From contig OX597833.1 in NCBI GenBank assembly GCA_951406725.2, positions 61,194,001 through 61,258,000 on the forward strand: a DNA stretch of 64,000 bases, in the 5' to 3' direction. A program made the translations under genes and the position numbers. Shown piece after piece: positions 1 through 64,000 of this stretch; within the stretch, counting starts at the first letter, position 1; every line of letters begins with the position of its first letter. Source of the DNA: Octopus vulgaris. Its lineage: Eukaryota. Below the pieces are notes generated by a model. It worked only from the letters and a program-made list of their open reading frames with translations. It was not told the origin of the DNA and made no database searches.

Positions 1-222
1 TATGTGTTTGTGTGACTGTGTTTGTCCCCCTAGCATTGCTTGACAACCGATGCTGGTGTGTTTACGTTCCCGTCACTTAGTGGTTCGGCAAAAGAGACCG
101 ATAGAATAAGTACTGGGCTTACAAAGAATAAGTCCTGGGGTCGATTTGCACGACTAAAGGCGGTGCTCCAGCATGGCCGCAGTCAAATGACTGAAACAAG
201 TAAAAGAGAGTAAAAAGAGTAA
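1..222 (+). mobile_element. SINE family A, 3' half
   Basis: Matches 19970-20188, ending in GTAAAAGAG repeats. Confidence 0.85.
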
Positions 223-594
223 AACAGGGATAATGATATTAAAATATTAAAGCTTTAGTAAATGAATTGATGATATAAAAATAAGAATATCCAACCTGAT
301 AATAATGCAATTCTGGATGATTTATCAGAACATGAAGAATGAGGACCACAAGTTTATCCTGAAGAACCAATCGTTTATCCTCTCGCATACCTAAAAAAAG
401 AAGAACAAAGAACACTGTGATAAAATCGTCAACTGCATCAGGATGACAACCTCACCAATTTCTCATTTGAAAAAAATTGAAGGTTTTCTATCATATTATT
501 ACATACTGTGCACTACTGACCCTTCTCTCTCTCTCACCCCCACTATCAATTGTCGTGTTCCTTAAGGTACAGTTTTATATCTCCCATACTATTA

Positions 595-924
595 GGCGCG
601 TGGCTCAGTGGTTAGAGCGTCGAGCTTACGATCGTGAGGTTGTGAGCTCGAATCCCGGACGGGGTTGCGCGTTGTGTTCTTGAGCAAGACACTTTATTTC
701 ACGTTGCTCCAGTTCACTCAGCTGTAGAAATGAGTTGCGACGTCACAGGTGCCAAGCTGTATCGGCCCTTGCCTTTCCCTTGGACAACATCGGTGACGTG
801 GAGAGGGGAGGCCGGTATGCATGGGCGACTGCTGGTCTTCCATAACACAACCTTGCCCAGACTTGTGCCTCAGAGGGTAACTCTCTAGGTGCAAACCCAT
901 GGTCAGTCTGACCGAAGGGGGTCA
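595..924 (+). mobile_element. Full-length tRNA-derived SINE with CORE-like central domain
   Basis: A box TGGCTCAGTGG, B box GCTCGAATCC, CORE-like TGTGTTCTTGAGCAAGACACTT; perfect TSD CCATACTATTA at 584-594 and 925-935. Confidence 0.9.
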
Positions 925-1615
925 CCATACTATTAGAAATGCACATACACAGACATTCATACACTCAGCCAAGATCATAAACATCAACACACCTGAAACC
1001 CTAGACACCCAAAATACTTCTCTTTCTGTCGCTTCCATTGCCCCAACAACACCCTTCACTTCTCTGAATTAACAAACTGCATCCCTCTATCCCAGCTCTC
1101 CTTATTTCTATTACATCTCACACCCCAGATGAAGCACTAAATTTCCTTTTTTAGTGTCTCCTCATTCCTCTTCTTACTTACTTGTGGTGACATTCACCCT
1201 GGGTGGGTTGAGTCTGCTTCTTCTACCACCCTCGAGGCATCTCGAACCATGGCAGTCTATGCACGACGGTCCTGCGCCAGTTCACTGGAGATAGCGAGCC
1301 AGTCATGGTTCCACCTGCAGTCCCGTGAGCACGGAGAGTTCCTCCTTGATCGTCGTAACCCAGGTCTTCAGCTGCCCACCCACGCGTTTCCGCCAGTTGG
1401 GAGAAGGACATCACGGCTCAGTTCACCCACCAGACGCCTACATGCATGGCCAAACCACCACAAGCGCCGTTGCAGAAGGACAGATGGAAGGATCGTGGTG
1501 TTTTATATATCTTGCGTCCCCAAAGTCTTCTTACCCAGAGTACTCCCAGCAATACAGCCAACCCCTACTCTCCTTCCTCTCTCTCCCATCAACAACAACA
1601 TAATCCAATACAAAC

Positions 1616-1696
1616 CTGGAGGAAACCTCGAAAGAGATCTTTCAACATCCAGGAGAACTTGCTCATAGTCTCGATGAGTTTTTAATACTGAAAGTT
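1616..1696 (-). CDS. TBC1D20: TBC1D20-like RabGAP, exon 3 (gene continues beyond left edge)
   Basis: Acceptor TTCCAG|, donor G|GTTTGT, 81 nt; encodes LSVLKTHRDYEQVLLDVERSLSRFPPG with the TBC arginine-finger motif (DxxR), close to TBC1D20 DYQQVLLDVRRSLRRFPPG. Confidence 0.93.
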
Positions 1697-1866
1697 CTGG
1701 AACAGAGCAAAGAAAACAAATTAAATAAAGTTTAGGGGTGTTTGTAGAAATTATAGTTAAATTACTCATTTCGTTTTTATGATACTGTCTGGAGGAGGAG
1801 ACAGTGTTCCTTGACCTTCACAGAGTAGAGGGAAAAGCAATATCTACACTCAGTTGTGATACCTAT

Positions 1867-2178
1867 GTCAGTGGCATGTTAAAAGCACCATCCATATGTG
1901 GCCGAAGCCAATGCTGCCTTGGCTGGCTTCCGTGCTGGTGGCATGTAAAAAGCACCAACCAATAGTGGCCGTTTGCCAGCCTCCTCTGGCCCCTGTGCCG
2001 GTGGCACGTAAAAAGCACCCACTACACTCACGGAGTGGTTGGCGTTAGGAAGGGCATCCAGCCGTAGAAACATTGCCAGATCAGACTGGAGCCTGGTGCA
2101 GTCTCCTGGCTTCCCAGACCCCAGTCAAACCATCCAACCCATGCTAGCATGGAAAACAGACGTTAAATGATGATGATT
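1867..2178 (+). mobile_element. Short retroposon family C (internal subrepeats, (GAT)n tail)
   Basis: Repeated GGTGGCACGTAAAAAGCACC units, then GGCGTTAGGAAGGGCATCCAGC...CATGCTAGCATGGAAA...CGTTAAATGATGATG. Also 5291-5628(+), 6148-6430(-), 27352-27790(-), 43779-44185(-), 51490-51885(+), 56737-57040(+), 61150-61633(+). Confidence 0.85.
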
Positions 2179-2635
2179 GTCTATCCTCCAAAAATGTTAA
2201 GGCCAATACCATTGATGTTCAGCTTGACTTTCTGTATATCCATGTGAACAGAAAGGAAGTGCTAGAAGATGGACATTCTGGGAACATTTAGGGCCGTCAT
2301 TGGCAAACTGTGGTTTGCAGGACTTTCTAAATGGCACACTGAATAAAAACCACCTTGAATTCCTTTCAGTAGGGTGACCCGCCAGATGACAAGTCATGTC
2401 TTATGCCACCCACTCCATGAAAAAATATTACCCATGGCGGGTTTATGGTTTAGTGCGGTGTGGGGGGGGGGGGCAGATGTGAAAGAAAGGGACATTGTGA
2501 ATGTTGAGAACAGATATGGTTTAAGAGGAGGTATATGCTATGCATTTTTCTGTAAAGTGGAAAATGCAAGAACCAACAATAATTTGCAATGTCAGGACAA
2601 GGAGAGACAAGCATATGCACACACACACATATATA

Positions 2636-2866
2636 TATTTCTTTATTGCCCACAGGGGGTGAAACAGAGGGGACAAACAAGGACAGACAAAGGGATTAAG
2701 TCGATTACATCGAACCCCAGTACGTAACTGGTCCTTATTTAATCGATCCCGAAAGGATTAAAGGCAAAGTCGGCCTCAGCGGTATTTGAACTCAGAATGT
2801 CACAGCAGCCGAAATACCGCTAAGCATTTCGCCCGACATGCTAATGGTTCTGCCAGCTCGCCGCCC
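2636..2866 (-). mobile_element. SINE family B
   Basis: Head GGCGGCGAGCTGGCAGAA, B-box-like GAGTTCAAAT, central TTTGCCTTT(C)ATCCTTTCGGG(G)TCGAT. Other copies near 3397-3613, 7430-7620, 13860-14080, 18448-18667, 21935-22110, 41700-41930, 47213-47375, 56378-56550. Confidence 0.85.
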
Positions 2867-3110
2867 AACGCCGCCCAACACACACACACACATAACAGGC
2901 TTCTTTCAGTTTCCCTCAACCAAATCCACTCACAAGGTTCTGGTTGGTTTGAGGTTAGGATAGAAGACACTTGCCCAAGGTGCTACACAGTGGGACTGAA
3001 CCTGAAACCATGTGGTTGGGAAACAAATTTTTCAACCACAAAGCCAAGCCTGCACCTATTAGTAATAAAAAAATTAAAATGAAAATGTAGACGAGATAAG
3101 AGGAACTTAC

Positions 3111-3287
3111 TTGGTGCTGGAGGTATGTTATCTACATCGATGTCTAAAAGCATTGGCCAACATCGTTTTCTGTTTGCACTTTTCAGAAGTCCTCCTGAAC
3201 TGATGGCAAAACGCCGGAGTTGAGAAACAGAAAAAGTTGGATGATTTACGAAGTCTTTAAGTTTGGTATCTTTCTTCTCATCTCCTC
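3111..3287 (-). CDS. TBC1D20: TBC1D20-like RabGAP, exon 2
   Basis: Acceptor TTACAG|, donor A|GTAAGT, 177 nt; encodes GDEKKDTKLKDFVNHPTFSVSQLRRFAISSGGLLKSANRKRCWPMLLDIDVDNIPPAP, resembling the TBC1D20/Gyp8 LRR.A.S.GGLL...R...WP.LL segment. Confidence 0.92.
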
Positions 3288-3657
3288 CTGTAACAAGAAA
3301 AAAACAAAATTCAAACAGCAACAACGACTAATAAATTGTGATCTTAGATATTGTGTTTCAACTAAAGATTGGTCCAGGCCACGTCTAACTTAATAGCTAT
3401 TTCTTTACTACCCACAAGGAGCTAAACAAGGACAGACAAATGGATTAAGTCGATTACATCGACCCCAGTACGTAACTGGTACTTATTTAATCGACCCCAA
3501 AAGGATGAAAGGCAAAGTCGACCTTGGCGGAATTTGAACTCAGAACGTAGCAGCAGTCGAAATACCTCTAAGCATTTTGCCTGGTGTGCTAACGTTTCTG
3601 CCAGCTCACCACCATTTCTAACTTAATAGCACCACCTGATAGGATTAGCTTAAATCC

Positions 3658-3900
3658 TTAAGTCAAGTTTTGTGGCATCATGGTCCATTCGAGTAAGGAA
3701 TTCTTGTTGAGTGAGTTGTTTCCAGGTATAGGTGGCTTATCTGGTATTCCTTGAAGAAATTTGTCCATTTTCCATTTAAAGGTGGTGGAATCTTGTTCCT
3801 CTTTGATCTGTTTCAGGACAGTGTTAAATAGGGCAGGGTTTGTTGAGGAAAAGAAATTGTGTTGTAGTGTATTTATTTGCTGTGATCCTGAAGTTAGGGA
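3658..3900 (-). mobile_element. CR1/L2-group LINE 3' fragment
   Basis: ORF end LFNTVLKQIKEEQDSTTFKWKMDKFLQGIPDKPPIPGNNSLNKNSLLEW is typical of a CR1-group ORF2 C-terminus. Confidence 0.7.
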
Positions 3901-4603
3901 CACTAAATATATTGTAAATAAATGCAAATATCTCTAAAGGAGTTTTTAAAGATTAGGGTTTATTTCTGATTTTGAAATGGAAGAGAGAAATCTCATCCTG
4001 GATAGATAACAAGTCTTCTGCAGATGTAACATCCCCAGAGGATCCGATACATAAGAGCATTGATGCAGTCTATTATAATAAGGAGTGAACCTGTCAATCT
4101 GTTACCCAAACACATACACAGACAAATAGGTAATTTCACAGAGCTGAGTGTTCGGTCTACCTTTATTAGCATTCTGTTAATTGTTCTCAAGGACCTGAAG
4201 AGGTGTGGGTTCCACAAGGTTTAGATGCCAAGGACATGCTGTATGTCATGATCAGTGCTATAGTAAGGCAGATACTATAGTGGATAGAGCACCAGGAACA
4301 AATTGATATAAACTAATTATATGAAGATGAGAGTCTCCTTCTCTGCTACAACACCTAGACTTGAATGCATGTAAGACATTGCATGCGATCTATATATAAT
4401 AGTTGTGCTCCAATATATATTGAAAGGTCTTAAATAAATTTCAGACTACAACCTTAAGGGTCAAATCTATATCCACTTAGACATTTACCCCCCTTCTCCT
4501 CATACTATTTGTTGATTTCAGAAATATTTGGTTAATAGCTGAATTCCTGAAACATGGATACACAGGAGCTATAGATAATGCAACTTTTCATAATACTTTA
4601 CAG

Positions 4604-4890
4604 CAGAGGTTCTCAAATTTTTTGGGCCACCGCCCCACTTATGGCCACATCCCTATTTTTATGTATAAATAAAAATCTTATATTTTACTAATTTATATAT
4701 ACTATGAATCATTTGATATTTAATATAATATTATGTAATTTGTATACAATACTATAATAATATTATAAATTCATAAGAGTCCCCCAATCCACAGCCGCCT
4801 TTTTCTCTACTGCCTCTTTAGACACCAGCGCCCACCTGGACCCTCTCAACATCCACCAGGGAGTGGTAGCACCCACTTTGAGAACCTATG
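4604..4890. mobile_element. hAT (Charlie-like) MITE
   Basis: TIR CAGAGGTTCTCAAA / TTTGAGAACCTATG; perfect 8-bp TSD CTTTACAG at 4596-4603 and 4891-4898. Confidence 0.9.
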
Positions 4891-6876
4891 CTTTACAGCT
4901 TCAAAAACCTAACACACTTTTTGGAGACACACATTTATGTCCATTTTTTTCATGTTTGCATGGGTTAGACTAGTATGTTATTGAAGCATTATTTTACAGC
5001 TGGATGCCCTTCCTGTCACTAACCTTTACCTGTTTTTTCAAGTAAAAGATCTCTTCTTTTTCATGGCTTTGAAGGTCCAATGCGAATGAATGATTGTTGA
5101 CAAGAACCAACAATAACAACACTGTTTGTCACAAAATTAAGTTCCTACACATGTAACCCTTTTGTTACCGCATTTCCACTGAAATACAATGTCTTTGTAT
5201 CAATTGATACAGAAAATAATGAAGAATTTAGTAAAATAACCTAGTAATTAATTATTAAGCTGATATTTGGAACAAATTAACAAGAAATTTTGGCCGTTGC
5301 CAGCCTTGCCTGGCCCCCGTGCCGGTGGCACGTAAAAGCACCATCCGATCGTGGCCGTTGCCAGCCTCACCTGGCCCCCGTGCCGGTGGCACGTAAAAAG
5401 CACCATCCGTCCGTGGCCATTTGCCAGCTCCGTTTGGCACCTGTGTGGGTGGTACATAAAAAGCACCCACTACACTCACGGAGTGGTTGGCGTTAGGAAG
5501 GGCATCCAGCCGTAGAAACACTGCCAGATCAGACTGGGCCTGATGCAGCCTTCTGGCTTCACAGACCCCAGTTGAACCGTCCAACCCATGCTAGCATGGA
5601 AAGCGGACGCTAAATGATGATGATGATTATCTCAAAACAGGTAGTGTATACCAGAGAACCAAGGGTGTTCTCACACAGGTTGGTATTAAATGGATTAAGT
5701 GTATTTCACAAACCTAATTCTTAGTCATTCATCATCATTAAATATCTGTGTCCATATTGGAATGGGTTGGACAGTTTGACAGGATCGAGAGAACCAGAAG
5801 ATTGCATTGAGTTCTAATGTCTTCTTTGGCATAATTTCTACTGCTGGATACCCTTCCTAATACTAAACACTTTACAGAGTGTTTTGGGTGCTTTTTTGTA
5901 GGCCCTAGTACAAGTGAGGTCACCAAGTGACTGGTAAGACAAGCAACCTTGAATGAGGGAGGGGGCACTTTGTGCCAGGTGTCGGAAGGCTAAAATATGA
6001 TAGGACAGGAATAGATGCCTTACTTTATGGGGAGATACACGACTGCTCCAGCAGGAAAAGGAGAAAGGATTGTAGTGATGAGGTGTCACAGCTTACCCTC
6101 AAGGCTAAGAGGGTGGATAAAATAGGAATTAGAGAAATGAGGATGGCTATCATCATCATCGTTTAACGTCCGCTTTCCATGCTAGCATGGGTTGGACGGT
6201 TCGAATGGGGTCTGGGAAACCAGGAGGCTGCACCAGGCCCAGTCTGATCTGGCAGTGTTTCTATATATAGCTGGGTGCCCTTCCTAACGCCAACCACTCT
6301 GTGAGTGTAGTGGGTGCTTTTTACGTGCCAGGTGAGGCTGGCAACGGCAACGATCGGTTGGTGCTTTTTACGTGCCACTGGCACAGAGGCCAGTCGAGGT
6401 AGCGCTGGCAACGGCCACGTTCGGATGGCTCATGTGGGGTAGATTTGCAAGAGTGCGAAAGGAAAGTGACACAGATGAAGAGAGAGGTGAATGCACTTTA
6501 TGGTGAGCATATTCATTCCAACCAATTATTCATTTAAATCCAAATAATCAGACAACCTCTCAGAATGTGTGCCTATGTATCCATGTGTGTGTGTATGTTG
6601 TGAGAGATCATGTGACAGTACAATATGTGTAATTAACTTCTATAATTGCACAAAGTCCATTGTTTCAGCCAAGCAACAAACCGAATTAAAATTTACAATA
6701 AAGAAAATACTTCGATGGAGATGAGTTTTTGAAGTGAGGGAGTAAGTGGCCTAAAAATTAGAATCCATTATTATCGAATTATTTCTAAGGTTAATAATTG
6801 CAGCGTGGAAGGTGGTTTATAAGCCATTTAAGAAACACACAAAAACCGTTCGATTCACTTCAACATTTAAATTTAA

Positions 6877-6927
6877 TTTGTCAAAATATTTTCGTCGCTT
6901 TGAGACCGCGACCTCTTCACTGACAAA
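6877..6927 (-). ncRNA. Minimal type I hammerhead-ribozyme-like motif (variant core)
   Basis: Minus strand reads UUUGUCA-GUGAAGA-G-GUCGC-ggucucaaa-GCGAC-GAAA-AUAU-UU-UGACAAA: 7-bp stem I, CUGANGA-like box with C3G, 5-bp stem II, GAAA, palindromic stem III remnant, UH site. Confidence 0.6.
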
Positions 6928-7091
6928 GCTTCTTGCTGCATCTCGAAGGTTAATGTTTTACAAACTCAGCAATAATAAACACGTGGGATAACCATGTATA
7001 ACTAAGACATATGTTCCTCTACCTCTATTGCATCTGAAACTCATCCCCTTCCATAAGGCCATTATTATTACACAACATTTAAAAAACTGGG

Positions 7092-7387
7092 GGTACTACT
7101 AGCGAACAGTGGTCCCGGTGCGCGCACTCGCGCTAGCTAGTCGTAAGTAGTCGATCCTACAACGACCTGCACGTATGTTCGTATTTCAAGGCTGAATACA
7201 TATCAAAGAAAATTAAATAATATTTTTCGAATAAAGTAAATGATTTTTTAAACTAAAATAAATTATTTTTATAAACAAACTAAGGTTAGGTTTAGGGTTA
7301 AAAAGTCGTTGTATTATCGACTACTTACGACTAGCTAGCGCGGATGAGCGAGTGCGCGCACCGGGACCACTGTTCGCTAGTAATACC
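7092..7387. mobile_element. Long-TIR MITE (GG termini)
   Basis: About 75-bp TIRs GGTACTACTAGCGAACAGTGGTCCCGGTGCGCGCACTCG...; AAACTGG on both flanks; AT-rich core with TTAGGTTTAGGGTTA. Confidence 0.85.
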
Positions 7388-8123
7388 GAAACTGGTACAC
7401 ATTAACACACACACACACGCAAATATTGGTTCTAAGTTTGGGCACAGGGCCAGCAAGATTTTGGTTAGGCGTTAAGTCGGTTACATTTACCCCCCCAGTG
7501 TTCAACAGATTCTTATTTTCTAGACACGGAAAGGATGAAAGGTAAAACCGACTTCGGCGACAGACGAAATGCTGCTAAGCATTTTACTGGGCGAGCCAAT
7601 GATTCTGCCAGCTCGCCGCCCCTACACAACGAATATTAGGAAATAATTACACATACACACACTGATAAATAATTTGGCAATCTTAAGATTGCCAATAATT
7701 AAATTAAAAAAACGGGGGAACCAATGAAGAGGTAGTCGTTCGATATGCAAGAAACAATAGCCAAATCACCCACAAATCTCACTCGTTTTGAGAAAGAACA
7801 CGAAACATTGGATAATATAAACGTAGAAAACCTAACCAAGACGAGATGGTCATGAATGAAAATAGGTATTCAACAACAACAGCAGCAAGGCATAGAATAG
7901 TATCTACGGTTACGTACGAAGGTATCATGTACTCGTGTATCTTTCAATCTAAACCGAAGCATCAGTTACACAGGTGTTTTAGCTTTCAACTTCCCTGCTT
8001 TCAGATTTCTGGGAGAGAGAGATGCCTGCCAATAGCAACAGATAAGCTGCTGCTTTTTTGTAACTATGTAAAACCGCCCCTGCCTCTTTCGGGGTGGAAT
8101 AACTAGCCCAATTCTTCAAAAGT

Positions 8124-8248
8124 ATACACACACACACATTATATATATATATATATATAAACACACACACACATATATATATATATATAAACACACACAC
8201 ACATATATACACACACACACACACATATATATATACACACACACACAC

Positions 8249-8290
<42 letters not shown>

Positions 8291-8304
8291 ACACACACAC
8301 ACAT

Positions 8305-8350
<46 letters not shown>
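8124..8350. repeat. Compound (CA)n/(TA)n microsatellite
   Basis: Seen directly. Confidence 0.95.
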
Positions 8351-8355
<5 letters not shown>

Positions 8356-8496
8356 CCTGCTCGCTTAGCCAGTGGGGTGGCGTCATTCGAAGGCTAAAAC
8401 AATGCGAACGCATTGTGACCAGCGATGTGTAACTATATCTGATGGACTGGTCAGTCACGTAATATATATATATATATATAAACACACATATATATA

Positions 8497-8709
8497 CGGA
8501 AGAAGGAGAGACTGAAAAGTTCTTGGCTTTTGGGTAAAAGAAAATACAGTGAGGGATCAGTTAATTATGATGTTATCTTCTCCTCAGATTCACTTATTGC
8601 TGCGGTCCTTCAGTTTTTTCAAAGTCCTGTAAAAGAACTCTGAAGGTTGGGCTTCCAGAAAGGTCTGTCGCGATAACCCGAAAGCCAAGAACTCTTCAAC
8701 AGCCCCTCA
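8497..8709. mobile_element. Tc1/mariner-like MITE, older copy
   Basis: Internal sequence matches 58042-58246 (GGCTTTGGGTAAAAGAAA...GAGGATCAGTTAATTATGAT); TA flanks. Confidence 0.7.
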
Positions 8710-9207
8710 TATGGAAAGGGGACATCGATATATTCAAGTGTAAAAATGCACCAACCGACGCTTTACAAAGTGAAAACATACACCTATGCAGAATTGAATC
8801 AGTTCTATAAATAGGCAGTGTGTGTGTGTGCTTATGTGTTTCAGCCCCCAAGGCTGTGGCCATGCTGCAGCAATCCCAGTGCTGTCGCCTTTTCAATGGT
8901 CTTTCTTTATGTCATATGCTTTTCGTGAAAGAGGGAGTTCGATATGGCTACCCTCTTTTGAGAGGTTTCTTGCCGTAATGTAGGTTCATCTCGGACCTTG
9001 AGCAGCAGGAGGTCAAAAAATATATACATACACACATTATATGTCGATAAAGTATATATATTTATATATATATACACATGTCCATATTCTAGCAGTTTGA
9101 CAAAAAGATAAGGAAATAATTATTGAGACCAATATGATTAAGAAAATTTTTCAAGCCAGTGCCCTAATATGACAGATGTCAAAAGATTAAGAGTAAAATG
9201 CACACAT

Positions 9208-9241
<34 letters not shown>

Positions 9242-9896
9242 ACATTGTGTATATATATATATATGTATGTATAAACAACATCCAGGCAGCATTATGCATA
9301 AAATAGTTTGAGAGAAACAACGCCAAATTGGAGGCTAAGATAATGCTTCAAATTTTACACGACTAAATGAAAAAAGATAAATAAGAGTTGGAAAAAACAG
9401 CGAATGTAACATTTGAGAGGAAAATATTACATAAAACAGCTGGAATGGCAAATACGGAACTTGGTCGTTCGAGCGTGTAGAAATAGCAGCCAAATCTCCT
9501 TCAAATTACAAGCTGGTATACAACAATGGTGACTAACATATTTCTGTAGTTTAAGTATTATGGAAAGGTGCGAACGATTTAGAAAAATTTTATCGAATTC
9601 TTTAAAAAAACTTACAAAGTTTCTTGGTCCTATTTATGTGGGGTTTTTTTAACGAAGGAAACTTAAGAAATATATTACATAATACATACTTTTAAGGACT
9701 ACGTACATACATATGCATATATATTGTATACATGTGTGTTTATATCTGAATGTCTATATACACACTTGAGTATAAACGAAAGGGCACTTTTACATACTGT
9801 AGAGTTTATGTGTGTGTATACACATTCACACACATATGTATGTATATACATAGATACAAGTATATAAGAACACATATGTGTACAAACGTACACGTG

Positions 9897-9943
<47 letters not shown>

Positions 9944-10074
9944 ATATATATATTTTTTCTCTCCTTGTTTCTATTCCTGAGCATTATACTAATACATCTG
10001 TTTGTTTTGTACACCACCTGTCTTCGTCTTTTGTTTTTTTCGTAAACTCTCCCTATATACATATACATATATAT

Positions 10075-10122
10075 TAATATTTATGAATGTGTGCATATAT
10101 ATATATATCTTAATATTTATGA

Positions 10123-10168
<46 letters not shown>

Positions 10169-10520
10169 ATATTTATGAATGTGTATGTATGTATATATTT
10201 ATCTTAATATTTATGAATGTGTATGTATATATATGTGTGTATATATATATCTTAATATTTATGAATGTGTATATATATTTATGAATGTGTGTATATATTT
10301 ATGAATGTGTATATATATTTATGAATGTGTGTATATATATTTATGAATGTGTGTGTATATATATATATATCATTTATGAATGTGTGTATATATATAACAT
10401 TTATGAATGTGTGTGTGTGTGTGTATATATATATATACCATTTATGAACGTGTATGTGTGTATGTATATATATATATATATATAATATATATGAACGTGT
10501 GTGTATATATATATATATAT
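10075..10520. repeat. ATTTATGAATGTGT(TA)n compound tandem repeat
   Basis: Recurring TTTATGAATGTGT anchor with variable dinucleotide spacers, ending next to the TBC1D20 exon 1 donor. Confidence 0.9.
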
Positions 10521-10534
10521 CTGCTGTTACATAC

Positions 10535-10700
10535 CAGGACGTTTGCGCCTTGCTCCAACCGGTGAGCTTTGCACCGTTGAAAATTTAGAATCTCCATGAG
10601 AATTCGATTGAGGGGGCGATACATCAGCTTTAAACCGTTTACGTAAGACGAAATCCGTGTTGTCCAGAGCAGTCGGGTTCGGTTTGCTCTGCTGTAACAT
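10535..10700 (-). CDS. TBC1D20: TBC1D20-like RabGAP, probable first coding exon
   Basis: Read by hand: ATG at 10700 with an in-frame upstream TAA; open frame MLQQSKPNPTALDNTDFVLRKRFKADVSPPQSNSHGDSKFSTVQSSPVGARRKRP-G; phase-1 donor G|GTATGT matches the phase of the next exon; CpG-richer than flanks. Peptide is not recognisably conserved. Confidence 0.7.
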
Positions 10701-11040
10701 ATTCAAGCGACCATATTAACAACCTATTCTGTCCATTTTCCGCACCTCGTCTCTTCCATGTCATCTACTTTCTCTTGCCTCCATGTGATATCAACCGCTT
10801 ACGTCAACGACAAGCTGACACGGGATGGAAAAAAAAAAAACTTTTAAAAATTTAAATAATCATATTAATTAATATATATATACATATATATGTGCTTAAA
10901 AAAATTATTTAAAGAATTGTGATTATATATATAATTAAAATAACTCTGTATTTTTTTGAAAATTACGTTTGTAAATTAAATGTTAAGTAATGTCTTAAGT
11001 TGAGGTTAACTTCATCCGTGTCGCTTACGTCAGCTAGTAT
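10701..11040 (-). promoter_or_regulatory. Probable TBC1D20 5' UTR / proximal promoter
   Basis: Upstream of the ATG; two identical CGCTTACGTCA motifs (ATF/CREB-like TGACGTAA) at 10796-10806 and 11022-11032. Confidence 0.45.
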
Positions 11041-11105
11041 AAACATGTTGATATGTCATAACTTGTTGAGTGCGGTCTTATCTTTGTATTTTGTTTTAGA
11101 ATCGG

Positions 11106-11542
11106 GAAAATTATAGTTATTTTGGTATATTTTATTTTTATAAAAGTCACTCAATGACTTTCTGAATTTACAAATAGACAATTTTTTATTGTTGGTTCAG
11201 GAAAGAAAAGAAAAAAATTTAAGTTTTTCCGTTGGTATATTGGGAAGGTGCTTGACTGTTGCTGTAACTCAGTCACGCCATCACCCGCGGTAATTCTATG
11301 TTTTGGAATGTTTTGAAATTAGAAAATTATAGTTCTTTTGGTATATTTTATTTTTATAAAAGTCACTCAATGATATTCTGAATTTACAAATAAACAATTT
11401 TTATTGTTGGATCTGGAAAGAAAAGAAAAAAATTAAATTTTTTCCGTTGGTATATTGGGAAGGTGCCTGACTGTTGCTGTAACTCAGTCACGCCATCACC
11501 CGCGGTAATTCTATGTTTTGGATTGTTTTGAAATTAGAAAAT
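11106..11542. repeat. About 215-bp tandem duplication
   Basis: GTATATTTTATTTTTATAAAAGTCACTC at 11125 and 11341; CGCGGTAATTCTATG at 11286 and 11501. Confidence 0.92.
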
Positions 11543-12598
11543 ACCACTATTGTCCGTTGTAGAGTTAACTGAGGGAATGTAATTTTTGAACTAATTTTCA
11601 TTATAATTATTCATTTAGTTTAGTTAATTAAATACTTTATTAAAATTCTTGGTTATATGTTTCAAAACACAGATCTTGTTTTTCTTCCAATCACTTCAAG
11701 TATTTTAAATTTTCGCCAGGTATTTTTGGAAAATTGTAGTTTCGCATGCTGATAACGAAATTCTCGTTCGTTATTTTCACTTCTAATTCCATTCTCATCT
11801 TGGTTGTATTATACAAATATGAATCTTGCAGAAGAGTCGTGCTTCGTATTACTGATCTAGGAAGGATGAAAGACAAAGTTGACTGCAGCGGAATTGGCAA
11901 AGGAGACCGATAGAATAAGTACTAAGCTTACAAAGAATAAGACCTGGGAGCGATTTGCTTGACTAAAGGCGGTGCTCCAGCACGGCCACAGTCAAATGAC
12001 TGAAACGTGTAAAAGAGTAAAAGAAAATAATAATTAAAATAAGTCCATAGATCACACCTTTGGCAGCCGCAAGTTTTGCAATGTAAAGAAACTAAAAACT
12101 AACCTAAAGTAATTGCCCTTGAAGTTGTAGATCACATACCAAAGTAGCACCAATGTAACAGCAAAACTTTGTCTCAGTTTCACTTACCAGTATTTGATTT
12201 TAATATCATATTCATGTTTATAAAATCTAATATGGTTTACATTAACAGCTGTAACAGTTAATTTATAATTTGATTTATCAAATTCTTGTTGTAAACATCA
12301 GACCCAGTGTAGGACACCTCACTATGTTGTATAAGTGTATAATAACCTATCCTAATAGTGCTAAGTGACTGATCAAGTATCTGGGGGAAACAAAACAACA
12401 TAGTTTATGTAGCATAATATTTGATTAGAGGAAACTGAATGAGCTCTGGAGTGTAATATTTTTCAGTCTCCCCATTACTGAAGGACATTTTTTTCCCACC
12501 ATAACCTATTTTAAAACAAGTTCTTGTATGGTGAATACAGCAATAAAACAGTAGTCAGAACACTAGCTTCAAAAATATCAAATTTTAAAATACAAATT

Positions 12599-12985
12599 TC
12601 TATATATATAAAGCTGAAGTTATCTGTCTATGGCAGGTTTGATAACCTTCAACTAACACTATCTCCTCTGAGACCCTGCAGTACAAGTTGACCAAAATTG
12701 AGAGTATGATAGAAGGCTTGCTCTTCCTTCCATAGAAGAAAAAATTCAAATCGGACCGTGTTAAGACCAAAAATTATTTACACCAAAAAGGTGCTTTTTT
12801 TCTATAAAAATCCCTATTTATTACGATTTTTTGACTGCTGTGTCGCCATTTTTCGGTATATTTCAACTATAAAAATGTTCACTTAAAGAGAATAACAAGC
12901 TACATAATGCAAAGTTTTTACTTTTCAAAAATTCCAATTCTAAAGAGTCGAAACAAACCCAAGCAACGCTAGGCATTACTGCTAG
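12599..12985 (+). mobile_element. Non-autonomous Helitron-like element
   Basis: Starts TCTATATATATAAAG, ends with a degenerate hairpin CCCAAGCAACGCTAGG then CTAG|T; no TSD. Confidence 0.65.
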
Positions 12986-14374
12986 TATTTAAATATTGGT
13001 AATCTAGACAAACAACTAAATGATAGAATATTACAGAAGTGCATGTAAATTTGCTGAAAATCTATCTGTCAATATTGATAGACAGAAGTGTACAGTATTA
13101 TATATCTATTACAGCTGATCTTACCAATCGGTTTCACACTAGGGGTTCAACAGAGTGTTAGGTAACAGTCTGATTATGTAACCCTCCACTCTTCAGAGGT
13201 AGTCATTAGGTAGCTAGGGTAAACCCCAACTGTTTTCTCTTGAAGCACATCTGCTTATTCCATTATCGCAATCAATATTTATCCATAGTTATTGTATGTA
13301 AATCAAAACACACATTGAAATTGGGAATTATGGAAATATTATTTGCAGCAGAGTTGTTGAATAACAAAACAACAAAATGGAAATTTTTTACTATATTTAT
13401 TCTCCATTACACATTTGATTTGCAAATAGAAATCACAAAGATCTACAAGTTACACACACACACACACACTTGTACTTATGGTGACATGCACCCTGGGCGA
13501 GTTGAGTCAGCTTCTACCACCCTCGAGGGTTGGAAGAAGTTTCGTGGGAATATGTGGATTTCACAAGCAGTCCCCAACAATCCCACATGTGGAGACATCA
13601 TGTTTGCCACAGATTGTCCGCAGACGCAGGGACAGAATGACCGAGGAGCCACCGGTTGCTAAAACAGACATTCCGAGGATTTTCACCAGAGCCCTGTCTG
13701 CTGGGTTGTGGGCCTAATGCCACTCGGTGTCAGACCAATCCGCCTTGGGTGGCCCTACCAGGAACCGAATTTCCCGACGGCATAGCTCTGACACTACCCG
13801 TTGCCAGCATCCCCACCACGGTGAGGAGGGGATGGACTTTGGATACACACACACATGTATTGGCTTCGAATTTTGGCACGAGACCAGCACTTTCAGGGCA
13901 GGGTGGGGGTGGAGTCAATTACATAGACCACAGTGTTTAACTGACACTTAGTTTATCAATTCCCGAAAAGATGACAGGCAAAGTCAGCCTTAGTCAACCT
14001 TGGCGGAATTTGATCTCAGAACATACAGACGGATGAAATGCCGCTAAGCATTTTGCTCGGCGTGCTAACGATTCTGCTAGCTTAATCTGGCTCTGGTTTT
14101 TATCCTGTTGTAATTTCAAGACTCCCCTCTCCATCACTACAGAAACCTGATGGAGAAGCCAGTTTTTGTTAGTCACCACCTAAAGAGTTGAACAGGTTGT
14201 ATTGAAGCATATGAAACCAGCAGCACTTGTGGGGGACTTGACATGTATTTCATTTTCGTGTTGACATGGAAGGCAAACGTTAAATGATGGCAGTCATTCT
14301 GTGTCTGAGGGGAGGTAACTCTGAAAGAGAATTCATTTTGAGTGTGATATGTATGTATGTATGTGTGTATGTAA

Positions 14375-14690
14375 TAATAATGAAATTATTGTATACAGTG
14401 CTCAGGTGCACCACAACTTGTCAGAAAGTGCATATAAAGCATATGCAGTAATGTACAAATGTCTGGGAAGTGAACAGTGTATGAGTCAGATACATGCTTG
14501 TGTGTGTATGGAGGGAGAAAATCAGGTGTAGTGTTGGCGAATCTCAGAAAGCATGGAAGTTTTGAAGGATGCAGTGCTCCGACAACTAACAACTGATGCC
14601 GGCAGTTTGTTCCATACTTCAGCAACCCTCAGCGTGAAAAAATGTTTCCGAAAGTCATGGGAGCTGTGCTGTTTTCTGACTTTGTAAACA
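14375..14690 (-). mobile_element. CR1-group LINE 3' fragment
   Basis: VRKQHSSHDFRKHFFTLRVAEVWNKLPASVVSCRSTASFK fits the CR1 R..FF..RV...WN.LP..VV.....FK signature, followed by a 3' UTR. Confidence 0.8.
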
Positions 14691-14979
14691 TGTATGTATG
14701 TATGTATGTATGTGTGTGTGTCACACACATCATCATCATTTTAATGTTCACTTTTCCATGCTTGCATGGGTTAGACAGAATTTATTGGGGCAGATTTCCC
14801 ACAGCCGTATACTATCGGGGTTGCAACCAACATCCCACCACAAGTGAACACGTAACGTCTGCACAATCGATCTCAAAACATTAAAATGACATGAAACAAA
14901 TACGGAAAGACAAGTATAAAAGTTGTCTCCCATCATTCGAATTTAAGGAGTGGAGGAACGAATCAAAACATTTAAAGTT

Positions 14980-15203
14980 TTCTGTTGTGTCTGGGGAGAG
15001 TCATTTTGTTTTTGTGCCTTATGATGTAACACACTCACCGGTAAAATTTCCACTTATTTCTTATTTCACGACTATTGAAAAGGTTGCAAGACGCAACGAA
15101 AGTTTTAGAAAAATAAAAATAAGAAATAAGTGGAAATTTTACCGGTGAGTGTATTACATTATAAGGCACAAAAAGAAAATGACTCTCCCCAGACACAACA
15201 GAA
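14980..15203. mobile_element. Palindromic MITE-like element
   Basis: Arms of about 87 bp (TTCTGTTGTGTCTGGGGAGAGTCATTTT...CCACTTATTTCTTATTT) inverted around a ~50-bp spacer; no clear TSD. Confidence 0.75.
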
Positions 15204-16046
15204 TATGCTTCAACACACGAACTCAAATAAAGAATCTTGCAAACCAAATCCAAAATCGAAATTTTAAGCTTTATATTTCCTTTATTATGTGCCCTATGTT
15301 AATTCAATATACCTCCACCTACACAGCTATCTAATTATTATAAGAATGCAGTCTACAAATGTTTAAATTTATTTAAATGCCGCTAAACATACAACGAAGA
15401 ACTTTTAAGACCAACCTTCTCCGGAATTACTTGCAGTTAATTATTAAAACTTAGATCGAAATTCTTGACTCACCCTTTCACGAAAGAAAATATCTTGTTT
15501 AAAAGGTCTCGGACAATGGCAAATTTTCTACAGTTGGTTATCCTTCCTGTCACCAACCTTTTCACCTTTCCAAGCAAGATAATATTTCCTTATGGCCAGA
15601 AATGTTTTCCTTAGAAGACCAGAAACGAATAACATCAACTGTATGTTGGTGATGCACATTTATAACCATTATATGACATTAAGACAAGGGTACACACATG
15701 CACGCAATGCTTCTCTTCCTTGACAACCCTCCCCGTGAGGACTTGGGATAAAGTAGTGAAGACTGATTTTTAAAATTTTGTATCTACTGAGAGTGGTGTT
15801 GGGCAAAGCCAAACTTTCTGTGCTAGCATGGTGGAAAATATGTTAAAATGGGAATAGTGATGGTGTTTGAGACATATAATAAATATCTACATCTGAGTCT
15901 TTTGTCTATTTTGTTCCTGTTTCATCTCCATTTGCTATCCTCTTCCCTATTGAATACCCTCTCATAGCTTTATTGCTCCTTCTTCAATTCTCTGCATCAT
16001 TTCACCCATCACTTGTCTCCTTTCTCTTTTCAATAAACATATATAC

Positions 16047-16467
16047 TCTCTTTTTACTCTTTTTACTTTTTTACTTGTTTCAGTCATTTGACTGTGGCCA
16101 TGCTGGAGTACTTCCTTTAGTCGAGCAAATCGACCCCGGGACTTATTCTTTGTAAGCCCAGTACTTATTCTATCGGTCTCTTTTGCCGAACCGCTAAGTG
16201 ACGGGGACGTAAACACACCAGCATCGGTTGTCAAGCAATGCTAGGGGAACAAACACAGACACACAAACATATTCACACACACTTATATATATATATACAT
16301 ATATACGACAGGCTTCTTTCAGTTTCCGTCTACCAAATCCACTCACAAGGCATTGGTCGGCCCAGGGCTATAGCAGAAGACACGTGCCCAAGATGCCACG
16401 CAGTGGGACTGAACCCGGAGCCATGTGGTTGGTTAGCAAGCTACTTACCAAACAGCCACTCCTGCGC
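16047..16467 (-). mobile_element. SINE family A, full-length copy
   Basis: Reverse complement of 19783-20188; immediately followed by a family B copy (16472-16690, minus). Confidence 0.88.
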
Positions 16468-17017
16468 CTATATATTTCTTTATTGCCCACAAGGGGCTAA
16501 ACAAGGACAGACAAAGGGATTAAGTCGATTACATCAACCCCAGTGCGTAACTGGTACTTTATTTATCGACCCCGAAAGAATGAAAGGTAAAGTCCACCTA
16601 GGTGGAATTTGAACTCAGAACGTAACGACAGACGAAATACTGCTAAGCATTTCGCCTGGCATGATAACGATTCTGCCAGCTCGCCGCCTTTTTTCAATAA
16701 ACATATAACTTCTACAAGTGTTTCCCTTCACTGTGCCTGAGTAGCCAGGGACTGCATCAGATCTACATTTATCCAATGCATGTCTCCATTTACCATCTTC
16801 TGCTGCCTGTCATCACTCCCTCTCCTTCAGACCACTCTGTTGAAACCCATCACTGTTATGCCATTGCCATTTTGATATCCTATATTTCTATTCTTTCTCT
16901 CATTAGTTAACTGTACATAGGTTTGTCTCAGATCATATTGTTACTCTCAGACACCTTTAGTAAAAACTAGTCGATGGCATCTTTTTGGCAGAATTCCACT
17001 GGTCAATGCAAATGTTC

Positions 17018-17250
17018 TGTTGACCTCGGCGGAATGAGCGGTCACTCTCACGAAATAGACATGCCTTTCCTCGCTGCTGTCTCTGCTTGAACTGCCCACA
17101 CATGCTTCCTGACCACATGTGCTTCCTGCCCACGCATGCCCCTTTCACTCTTCCACCGACCCCTGCAGTCTCCACTTCCCTTTTGCCTCATCTACCATCC
17201 TCTCCACCAACACCACATAGCTCATCACAGCCCATAACACCGCTAACACC
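17018..17250. repeat. Unclassified dispersed repeat, second copy at about 40746-40955
   Basis: Shared TGTTGACCTC.GCGGAATGAG.GGTCACTCTCA.GAAATAGAC...CACCACATAGCTC.ATCACAGCCCATAACAC. Confidence 0.75.
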
Positions 17251-19000
17251 ACATTAACATTACTCAACTCCTGTACTCTAAGCTTCCACTACCTTTCCTT
17301 CAGGGTATTTATTACTGACACCCATTACACTCTTACCACTGACCATTTTCACAACTATTCCTTTCTCTCCCACAAGCAAATATGTTAGTTCCATTACTAT
17401 TTCTCTCATTACATGCTGTCATTACTACCTCTTTTCATGACTCCTCCCACACCCTCTTTTAGTCTCTCCTCTTTTCCCTATTCTTTCACACTGTCAGCCA
17501 CTCACTCTGCTTCCCTTCTTACTCTGTCTTCTTTTTCCTTTTCACCCTGGTTTACCTTCTGCAATCACCACCTCTTTTTCTCGTGCTGCCCTGATTGAAC
17601 CAACTCAATATACAGTGGTGAGAAGTTCCTTACATCTTGCTGGGTACAAGGCAACATCACTAGTGCTGGTGCCACTATAAAATGCACCCACCACATTCTG
17701 TAAAGTGGTTGGTGTTAGGAACGACATCCAACCATAAAAACCATGAAAATATAACACATTTGAGCATACTTTGGCTGGCAGTAACTCTGAGCAGAACTGA
17801 CTTGCACCATGATGACTTATTGAATCCATACCTGCATGGAAAGTGGGTGTCAAATATTGATGATGATGATGATGATGAGCAGTATGGTGTTCTAATAAGA
17901 GAATGCACCTCTCCACCAACAGCTTCCCCTACTTCATACCCTCAAATGATTGTTGAGGTGAGTAAGCAGAGATAAAGTAAGGTTGAGAGATCCTTTTCAT
18001 CCTGTTTCACTGAGAGCTTATGAGCCCTCTAGTGTTACTATCATGATAAATGTAGTCAGTTACATATATACTCTGTAAAGTGACTGGTGAGAGGAAGGGT
18101 TTAAAACTATGCCAAAATGACAGGTACTGCTCTATGAAAATAGTAATGGTCCCCAATTAGATACAACTTGGAGAGTGATGCCCTGTCTAACCCATGCCAG
18201 CATGGAAAGTGGATGTAAAATCACAATGATAATGATGATATGCTTACACACACACATTGGTATTGGCAGATTTGTTATAGTCATAGGTTTGGTAACAGGG
18301 GGTGCATGTGCATCCCCTAAAATTTTTTGACAGGTAATGAAAATGCTTTGAACATCCCCCTGAGAAACTTCTCCACAATAAATGAGTGTCAAACTATTTT
18401 TGGGCAGATCTCAAGCATCACTTTTCCATTATTAATGTTATCTGATTTGGCGAGCTGGCAGAATCATTAGCATGCCGGGCAAAATCCTTAGTGGTATTTC
18501 GTCTGTATTTACGTTCTGAGTTCAAATTCCGCCGAGGTCAACTTTGCCTTTCATCCTTTCAGGGTCGATAACATAAGTACCAGTTACGCACTGGGGTTGA
18601 TGCAATCGACTTAATCCCTTTGTTTGTCCCCTCTGTGTTTAGCCCCTTGTGTGCAATAAAGAAATAAATTTTATCTGATTTGCTTAATGCTCAAATATAA
18701 TAATATTTACTATTATTATACCTGCGTCTGTTTTGATATTGAGATTGAAGAAGTCAATCCTGTTTGTAAAATATTTTAGACCTGGGCTTGCAATCCCTAA
18801 GCAAATTTAGTTCCCACACTTATGGTTAGGGAGTAGGACTAAATGCCTCAGTGTATTTGTTTCACACTCTCGGTTCATATCCCACCTTGGTCAGCTTTGC
18901 CTTTTATCGTTTTGGGGGTCATTAAAATAAAGGGCAATAAATTGGCAGACCTACTAGGGTGTAAGACTAGATGCCTTGTGGTACTCGAATACCTCTAGAA

Positions 19001-19219
19001 CAGTGCTTTTCAACCTTTTTGCTGGAGCGGAACCCCAAGGAAACATTCCACTGGCTCGAGGAACCCCTGTGCAATAATTTAATTGTCTTATGCACACATA
19101 TCTGCACAGGAGAATTAAAAATTACTGTCGATTTTAGCATTTTTGTAACTTCTTGCGGAACCCCTGGACTGTACTGGTGGAACCCTAAGGTTCCACGGAA
19201 CCCTGGTTGAAAACCACTG
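19001..19219. mobile_element. hAT (Charlie-like) MITE
   Basis: TIR CAGTGCTTTTCAACC / GGTTGAAAACCACTG; perfect 8-bp TSD CTCTAGAA at 18993-19000 and 19220-19227. Confidence 0.9.
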
Positions 19220-19782
19220 CTCTAGAAGAATTCATTTTGTTGCAAAAATCTAGCCTGGGGCTTCTGGTTTGAGGATAACTTTCTCCCTCCCTCCCAGCAG
19301 GAAGAAAAAAACCCAAAAGATCATGTTTGGTATTTCAAAGTCAAAGATATTTATTCAGTGTTAGTAATGGTATTTTCCTTCAAACCACAACCTGGCTTCT
19401 CAGAGTAGGAGACATTGAATAATGTAGTCCTAGATACACTGTGGTGGGGGAAAGGATAGGATGGTCACAGTGTGAACATCCTTGATCTTTAGTCTCTTCG
19501 ATCAGGGCTCAGTTGACCTGCAACAAAATAACTCACAGACATAAATGATATGGGGGAAAAATGGCTCACTGAAAAAAGAAAATCATCTCACAAATGGAAC
19601 AGCAAAACCTCGAATCGAAGGGTGAGGTGGAGTGGGGACTAAAAATGAGGCGGTAGACCTGTCCGACCCCAGCTAACTTCGAAGAAACCAACAATAAAAC
19701 TTTGACCGTGTTTATACATGTGTATCTTCTTTGACCGCTTCTTTGTCGAGTTTTCATCCGTCGACAAATATTTCAGTCAAGA

Positions 19783-20188
19783 AGAGTGGCTGTGTGGTAA
19801 GTAGCTTGTTTACCAACCACATGGTTCCGGGTTCAGGCCCACTGCGTGGCACCTTGGGCAAGTGTCTTCTACTATAGCCTCGGGCCGACCAATGCCTTGT
19901 GAGTGGATTTGGTAGACGGAAACTGAAAGAAGCCCGTCGTATATATGTATATATATGCGTGTGTGTATTTGTGTGTCTGTGTTTGTTCCCCCTAGCATTG
20001 CTTGACAACTGATGCTGGTGTGTTTATGTCCCCGTTTCTAAGCGGTTCGGCAAAAGTGACCGATAGAATAAGTACTGGGCTTACAAAAGAATAAGTCCCG
20101 GGGTCGAGATGCTCGATTAAAGGCGGTGCTCCAGCATGGCCGCAGTCAAATGACTGAAACAAGTAAAAGAGTAAAAGAGAGTAAAGAG
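19783..20188 (+). mobile_element. SINE family A, full-length copy
   Basis: tRNA-like head GAGTGGCTGTGTGGTAAG...GGTTCAG, CORE-like CACCTTGGGCAAGTGTCTT, internal (TA/TG)n, tail CAAGTAAAAGAGTAAAAGAG. Ends about 385 bp upstream of the DGAT1 ATG. Confidence 0.88.
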
Positions 20189-20299
20189 AATGTCTCGTCT
20201 TTTGTGGTTTATTAAATACACATACACACACAAATTTTAATACGTTGCACCTTGGATATGTTTTAAAAGATAACAGTTAAGGAAGGTTGCAGGAGCATT

Positions 20300-20572
20300 T
20301 CACGAAGGACACGTGATTCTCGCATTGCGACTGAGAGGGTGAATGAGTGAGGCCAAAAATTAATTTGTTATTGTTAGTGTGGCTTCTACTTTCGTAACTA
20401 CCACTAAATCTACTGCTGCTATTTCTTTCGCTACCACGACGACCACCACTAAGTAGTCATTCACCGCTGCTGCTTCCATTAAATAACAAATCACTGTTAC
20501 CGCTACCATCACGGCCTCTACTGATCTATACCGTTCACTGCTGCTGTCAGTGTTCTTGTTGTCGTCACAGAC
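20300..20572 (+). promoter_or_regulatory. Probable DGAT1 proximal promoter / 5' UTR
   Basis: Unique, CpG-richer sequence upstream of the ATG; E-box CACGTG at 20310-20315 and palindrome TCGCA-T-TGCGA at 20320-20330. Confidence 0.45.
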
Positions 20573-20796
20573 ATGGTGCCTAGCCCAATGACGCGTGTGA
20601 GTTCTAACAAGAACTCCACGCCTGATAACCCACCAGCTAACCAATTATCTAATGATGAAGGTGAAGAGCAAGTGGCATCCGACGACTATTCGCCCGCGTT
20701 GCGTCGACGGAACATGAGGAGGACGGTGAGCATGGCGAATTATGAAGAAATAACTGGCGAAGAGAAGAGGGAGCGACTGAAACAACCTGACAAACC
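20573..20796 (+). CDS. DGAT1: Diacylglycerol O-acyltransferase 1, exon 1
   Basis: ATG in good context (GACATGG); ORF MVPSPMTRV...RRTVSMANYEEITGEEKRERLKQPDKP; phase-2 donor CC|GTGAGT joins exon 2 in frame; CpG-rich. A second in-frame ATG at 20588 is an alternative start. Confidence 0.85.
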
Positions 20797-20880
20797 GTGA
20801 GTGTTTGTTTACATTTCATCTATATTTCTGTAAAATCTTATAAACAACAATGTGGGCTGACTGGGTGTATAACGTATCTC

Positions 20881-20980
20881 GACGGAGGTAAAGAATACGC
20901 ACACCACCTGTTTTCGACGTAACCCTAAACGTGGCCCTAAACACCGAAAACGGGTGGTTTACGTATTCTTTACCTTGGCC
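20881..20980. mobile_element. 100-bp MITE in DGAT1 intron 1
   Basis: About 35-bp TIRs (AGGTAAAGAATACG...GTTTTCG / CGAAAAC...CGTATTCTTTACCT); TSD CGTATCTC / CGTATCTT; core AACCCTAA. Confidence 0.8.
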
Positions 20981-23539
20981 CGTATCTTTTCACCTGTAAG
21001 AAGCATAGTTTTTTTAGGTTTCAATGAATCTGTCTGGAGTATTTAATTAATTTGAAGCCGATAATGTTTTTTTCTTTCTTCTTTTCTGCCTTACTAAGTA
21101 ATCACTGAAGCAGAAAGGTGTCAACATTCATTTAAAGGTGTGTAAAGAAATGTGATGACATGTCACTATCTTTCCATACACATCTTTTCTTTTAACCCAT
21201 TCGTAACCATATGAGTTTCAATTAGTTATAAAACCATTCAAGTATTTAGAAGGTTGTAGTATAATAATAATCATTATTGTTATTAAATTGATATCTGTAA
21301 AATGACTTAAAACTTTCTTGGTGCTAGGTTTTAAATTTAATATAAACTCATTAGAAACGTATTTTGTATGGAAGTCTAACGTGTTGGGCAAGGTTTGTAT
21401 GAAAAGCTGAGTTGGGTGTTTTGATGAGAGATATATCTGTACTTGCTTCTTACCAATATATTTATTTTCTAGTCCTCGGGATATTTGTTTGTTTTTTCTC
21501 AACTAAGTGTAAATACAAGCAACGATTTGATGTCGCTATTAATTTGTTATTATATAAATTTATTATCTTAATTCTCTATTCTTGGCGACCACAAAAGTTG
21601 ACATCGCCTTGGAACGGGTTGAAAGTTCTCTCTATCAAATGTTTATTTAGAAAACGGAAGTTATTTCAATGTCACACCGAGTCTTTCCCTTTGGGTGGGA
21701 ACTTTCTTAGAACCAGGGGCGAACTCTAAGTGCATACAAACCCGAGGGGTGCAGCTGTATCGAGAAAATTACTTCACATCTTAGTAACATGTATCAAATT
21801 ACTATTTTGGTGTTGAATCTTAAACGGTTTTTTTTTTTCATATGTTTTTTGAGAACTTCGGTTGTGGGAGGTTTCAAATCCTGAATATGGGATCCTAACG
21901 TGGTCATTTATCCTGCTAAAAATTGCAGACAAATCTTCGTCTGCCGCAACGTTCTGAGTTCAAATCCCGCCGAGGTCGACTTTGCCTTTCATCCTTTCGG
22001 GGTCGATAAATTAAGTACCAGTTACGCACTGGAGTAGATGTAATCGACGCAATCCGTTTGTCTGTCCTTGTTTGTCCCCTCTATGTTTAGCCCCTTGTGG
22101 GCAATAAATAAACAGATATTTGTGAGGGGTAACAGTTAACTCCATAAAACCCCTCATTCATTTATTTCATAAAAACGAGGTATTACGATATGCTAGGAAA
22201 AAAAATTAAAACTAATGAAATATCCTTATATGATTTATCAAATCCAGTTTAATTTTTCTAATATTGTATTCGATTAGGTAACTATATACCTCGTACTTGC
22301 TCCAGCCGTAAACTAAAAGAACATTAAAAAAAGAATATACAAATCGAAACCAGCCAAAGAATATAGAACAAAAAATGGAACTATATTAAAAAAACCATCA
22401 ATAATGATATTTCAACAATTCAAATTGTCCAGCATATACTTAATGGTTTTGAACTATGAAATATTTAAAGATAGTTGAGTTTGATCCAGTATGGTACCGA
22501 CTCCAAGATTATTCTTTAATAGGCGACCAATGAAGAAATCTTGCAGGAATTTATATTGGTTCTTTATAGATTTAATTTTGGATATTTCCAATTCTTTTGA
22601 GTTTACAGCGGTTATGTGAAGGGTCGCCGCAATGTCTTGTCTATATTCGGCCAAGAAAGATCTTTATTTAAAGACCCAAAGAAAGTTTAAAATATTGCTA
22701 TTCCAGGAATATTGTCTTTGGCGATGCAGTACAGTTATAAATGTTCTAATTTAGTCTTCTATTATAATTCCAGTGGTTTGGACTAAAAATATATGAATAT
22801 TAAATGTACCTGAGTTCTTAACAGGTATATGGTTATGAGACCACAATTGTTTTGTAACCATGTACCTGACTGTATGAAAGGGTGAGAACCAAAGTTGACT
22901 TCAATGTGGTTTGGACTAAAAATATAAATAGATAAAACTGGTTTCTGACTTACACCCAGGGCCTTTGTTGGAGATGATGTGTGTGTAAAGGGAGGGAGTT
23001 AGCGACTATATCTGTCCGCGGAAGGATGAAAAGTAGTCGACCCCGGCGGGAATCGAACTTGTGACCGCAAAGGACATTTATAAATTTCACAATACGTTTA
23101 ATCCGTTGTTCTACCGATTCTGCTTTTCCCTAACCTGCTTAAAAGCTATAAATGTAAATAATAATGATGATAATCGTTTCGGCTCTAGGAATTTTGAGGG
23201 AAGGAGCTAGTCGATAATATCGGCGGATACTTATCTTATCGACCCCAGAAGGATGGATAGCAAAATCGACTTGGCCGGCATTTGAACCTGAATGGTAAAA
23301 AGCCGCGACAGATACCATAAATCATTTTGTCTGAGGTTGTAAATGGTTCTGTCTAAATTTTTTTTTAATGTTACCTCGAGGTGGTAACAAATTGTAAACA
23401 CGTTGAAATATTTAGCCATTTGTTTGTCTCAAGGTTCAGCCATCCCATTTAATGAACGACACCTGTCTTTATTTTATCAACATCTTTATAGATTGTTCTC
23501 CTCTGTTTACTTTTCATAAAGGAATGTGTTTATGCAGGT

Positions 23540-24270
23540 GGTGTGTATGTGTGTCCATATGCATGCATGTTTGTGTGCGCGTATGCATGCGTCTTGATGT
23601 GTGTGCGTGTGCACGCGTATTGATGTGTGCGTGTATGCTTGTGTGTTATGTGTGTGTGTGTTCGCGTATGCATGCGTGGTGATACGTGTGTGCGCGCGCA
23701 CGTATGCATGCATGCTGTGTGTGTGCGTTCGTATGTATGCGTGTGTATGTGCGCGTATGCATGCGTGTTAATGTTTGTGTGTGCGTATGCATGCTTGTTG
23801 ATGTGTGTGCGCGTGCGTATGCATGCGTGTTAATGTGTGTGCGTTTAGATGCATGCGTATGTGTGTGTGTGCGTGCGTATGCAAGTGTGTTAATGTGTGT
23901 GTGCGTGCGTATGCATGCGTGTTGATACGTGTGTGTGTGTGCACGCGTATGCATACGTATTGATGTGTGTATGCATGCTTGATGTGTCTGTCCGTATCCA
24001 TGCGTATTGTATGTATACGTATGCATGCATATTGATGTATGTGCGTTCGCGCGTGCATACATATTGTGTGTGCGCACTTGCATGCATGTTGTATGTGTGC
24101 GCGTGTGCATTTATGTGTGTGCATGTGCGTATGCATGCATGTATGTGTGTGAGTGTGCACGCATACTGTGTGTGACTGTGCATGCATGTTGTATGTGCGT
24201 GTTGTGTACGTGTGCATGCGTGCTGGTGTGTGTGTGCTTGAGCATGCGAGTTGATGCGTATCTGAGTTAA
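23540..24270. repeat. Alternating purine-pyrimidine low-complexity tract (TG/CG/TA/CA)
   Basis: Seen directly; explains the C/V/M/H/T-rich spurious ORFs. Confidence 0.9.
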
Positions 24271-25781
24271 TGTATGAATAGATATATGTTGATACGTCTG
24301 TCATATACTGCTGCCGTCTCTATCAGCTGAGGACTTTGAACCTTGTCCAAATGTCCAACTCACTTTTCTTAAAAGTTAATCTTTCTCCTCCAACGACGCA
24401 CCCCTCCTCACCTATCTCTCTCCGGCTTCACTTTATCAGTTTTTCTAAACAAATCGCTAACAACCAAGGGGGAAACTTCCACTCTACGTGTTTGCTTAAC
24501 CTACAACAAATTGCTCTGATCAAGCTGACCTAGAATCAAAGGTGTTCCAGTCATGACTATCCCCGCCTTTCATCCAGACATTGTATATCTTCGAAGAAGA
24601 ATGTCACCAATGGGACAAAACCTGAGGGGAGTCCGGCGGCCTATGAGGTCTTAAAAGAGCAGCGGGGCGCCCTAAAATCACATGGTGATGGACCATTGAC
24701 AAGGAGAGAAGAGTTGAAAAGCTGGAATGAGACCAGAACAGTGACAGAAAACAAGGGCCGGTTGGAGAGATCGTGTTGCGGTCTTATGTACCTCGTAACA
24801 CAGAAAGAACTAATATATAGGACTACGCGCCCTCCTTGAGTCATTACACCAGTCATCGTTTAACTACTGATAAACTTTGATTGAATGAATAGCTCTATAT
24901 TTGAAGCTATTCGAGCAATGACCATCTTCTCAATAGTTTTCTTTCTTTTTTTATTTTCTTTTGCAGACAGTATATCTAGGACAACATTATCTAAGTTGTG
25001 CTCTCTTTAATATTGTGGTTGAGGGTGGGTGGTAGCTGCTATTTCTAGCAGGTTTAGCAACAACGTAGAGTAGATTTTTTTCCTTAAATTTATTTTTATT
25101 TCGGCATGAAACGCATTAAGGATTTTGGAAAAATTGCAGAATTCATACTTATAATTTACAAACTGCCCCCCCAGCACACTAATTTAAATAAATCAAAATT
25201 TGTTTTGGAGCGAAAATTTATTTATTCACACACATACACTCCATAATCAATTGTCCGACTAACGATATGATTAAATATTTTATTTTCACTCTCACTCAGA
25301 CTTTGACTACTTTATTTTTAATGGTCAGGCATAGCTTCTTTTTTGAACTTGTCATCCCTAGGAATATATACGTGTGTGCGCGACCGTGTGTATATATATA
25401 ACTCCAAGAAAGTTAGGGTTTGTGAATCCAACCCACTAAGGGATATCTATCCAACATACTGCTGGTAGAATACCCAATTATTAATACACAAGTGTTTTTT
25501 TTTTATTGCATTGCAATTATATTACCTAGTGTACTAAATGGGTGAAGGTGAAGAGATATTTTACCATTAATTTATATAGCAATAAGAAAATGGAGGAGAT
25601 CAATAGGTGGTTCATCAACTTTTAGACATTATATTATGTTAACTTATTTATTTATTTACTAAACTGATAATTACAATAATATACATACATATAACATATT
25701 ATTCTTTACATGTAAGATATAAGATATAGTAATTTATAAGGATACCAGTAATTATTATAAAAAACATGAATATAAATTGGG

Positions 25782-25815
<34 letters not shown>

Positions 25816-27939
25816 TATTTTGAAAATATGATAGATTTTGTATCATGAAATTTTTATTAAATGTTACTAAAATATTTTACAGAATAGCAGAGTATTGTAG
25901 TTCGCTTGAAGCATTGTGGATTGTTTGTAAAAAAATAATGTCTTGATTGGCACAACAATAATAACTGTTATAATTTGTTTTTCGTGCAACCACTTTCAAA
26001 GAACGTTGACGTGTTACAAAACCCACTCCTTCGACACACGCAACACACTGTATCTGCTTGTGGTTTGGTCTCACTCCACTCCTCATTTCTAAAATATTTT
26101 ATATTTCTATAACATTTTCTCTATGAATTTCCTAATATCTTTCGCTTCCTTCATATTCCAACGTATTTCTTAACATTTATTTTTTTTATTTGTTAACTAC
26201 AATTGTTGGCTGACACCTCTCGCTTACAATATTTGATATTCCCCCACCACTTTGAAAGCCATTTTTAAGACCCCTTTTCCATCAAACTGTGAGCATTAAA
26301 AAAAATATTAGTCATGTGGGAAAGGCAGTGTCCTTGATCCCTCTGCAGGCCTCAGAGACTGGCATAAGATAGATAGATAGATAGAGAGAGAATGTTATCC
26401 TCAACCAGGCATGAGAAACCTTTTCCAAGAAGCGAGTCACTTGAGACTTGGTTAATCATCAGGTGGACTACACTTCAAGGTACCATATTTTCCTGCTTAC
26501 AAGTCGAATTTTTCAGAACAAAGTTTACAGCCATCGACTTATACACCAAGCGTGGGAGGCCCAAAATTTCCATGCGAAATGCTACAGAATTTAGCACTTC
26601 GAGTTTTCTTTGGATTCCAGATCTTATCTAATCAGTCAAACCTATGCTCAAAGCCATGCCAGCCATGGCTATCCTGTCTATGACATTATCCAATGTTTTC
26701 ATGTCTTATTTTTGTTTTAAGACAGTAAGATGTATTTAAAAGTATACTGGCTGCTATTTCTAGTTGTCCTAGTGACCATATAGGGACGCCCTCATTGGTT
26801 TCAAAATGATAGTTTTTGTTTATATGAGTATAGTTGGTAAAATGGTTAAAATGGTTCCAGCAGGAACAGAGAGACCAAATCTGGTACTGAAATGGATTAT
26901 TGGTCTGACATTGCAATACTGGAATCGAATATTAGCTTACCATTCCAGTGTCTTCAGAGTTCTACCAATCTTGGGACTCCATTATTTCATGCTTTTTATC
27001 AACCACATCCTCTTCCCTCCAAAGCCATGACCTTGAGCCTCTGTCAAAGCTTCTTGTTCTTCTTGTTATTAATGTTATTATTATTAGTGTTTTATCAGGA
27101 TATTCCCCTACATTTCACCAACCTTGATTACCGCCACCCTCTTCCTCTCTCTCAACCATTCACGTCCTCAATAAATCAGTTCTATTTCATCTTATCTTAT
27201 CAAGGAATAATAATAATAATAACAACTCTTTCTACTTTAGGCACAAGGCTGGCAATTTCAGGAGAGGCTTCTAGTCGATTACATCATCCCTTCCACCCCA
27301 CCCCACCAAGGGATGGAAGACAAAGTTGACCTTGGCAAAATTTGAACTTAACATCATCATTTAATGTCCGCTTTCCATGCTAGCATGGGTTGGATGATTT
27401 GACTGAGGTCTGGCAAACCAGACTCCAATCTGATCTGACAGAGAATGTAATGGGTGCTTTTACGTGCCACCGGCACGAGGGCCAGTTTAGTGGTACTGGC
27501 AATGGCCACGCTCATATGATGCTTTTTATGTGCCACCTGCACAGGAGCCAGTCCAGTGGCACTGGCAACGACCTTGCTCGAATGTTTTTTTTTTCACGTG
27601 CCGCCAGCACAAGTGCTAGTAAGGCGACGCAGGTAACGATCATGCTCGAATGGTGTGTTTGTGCCATCGGCACAAAGGCCTGCTTGTTGCTCTGGCAACA
27701 ATCTCACTCCTGTGGTAGTCTTAGCGCTCCACTAGCAACGGATGCCAGTCACCAAAGTTGATTTTGATTTCATTTGCTTCAACTGGTCTTTGCAAGCAGA
27801 GTTTAGTGTCCAATGAATGAAAGGCACTCATAAGTGGACTGGTTACACCCCTAGCATAGGCCACAAGGTTATGGTCACACTTGTGCTTGCCGACAGAATA
27901 TAAAGACAGAAGAATACTACTGTTTTGTCCAGCATGGTA

Positions 27940-28850
27940 ATGATTCTGCCAGCTCACAGCCTTCATAATAATAATAATAATAATAATCCAAGGCACAAGG
28001 TCTGAAATTTTGGGAGAAGGGCAAGTCAATTACGTTGACCCCCCCGTGTTCAACTGATACTTATTTCATTGACCCTGAAAGGATGACAGGCAAAATCAAC
28101 CTCAGTGCAATTTGAACCCAGAATATCAAGACTAACGAAATGCCACTAAGCATTTTGCCCAGTGTGCTAATGCTTCTGTCAGTTTGCTGCTTTAATAATA
28201 ATAATAATAATGATGATGATAATAATGGTTTCAAATTTTGGCACAAGGCCAGCATGTTTGGGGGTGGGGTTGATTACATGAATGCCAGTGCTTAACTGGT
28301 ATTTATTTTAGAGGTGGCAAGCTGGCAGAAACGTTAGCACGCCGGGCGAAATGCTTACTGGTATTTTGTCTGCTGTTATGTTCTGAGTTCAAATTCCACC
28401 GAAGTCGACTTCGCCTTTCATCCTTTTGGGGTCGATAAATTAAGTACCAGTCACACACTGGGGGCGATGTAATCGACTTAATCTGTTTGTCTGTCCTTGT
28501 TTGTCCCTTCTGTGTTTAGCCCCTTGTGGGTAGTAAAGAAATAGGAATTTCGTCTGTTGTTACGTTCTGAGTTCAAATACCCTGAGGCCGACTTCGCCTT
28601 TCATCCTTTCGGGGTCGATAAATTAAGTACCAGTCACACACTGGGGACGATGTAATTGACTTAATCTGTTTGTCCCTTCTGTGTTTAGCCCCTTGTGGGT
28701 AGTAAAGAAATAGGTATTTATTTTATCAGTCTTAAAAGGATGAAACACAAAGTTAACCTCAGCAGAATTTTGAACCCAGTGGCATTTTGTCCATGTGTAT
28801 GTTCTAAGCATTTTACCAAAGCATGTTAATGATTCTGCCAGCTTGCTGCC
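27940..28850. mobile_element. Cluster of family B SINEs in both orientations
   Basis: Minus copies at about 27985-28190 and 28715-28850, plus copy 28311-28715 with a duplicated 3' body; separated by (AAT)n. Confidence 0.8.
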
Positions 28851-29092
28851 TTAATAATAATGATAATTATTGTTTTTGATTTAGGCACAAGGCTAGCAAT
28901 TTCAGAGGTGGGGTGGATTTAATTGATAGTATCAGCCACAGTATAAGACTGGTACTTCATTGACCTAGGAAGTGATAAAAGGCAAAGGAAAGTATATTAT
29001 GGTACTTTAATATAATGAATTATTATAAAAAAAACCCTGAAATATTATAAAACAAAATTCAGGAATAATATATCATCACTTGCACAGTGTAG

Positions 29093-29496
29093 GTGTAGGA
29101 GTGGCTGTGTGGTATGTAGCTTGCTTATGAACCACATGGTTCCGGGTTCAGTCCCACTGCATGGCACCTTGGACAAGTGTCTTCTACTTTAGCCTCGGGC
29201 CGACCAAAGCCTTGTGAGTGGATTTGGTAGACGGAAACTGAAAGAAGCCCATCGTATATATGTGTGTATATATATATGTGTGTGTGTGTATATGTTTGTG
29301 AGTCTATGTTTGTCCCCCCCAACATTGTTTGACAACCGATGCTGGTGTGTTTATGTCCCCGTAACTTAGCGGTTCAGCAAAAGAGACCGATAGAATAAGT
29401 ACTAGGCTTACAAAGAATAAGTCGTGGGGGTCGATTTGCTCGACTAAAGGCGGTGCTCCAGCATGGCCACAGTCACATGACTGAAACAAGTAAAAG
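29093..29496 (+). mobile_element. SINE family A, full-length copy
   Basis: Same head, body and tail as 19783-20188. Confidence 0.88.
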
Positions 29497-30423
29497 CGTG
29501 TGCAGGGGGATCAGGCATATACTGGGAACGATTGTATTGGCAACTCCACTTTCCCCTAAAATTTTTGGCTTTGTACCAAAATTTGAACCCATTAGTGGTA
29601 AGAAGCTCTCAAGAGAACTGAACAACAGGTCTTCAGAGAAGAAACCTTTCTTAGGCAAGTGTTTCAGTTCTTCTTCCACACCAAAAGGGCTGGGCCACAT
29701 CCAGGTCAAGACTCTTGAGTGTCCTTCTGGTGACACCTTTTAGCCTCTTGGATATTGGAAATTTATGCATTTGAACTGCTTGGATATTTCTACTAATAAT
29801 TCCTCTCCATTGGCTCAGCTTCCGAACTTATCCTTAAAGAAGATATAACATCAGTTGCCATGGTGATCTAGCAGAAACTTTTGGCATACTGGACATAGTG
29901 CTTAGCAACATGTCTTCTAACTCATTACATTCTGAGTTCAAAACCACCACTATCTCTGTCAAAAAAGGAGCCTTCCCCTAGTTCTTCAAAGTGCTGGAAA
30001 TAGCCACCATATCAAACCATACAGTCATAAAAAATGAACATTTTGGTTAATGTACTCCAAGATACATTTTGTCTGAAACATAAAATTACATGGATAGTCA
30101 TGACTGGGACACTTTTGAGCACAAATCTGCTGGATTAGGACAGACCCAGGGCTAAACAGCAACAGCAAATGGCTTTCACTGCTTTAGTTCTGTGGTCTCC
30201 CTCATAATTAACAATACAGAACTCTGTCTCTGCCACATATATTTCTGTATTTTTGTCCCCAGTAATTAACACTAAGTGTAATTATAATTAATATAAAGAC
30301 TAAAAGTGTTAATTGCCCAACTGCAGACAATTAGTTCAATGAACAGAATAAATATTTTAATTTCATTTATTATCTCTCATCTTAGATAAGAAATAGGTCA
30401 ATTTTAGAGTCTGAAGAACCAAT

Positions 30424-30755
30424 TCTCTCTCCCATGCTCTCTCTCCCTTGCTCTCTCTCTTCCATGCTCTCTCTCCCATCTCTCTCTCCCTCTCTCTTCC
30501 ATGCTCTCTCTCCCTTCTCTCTCTCCCTCTCTCTTCCATGCTCTCTCTCCCTCTCTCTTCCATGCTCTCTCTCCCATTCTCTCTCTTCCATGCTCTCTCT
30601 CCCTCTCTCTTCCATGCTCTCTCTCCCTCTCTCTTCCATGCTCTCTCTCTCTCTCCCCTTGCTCTCTCTCCCATTCTCTCTCTTCTTCTCTTTTCCATGC
30701 TCTCTCTCTCTCTCCCCCATGCTCTCTCCCTTGCTCTCTCCCCCATGCTATCTCT
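30424..30755. repeat. Pyrimidine-rich 24-bp tandem repeat (CTCTCTCTCCCTCTCTCTTCCATG)n
   Basis: CATG recurs with period 24 (30537, 30561). Confidence 0.9.
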
Positions 30756-30882
30756 CACACACTCACACATACCTATATACCCCCCCCCCTTATTTCAATC
30801 CCACAATGTCCAGGCCCCTTTGTCCCCCTCTTCTCTCTCTCTGCTTGTCTCTTTCCTCTAAAATTCTTTTCTCTTCCCACAG

Positions 30883-30970
30883 GATCCACCGACATCTTGA
30901 TTCCCTATTCAGTACCTCAAGTGGATTCACAAACTACAGAGGATTATTAAATCTTTGTATTTTACTCCTT
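30883..30970 (+). CDS. DGAT1: DGAT1 exon 2
   Basis: CACAG|...|GTAAGT, 88 nt; IHRHLDSLFSTSSGFTNYRGLLNLCILLL matches DGAT1 H...DSLFSS.SGF.NYRG.LN. Confidence 0.95.
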
Positions 30971-31104
30971 GTAAGTATCTTTTCTCAACCACATGGCCAT
31001 GGCTGTAAGGTCAAGAACCTTGCTTCCTGACCATGTTTTGCGTTCAATCTCTTTATGTTCTTCCTAACGTCAAACACTTTACATTGAGTGCTGCTTTCTG
31101 TGTT

Positions 31105-32420
31105 GCCAGCATGGATGCTTTTTCATGTGGCACTAACATGTGGCTTTTAATGTGACATTATTTGCAGGCACCTTTTATGTGATGCCAGCATGGGCACTTT
31201 ACATGTGGCACCAAGACGGGAGCTTTACACATGGTGCCAGCATGGGCGTTTGACATGTGGCACCAGCATATGCATTTGACATGTGGCACCAGCATACGCA
31301 TTTGACATGTGGCACCAGCATGTGCATTTGACATGTGGTGTCAGCATGTGCATTTGACATGTGGCGTCAGCATGTGCATTTGACATGTGGCGTCAGCATA
31401 TGCATTTGACATGTGGCACCAGCATATGCATTTGACATGTGGCACCAGCATGTGCATTTGACATGTGGCGTCAGCATGTGCATTTGACATGTGGCGTCAG
31501 CATGTGCATTTGACATGTGGCGTCAGCATGTGCATTTGACATGTGGCGTCAGCATGTGCATTTGACATGTGGCGTCAGCATGTGCATTTGACATGTTGGC
31601 GTCAGCATGTGCATTTGACATGTGGCGTCAGCATGTGCATTTGACATGTGGCGTCAGCATGTGCATTTGACATGTGGCGCCAGCATGTGCATTTGACATG
31701 TGGCATCAGCATGTGCATTTGACATGTGGCATCAGCATGTGCATTTGACATGTGGCATCAGCATGTGCATTTGACATGTGGCGTCAGCATGTGCACTTGA
31801 CATGTGTCGTCAGCATGTGCATTTGACATGTGGCGTCAGCATGTGCATTTGACATGTGGCGTCAGCATGTGCATTTGACATGTGTCGTCAGCATGTGCAT
31901 TTGACATGTGGCGTCAGCATGTGCATTTGACATGTGGCGTCAGCATGTGCATTTGTCATGTGGCGTTAGCATGTGCATTTGACATGTGGCGCCAGCATGT
32001 GCATTTGACATGTGGCACCAGCACGGGTGCTTTACACATGGCGCCAGCACGGGTGCTTTACATGTGGAACTAGCACGGGCGCTTTACATATGGCACCAGC
32101 ATGGGTGCTTTACACGTAGTGACAGCTCTGGCACTTTACATGTGGCATCGGCATAGGCGCTTTACACATGGCGCCAGCATGGGCGCTTTACAAGTGGCAC
32201 TGGCACGGGTGCATTTCGTGTGGTGCCGGCCACAGGCGCATTTTGTGTGGTGCTGGCATGAGCACTTTTCATGTGGCGCCAGGACAGGCGCCTCTCTACG
32301 TGGCACCAGCATGGGCGCCTCTTTACGTGATTCTTGCACGGGCACCTCTCCATGTGGTGCCGGTGGGGGCGCCTTTTACGTGACATCATTGCAGGTGTCT
32401 TTTATGTGATACCCGCATGG
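31105..32420. repeat. 26-bp minisatellite (CATGTGCATTTGACATGTGGCGTCAG)n
   Basis: Period 26 read directly; homogeneous core at about 31250-32010, diverged flanks. Confidence 0.95.
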
Positions 32421-32854
32421 CTGCTTTATACGTGACCAGTTCCTTGAAAAAAAAACTCGCTCTAAATCTTAAATTTTTCCATTCCTCATGGCGACTAAAC
32501 TTCTCGACACTTAAAAACTCTTGGATTGCGTAACTTGAGTCACCATCACTAGCTTTCTGAGCAGAGTTATACTGGGATTTGTTGTCTTATACCCCTTTTT
32601 CCAGTATACACTTGTACAACCTTTGCCACCACACCTCCACAATGCAGACAACCCTTACACATAACATCATGCAGCTTCCCACCATTTTCCAGACATTGTC
32701 ACACAATATGTCTGACTGTATTTAAGTCAGCTGGAAACCTAACACCATGGCAACAGAGTTCAAGTAGTGACTACCAAAATCCACTTTCCCTCTGTTTTTA
32801 TCAGCAGCACAAGAGAACCTCAGATGCAAGCAGACATTACAATCAACAAAAGCC

Positions 32855-33450
32855 ACATACATACATGCACACACATGTGTGCACTTGTGCAAACACGTGT
32901 GTGTACATGTGCAAACATGTGCACACGTGCAAACACATGTGTGTACATGTGCAAATGCTGTGCACATGTATAGCACACGTGCATGCATGTGCAACACATG
33001 TATGCACACATGCAACGCATGTGCACACATGCAAACATTTGTGTGCACACATGCAAACACATGTATGCATATGTGCACACATGTGTAAACACATGTGCAC
33101 ACACATGCAAGCACATGCACAATGCAAATGGAAACATACACATGCACACGAGCAAAAACATGCACACTCATGTGTGCAAACATGTGTATATATGTACATA
33201 CACAACTCTGTATACACATACACATGTACATACACAAGCTTGCATGCACATGTACGTACACAAGCCTGCAAGCACATGTACGTACACAAGAACAGGCAAG
33301 TGCACACACACAATGTACAATGTACAGACAAGTATATGTTCATATACACAAGCCTATGCATGCACATACGAATGTATGCACACACAGACACATTCATGCA
33401 TGCACACACGCAAGCAAGCACAAAGCTACCCACTCACACATACACACAAA
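32855..33450. repeat. Alternating purine-pyrimidine low-complexity tract (CA-rich)
   Basis: Seen directly. Confidence 0.9.
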
Positions 33451-33974
33451 AGACCAAGATTGTATGAGTCGGGTACATTACCACCTCATCGACGTTCACA
33501 CAAGACATAGTAGAAAAAACAAAGGAATCCACTAACGACCAAGCAAATTAGCAGCAGCAATGATGTACAAACAAAGCATTAGATCCCTTGTGGACCCTTT
33601 TAGTGCAACATGAGCCCCCACCAAGAACACAAGACAGGATAAGATTCTTCTCAAGTCATATAAACTCATGGGGCCGGTTTCCATGCTACATGTGTTCCCT
33701 CACTGGACAGGACACTGGTCTATCACAGGATTATTCATTTTTGCCAGCTGAATGAACTGGAGCAACATAAAAGGAAGTGTTTTGCCCAAGGGCATAATGC
33801 ATCACCCAGTCCAGGATTTGAAACCACAATATTAGGATCATGTGCCTTCTAGCAGTGGAATGAGGCAGTTGGGAGCAACCGTTTCGATGCTGATAATTTA
33901 GCATGGCTGACTGTTTTGGTATCGGTGCTTCTGGGTGATGGAAGCAAACATTTGTGCATACACATGGAAATATA

Positions 33975-34159
33975 TACATAGAGAGAGAACAAAGGCGAGA
34001 GAGAGAGAACGAAGGAGAGAGAGAAAGAAAGAAAGGAGAGCGAGAGAGAGAGAAAGAAAGAAAGGCGAGAGAGAGAGAGAAAGAAAGAAAGGCGAGAGAG
34101 AGAGAAAGAAAGAAAGGAGAGAGAGAGAAAGGAGAGAGAGAGAGAGAGAAAGAAAGAAG

Positions 34160-34190
<31 letters not shown>
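33975..34190. repeat. (GA/GAAA)n purine tract
   Basis: Seen directly. Confidence 0.9.
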
Positions 34191-34191
<1 letters not shown>

Positions 34192-34539
34192 CATTAAATT
34201 TATTAATTAAATTTAATTGACAGAAATACTTATCTTCTCATTTACATAAAGAAATATGTTCACACACATAAACATAAACACATTATCTTTTAATGTTCAT
34301 TTTCTATGCTGGCATGGGTTAGATGGTTTGACAGGAACTGGAGGGCAAATACCCGGGTTCCAATTTTCTGTTTCTCATATGCTTCAAGAGAAATATGCTG
34401 ATGTCCACACAGTGAAAGAGATGTTGCAGTTTATTTAATCAAACACAAGTGACATAAACTCTTTCTCTTCTAATACACATAAATATGTTTATGTGGAAGA
34501 GGTAGACCCAGTAAAACATGAGATGAGGTGGTGAAGCAT

Positions 34540-35170
34540 GATCTTTGAATGTTGGACCTCACAGAGGCAATGGCAAGTGACTTAGACCCTTGGCGATATG
34601 CTGTGCTTGAGAAGATCCATCAAGCCAGTGAAATCGTAGTCATGGCTGATGTCAGTGTTATGTAACTGGTACCCATGCCAGTGGCATGTAAAAAGCACCC
34701 TTTGAATGTTGGTCCTCATAGAGGCAGTGACAAGTGACAGAGACCTTTGATGATACACTGTGTTTTGAGAAGACCTTTCAAGCCAAATGAAATTGTAGTC
34801 CTGGCTGATGCCAGTGTGTGTAACTGGTGCCCATGCTGGTGGCACGTAAGAAGGACCCTTCAAACTTTGGGTCTCATGGAAGCAGTGACAAGTGACCAGG
34901 ACCTTTGGCAATATACTGTGCTTGAGAAGACAGGTCAAGCCAAGTGAGATTGTAGTTGTGGCCGATGTCAGTGTTACATGGCTGGCACCCATGCTGGTGG
35001 CATTTAAAAAGCATCCACTACACTCTTGGAGTGGTTGGTTTTAGGAAGGGCATCCTGCCATAGGAACCATGCCAAATCAGATTGAAACCTGGTGCAGCTC
35101 TCTAGCTTACCAGTTTTCAGTCAAACTGTTCCAGCATGGAAAACAGATGTTAAATGATGATGATAATGAT
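34540..35170 (+). mobile_element. Family C element with about 160-bp internal tandem units
   Basis: Three diverged units (CAAGTGAC...GACCTTTGGC...GTGGCATGTAAAAAGCACCC) followed by the family C 3' end and (GAT)n tail. Confidence 0.75.
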
Positions 35171-35515
35171 GTTTACTGACATGAACTGAGGGAGAGAGAA
35201 GAAGCAAAAGGCAAGAATGAGAGAAACAAAATGCCAAATAAGTCAATGTTGAATTCATTGTGTGAAATAGGCAGTGTCAAAACGGCAGCACTAAAAAAGT
35301 TGCCAAAACATCTCATGCCCCTCTAGTAGAGAGAAGGCATTCTTTTGTAAGCACAAGGGTTAGGACTCTGGTCTAAGGATGACTTCAACCCTTCGTCTAA
35401 CTGGTCAAAGGGTCGATGATGCTGGTTTTCCTCCTCTATTGGTAAAATAGTTTTAAAGAAAAAGACTTTTGCTACAGTTAAATGGTCACAACTCATTTCC
35501 TTTTTTCTGTTTTAG

Positions 35516-35556
35516 GTAATTTCTAACACGCGGCTGGTTTTAGAAAATTTAATAAA
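35516..35556 (+). CDS. DGAT1: DGAT1 exon 3
   Basis: TTTTAG|...|GTGAGT, 41 nt; VISNTRLVLENLIK. Confidence 0.95.
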
Positions 35557-36185
35557 GTGAGTAAATATCATTTTCTATTTTTTAAAAAAATAGAAAAAAT
35601 TTTTTTCTGCTTCATTTACAACAATGGTATGCTAGGTGATGACACAGAAACTGCTAGATATGGCAGTTAAATCTCCCCCCCACATCTTGCAAAAGATGGG
35701 ATGCTTTGGACAGTGTTATCTTAGATGATCATGGCTGAAATGTCTTTCACAATAAAGCTTCTAAATCGGAGCTGACCTAGGCTCAAACAACAAAAGTGCA
35801 TTATGAGCCAACAAAGGTTTAGGCAACCTTTTTCAAGAAGTAGGTCACATGAGACATGACCTACCATCAAACTGAATACACTGCTAAAAATATTTCAGTG
35901 CAATTTTTCTTTTAGTGTTTTGTGTTCTGGGTTGAAACCCTGCAAAAAGCCAACTTCGCCCTTCATCCTTTCAAGGTTGATAAAATAAAGTCTCAGTCAA
36001 ATACTGGGGTTGTTATAATCAACTAACTCCCTCTCACAAATTTCAGGCTTTGTGCCTATAATAGAAACAATATTGTTATCCTAACTTCTGTTTTATGTAT
36101 GCCATTCTCTGCTCCATCCTGCATCTTAGAGAAACTAAAATTATTATCATTGTCACTATCATCATTATCATCATTAATATTTCAG

Positions 36186-36271
36186 ATATGGGATTTTAAT
36201 CGACCCTGTAGCCTCATTTCAAATGTTCCTGCTTAATCCATATAATTGGCCCAATGTTGTACTCCTTGCTT
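36186..36271 (+). CDS. DGAT1: DGAT1 exon 4
   Basis: TTTCAG|...|GTAAGT, 86 nt; YGILIDPVASFQMFLLNPYNWPNVVLLA. Confidence 0.95.
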
Positions 36272-36314
36272 GTAAGTCCTTCTCTTTATTATTATTATTA
36301 ATATTATTATCATA

Positions 36315-37876
36315 GGGCAGTAAGCCAGCAGAATCATTAGCGTGCCGGGCAAAAGGCTTAGCGTCATTTTGTCCATCTTTACATTTTGAGATCAAATTCA
36401 ACTGGGGTTGACTTTGCCTTTCATCATTTAGGGGTTGATAAATTAAGTACCAGTTACGCACTGGGGTCGATGTAATCGACTATCCCCCACCCACAAATTC
36501 CAGGCCTTGTTCCTATAGTAGAAAGGATTATTATTATCGTTATTAAGGCAACGAGCTGGCAGAAACATTAGCATGCCGGGCAAAATGCTTATCGGTATTT
36601 CGTCTGTCTTTACGTTCTGAGTTCAATTTCTGCCGAGGTCAACTTTGCCTTTTATCCTTTTGGGGGTTGATAAATTAAGTACCATTTGTGTACTGGGATC
36701 GATCTAATTGACTGGCCCCCTCCCCCAAAATATCAGGCCTTGTGCCTATAGCAGAAAGGATTATTATTATTAAGGCGTCAAGCTGGTAGAATTGTTAGCA
36801 TGCAGGTCAAAAATGCTTAGCAGTATTTTATCCATCTTTATGTTCTGAGTTCAAATTCAGCCAAAGCTGACTTAACCTTTCATTCATTTGGGATTGATAA
36901 AATAAGTACCAGTGAGACACTGGGGTCAATGTAATCAACTTATCCCCTCCCTCGAAATTGCTGGTCTTGTGCAAAATTTTAAACCATTATTATTAAAGTG
37001 GCAAGCTGGCGGAATCGTTAGCACACCGGACAAAATGCTTATTAGTGTTTCGTCTTTATGTTCTGAGTTCAAATTCTGCCAAGGTTGACTTTGCTTTTCA
37101 TCCTTTCAGGGACGATAAATTAAGTACCAGTTGTGTACTGAGATCGATCTAATTGACTTGCCCCTCCCCCCAAATTTCAGGCCTTGTGCCTATAGTAGAA
37201 AGGATTATTATTAAGATGGCAAGCTGACAAAATTGTTAGTATGCTGGACAAAAGTTCTTAACAGCATTTAGTTCATCTTTGTTCTGAATCCAAATTCCAC
37301 CAAGGTTGACTTTGCCTTTCAGCTCGATAAAATAAGTACCAGTTAAGCACTGGGGTCAATGTGTTCAACTTGTCCCCTTCCACAGATTTCAGGCCCTGTG
37401 TCTATAAGTAGAAAGGATTATTATTATTTTGATAATACAATTGTCATTTATATTATCATTCTGTGTGTGGTGGCAGCGAGCTGGCAGAAACGTTAGCACA
37501 CCGGGCGAAATGCGTAGCCGTATTTTGTCTGCCGTTATGTTCTGGGTTCAAATTCCGCCGAGGTCGACTTTACCTTTCATCCTTTCGGGGTCGATAAATT
37601 AAGTACCAGTGAAACACTGGGGTTAATGTAATTGACTGTCTGTCCTTGTTTGTCCTCTCTGTGTTTAGCCCCTTGTGGGTAGTAAAGAAATAGGTATTTT
37701 GTCTGCTGTTATGTTCTGGGTTCGAATTCCGCTGAGGTCGACTTTGCCTTTCATCCTTTCGGGGTCGATAAATTAAGTACCAGTGAAACACTGGGGTCGA
37801 TGTAATCGACTTAATCCGTTTGTCTGTCCTTGTTCGCCCCCTCTGTGTTTAGCCCCTTGTGGGTAGTAAAGAAATA
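36315..37876 (+). mobile_element. Head-to-tail run of six family B SINEs
   Basis: Copies start near 36316, 36546, 36772, 36997, 37215 and 37470, mostly after a (TTA)n tract; the last has a duplicated body. Confidence 0.87.
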
Positions 37877-38097
37877 TATATTATCATTCTGTGTGTGTGT
37901 GAAGGGTGAGCTAGTTAACATTTGTGTGTGATTAATTAACATGTACATATGATTAACTTGTGTGTGCGTGGTTAGCTACTGTACCTAATATACCGTGTGA
38001 AACATCCTTCCTTATGTTGCGGATGACATTAACTATTGCACATGCTGTTCACTGTATATTTAACGAGACTAAATATCATTTCATCTTTCTTTGACAG

Positions 38098-38150
38098 TAT
38101 TGGAGTTGTTTATATTATTTGCTTTCAAAACAGAGTGCCTTCTTGCTAAG
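38098..38150 (+). CDS. DGAT1: DGAT1 exon 5
   Basis: TTGACAG|...AAG|GTAAGT, 53 nt; LLELFILFAFKTECLLAK; phases fit both neighbours. Confidence 0.9.
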
Positions 38151-38429
38151 GTAAGTCAAAATATTCTCCGCCCTCCTCGCACATACCACTTACCCTCTTC
38201 ACCTTTATCCTGTTACGTCTGTTATTTCCGTGTTCACATGGGAAATGTGGAGAGAATAGTTTACACAAATGCATGTAGGTGCAGGCATGGCTGTGTGGTT
38301 AAGAAGTTTGCTTCCCGACTACATGGTTTTGGGTTCAGTCCCACTGCATGGCACTTTGGGCAAGTGTTTTCTACCATACCCTCAGGCCATCCAAAACCTT
38401 GTAAGTAGATTCGGTAGCTAGAAGTCCTG

Positions 38430-38843
38430 GGATTTTTTTCGGTTTGAACGGCAGTTTTTTCTAGCGGTGTCATATGAAATTGTCACCCATAATTATTACC
38501 CTAGTATCGATCTATTGCATTTCAATCTGTTTTAGGGTTAGGGTTAGGGGTGGGAAGGGTATCTTTTTTTCTTCACAAATGTAAATAAACCCAGTGTTTT
38601 TTAAACGAGGGACATATTCATACGGCACAGAATGCTTTTTACCTCAATAGATGTCAGTGATTGGTTGAAATTGCAGAAATTGAAGAAAAAAAATAACAAA
38701 TATCTTACAAACTATGGAATTTTCTCAATAAAGCCAAGAGAAAAAGATGTTTTATAAACACATTCTACCAGTATACGAAGTTTAAAATTTTTTAGTTACC
38801 TAGAAATTATGTTAAAAAACTGCCGTTCAAACAGAAAAGATCC
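38430..38843. mobile_element. MITE with 9-bp TSD nested in a SINE
   Basis: TIR GGATTTTTTTCGGTTTGAACGGCAGTTTTTT / AAAAAACTGCCGTTCAAACAGAAAAGATCC; TSD GAAGTCCTG / GAAGTCCAG; internal (TTAGGG)3; interrupts a family-A-headed element starting at about 38281. Confidence 0.87.
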
Positions 38844-39509
38844 GAAGTCCAGTGTGAGATCCTGATTTCTGTGTGTGTTTCTCTCCTTTTCTTTGACATT
38901 ATACATTGCGTCGTAAATGTCATTGTCATTATAAGCCGTTTCGTCCACTTCCAATATTCTGCAAGAAAATGTCTCGTCTTGGGGAAATATTTCCTTACTT
39001 GGAAACGGGTAAGGGTTGGCAACAGGAAAGAGATTAGGTCAAAGTGACCCTTGCATGCACGGAAAAGAGGATATTAAAACGATGATGATGATATATGCAG
39101 ATTGTTAGGGATGATGTGAAACTAGGAACAGGGCTTGATATCAGCCAAACAAACCGATGCAAGTGGCTATGTGCCTTGTTCAAAAGTATAACACATTGGT
39201 TGTAGTATGGATTGAACACTCAGTCATTTTGTCAATCCTCCAGTACAGATGTTTTTGACATTATTTGGATATTTTTGTGTTGGTGTCTGTCTGTTAGATT
39301 CTTTTGTTTGTTTTTGTGAGTTTGTGACTGTATATCTGCATGTGTGTGTGTGTATATATATATATATAAATAAATAAATAAATATTGGCCTGCTCACTTA
39401 GCCAGTGGGGTGGCGTCATTTGAAGGCTAAAACAATGCGAAGCGCATTGTGACCAGTGATGTGTAGCAACATCTGATAGCCTGGTCGGCCATGGTGATCA
39501 CAGTGATAT

Positions 39510-39980
39510 ATCATCATCATCATCATCATCATTTAGCGTCCGTTTTCCATGCTAGCATGGGTTGGACGGTTCAACTGGGGTCTGGGGAGCCCGAAGGCTG
39601 CACCAGGCCAGTCAGATCTGGCAGTGTTTCTACAGCTGGATGCCCTTCCTAACGCCAACCACTCCGAGAGTGTAGTGGGTGATTTTATGTGCCACCGACA
39701 CAGGTGCCAGACGAGGCTGGCGAACGGCCACGCTCGGATGGTGTTTTTATGTGCCACCGACACAGGTGCCAGACGAGGCTGGCAGACGGCCACGCTCGGA
39801 TGGTGTTTTTATGTGCCACCGACACAAGTGCCAGATGAGGCTGGCGGACGGCCACGATCGGATGGTGTTTGTTACGTCCCCAAAGCACGGAGGCCAGTCT
39901 ATGCGGTACTGGCTACGGCCACGTTCGGATGATTTTCTTGTGTGCCACCGGCACTGGTACCACAAAGATACAAATTCCAT
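39510..39980 (-). mobile_element. Family C element with three near-identical ~62-bp subrepeats
   Basis: (CAT)n tail on plus strand; repeats TTTTATGTGCCACCGACACAGGTGCCAGACGAGGCTGGC...CGGATGGTG. Confidence 0.85.
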
Positions 39981-40418
39981 AAATATATGTATGTATATAT
40001 GTATGTATGTATATATGTATGTATGTATGTATGTACATATATAAATATATGTATGTATGTATGTATATATGTATGTATATATATGTATGTATGTATATAT
40101 ATTTATGTATGTATATGTATGTATGTATATAGGTTTGTGTGTATGTGTGTGTGTGTATGTACGTGTGTGTGTGTATGTACGTGTGTATATATGTACGTGT
40201 GTATATATGTGTGTATGTGTGTGTATGTATATAACCCGTCTCTCTTGATGTACATCTGTCTGCTTGTCTCTTGTTCAGTACCTGTCTCTCAGTATCTCTC
40301 TCTCTTTCTCTCTCTCTCTCTCTGTCTGTCTATCTGATGTTGTTTCTCTTTCTCTTTCAGTGTCTGACTCTCTCTCTCTCTATTTCTTCTTTATTACATT
40401 TCATGTTTTTCTTTCCAG

Positions 40419-40521
40419 AATTCTATCAGTGATAAATCAGGCCAGTTGCTATACTGCATTAACCTGCTGGTTCTTCTCATCTTCCCTGCTGCCCTTATAT
40501 TACATTTACATCCAAACCCTG
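40419..40521 (+). CDS. DGAT1: DGAT1 exon 6
   Basis: TTCCAG|...G|GTAAGT, 103 nt; NSISDKSGQLLYCINLLVLLIFPAALILHLHPNP. Confidence 0.92.
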
Positions 40522-42712
40522 GTAAGTTTTATTAAACATTAATTATTCAACATTTCCATTGATACTTTCATATGAAACAAACAAATTATCCAGTTTCATC
40601 TCAACTAAACTTTCAACAATATCACATTAACTCTCTCTCTCTCTCTCACACACACACCACGACCATCACCACTGTAGTGTGATGGAGGAAAAGGACAACA
40701 GAAAAAAGAAGCAAACGGGGAAAAAGAAATACAAAAGGCTTGACCTGTTGACCTCTGCGGAATGAGTGGTCACTCTCATGAAATAGACACGTCTTTCCTC
40801 GCTGCCGTCTCTGTTTGAACTGACCACACGTGCTTCCTGCCCACGCATGCCCTCTGCCTGTCTCAACGGCCCCTGCAAGCCTTACTTCCGTCCACCTCAT
40901 ATGCAATCCCCTCCACCAACACCACATAGCTCCATCACAGCCCATAACACCACTGCCATCACCACCACCACTATCGTCATTGTCACTATGATTGCCAACA
41001 CTGCCATCACTGGCGCTATCACCCCCCCTCACTATTTTGACCAAGATCATCACCATGACTATCATAATTTTACATTTGCTTTCCATATTGGCAAGGTTTG
41101 GATTGGACAGTATTGCCCAAGTCCATTCTTACTTGGAACTAATGTTCTCCTTGTTGATTTAACCCTTTCGTTACCAACCCGGCTGAAACTGGCTCTGAGT
41201 ACAAATATTTTGTTTCCATAAGTTTTGAATTAAAATCTTCCACCAAACCTTAGTCACAATTTATGTTCCTAACACTAGCTTAATGATAACTAAGATATTT
41301 TACTAAATTCTGTGTTACATTTAAAGTAGTTGAAAGAAACACAGAGCATCTCAAAATAAATACAGTATCCTTCATTGCATAGGTGGCATTGACAGAGATG
41401 AGGGGCTATTGAGAAGTAATGTGGGGAAGTGACTGGAGATTAAAGTCAATGAGTGACTTATACATGTAACAAAGTCACCAATCATAGTAGTTCTTTGTCT
41501 CTTAGTCAGCTCCTCTGTGTGTGTGTTGTAACAGCTAATGTAAAATGGATATAGCATGGACAGGGCTACAGGGTTGGTTGCCCTGGGTGCAAAATTTTAA
41601 AAGAAAAACAAAGTAGTAATAATAAGGATAAAAATGTACTGCACTTTTCCCTCAGTACTTGCTTTGCCCCCTAGCCACTGGCAACCCACACTGCACCACT
41701 ACCTATTTCTTTACTACCCACAAGGGGCTAAACACAGAGAGGACAAACAAGGACAGACAAATGGATTACGTCGATTATATCGACCCCAGTGCATAACTGG
41801 TACTTATTTAATCGACTCCCAAAAGGATGAAAGGCAAAGTCGACTTTGGCAGAATTTGAACTCAGAACATAGCGGCAGACGAAATACCGCTAAACAATTA
41901 CCCCAGCTAAACAATTCTGCCAGCTCGCTGCTACCACTGATGTAATGACCTGAAAGTAGAACTAATTGTTAATTAGTATTTGCTCTGTTTCAGACAGTCG
42001 TTATGTCAATAATAAACATATGCTCTGGTTCTATACTACTCCTTTATTATTTATCAGTCGGTTAACTATATAACCAATTAACTAATTGATTGATTGAGTA
42101 ATCAATCGGATTCACAGCTACTTCAATGACATGCCCTCTCTACTTCAGGCCAGCTTCAGGTCTGAATAATTGACGAATAATAAAGAAGTGAAATACAACA
42201 AAATCTGAAAATACGAAAACAAAGTTAATTAGTTCTAGCTAGAAGTGGAATTATCCATCCATCCCCCTTCTCCACCCACTATTCTGGGGTGGGTTGTGGG
42301 GGTAAAGTTCTCAAGCTCCTCTTCCATAGGGTCTTGTCAGAAGCAACTGTCAGACTTTCTGGATGGATTCCCAAGCATGACCAACTGAGATTATGGTAGA
42401 GCCCTTCTTGTTCTACCTTTAGTTGGCTTGGCTTGAAGAACCTGTGACATTCTAATCACATCTCCACAGTACTGGAGCTGTGGCACCACCAGATGAAACT
42501 CCCTGATCTCTGAGCTATGCACCCTGTGAAGCAACATTATTCCAGAGATCCTTTCGAGGAACCCCATTTCTTCTACTTGTATTTATGGTCAGCACTCAGC
42601 ATTCATGACTCTAGGTGAACATAGGCACAAAAACTAAACTGAAAATAGTGAGTTTGGGTTTGAAAGTAGAATTGATCAGAATTTTAGCACTGAGTCAGTT
42701 ATTAATTTTTCT

Positions 42713-42811
42713 GTTTGTTATTCAAAAGAAATGTTTGTTCATTCAAGTAAAAACATTGTTTACAATGTTTTTACTTGAATGAACAAACTTTTCTCCTTTT
42801 GAATAACAAAC
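42713..42811. repeat. AT-rich inverted repeat
   Basis: GTTTGTTCATTCAAGTAAAAACATTGT-TT-ACAATGTTTTTACTTGAATGAACAAAC with an outer stem GTTTGTTATTCAAAAG / CTTTTGAATAACAAAC. Confidence 0.9.
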
Positions 42812-44207
42812 TAAAATTAGATCTTTAAGAAAAATAAAGACTAATCCAACTTTGACATAGTTTTTCTAATTCTGTATTGATGACCTGAAAGAATTGTTTT
42901 AAGAGTTGATCAAGATAAAGAAAACAAGATACATTGTTCTGTTAGAAGTGGATATTAATAAACGTAGAATACCAAAAGTTCAAATACCTTCGAAATATGT
43001 ATAAATCCGTGACATTTTAGAGATCTTGGTGAAATAGTTATGTATATTGGGTCACATCTTCTGGAGATATTGTAATTTTGAATTTCTTCCAAAATAAAGT
43101 AAAATCTGCTGTGAAATATTTAAAAAAAGACAATTTTAAATTTGAATTTTTAAAATTTGGTATAAAAATTGGTGGAAAAAAAAAAAAAAAAATTATTACT
43201 TAGCGGTTCAGCCCGTTACTTAGCGGTTCAGCAAAAGAGACCGATAGAATAAGTACTGGGCTTACAAAAGAATAAGTCCCGGGGTCGAGTTGCTCGATTA
43301 AAGGCGGTGCTCCAGCATGGCTGCAGTCAAATGACTGAAACAAGTAAAAGAGTAAAAGAGAGTATTTGGGATCACATTTTCATAAGTTTTTCAGCTTAAA
43401 AAACAAATCAAATGTAATTTATTGCTCATTTGTACAACAGACTTTTTTAAGATTGAGTTTTTGAGAAATTTTTTATCGAAAATATGTAAAAAGATGATCA
43501 ATAAATGATATAACTCCAATAAGTTATTATCATCATCATCATTTTTATCTTCATTATCATCATTTTTACCTTCACAATCATAATCATCATCATTTTTACC
43601 TTCATTATCACATCTTTGTTATTACATCGACTTCAGGTCCACTTTGCCTTTCAGCATTTTGGGGTTGATAAAATTAGTATCAGTCAAGTACTGGGGTCAA
43701 TGTAATCGACTTTCCCCCCTCCCCCAAATTTTCAGGCCTTGTGCCTATAGTAGAAAAGATTATAATAATAATAATAATCATCATCATCATCGTTTAGCGT
43801 CTGTTTTCCATGCTAGCATGGGTTGGACGGTTCAACTGGGGTCTGGGAAGCCAGAAGGCTGCACCAGGCCCAGTCTGATCTGGTAATGTTTCTACAGCTG
43901 GATGCCCTTCCTAACGCCAACCACTCTGTGAGTGTAGTGGGTGCTTTTTACGTGCCACCGGCACGGGGGTCAGGCGAGGCTGGCAACGGCCACAATCGGA
44001 TGGTGCTTTTTACGTACCACCAGCATGGGGGCCAGGCGAGGCTGGCAACGGCCACAATCGGATGGTGCTTTTTACATGCCACCGGCACGAGGCCAGTCGG
44101 GGCGGCGCTGGCAACGGCCACGTTTGGATGGTTCTCTTACATACCACCAGCACTGGTATCACAGCTGCAATTTCCATTGATGTTGATCGATAATATTAAT
44201 AATAATA

Positions 44208-44430
44208 ATGTGAGTTGGCAGAATCGTTAGCATGTTGGGCAAAATGCTTAGTGGCATTTCGTCTGTCTTTATGTCCTGAGTTCAAATTCCACTGAGGTTG
44301 ACTTTATCTGCCATTCTTTTAGGGTCGATAAAATAAGTACCAGTTGAGAACTGGGGTCGATGTAATTGACTTACCCCCTTCCCTGAAATTGCTGGCCTTG
44401 TGCCAAAATTTGAAACTAATATTATTGTTG
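44208..44430 (+). mobile_element. Family B SINE abutting the DGAT1 exon 7 acceptor
   Basis: GAGTTGGCAGAATCGTTAGC head through GCTGGCCTTGTGCCAAAATTTGAAAC tail. Confidence 0.85.
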
Positions 44431-44445
44431 TTGTTGTCGTTTCAG

Positions 44446-44586
44446 CCTTTTCCATTGTGACGTTAGGTTTCTACACCATTGTCTTCTTGAAGTTAGTTTC
44501 ATATTGCAGTGTTAATAGTTGGTGCCGTAACCAAGTAATGAGGGAGACCCCTTTAAAACGACACAAGTCATTCAGCTCCTCTGAAG
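44446..44586 (+). CDS. DGAT1: DGAT1 exon 7
   Basis: TTTCAG|...AAG|GTACGT, 141 nt; AFSIVTLGFYTIVFLKLVSYCSVNSWCRNQ...; contains the conserved FLKL.SY..VN.WCR. Confidence 0.92.
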
Positions 44587-44847
44587 GTACGTATATCTAT
44601 TATATAAACTCCCTTCTGTCTGTCTGTGTGTGTGTGTCTTCTAGGATCTCAGGCATCCTCCATCCGATTGCGCTCAAATTTGATATGTAGATACCGACGG
44701 TATCAGGGCATGTATAAGTCTTGAAAAAATTACAAAAATCGATTCCAGGTGAGAATGCGATTGATAAAGCTGTTTTTGTCCTGCTTTTCTTCCGTCAACC
44801 TGTACATAACTGCACCTTCTGTTTTTTGTTGTTTTTGTATTGCTTAA

Positions 44848-45066
44848 CCCTTTAGTATTTAAACTGGCCATATCCGGCCGAAATATTTAATCTGTTTTAT
44901 GTTCAAACTGACCAGATCCAGGCTCTCACACCTACCCTACAATGTTATTCTACATTAAGTAATTACACCATCAAGATCTTGAAGATATGAGATAATGCAT
45001 GATTAATTCAAATCAATGGGAATCAATAGGCATTATGTTTGATAGAATAATCTGAACACTAAAGGG
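44848..45066. mobile_element. piggyBac-like MITE
   Basis: TTAA|CCCTTTAGTATTTAAA ... TCTGAACACTAAAGGG|TTAA. Confidence 0.8.
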
Positions 45067-46069
45067 TTAAAGGCATGTTTCTTTCCTGCCAAGCTTACTG
45101 TTTAAACCATGTTTGTGTTCTCCAAGTCAACAGCCTTATCATTACTGGTACTTTAAACTCTTTGGTTGCATATTTGTGTGAATAAAATCGTTTTTCCTTG
45201 GAATAGGAAAAAAGTCTACCAAATCCACTCACAAGGCTTTGGTCGGCCTGAGGCTATAGTAGAAGACACTTGCCCAAGGTGCCACACAGTGGGAATGAAC
45301 CCGGAACCATGTGGTTGGTAAACAAGCTACTTACCACACAGCCACTCCCTTTGAGAAAAAGAAAAAAAAAGGAAAGGAAGGACACGTTGGTTAATTTATT
45401 CCTTGATATCCAGACTGTTTATTAAGATAGGGCCGTATGGCTAGAATGTCTTTGATTAGAGATCAACTCACAGAGATCACTGAGGGTTGAACAGTATGAA
45501 TTTAGATAAAACAAACTTTAAAAAGGAAACAAATATAAGCCAGCCATTACTTTGGTTTCCATATTTTTATTGAGTTTATTTAAAATAGATTGATATGAAC
45601 GATGTTTGTGGTTGTATCAATGAAAACAAGGTCATTGTGCTAAATCTTGACTGTTGACTCAAATACTTGTGTAGTCAAAACATGAGGCGACTACGAGAGG
45701 TTTTGTTTGAAAAGTGCAGCCATTATAGAAAAGTGAAATAATAATGAAAAAGTTTTTATCACTGCAAAGTGAATAAAAATGAAATCTTTAGTCAAAACAT
45801 TTTGAATACAAAAGCATAGGTGACAGAATAGTTAAAATGCTAAATCATAGCACAAGCCTTCACGAACCAAAAGAAGTAACCTCTTTCTGAATGACTTTAT
45901 AACAAAAAAAAAGAAGCTAGGAATAGCTTGGATCATAGATTTGTTCAATGAAGGCTAATCTGAGACTAAACAATAAATATTTAGTACAACGACCTCCTTT
46001 TCTTTAACTCCTTTGTCTGTCCTGTGTATCACGTTTCCTTGACATCCATGCATCGTATATGATACAGAT

Positions 46070-46475
46070 TCTCTTTTACTCTTTTGCTTGTTTCAGTCAT
46101 TTGACTGCGGCCATGCTGGAGCACTGCCTTTAATCGAGCAACTCGACCCCGGGACTTATTCTTTTGTAAGCCCAGTACTTATTCTATCGGTCTCTTTTGC
46201 TGAACCGCTAAGTAACGGGGGGCGTAAACACACCAGCATCGGTTGTCAAGCAATGCTAGGGGGACAAACACAGACACACAAACACACACACGCATATATA
46301 TATACATATATACGACGGGCTTCTTTCAGTTTCCGTCTGCCAAATCCACTCACAAGGCTTTGGTCGGCCCGAGGCTATAGCAGAAGACACTTGCTCAAGG
46401 TGCCACGCAGTGGGACTGAACCCGGAACCATGTGGTTGGTAAACAAGCTACTTACCACACAGCCACTCCTGCGCC
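46070..46475 (-). mobile_element. SINE family A, full-length copy
   Basis: Reverse complement of family A; older related plus-strand copies at about 46683-47095 and 50368-50720; fragments at 2895-3055, 11900-12025, 43200-43362, 45214-45348. Confidence 0.87.
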
Positions 46476-47738
46476 TATTTTTTTAAAAAATCATCAGAGT
46501 AGCTTGGGACTTATGAAAGGAAAGCTTTGCTTTACCCAGATGAATGAAACAAGGGCTAGCTAAGCAAAAATGCCTATAAAGAAGAATGGACATTTTGGAC
46601 AAATTTATGAAAATGCTTTGGACGGGCAAAGAGCTAATATTTCTACAAACACCATTCATATCAATAGATTTTAATTTTTATAGGTGCAGATATGGCTGTG
46701 TGGTTAAGCAGCTTGCTTCCCAGTCTTGAGTTCAGTCCCACTGTGTGGCTCCTTGGGCAAGAGTCTTCTACTGTAGCCCTGGGCTGACCAAAGCCTTGTT
46801 AGTGGATTTGGTAGATGGATGGAGAATTGAAAGAAGCCCATTGCATGTGTGTGTGTGTGTGTATAAATGTGTGTGCATGTGTATCTATGTTTGTGTTATA
46901 TTTGCTCCCCTCCATTGTTCAACAACCAGTGTTGGTTTGTTAATGTCCCTGTAATTCAGTGGGTTGGCAAAAGAGACCAACAGATTAAGTGTGAGGCTTA
47001 AAATAAATAAATGCTGGAGTCAATTTATTTGTGTAATCCCTTCGAGGCAGTGCTCCAGTATGGCCACAGTCAAGTGACTGAAACAAGTGAAAGATCAAAG
47101 ATACAAATCTTAATTACACATTTTGGATTCCAAGAAATAAATTATCCAAGAGTCCTTCCTTCCTTTTTTTTTTTTCCAATATGGAACATGTAGCAATATT
47201 ATACGTCTTCAAAAGGCAGCAAGCTGGCAGAATCATTAGCAAGCTGAACAAGATGCTTTGTAGCATTTCATCTGTCTTTATGTTCAGAGTTCAAATTCTG
47301 CTGTGGTCAACTTTGCTGTTCATCTTTTTGGCGTCAATAATATAAGTACCAGTTGAGCACTGGGCTCGATGTAATTTTGAGCTTGTCTGAAATGTCCATG
47401 CTTGCTTTCAGACTTTTTTTTTTAGTTAGCCCTTGTTTCATTCATAATTAAGATGGGATGGCCATGGCTAAAATGCCTGGTCATAAGTAATCTCATTCAC
47501 ATATCACCATGGCATAGATAAAGGAAAACAAAAATAAGCCAGCTATTATTTTTTGTTTTGCTTATAATTTCTAAATATCATTTAATTCAATTAGAGGTTA
47601 AATTAGCATCGTTAAGGGATGGTCTTTCTCAGTTTTATAACCAACCTACTAAAGTATTTATCTCCTTATTCATATGATACTCTTCTTCATCATAATTTAC
47701 TATTTAATCTCTACCTGTTTACCCATTATTATCCTTGA

Positions 47739-48103
47739 CTAGCACTATGACCCGGTAACGCCAGGTCATACTGCTAGTGCATGCATATACAGCTGTGTGC
47801 GTGTGCACACACACGTGAGTACTGTCCAAATCTCCGACCAATCACATACAGCTAGCAAGCTTTCAATTGGCGTATCAAGTTTCAGGCATTTTGATTGGGT
47901 TTTGGATAGAAAATTCACAAAAAAGTCACTTCTATTGATTTTTTTAATGGCTTTGCAGGGTGACTGGGGAAATGTAAAGATGTGCACAGCCATCCTTGGA
48001 CGGTTTTGAATGACCATAGAAAGTGCAAGCCCTCTAACTGAAAAATTGTGGATTTGTATAAAGGACACACACACAGACATTTTGCCGTTTATGTATATAG
48101 AGA
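47739..48103 (-). mobile_element. Non-autonomous Helitron-like element
   Basis: Minus strand starts A|TCTCTATATACATAAAC and ends in a strong hairpin (CTAGCAGTATGACCTGG...CCGGGTCATAGTGCTAG) with CTAG|T. Confidence 0.7.
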
Positions 48104-48566
48104 TTATATTTACATATTATTTCTTACCCACTAAACCAACCTGTAACCCCCCTAACTCAAGCATATACCTCTATTAGCCATAAATAATATTCTTCAGTCT
48201 TCTGTGATGATTCTATAATACAGCACATAAAAAACCCAAGGGTATATCTTTTTCTACCCAACTGAAGAGATTTTGCCCTCCAAAATGATTTTAATAATAC
48301 TTATTTAATCTTTAGGCTTAATTGAAACAGCTGTAAGGGACTGTTTGACTTTCGCTGATAATAACTCTTTACCAAATGCTATATCTCCATTTTCTTATTT
48401 TTCATTTAAATATCATTTATGGATCAGGGGCATTGTTTATTGATTGGAGGTGTTGTTTATCAATTGAATGCATTGTTTACCAACCAAGGATTCATTTATT
48501 GATCAGCAGGTATTGTTATATGTAAAATTAATGTACAGAACAAATTTCGCATTTTTCTTTCTCCAG

Positions 48567-48638
48567 GAAGGAAAATTCCTCAAAGTGGTAAAGTTGGCAG
48601 CCAATTAGTTACATATCCAAATAATCTAAATCTTAAAG
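48567..48638 (+). CDS. DGAT1: DGAT1 exon 8
   Basis: CTCCAG|...AAG|GTGAGT, 72 nt; GRKIPQSGKVGSQLVTYPNNLNLK (V.YP.NL motif). Confidence 0.92.
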
Positions 48639-48734
48639 GTGAGTACTTTATGTCTCTTGTACTCTATTTCCCATCTCCAGAAAGTACATTGCTCTCAAAA
48701 CTCCTACTTACTCTTCTGTTACTCAATATGCATT

Positions 48735-49480
48735 ATAGTCCTAGTTATTACTCCACCCCTTATATCTTATAATCCTAGTTGTTGCTCCCATCTATCTTCT
48801 AGTCTTGATTATTGACCCCACTACCTAGTCCTAATTATTGCACCCATATATCTTCTAGTCCTAGTTATTGCTCCCTCATCTTCTAGTCCTAGTTCTTGTC
48901 CCCATATATTTTTTAATCGTATTGCCCTACCCCCTATACTTATTGCTCCCATATAACTTCTAGTCCTAGTTATTGCTCCCATATAACATTTAGTCCTAGT
49001 TGTTGATCCCCTTATCTTCTAGTCCTAGTTGTTGACCCCCACCTCATCTTCTAGTCCTAGTTGTTGACCCCCACCTCATCTTCTAGTCCTAGTTGTTGAC
49101 CCCCCACCTCATCTTCTAGTCCTAGTTGTTGACCCCCCCACCTCATCTTCTAGTCCTGGTTATTGACCCCACCCCATCTTCTAGCCCTAGTTGTTGACCC
49201 CCCCACCTCATCTTGTCTTAGTTGTTGCCCCCATATATTTTAAATTTTAGTTATTGCCCCACTCCTTATACCTTTTCATCCTAATTATTGCCCCCATATA
49301 TCTTCTAGTTGTAGTTATTACCTTGCTCTCACATCTAGTTATTGCCTCCCCACTTATATATCTTCTAGTCTTGGTTGTTGCCTCCCCCCTATGTATCGTA
49401 TAACCCTAGTTATCGTTCTGTTCTGTATATCACTTCTGCTAATTAGCAACCCTCTCACCCATCTTCTACTGTTAGTTATT
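48735..49480. repeat. About 32-bp minisatellite (TCTTCTAGTCCTAGTTGTTGACCCCCACCTCA)n
   Basis: Period 32 at 49021/49053; variable C-run; diverged edges. Confidence 0.9.
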
Positions 49481-50018
49481 GGCCCTCTCCCCTCAAAAGT
49501 ATCTTCTAATGAGGACATGCCACTCTTGTCTCTTTCAACAACAAGTATACAGAAATGTTACTCATGCCAAGAAAACATCACTTCAGCCCCTTCATTATGG
49601 GCAGCATTCAGCTAGGGCCCTCAAAATCACTCCAAATGCTGGGCTTCACTATCTCTAAGGCTCTCCCCTTAAGAGAGTACATCCTTACTAGTCATTGAGA
49701 GTATCATTTTTGTTTACATACCCATTAACATTATGTCCCCTTACTCTGTGCTCTTCAAATGGTTAGTCTACATTACTCCCCAAGGAGCATAAGGCTGGTC
49801 TCCCAGTTTCTCCAGTATATATATTCCTCCCTGGACAAGACACCAGTCTTTCACAGAATTATTTTTACCAACTGAGTAGACTTACTAGTCATTGAGATGT
49901 CTGGCCATTCTCTTCAGGGCCAGAAGCTAACTTCAGCTTCCAACAGTTATTTTGTACAAAAATCAGTTGAGGCCCCCAATAAAACATTGCTCTCACATCT
50001 GGGGTGGTCGTACTGCTG

Positions 50019-50076
<58 letters not shown>

Positions 50077-51062
50077 CCTAGATCACATTCAGAAGAGAGC
50101 CACCTGAACTGATTGACATAGAATTAAGAACATGCTCCAGTTTTTGGTACAGAGGCATGCTGTTTCCTCTCTCTTCCTTTTCTGCTACTAATATAATGGC
50201 TTCTGTTCCTTGCGGCTGGCTGGGTTTGTGTCTCTTCTAGCATTTCTCTTCTACTTGTCCTACTTCCTGCCATCAAACTTGTTGCGTCCATCTCCCCTGG
50301 TCTCACACTAATTATTACATCCAGTCTTTCCTCCCCACATTATTTCTGCTGGAATTCCCTTCCTGCTCAGGCATGGCTGTGTGGTAAGAAGCTTGCTTCC
50401 CAACATCATAGTTTTAGGTTCAGTCCCACTGCATGGTACCTTGTGCAAGTGACTTCTACTTTAGCTTTTCTACAAAAACTAAAAGAAGCTTTGTGTGTGT
50501 GTGTGTGTTTGTCCACCCCACCCCACCCCACCACTTGACAACCAGTGTTGGTGTGTTTACATCCTCATTACTTAGCAGTTTGGAAAAAGAGACCAATAGA
50601 ATAAGTACCAGGCTTGCAAAAAAAAAAAAAAAAGATATTGGGGTCGATTCATTTAACTAAAAAATTCTTCAGAGCAGTGCCCTAGCATGGCCTTGGTCTA
50701 ATGACTGAAACAAGTAAAAGACAAACCCCGCCCCACCAAAATGATAAAAATGATGTGTTTCCTGACAAAAATCCAAAAGGAACACTAACGGCATCAATCT
50801 CATTGGTCTTGGAGGGCTTGAGAAAGCCATTGGCATTGCTTCTCCTCTCAGACAGAGCAAGTAAAAAAAAAAAAATCTTCTAGTCCTACTTATTGTATGC
50901 ACTCAATATGCTTCTGTTCACCCCACAGCCACACACTTTGATGTGTTGTCAATATCTAGTTCATTTCCTGCTGCTCTTCACATTGTCTTCTTCCTGTTGT
51001 TGTTGTTGTTGTATGCACGCAAAATGGTTGTAATCACAATTACCCAACCTCTGTATTTCTAG

Positions 51063-51166
51063 ATCTGCACTACTTCATGTTCGCACCCACCTTGTGTTAT
51101 GAACTCAATTTTCCCCGCAGTTCTCGAATCCGAAAATCATTTCTCCTAAAACGCTTTATTGAAATG
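51063..51166 (+). CDS. DGAT1: DGAT1 exon 9
   Basis: TTCTAG|...ATG|GTAAGT, 104 nt; [35 protein letters not shown]. Confidence 0.97.
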
Positions 51167-51337
51167 GTAAGTGTTAAATGCTTTTCTTTCTTCCACGTTT
51201 TATTTATTGTTTTGCACATTACTTATTCATTGGTATATGTTTTATCTTATATTTAATCTTTCTATAAGATGTAATTTTTCTAAATGGTATAATTTAATTT
51301 TTTCATTATTGAATTGATAACAGGTGGTTTTTTTCTA

Positions 51338-51380
<43 letters not shown>

Positions 51381-52049
51381 TTTGTGAAATTTGATTTAGT
51401 ATTTCTAAATTGAATTTTTCCCTGTAAGTTTGGAATAATATTCCCTCATATTATTATTATATATATGCATGTATTGTTGCCAGAATATCTGGCTGGCACC
51501 CGTGCTGGTGGCACATAGAAAGCTACATTCGAGCGTGATCGTTACCAGCGTCGCCTTACTGGCACTTGTACCGGTGGCATGTGAAAAAACATTCGAGCGA
51601 AGTCTTCCCAGTGCTGCTGGACTGGCTCCTGTGCAGATGGCACGTGAAAAGCACTATTTAGGCGTAGCCATTGCCAGTACCGCTTGACTGGCCCTCATGC
51701 CAGTAGCACGAAAAAGCACCCACTACACTCTCGGAGTAGTTGGCATTTGAAAGGGCATCTAGCTGTAGAAATTCTGCCAGTTCAGATTGGATCCTGGTGC
51801 AGCCACCTGGTTCACCAGTCCTCAGTCAAATCGTCCAATGCACGCCAGCTTGGAAAGCGGACGTTAAATGATGATGATGATGATGTTTACATTTAATATG
51901 GTAAATGCAGCAACAGCTATTTTTAAGTTGGAATCAGTTCTGCAAAGAGAATTCCTGTCCATCCATTGTTCCTATATTTTTGATACTGAAAAAAAAAAGT
52001 TAATATCCATCCATTTTCTCTGCTTACTTTTCTTTGGAGGGTCATTGGA

Positions 52050-52400
52050 ATAGAGTTCTCAAGTACATCTCCAAAGGGTCCAATCAGAAGTGATTATTAT
52101 TAAACATTCCTGCTGGATTCCCATGTGTGACCAACTGAGTCTATGGATATCATCCAATCATCTCCTTGATTTACTCTTAGAATCTTCTGCCATTTGGCTC
52201 AGCTTGAAGAATCTGGTCTTGTGATTCTTTCCTGTAACATTCCAATCACATGTCTGCTGTACTGGAAGTGTGGCCTCTCAATGCAGAGATTGGTCTGGAG
52301 AGACTCCCTGATCTGCAAGCTATACACTCTGTCGAGTAACATTATTCCAGAGGTCCTTTGAAGGAACTCCATTTTGGCCACTTTTATTCTCAAACATATG
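52050..52400 (-). mobile_element. Degenerate RTE-clade LINE fragment
   Basis: MEFLQRTSGIMLLDRVYSLQIRESLQ...IERPHFQYSRHVIGM resembles the RTE C-terminus (EM.FLR...G..L.DRV....IRE); a related copy lies at about 42300-42620. Confidence 0.65.
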
Positions 52401-52418
52401 GTAAAGGATAAAGACTTC

Positions 52419-52746
52419 CTTCGGTCATGAATGACCATGGGATTGCACCTAGAAAGTTACCCTCTGAGGCACAATTCCAGGCAAGGCTGTTTGTGGAAGA
52501 CCAGCAGTCACCCATGCATACCAGCCTCCACTCTCCATGCCACCCATTTGTCCAAAGGAAAGGCAAAGACCAATACAGCTTGGCACCAGTGATGTTGCAA
52601 CTCATTTCTACAGCTGAGTGAACTGGAGCAATGTGAAATAAAGTATGTTGCTGAAGAACACAACGCACAACTTGGCCCGGGAATTGAACTCACTAGCTCA
52701 TGATTGTAAGCCTGACAATCTAAGCCTAACCACTGAGCCATGCCTC
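52419..52746 (-). mobile_element. Second, more diverged copy of the 595-924 SINE family
   Basis: Reverse complement aligns by eye along its length with 595-924; partial copies near 33730-33840 and 56557-56658. Confidence 0.85.
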
Positions 52747-53081
52747 TGTCATTACCCAACATTCATAACCATAGGTGGAGATAGGCATGAAGACCAAATC
52801 AAAGAATGTTTTTTTTTTATCTCTTGTTGTCTGAGAACCAAATGTTAAAGCCACTGCGTTATAGTACCAGTAATTCTAGCATCCAAGTTAATATTAAAAA
52901 TATAAGGAGTGTAGAAAATGAAAGCAGAATTTGTTGGCATTTCTTTGTGAGAACTATTGCATTTGGATATTGCAATACAAATGTATTAAGATTATCCAAT
53001 TTTGTAATTTTGTGTATTTTTGAAAATTTATTTTCACCAAATTCTTTTTACAGTAAATTTTTGTTCTTTCAAATTTTCCAG

Positions 53082-53120
53082 ATCTTTCTGTGGCAGGTGA
53101 TGCTTGCTCTGTTACAACAG
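53082..53120 (+). CDS. DGAT1: DGAT1 exon 10
   Basis: TTCCAG|...CAG|GTTAGT, 39 nt; IFLWQVMLALLQQ. Confidence 0.9.
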
Positions 53121-53194
53121 GTTAGTGTTTACTTTACTTTCATGGTTAAACTTGTATCTACATAGTGTTGTAAACACTCCTTTTACCACATTAA

Positions 53195-53607
53195 TTACCC
53201 TGTGCGCATAAGCGAAAGCAGGGTATTGTAATCACTTGTCTTTGTCTGTGTGTTTGCAAAATTACTGGAAAATGGCTGAATGGATTTTCACTAAATTTGG
53301 CAGAAATACTCATTGGGTGAGTGACTCAAAATGACGAAAATTTGGTTTGATTATCTTCAAACAATCATAAATACATACATAGATAAGCAACTCTGTGTAT
53401 GTGTGTACAGTGATGGATTCGAGGGTTTTGTTTATTTATGAGTTGATATCTTAATTTCACCGGAGTATAAATGGTGATACTGAAAAAAGAAAATTAAAAA
53501 CTTTTACCTTATAACCGCAAAAAATAATAAGGTAAAAGTTTTTATTTTCATTCCCTTCGAAAATTGCTATTAAATGTGGTTTTGGTCGTTTTGACTGCTT
53601 CTTCTAG
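53195..53607 (+). mobile_element. Helentron/DINE-1-like non-autonomous element
   Basis: 5' TACCCTG...CAGGGTA subterminal inverted repeat, then (TGTC)-like microsatellite and GGATTTTCACTAAATTTGG core; right end uncertain. Confidence 0.5.
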
Positions 53608-54130
53608 CATGTAAAAATTACCTGTTAAAGGTAGTTTTCTCTTGTGTTTAAATGTACACCATTTTATATTTCATATATATAATATACATATATATATATA
53701 TATATAGCCTATAATAGGTCTAACTTCTAAGGGACCAAAACATGAAGTGCAATTGGGGGTCCTTAATTTCAGTGTTTCAGTGTCAGCATGGAAGGGGACA
53801 TTCGTATTTTGAAAATTAGATTTGCTGATTGGTCAAAATTGATGGCAGTTTGAAATGAGTACACCAAATATGTCCTGGAAAAGGGGTTAACTTTCAAGGG
53901 AGCAGAGCTGAACTAAACAACAAGAAAGGACACATTAGATAATGCAATCCTATGTAAACTGTGTCTGCAGAGAAGAGAGGATGATCAAAAATGGAATACC
54001 TTTGATCTTGGGCCTGCTGGATTAAGCCTGACCTGGGGCTAAACAGTGTCAACAATAGTAAAATGAGTTTTATTGATCTTTTGTAAAATGGGTTCAGATT
54101 CTAATATTAATTCTTTCTTATTTCTTCCAG

Positions 54131-54217
54131 TGGTTGGAGCCAATTGTCCGAAATTCTATGAAGCCACTTGCTGAAATGGATGTAAAAAGGTCTGTTGAAA
54201 GACTTCTAAAATTAGCC
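54131..54217 (+). CDS. DGAT1: DGAT1 exon 11
   Basis: TTCCAG|...|GTAAGT, 87 nt; WLEPIVRNSMKPLAEMDVKRSVERLLKLA. Confidence 0.95.
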
Positions 54218-55048
54218 GTAAGTAATTCTAATTCTGTCAATACCAAACTTATTGTTACATAAATCTAGTTCTTGTTTTTATACTAAATTTTCACTAAAAT
54301 ATATCAAAACAGCTAAAACTGCCCTTTTTTTTTATGGTGGGTTTTTTAACCCTTTCATTGTAACATTACATTTCATGGTTATTTTTTTTTTTTTTTTTTT
54401 TTTTTTTGTACTTGTTTCAGTCATTTGACTGCGGCCATGCTGGAGCACCGCCTTTATGGTGGGTTTTTTCAGGTGTTCGCTCAACCCTTTCATTGTAAAA
54501 TTACATTTCATGGTTATTTCTGTAATGATGTTAAATATCTACCAAAATATAGAATTGGTATTTTTTTGCTAGTCACGGTGCCTCAGTGAACTTGAGATAT
54601 CTCAACAGAAAATAGTTTCAAGCTTGACATTCCTCAACTGGTTCAGTTCTATTGCTTGGCACCTTGGGCAAGTGTCTTCTACTATAGCCATGAGCTGATA
54701 AAAACCTTGTGAGTAGATTTGGTAGATGGAAACTGAAAGAAGCTTGTTGTAAATGTGTGTATGTATGTATGTATGTGAAGTGTGTCTTGACCTGAACTTG
54801 CATGATTGTTGTAAATGAGTGTCACTGTCATACAAGCAGTGTCCTTTGTTTCCAATCTTCTGTCAGAACATGTTTGGCCATGAGGGAATTACTCCTTACT
54901 TGGAAACAGGTGTGAGTTGGCAGCAGGAAGGGCAACCAGCTGTAAAAAAAAAAAACTGCCTCAACAAACTATACCTGATCCATGCAGCATGGAAAAGTGG
55001 ATTTTCAGATAATGATGATGAGGATGGCCAACAATGGGTTTTCTTTTA

Positions 55049-55443
55049 GGGGCTAAACACAGAGGGGACAAACAAGGACAGACAAATGGATTAAATTGAT
55101 TATATCGACCCCAGTGCGTAACTGGTACTTATTTCATCGACCCCGAATGGATGAAAGGCAATGTCAACCTCGGCGGAATTTGAACTCAGAACGTAGCAGC
55201 AGACGAAATACCTATTTCTTTACTACCCACAAGGGGCTAAACACAGAGAGGACAAACAAGGACAGACAGACGGATTAAGTCGATTATATTGACCCCAGTG
55301 CGTAACTGGTACTTAATTTATCAACCCCGAACGGATGAAAGGCAAAGTTGACCTCTGTGGAATTTGAACTTAGAATGTAGCGGCAGACGAAATACCGCTA
55401 AGCATTTCGCCTGGAGTGCTAATGATTCTGCCAGCTTGCCACC
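55049..55443 (-). mobile_element. Family B SINE with duplicated body
   Basis: Two tandem GGGGCTAAACACAGAG...GGAATTTGAACT units followed by the head; same structure at 59592-59978. Confidence 0.85.
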
Positions 55444-56017
55444 CTATTTCTTTTAGTTTCTGTCTACCAAATTCACTCAATGGTTGGACTTGGGTTGTAA
55501 TAGCAGACACTTGTGCAAGGTAAGTGCCATACTTTAGGATTGAACCTAAATCCACATGGTCAGCAAGCAAACCTCTTAACCACATAGCCACCAGTCATAC
55601 AATTATTGTGGTATATTTTCAACCTCAATTATTTTCATTTTTGCTTTTTTTCTTCTTTGTTTTGTTGCATGCCATTATCGTTGTTTATTTTTAGAGGAAT
55701 GACAGGAATGGTTTGTTTCTTCTTTAGAAATTTCTAGACATTTTTTTCCATACTATTTTCTCTCATTGTTCCATCAATAATGTCATTTCCTTGACAAAGT
55801 CTCAAATAGTTTGGTTTCTATCCAAATCATTTACCATTCTGTTATCATTTGGAATATATTTCTTTCATTTATTTATTTTATTCATTATTCTCAGTCAACT
55901 GACATTTGAACAAAGCGACAAGGAAAATATTTCTTTATAGTAATTACCTTAATTACACTAATTGATTGGCAGCAGAGGATTTTGCTGATGTTTTGAAAAT
56001 ATTTTGTCTTCTTACAG

Positions 56018-56130
56018 GTTCCAAACCATATGATTTGGCTGATTTTCTTTTATTGGTTCTTCCATTCCTGTTTGAATGTGGTTGCAGAACTTTTGCAGTT
56101 TGGAGACCGAGAATTTTACCACGATTGGTG
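56018..56130 (+). CDS. DGAT1: DGAT1 exon 12
   Basis: TTACAG|...TG|GTGAGC, 113 nt; [37 protein letters not shown] (start of the FYxDWWN motif). Confidence 0.97.
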
Positions 56131-56139
56131 GTGAGCATT

Positions 56140-56143
56140 AGTC

Positions 56144-56192
<49 letters not shown>

Positions 56193-56378
56193 TATTATTA
56201 TTATTATTATTATTATTTATTATTAATTATTATTATTATTTATTATTATTATTTATTATTATTTATTATTATTATTTATTATTATTTATTATTAATTATT
56301 ATTATTATTTATCATTATTATATTATTATTTATTATTGTTATTTAATATTATTTATTATTATTACTATTATTATTATT
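56140..56378. repeat. (TTA)n microsatellite
   Basis: Seen directly, just after the DGAT1 exon 12 donor. Confidence 0.95.
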
Positions 56379-56689
56379 GTGGAAGCTGGCAGAATTATTA
56401 CAGTGCCAAGCAAAATGCTTAGGAGCATTTCATCCATCTTGACAATCAGAGTTCAAATTCCGCTGATGTCGACTTTGCCTTTCTTCCTTTTGGTGGCGAT
56501 AAAATAAGTGCCAGTAGAGTACTGGGGTTGATGCAATCAACTTGCACCTTTCCCATTGGAGCAATGTGAAATAAAGTGTCTTGCTCATGCACCACCAGGG
56601 ATTGAACTCATGACCTGACAATTGTGAGCTGAACACCCAAACCACTAAGCCATGCACTTTCACAATGTATGTATGTATGTGTGTGTGTG

Positions 56690-56737
<48 letters not shown>

Positions 56738-57094
56738 ACTGGCCTCTGTGCCGGTGGCATGTAAAAAGCACCATCCGATCGTGGCCATTGCCAGCCTCGC
56801 CTGGCCTCCGTGCCGGTGGCACATAAAAAGCACCATCCGATCATGGCTGTTTGCCAGCCTCGTCTGGCACATAAAAGCACCCACTACACTCATGGAGTGG
56901 TTGGCGTTAGGAAGGGCATCCAGTTGTAGAAACACTGCCAGATCAGACTGGGTCTGGTGCAGCCTTCTGGCTTCCCAGACCCCAGTTGAACCATCCAATT
57001 CATTTTAGCATGGAAAGCGGACGCTAAACGATGATGATGATATATATACACCCTACTCTTTATTACTAGTTCTCTTCTCTTAAAAACTCTAATA

Positions 57095-57303
57095 ATCGTG
57101 AAGTATATTTGTCACCTAAATGTGGCTGACCCATATGGGATGATACTACTGTAGTTTATAGCCCCAGGTAGACATCTCCTCCAGCTGGCTAATGACACAC
57201 TGTCTGCAGCCAGCTGGAGGAGATGTCTTCCTGGGGCTATAAACTACAATAGCATCGTCCCATATGGGTCAGCCACATTTAGGTGACAAATATACTTCAC
57301 GAT
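57095..57303. repeat. Near-perfect 96-bp inverted repeat, 17-nt loop
   Basis: Arms 57095-57190 and 57208-57303, four mismatches counted by eye. Confidence 0.95.
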
Positions 57304-57363
57304 GTCATGCTGCTACTGTTTATATCAGAGGTTTTATTATTGCTTTCTAATAATTTTTTGCAG

Positions 57364-57429
57364 GAATTCTGAGACTGTGAGTTATTTTTGGAAAAGTTGG
57401 AATATTCCAGTTCACCGATGGGCAAGCAG
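57364..57429 (+). CDS. DGAT1: DGAT1 exon 13
   Basis: TTGCAG|...AG|GTTAGC, 66 nt; WNSETVSYFWKSWNIPVHRWASR with the MBOAT active-site Asn (WNIPVH). Confidence 0.97.
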
Positions 57430-57539
57430 GTTAGCACGGCACTCTCTTTGTTTTATTCATTTTATATCTCAAACTGACCCTCTACCCTTCACTGTGACTT
57501 CTCCTTCACTTCCTTGGCTTCATATTTTTTCTCTCTAGT

Positions 57540-57742
57540 TTCATCTCAGAGCTGCGGCCATGCTGATGCACCACCGTTTAAAGAAAGAATACAGTAGGGT
57601 TCGCTACCACTCCCTGCCGAAGCCTCGTGGAGCTTTAGGTGTTTTCGCTCCATTAACACTCACAACGCCCGGTGTGAGAATCGAAAACACGATCCCATGA
57701 CCGCAAGTCCGCTGCCCTAACCACTGGACCATTGCGTCTCCA
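57540..57742 (-). mobile_element. tRNA-derived SINE, further family
   Basis: Minus strand GGAGACGCAATGGTCCAGTGGTTAGGGCAGCGGACTTGCGGTC...TTCGATTC (A/B boxes) and 3' end GCATGGCCGCAGC shared with family A. Confidence 0.7.
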
Positions 57743-58041
57743 CTGTTTACATGTTGTGTCAATCACAAAGATTCCTATTTTCTTTGGGGTGGTAGTGTTT
57801 CCATGGGGTGGGTAAGGGTTTAGATGGAATATAATTATTTAAAATGAGATCCTAATCGTGGCTCAAGCTCAGTATCAGCGTTTCTGTACAAAGAAGATGG
57901 GTTCAGTCCTATCATGTGGCACTTTGAACAAGTGTTTTCTACTATGGCTCCAAATTGATCAAGGCCTTGCAAGTGGATTTGGTAGATAGAAACTCAAAGA
58001 AGCCCATTATGTATGTGTGTGTGTGTATATATATATATATA

Positions 58042-58246
58042 TGAGGGGCTGCTGAAGAGTTCCTGGCTTTGGGTAAAAGAAACCACAGGAGGATCAGTTA
58101 ATTATGATTTCATTCAGCATATTCCCCTCTCAGATTCACACACTTATTACAGCAGTCCTTCAGTTTTTTCAAGTCCTCGGGAGGTTGGTCCTCCAACTAG
58201 GCCTTTCTCAATACCCTTAAAGCCAGGAACTTTTCAGCACCCCTCG
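58042..58246. mobile_element. Tc1/mariner-like MITE
   Basis: TIR TGAGGGGCTGCTGAAGAGTTCCTGGCTTT / AAAGCCAGGAACTTTTCAGCACCCCTCG with TA on both sides. Confidence 0.8.
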
Positions 58247-58581
58247 TATGCATGTGTGTGTGTGTGTGTGTGTATTTTTGTTTGTTTGTTTGACAAAATA
58301 TGTGGATTAAATATTTTATATGTATATTTTTGAATTTTATGAACACTATAATTAATTCTTAAATTGTGTGTAATTAATTAATAAATTGTGATTTGAATGA
58401 AAAATTACCTCATTATTTACATTTTTTCTTCTAAGTTTTCATTGCCTTTTGGAACCTTGTCAGAGGATGTTGACTCTCATTATTGTTGTCTTAATAATTT
58501 TCCTTCTTCTTTACACTTTATATATCTAAAATTATTTTATTTACAACTTTTCCATTGAAATCTCTTTTAATATTTCAACAG

Positions 58582-58669
58582 ACATCTATACAAACCATTG
58601 GTAAAACGAGGCCATTCCAAGTTCACAGCATCCTGTTTAGTATTTTTACTCTCGGCTTTTTTCCATGAA
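58582..58669 (+). CDS. DGAT1: DGAT1 exon 14
   Basis: CAACAG|...|GTAAGT, 88 nt; HLYKPLVKRGHSKFTASCLVFLLSAFFHE with the catalytic His (SAFFHE). Confidence 0.97.
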
Positions 58670-58847
58670 GTAAGTATCATTTCACCACAGTCATCGCCAT
58701 CATCATCTCAACCATCACTATCATCATTGTCACTCTTATCATTGTCATTATGTATCAACTTCAGCTTGTACTAATGCTGGATCCACAATGATAGACATGT
58801 CATGTATCTCATTTCATCACTGTCCTATTTTAGAAGGACACCTCGAT

Positions 58848-59376
58848 GACTGGCATCCGTGCTAGCGGGATGCAAAGAGCGCCATACGAGTGTGATCGTT
58901 CAGAGCGGCTAACCGGCTTCCATGCCAGTGGCACATAAAAGGCACCATTTGAGTGTGATCGTTACCAGCATCGCCCTACTGGCACTTGTGCCTATGCTAG
59001 TAGGGTGCCAAGAGCACCATCCGAGCATGTTCGTTGCCAGAGTGGCCAACTGGCTTCCGTGCTGGCAGCACATAAAGGGGCACCATTCGAGTGTGATCGT
59101 TACAAGCGTCACCTTACTGGCAACTGTGCCAGTGGCATGTGTAAAAAGATTCGAGCGAGGTCATTGCCAGTACCGCCTGACTGGCCCCTGTGCTGGTGGC
59201 ACGTAAAAAGCACCCACTACACTCTCGGAGTGGTTGGCGTTAGGAAGGGCATCCAGCTGTAGAAACTCTGCCAAATCAAGATTGGAGACTGGTGCAGCCA
59301 TCTGGTTCGCCAGCCCTCAGTGAAAATCGTCCAACCCATGCTAGCATGGAAAGCGGACGTTAAACAATGATGATGA
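58848..59376 (+). mobile_element. Family C element, long variant
   Basis: GAGTGTGATCGTT subrepeats then the standard family C 3' end; 5' part matches the reverse complement of about 27700-27750. Confidence 0.82.
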
Positions 59377-61916
59377 TCTTCCTAGTTATTTTACTCGTTC
59401 ACCTTAGAAATGGTCAACATCATAGTGTGTTTGTTGTTTAGCTCTGATCCAGCTCACATAGGACCCAAGGGAGTTCTCTTTTATGCAGACAGAATAAGCA
59501 TAGCTGTGTAAAGAAGCTTGCTTCCAAATTATGTGGTCTCCGGTTCAGTCCCACTGCGTGGCAAGTGTTTTCTGCTATAGAGCAAGTGTCTTTTTATTTC
59601 TTTATTGCCCACAAGGGGTTAAACATAGAGGGAACAAACAAATGATTAAGTTGATTGCATCAACTCCAGTGCATAACTGGTACTTAATTTATCGACCCCA
59701 AAAGAATGAAAGGCAAAGTATACCTCGGCAGAATTTGAACTTAGAACGTAACGGCAGACGAAATACCTATTTCTTTATTGCCCACAAGGGGCTAAACATA
59801 GAGGGGACAAACAAATGATTAAGTCGATTGCATCAACCCCAGTGCGTAACTGGTACTTAATTTATCGACCCCAAAAGAATGAAAGGCAAAGTGGACCTCG
59901 GCAGAATTTGAACTCAGAACGTAATGGCAGATGAAATACCGCTAGGCATTTCACCCAGTGTGCTAATGTTTCTGCCAGAAGACACTTGCTATAGGGTAAG
60001 TGTCTTCTGCTATAGCCCTGGATCAGCCAAAGCTTTATGAATGGATTTGGTAGGCAAAAACTGGGAGAAGTCTGTTATATATGTTTCTGTGTGTGCCCCC
60101 TTGCCTTGGTATCATGCAGTGGTTGTAAGTAAGCATCAGTCACACAAGTGATGTTGTTTGTTTTCAGTTTTCTATGAAAAATATCTGGCCATGTGGGTGG
60201 GAGATATTGCCTTGGTTGGAAACAAGTGGAGGTTGGCAACAAGAAGGGCATCCAACTGTAGAAAATCAGTCTTAAGAAATTCTGTTTGACCCATGTAAGC
60301 ATGGAAAAATGGACGTTAAATGGCGATGATGAGGGGGACTACATCATCAAAGATGTACTTTCAGGGATATTTTGCTTGCTATTTCTAGCAGGTTATTGTT
60401 TAGAGACTCTTTTGATGGTTCTTATTGTGGTTTTTCATTGATCCTTAGATCAGTCATGATTGAACAGACCTATCAGCAGAGATGTTCCAATCATGACCGC
60501 CCATTAAAATATCTTGGTACGATTTGAGATTTAGCTGCTATTTCTAGCAGGTTGAGCAGTCACAAAGAGGCTCCTCCTAATGTTAACTATTTATGTCAGT
60601 TTCAATGGGAAACACATGCACATCACGAATTCTCACCTATCTATGTATTAAGTACCTCTCAATACAAAATGTCACTCTTAACTGACCTATGTACTATTTA
60701 GACTGACTGAGTTGATATGGTTGTCAGAAACTGTGGGAGTCTGAGCTGGGGAGATGAGAGCTGACACTCCCGAAGCCAAGGTGGGGGAGGGGGGGAAGCT
60801 GATGGATTTGAAACCATATGCGTTGGGGCTAGGGATTGGGAGCTGAGACTGGGCTAATATCTTTAAAATTAGAAACAAAAATATCTTATTTTGTGATTCA
60901 GGCCCCAGGTCAGTATTAACCACATCCCTGATGGTCATCAGAACTCCTGTAATTACTCCAGAGTATCACAAGTTGCTTCAGTTACTCTCAAATAAATTGG
61001 ATGATAAAGCAGTAATTTACTCCCATCACACTGTAATTTTAGAAAATAACAGGAACATCACATCATCAATTGTTTCTATTTATGGTACATACTTACAGCT
61101 TGTTTAACCCTTTCACTGCAAAATAAATTTCATGGTTATTTCATGGTGCTGTGCTTGAGGAGATCTATTGAGTCAAGTACATCAACATCAAAAAATCAAA
61201 CGGAAATTGTAGTTGTGATACCTATGCCATGTAAAAAACACCATCCGTACATGGCCGATGCCAGCGTCGCCTTGACTGGCTTCCATGCTGGTGGCACGTA
61301 AAAAGCATCAACCGACCGTGGCCTCCCCTGGCACCTGTGCCGGTGGCATGTAAAAAGCACCATCCGTACGTGGCCAATGCCAGCGCCGCTTTGACTGGCT
61401 TCCGTGCTGGTGGCATATAAAAAGCACCAACCGATTGTGGCCATTGCCAGCCTCCCCTGGCACCTGTGCCAGTGGCACGTAAAAAGCACCCACTACACTC
61501 ACGGAGTGGTTGGCGTTAGGAAGAAACACTGCCAAATCAGACTGGAGCCTAGTGCAGCCTCTTGGCTTCCCAGACCCCGGTCAAACCGTCCAACACATGC
61601 TAGCATGGAAAGTGGACGTTAAACGATAATGATTTCCAGTAATGATGTTGAATATCTACAAGAAAAAAATTGGTATTTTCTGCAAGTCATGTTCCCTCAA
61701 TAAACTTGACCTGTCTCAGAAAATAGCTTCAAGCATGACATTTCTCAACAAAAGATAGACTGGTGTATAAAACTGCTTTGTACAGTTAAGGGTAATGAAA
61801 TTTTGAGTGGATATATCTGCTTTTTCAGTAGAAGGTTTCCAATGTTTACTGTACCTCTGTTAGAAATTGTCTTAAAATGTGTAAATTTCAATAAACTAAA
61901 TATCTTTTTATTTCAG

Positions 61917-61979
61917 TATTTGGTCAGTGTGCCACTGAAAATGTTCCGCTGGTGGGCATTTATGGGCATGTGCCTCCAG
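61917..61979 (+). CDS. DGAT1: DGAT1 exon 15
   Basis: TTTCAG|...CAG|GTGAGT, 63 nt; YLVSVPLKMFRWWAFMGMCLQ. Confidence 0.97.
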
Positions 61980-62868
61980 GTGAGTGTCACACATTCCAAA
62001 ATAATTTTAGCAATTAAAAAAAAAAAAAAGAAAAATTGATAATATATCTTTGTAAAAGATTAATTTCTATAAAGGTTTATTATGTAATTTTAGAAATAAT
62101 CATGTTTATTGCTAGTGAAACAGTTGTTGAGCACAAATTATGAACTACTAATTGTTACCTGTCGCTACATTGCCGGGTAACCTGGTCAAGATGAAATATA
62201 TCCTTCAGCAGAAGCCTACTACAACGATCACATTGATATGCTCAACAACAACCTGCTTTTTTTGGTTCTTGAAACAAATTTTAATTCTTTCACACACACT
62301 CTCTTAACAACTTGTCATTATAGTAAAAGCTTTTTTTAAAGTTTGATGTGTTGCCTATATATTGAAAGCCATACAAACAACAACAAAAATACGTACTACA
62401 CATGTACATATAGTTATATTTTGAAGTCTGTTGCATTGTGTTGACAGGCTTGCACTTAAAATTACCCCATTTTTTAATCAAAGCTTGTTAGTTACTATGG
62501 TTACAACACTATCTTACACATTCTCTCTTTCGCTATTTCCCTCTCAATTTTTTTGCCTCCCTTTTGTAAATATGTTGTGACATGGGTTATCTCCCCCTCT
62601 AGATAGATCTTTTAACAAACAGATGACCAACTTCTCTTTTATAATTATAAGATTAGTGAAATTTATACTTTTCATTCTTCATATGTTGCTCTAAAAGATC
62701 ACTTTAACCAATTCTGTATATACACACAAGTTGGATCCACCTGGATTGACTAGAATGTTACATGTTGGAGTTTAATGACCTATTATTGAGCTCTTTGTAT
62801 ATATTTTTGGTGTTTATGCATCAATTTTCTCTATGTAGATATTATTTTTGTTTTGTTTTGTTTTGCAG

Positions 62869-63009
62869 GTACCACTGGCAGTGATTGTGGATTCTCGTAA
62901 TTATGGTAAATATGGAAACATGGCAGTATGGCTATCACTAATTCTTGGACAGCCTATAGCTATTCTAGCCTATATGCACGACTATTACATTTTGTCCAAG
63001 ACTGAATGA
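62869..63009 (+). CDS. DGAT1: DGAT1 exon 16 (last coding exon, TGA stop)
   Basis: TTGCAG|; [46 protein letters not shown]. The 16 exons sum to 1509 nt (502 aa plus stop). Confidence 0.96.
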
Positions 63010-63636
63010 TCCTAATACCAATTACTTCTACAAATTCCTACAATTAGTAAAAGACATCTCTTGAACCATTTTACAAATTTAAAAAAAAAAATCATTCAAA
63101 TAATTCTTCAGATCAATTGCTGGATATTTTAGAATTTGTGTTTAATTCTTTATTTCAGAATTTAAAACTAGCCAAACATTTTTTCGTTTTCCTTAACAGT
63201 ACAGCATTTATTTTCTAAATAGTTCTGTGGTGGTCTGACCTTTGAGTAAAAATCCTCCGCAGAACAAACATTACTCTCACCTTTTTACCTTCCAATCCAA
63301 CTTGATGCATCGTTGCGCTATTTGTAGAGACCCTGAACAAATTTATGCCCACCACATTTTAGCATCATTAAGAAATAGACTTCCTCACATATGCATAGAA
63401 ATATTTTTTTCTTTTAACATTTACCTCTTACATTAGGAATTTTGGATGTGTGGGGGGTTTCACAATTGCTTTTAATACAGGGACCCTTTAATGCTGCTGA
63501 CTATTAAATTGTCCTCTGTCAATCCAAAGATCAAAAATATATTTATTGATTCAAAACTGATGCTTCTAGATTTGTCACTCAGTTTTTTTCCTTTCTGAGA
63601 AATTCTTAGTTACAACAGAATCCTCAACTTTGAATG

Positions 63637-63642
63637 AATAAA
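63637..63642 (+). terminator. Candidate DGAT1 polyadenylation signal
   Basis: AATAAA about 630 nt after the stop, followed by T/GT-rich sequence; an ATTAAA at 63503 is an alternative. No transcript evidence. Confidence 0.35.
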
Positions 63643-64000
63643 CTTTGTGTAATAAGTTCTCTTCCTATCGTTTCTGCATTCAGACATACTTGTGTGTGTA
63701 TGTATATGCATATACATATAATATCTGTATATGCATGTGTGTGTATGTATATATAATGAATGTGTATTAGAAACAGGTTTATAAAGTTAACCTGTGACTG
63801 AAATTGTATATTTTTTCTAATATATTCCTCTTGTTAATGTTAATGAAAATATTACCAAATTTCTTTCAATAAGAACTGCAATATCTTTGAAGCTTTTGCC
63901 AGAAGTAAAGATTCTAAGTGTGTGAGCGTAAGATGTATGTCTTTCTGATAAAATTCTTCCCAGTTTTTTAAATCTATCCATTGTCAGCAAGAGTACATTC

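Follow-up and report, generated by a model that had tools for sequence, protein, structure and literature searches.

A truncated Penelope-like pseudo-LTR in a TBC1D20 intron of Octopus vulgaris and the G3–C8 hammerhead core of its family

The insertion in coding intron 1 of TBC1D20

The window, the whole stretch of 64,000 nucleotides from Octopus vulgaris that was analysed, contains two coding exons of TBC1D20. The host gene was identified by the match of exon 2 to PDB 4hl4 (E 2.3e-7), and a predicted protein labelled Octopus vulgaris was 100% identical to this exon; Pfam gave 0 matches for the two exon frames. Both exons lie on the minus strand and bracket a short insertion in coding intron 1 (between 10700–10535 and 3287–3111), which is sense to the gene, as the first-pass annotation had stated. 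The insertion likely has no effect on TBC1D20. It is flanked by a 9-bp direct repeat, AAGGTTAAT, that had been reported before and was found again at 6787–6795 and 6946–6954, abutting the unit exactly. The following features were read.

10535 to 10700, minus strand: TBC1D20 coding exon 1 (tblastn with residues 1–56 of P0122, 100%; donor site read).
3111 to 3287, minus strand: TBC1D20 coding exon 2 (PDB 4hl4 match; splice sites read).
6796 to 6945, minus strand: truncated 3' part of a Penelope-like pseudo-LTR (pLTR), short tail-less form, subfamily A (older); siblings 95–97% identical, collinear with both pLTRs of locus L175.
6946 to 6954: target-site duplication on the element's 5' side, a direct repeat, AAGGTTAAT on the plus strand.
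6787 to 6795: target-site duplication on the element's 3' side, a direct repeat.
6943 to 6945, minus strand: 5' boundary, two non-pLTR bases followed by an A (6943), the position at which 5' ends of the family accumulate.
6935 to 6940, minus strand: 5' arm UGCAGC of a predicted helix closing the 150-nt unit (MFE folds of the window copy, L002 and L175).
6921 to 6927, minus strand: hammerhead stem I, 5' strand UUUGUCA.
6914 to 6920, minus strand: core positions 3–9, GUGAAGA, with G3 at 6920 and G8 at 6915 (C8 in the family).
6913, minus strand: extra G between core and stem II, conserved in published minimal hammerheads (Cervera and de la Pena 2014, PMC4209133).
6894 to 6912, minus strand: stem II GUCGC/GCGAC, 5 bp, G10.1–C11.1, with a 9-nt loop II that varies by subfamily.
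6912–6908 and 6898–6894, minus strand: the two strands of stem II.
6885 to 6893, minus strand: G12 A13 A14 (6893–6891), then the palindrome AAUAUU (6890–6885; A15.1...U16.1) replacing stem III.
6884, minus strand: U17 in standard hammerhead numbering; predicted cut at 6884/6883.
6877 to 6883, minus strand: hammerhead stem I, 3' strand UGACAAA.
6796 to 6827, minus strand: ATG (6827–6825) and first codons of the Penelope-like element (PLE) ORF, with a one-base insertion in the window copy.
6804 to 6799, minus strand: 3' arm GCUGCA of the closing helix.

The type I hammerhead claimed for the minus strand was re-read base by base, and stem I, core, stem II, GAA, palindrome and U17 were all found within 6927–6877 where they had been placed. 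U17 is common among the representatives in Fig. S3 of PMC4209133. A descriptor allowing any 3–8 pair matched the 64-kb window once, at this motif, and gave 0 matches in 60 first-order Markov resamples of the window at three stringencies. An Rfam scan of 5500–8500 at E<=10 matched no hammerhead model. The MFE structure of the 150-mer contained stems I and II, and its overall stability was ordinary compared with shuffles (z -0.08). The same intron carries, 140 bp from the hammerhead copy, a MITE-like element of about 300 bp (7092–7387), whose long inverted arms match at 98% over 40 nt and at 89% over 46 nt.

An end piece of an autonomous Penelope-like element

Comparison of the 150-mer with the 2.8-Gb genome gave 1,202 candidates; the 40 that were scored were 95–100% identical. 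A downstream pLTR segment had 7,173 exact-pattern matches genome-wide, a number that counts both halves of inverted pairs as well as segmental duplicates and is not a count of insertions. Some copies extend upstream through a microsatellite-rich stretch into the end of an ORF. The first-pass annotation had pointed to adjacent Penelope ORFs with RT and GIY-YIG as something to look for, and these are present: in 28 ORF-bearing copies the pLTR lies, in sense, about 1.0–1.7 kb downstream of the ORF end. At L175 the order is an inverted truncated ORF, a 5' pLTR of about 1.1 kb, the ORF and a 3' pLTR, with the core GUGAACA in both pLTRs. The ORF starts inside the pLTR (MAYKHLPRC...), and the window copy has that ATG at 6827.

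The open frame P0001 (839 aa) contains SMDVVSLYP, GAIG and YVDD, and ends in YQIKC...YIGETSRS..RFKEH, a GIY-YIG-like motif that we take to be the GIY-YIG endonuclease; the ORF at L178 has 971 aa. A Pfam search with P0001 itself matched 0 families, and among 30 aligned relatives RVT_1 was found in 6 and GIY-YIG (PF01541) in 4 (best E 2.5e-4). The window insertion corresponds to the final 150 nt of an autonomous PLE's pLTR, ORF start codon included; the element encodes RT and GIY-YIG. The earlier assignment to the Penelope-type minimal type I hammerheads was right. The description as a tiny non-autonomous retroelement was wrong, as the unit is a truncated autonomous pLTR with that element's own ATG. 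The stated unit length of 150 bp holds for the short form, and copies using the second 3' end are about 210 nt long.

A short retrozyme- or SINE-like element, copied by way of cleaved or circular RNA of its own, was nevertheless considered. Solo short copies greatly outnumber copies with an ORF (7,173 matches to the pLTR segment vs 29 to the 5' part of the ORF), they have a fixed 5' boundary and target duplications, and retrozymes have been proposed as PLE derivatives (10.64898/2026.07.22.740005). The unit is, however, an unmodified piece of the autonomous pLTR, ATG included, the cut site is not where copies end, and the loci examined contained inverted partners only and no head-to-tail tandems of hammerhead monomers. 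The non-LTR retrozymes of 10.64898/2026.07.22.740005 are also short repeats without coding capacity that carry type I hammerheads and are akin to PLE pLTRs, but they form head-to-tail tandems, whereas the octopus copies occur as single or inverted pieces of a pLTR with an ORF start. We regard such a non-autonomous origin as very improbable; solo copies of the autonomous element may also be mobilised secondarily in trans.

The family shares many traits with the minimal hammerheads of metazoan PLEs in PMC4209133. The motif lies in both pLTRs and is sense to the ORF, a palindrome stands in place of stem III, and the extra base between 9 and 10.1, G10.1–C11.1, the common U17 and the predominance of solo or inverted-pair copies are found here as well. 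A linker of the form CX3CX2C (CQSNCAVC) in P0001 points to the Neptune or Nematis type, as judged from the protein sequence, since a CX2-5CxxC linker between RT and EN typifies these EN+ PLEs (Craig et al. 2021, PMC8557442). They also share with the octopus family the C-terminal GIY-YIG, a bias for (TA)n and microsatellites, and partial tandems with an inverted 5'-truncated partner. In contrast to the description of Neptune and Nematis in that paper, the octopus pLTR is about 1.1 kb long and microsatellite-rich.

Two further loci were noted. Copies of subfamily A with an ORF, a retained upstream pLTR and G3–G8 cores are concentrated in the first 15 Mb of G000:C16 (L013–L017, L061–L064, L067–L083). 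In one of these regions (L063:8399–10000, minus strand) a distinct RT/GIY-YIG ORF of another PLE family, 534 aa open, lies about 8 kb from a family copy.

The 3–8 core pair in the family and its relatives

Exact patterns over the core gave 3,373 matches genome-wide, and the reversed control gave 0; like the matches to the pLTR segment, these do not equal numbers of insertions. Among them 118 lacked G3 and 225 had G3 but no C8, which leaves, by subtraction, 3,030 with G3–C8. Patterns with shorter flanks gave 5,883 exact matches for G3–C8 vs 208 for G3–G8. No C3–G8 core was seen among the first 100 of the 118 matches without G3. The core departs from the canonical CUGANGA; the family has GUGAACA and the window copy GUGAAGA. 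The Watson–Crick pair at 3–8 is present in the family and missing in the window copy, where G6920 stands opposite G6915. A family core of GUGAACA had been predicted from the window copy, and it proved dominant (3,030 of 3,373).

The first-pass annotation had suspected that the window copy is inactive, naming both the G3–G8 opposition and the extra G before stem II. The second reason falls away. A nucleotide between 9 and 10.1 is a conserved trait of minimal hammerheads in metazoan PLEs (PMC4209133) and the siblings, as well as each of the six related lineages, carry this additional base following A9; therefore it is no defect. The first reason stands. In the hammerhead of PAc, the Poseidon element of Anolis carolinensis, cleavage is protein-assisted, C3G or G8C abolish it, and the double change C3G/G8C partly restores it (Frangieh et al. 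2024, PMC11167929). Because G3–G8 equals the C3G mutant, the ribozyme of the window copy is by analogy predicted not to cut and is likely dead. No partner for a dimer lies near it. In itself the window locus is likely unremarkable, a dead fragment from a class of elements already known.

G3–G8 made up 49 of the first 100 matches without C8, next to 40 with U8 and 11 with A8. The complementary change from G to C at position 3 accounted for only 10 of 100 matches without G3, and G3–G8 was well above random expectation. Among the ORF-bearing copies of subfamily A, 5 of 9 carried it, and G3–G8 copies were scattered on a poorly resolved pLTR tree; in the younger branch the ORF-bearing copies, 19 in number, all had G3–C8. 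Since G3–G8 copies are common, scattered and present on ORF-bearing copies, the predicted-dead core did not stop the spread of its carriers. Apart from these, three G3–A8 copies at G000:C2:171239230–171246119 (L173–L174) are spaced 3.41 and 3.46 kb with no family ORF between them, and probably represent a local tandem duplication.

The orientation of the pair distinguishes the family from the published cases. Minimal hammerheads in PLE pLTRs are already known, and the 56 representatives in Fig. S3 of PMC4209133 have C3 or U3 (U3–A8 in Schistosoma Cercyon) and none has G3. PAc has C3–G8, and its G3–C8 is an engineered rescue (PMC11167929), whereas G3–C8 is the natural majority in the octopus family. 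Natural covariation at this pair has been described as U3–A8 (PMC4209133; Perreault et al. 2011, PMC3088659). The change to U3–A8 takes two transitions and keeps a pyrimidine at 3 and a purine at 8, while G3–C8 takes two transversions and replaces purine 8, whose 2'-OH takes part in hammerhead catalysis (PMC8495972). In the literature searched G3–C8 occurs as an engineered variant only (PMC3884650, PMC8495972, PMC11167929); passages of PMC6155905, PMC2553840 and PMC11014351 contain nothing on a natural one. Neither a natural G3–C8 nor an octopus PLE hammerhead was found in this literature. The flipped core of the family, as read from genomic copies, is a real and apparently unreported variant.

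Related elements were compared at the same position. C3–G8 was found in six lineages: the metagenome PLEs L147, L148, L150 and L159 (29–47% protein identity) and two families of octopus, one a young sister family and the other older. The descriptor missed the hammerheads of L147 and L183, which were found by eye, and of 26 metagenome loci, many without flanks, four showed a hammerhead. In the protein tree the G3–C8 family stands beside the young sister family, nested among C3–G8 lineages, and because of this nesting G3–C8 is taken as derived from C3–G8, by two changes. Stem II covaries (GUCGC/GCGAC vs GUCAC/GUGAC), and the stems of L148 and L159 are altered in sequence with pairing retained. 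L150 and both octopus sister families have a stem I that is weak or contains bulges. The older of these (L219–L238, 158 matches) has the motif in the same place, a similar ORF start and a variable, often bulged 3' strand of stem I. The young one (L183; L184–L188) has intact ORFs of 1,308 aa in 4.59-kb tandems; its hammerhead at L183:5931–5885 (minus strand, G000:C19) has C3–G8, C for A9 and poor pairing in stem I, which points to decay of the ribozyme although the element itself appears to be active. The hammerhead of L147 (at about 4975–5020, read by eye) has C3–G8 but U15.1–A16.1. Given the common G3–G8, the C9 and poor stem I of the young sister family and the U15.1–A16.1 of L147, drift of the core is tolerated in this clade.

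Within the family, subfamilies A and B are about 87% identical at the 3' end of the ORF and both carry G3–C8. Their first 150 columns contain 10 differences, of which five fall in loop II and none in core or stems. This gives modest support for a core kept by selection, as the loop changes perhaps represent few events. In the fold of L002 the hammerhead is not the MFE structure (stem probabilities 0.30–0.35), and the MFE of a dimer cofold lacks the stem III duplex.

Copy ends, RNA reads and the proposed route of insertion

The ends of family copies were analyzed with two samples. In 30 pattern-selected copies the 3' ends clustered at 148–155 (18 copies) and 207–208 (10 copies); the 3' boundary of the window copy at 6796 is the first of these. 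An inverted partner was present in 21 of the 30, a second count giving 18 of 30, and 8 had a non-simple duplication of at least 7 bases, the remainder lying mostly in (TA)n. The 5' ends were determined for 93 segments picked by a pattern downstream of the cut site and taken from 80 of the 85 regions that contain the first 100 of the 7,173 matches, all on C1: 41 ended at positions 1–10, 13 at or above position 0 (two upstream extensions being spurious (TA)n alignments), and 1 at 61–66, around the cut site. Seven of the 93 have an identical junction and probably stem from a single insertion that was duplicated. This inverted-pair insertion on C1 (L037, L039, L056–L059 and others) recurs at least 7 times with the same junction and flanks, and therefore it rides inside another repeat or duplication.

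With these distributions a MITE-like DNA element could be assessed. Such an element, with 6-bp inverted ends (TGCAGC/GCTGCA), a 9-bp duplication and an incidental hammerhead, would account for the short inverted arms near both ends and for the duplication of the window copy. The unit, however, flanks an RT/GIY-YIG ORF on both sides in direct orientation, its copies show uneven 5' ends, two alternative 3' ends, truncated partners in inverted orientation and duplications that differ in length, and related PLEs carry hammerheads at the same place. The structure of L175 and the end distributions rule this reading out, and we give it practically no credence.

The position of the 5' boundary of the PLE copies was also evaluated. 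Of 27 copies without genomic upstream sequence, 14 have a G before the start A (background 18%; P 2e-4 at 0.2), although about 5 of the 14 extra Gs are explicable by the sequence of the inverted partner. The stretch immediately before the unit resembles a branch point with an acceptor, and an intron origin of the boundary was considered, but the copies have no constant upstream exon. Because the upstream sequence is not constant and only a single G is frequent, a transcription start is preferred over splicing. We infer a capped RNA that would start about 20 nt before stem I and be copied uncut. In the window copy, the A at 6943 would be the transcription start of the element RNA and the G at 6944 is possibly a copied RNA cap.

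A search across sequencing runs gave none recorded as RNA that carries the sequence. Three RNA runs were then examined. They came from one study, possibly of another species, and about 6% of each was sampled, with 1,308, 1,003 and 945 reads aligned to the pLTR end. Both orientations were about equal and the depth beyond the pLTR was 0–5, which fits read-through of solo copies inside host transcripts. Neither read starts nor read ends piled up in the three runs, a weak test of cleavage since the reads reflect such solo copies. No cut-site joint occurred among the 15 joints shown of 17 in these ordinary cDNA libraries, and no variant at core positions 3 or 8 among the 40 rows shown of 91.

These data bear on whether the family core still functions. 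It might be a catalytically dead relic of the same origin, in which the 3–8 pair drifted via G3–G8 to G3–C8 and the stems were kept for a promoter, protein binding or translation start. In line with this, only 1 of 93 5' ends lies at the cut site, no RNA read ends there, G3–G8 copies have spread (208 matches), the cores of the young sister family and L147 are degenerate, and insertion in vitro proceeds without hammerhead cleavage (PMC11167929). On the other hand, two transversions restoring an exact Watson–Crick pair are unlikely by drift alone, G3–C8 is kept in every one of the 19 ORF-bearing copies from the younger branch, and fixed differences between the subfamilies, five in loop II, are absent from U4-G5-A6, A9, GAAA, palindrome and stems. 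We are inclined to doubt a dead relic, while counting it a real possibility. By analogy with the laboratory C3G/G8C rescue, we lean, by a narrow preference, towards a G3–C8 ribozyme that keeps a weak, dimer- or protein-assisted activity.

In the route that we propose for the family, the A immediately before the ribozyme would be the transcription start. The protein encoded by the element would nick AT-rich DNA and use either of two internal positions, lying about 30 and 90 nt into the ORF, to initiate cDNA synthesis. A cDNA primed in the 5' pLTR would reach the 5' end of the RNA and run off it after 150 or 210 nt, and the outcome would be thousands of short solo or inverted-pair insertions with duplications of 9–14 bp. 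The template would be uncut, probably capped element RNA; the G3–C8 ribozyme would act on a minority of the RNAs and be dispensable for insertion. The two 3' ends of the octopus family match the optional tail and the two internal priming sites of PAc.

Several features agree with what is described for the lizard element in PMC11167929, namely two internal RT starts, an optional 3' tail, AT-rich targets, an unprocessed RNA template and no RNA-seq ends at the cut site. The octopus family differs from PAc in its ATG about 57 nt downstream of the cut site, its tail of about 60 nt and its CX3CX2C linker. Altogether we are fairly confident that the window copy is a truncated pLTR of an autonomous octopus PLE with a G3–C8 family core, likely derived from uncut, probably capped RNA, and that this copy itself is predicted not to cleave. 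A bolder reading, which we offer tentatively and doubt somewhat, is that the family has the first natural G3–C8 hammerhead, that it is active, was fixed and kept through about 13% divergence and thousands of insertions after crossing an inactive intermediate, and that, as the short copies would record, insertion draws mainly on capped, uncut RNA with priming in the 5' pLTR. If true, CUGANGA searches would be blind to flipped-core families and PLEs regarded as 'hammerhead-less' may hide them.

C3–G8 is among the most conserved features of hammerheads, and G3–C8 is the textbook rescue mutant of the laboratory. A CUGANGA descriptor would miss the octopus family, and standard descriptors undercount such ribozymes. 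The end distributions support in vivo a model of internal priming on an uncut template, which has so far been described in vitro for one lizard element. A natural G3–C8 family beside C3–G8 sisters and a G3–G8 sublineage provides a set for asking whether PLE hammerheads must cleave. Judging from the degenerate cores in relatives, cleavage by the family ribozyme may be dispensable.
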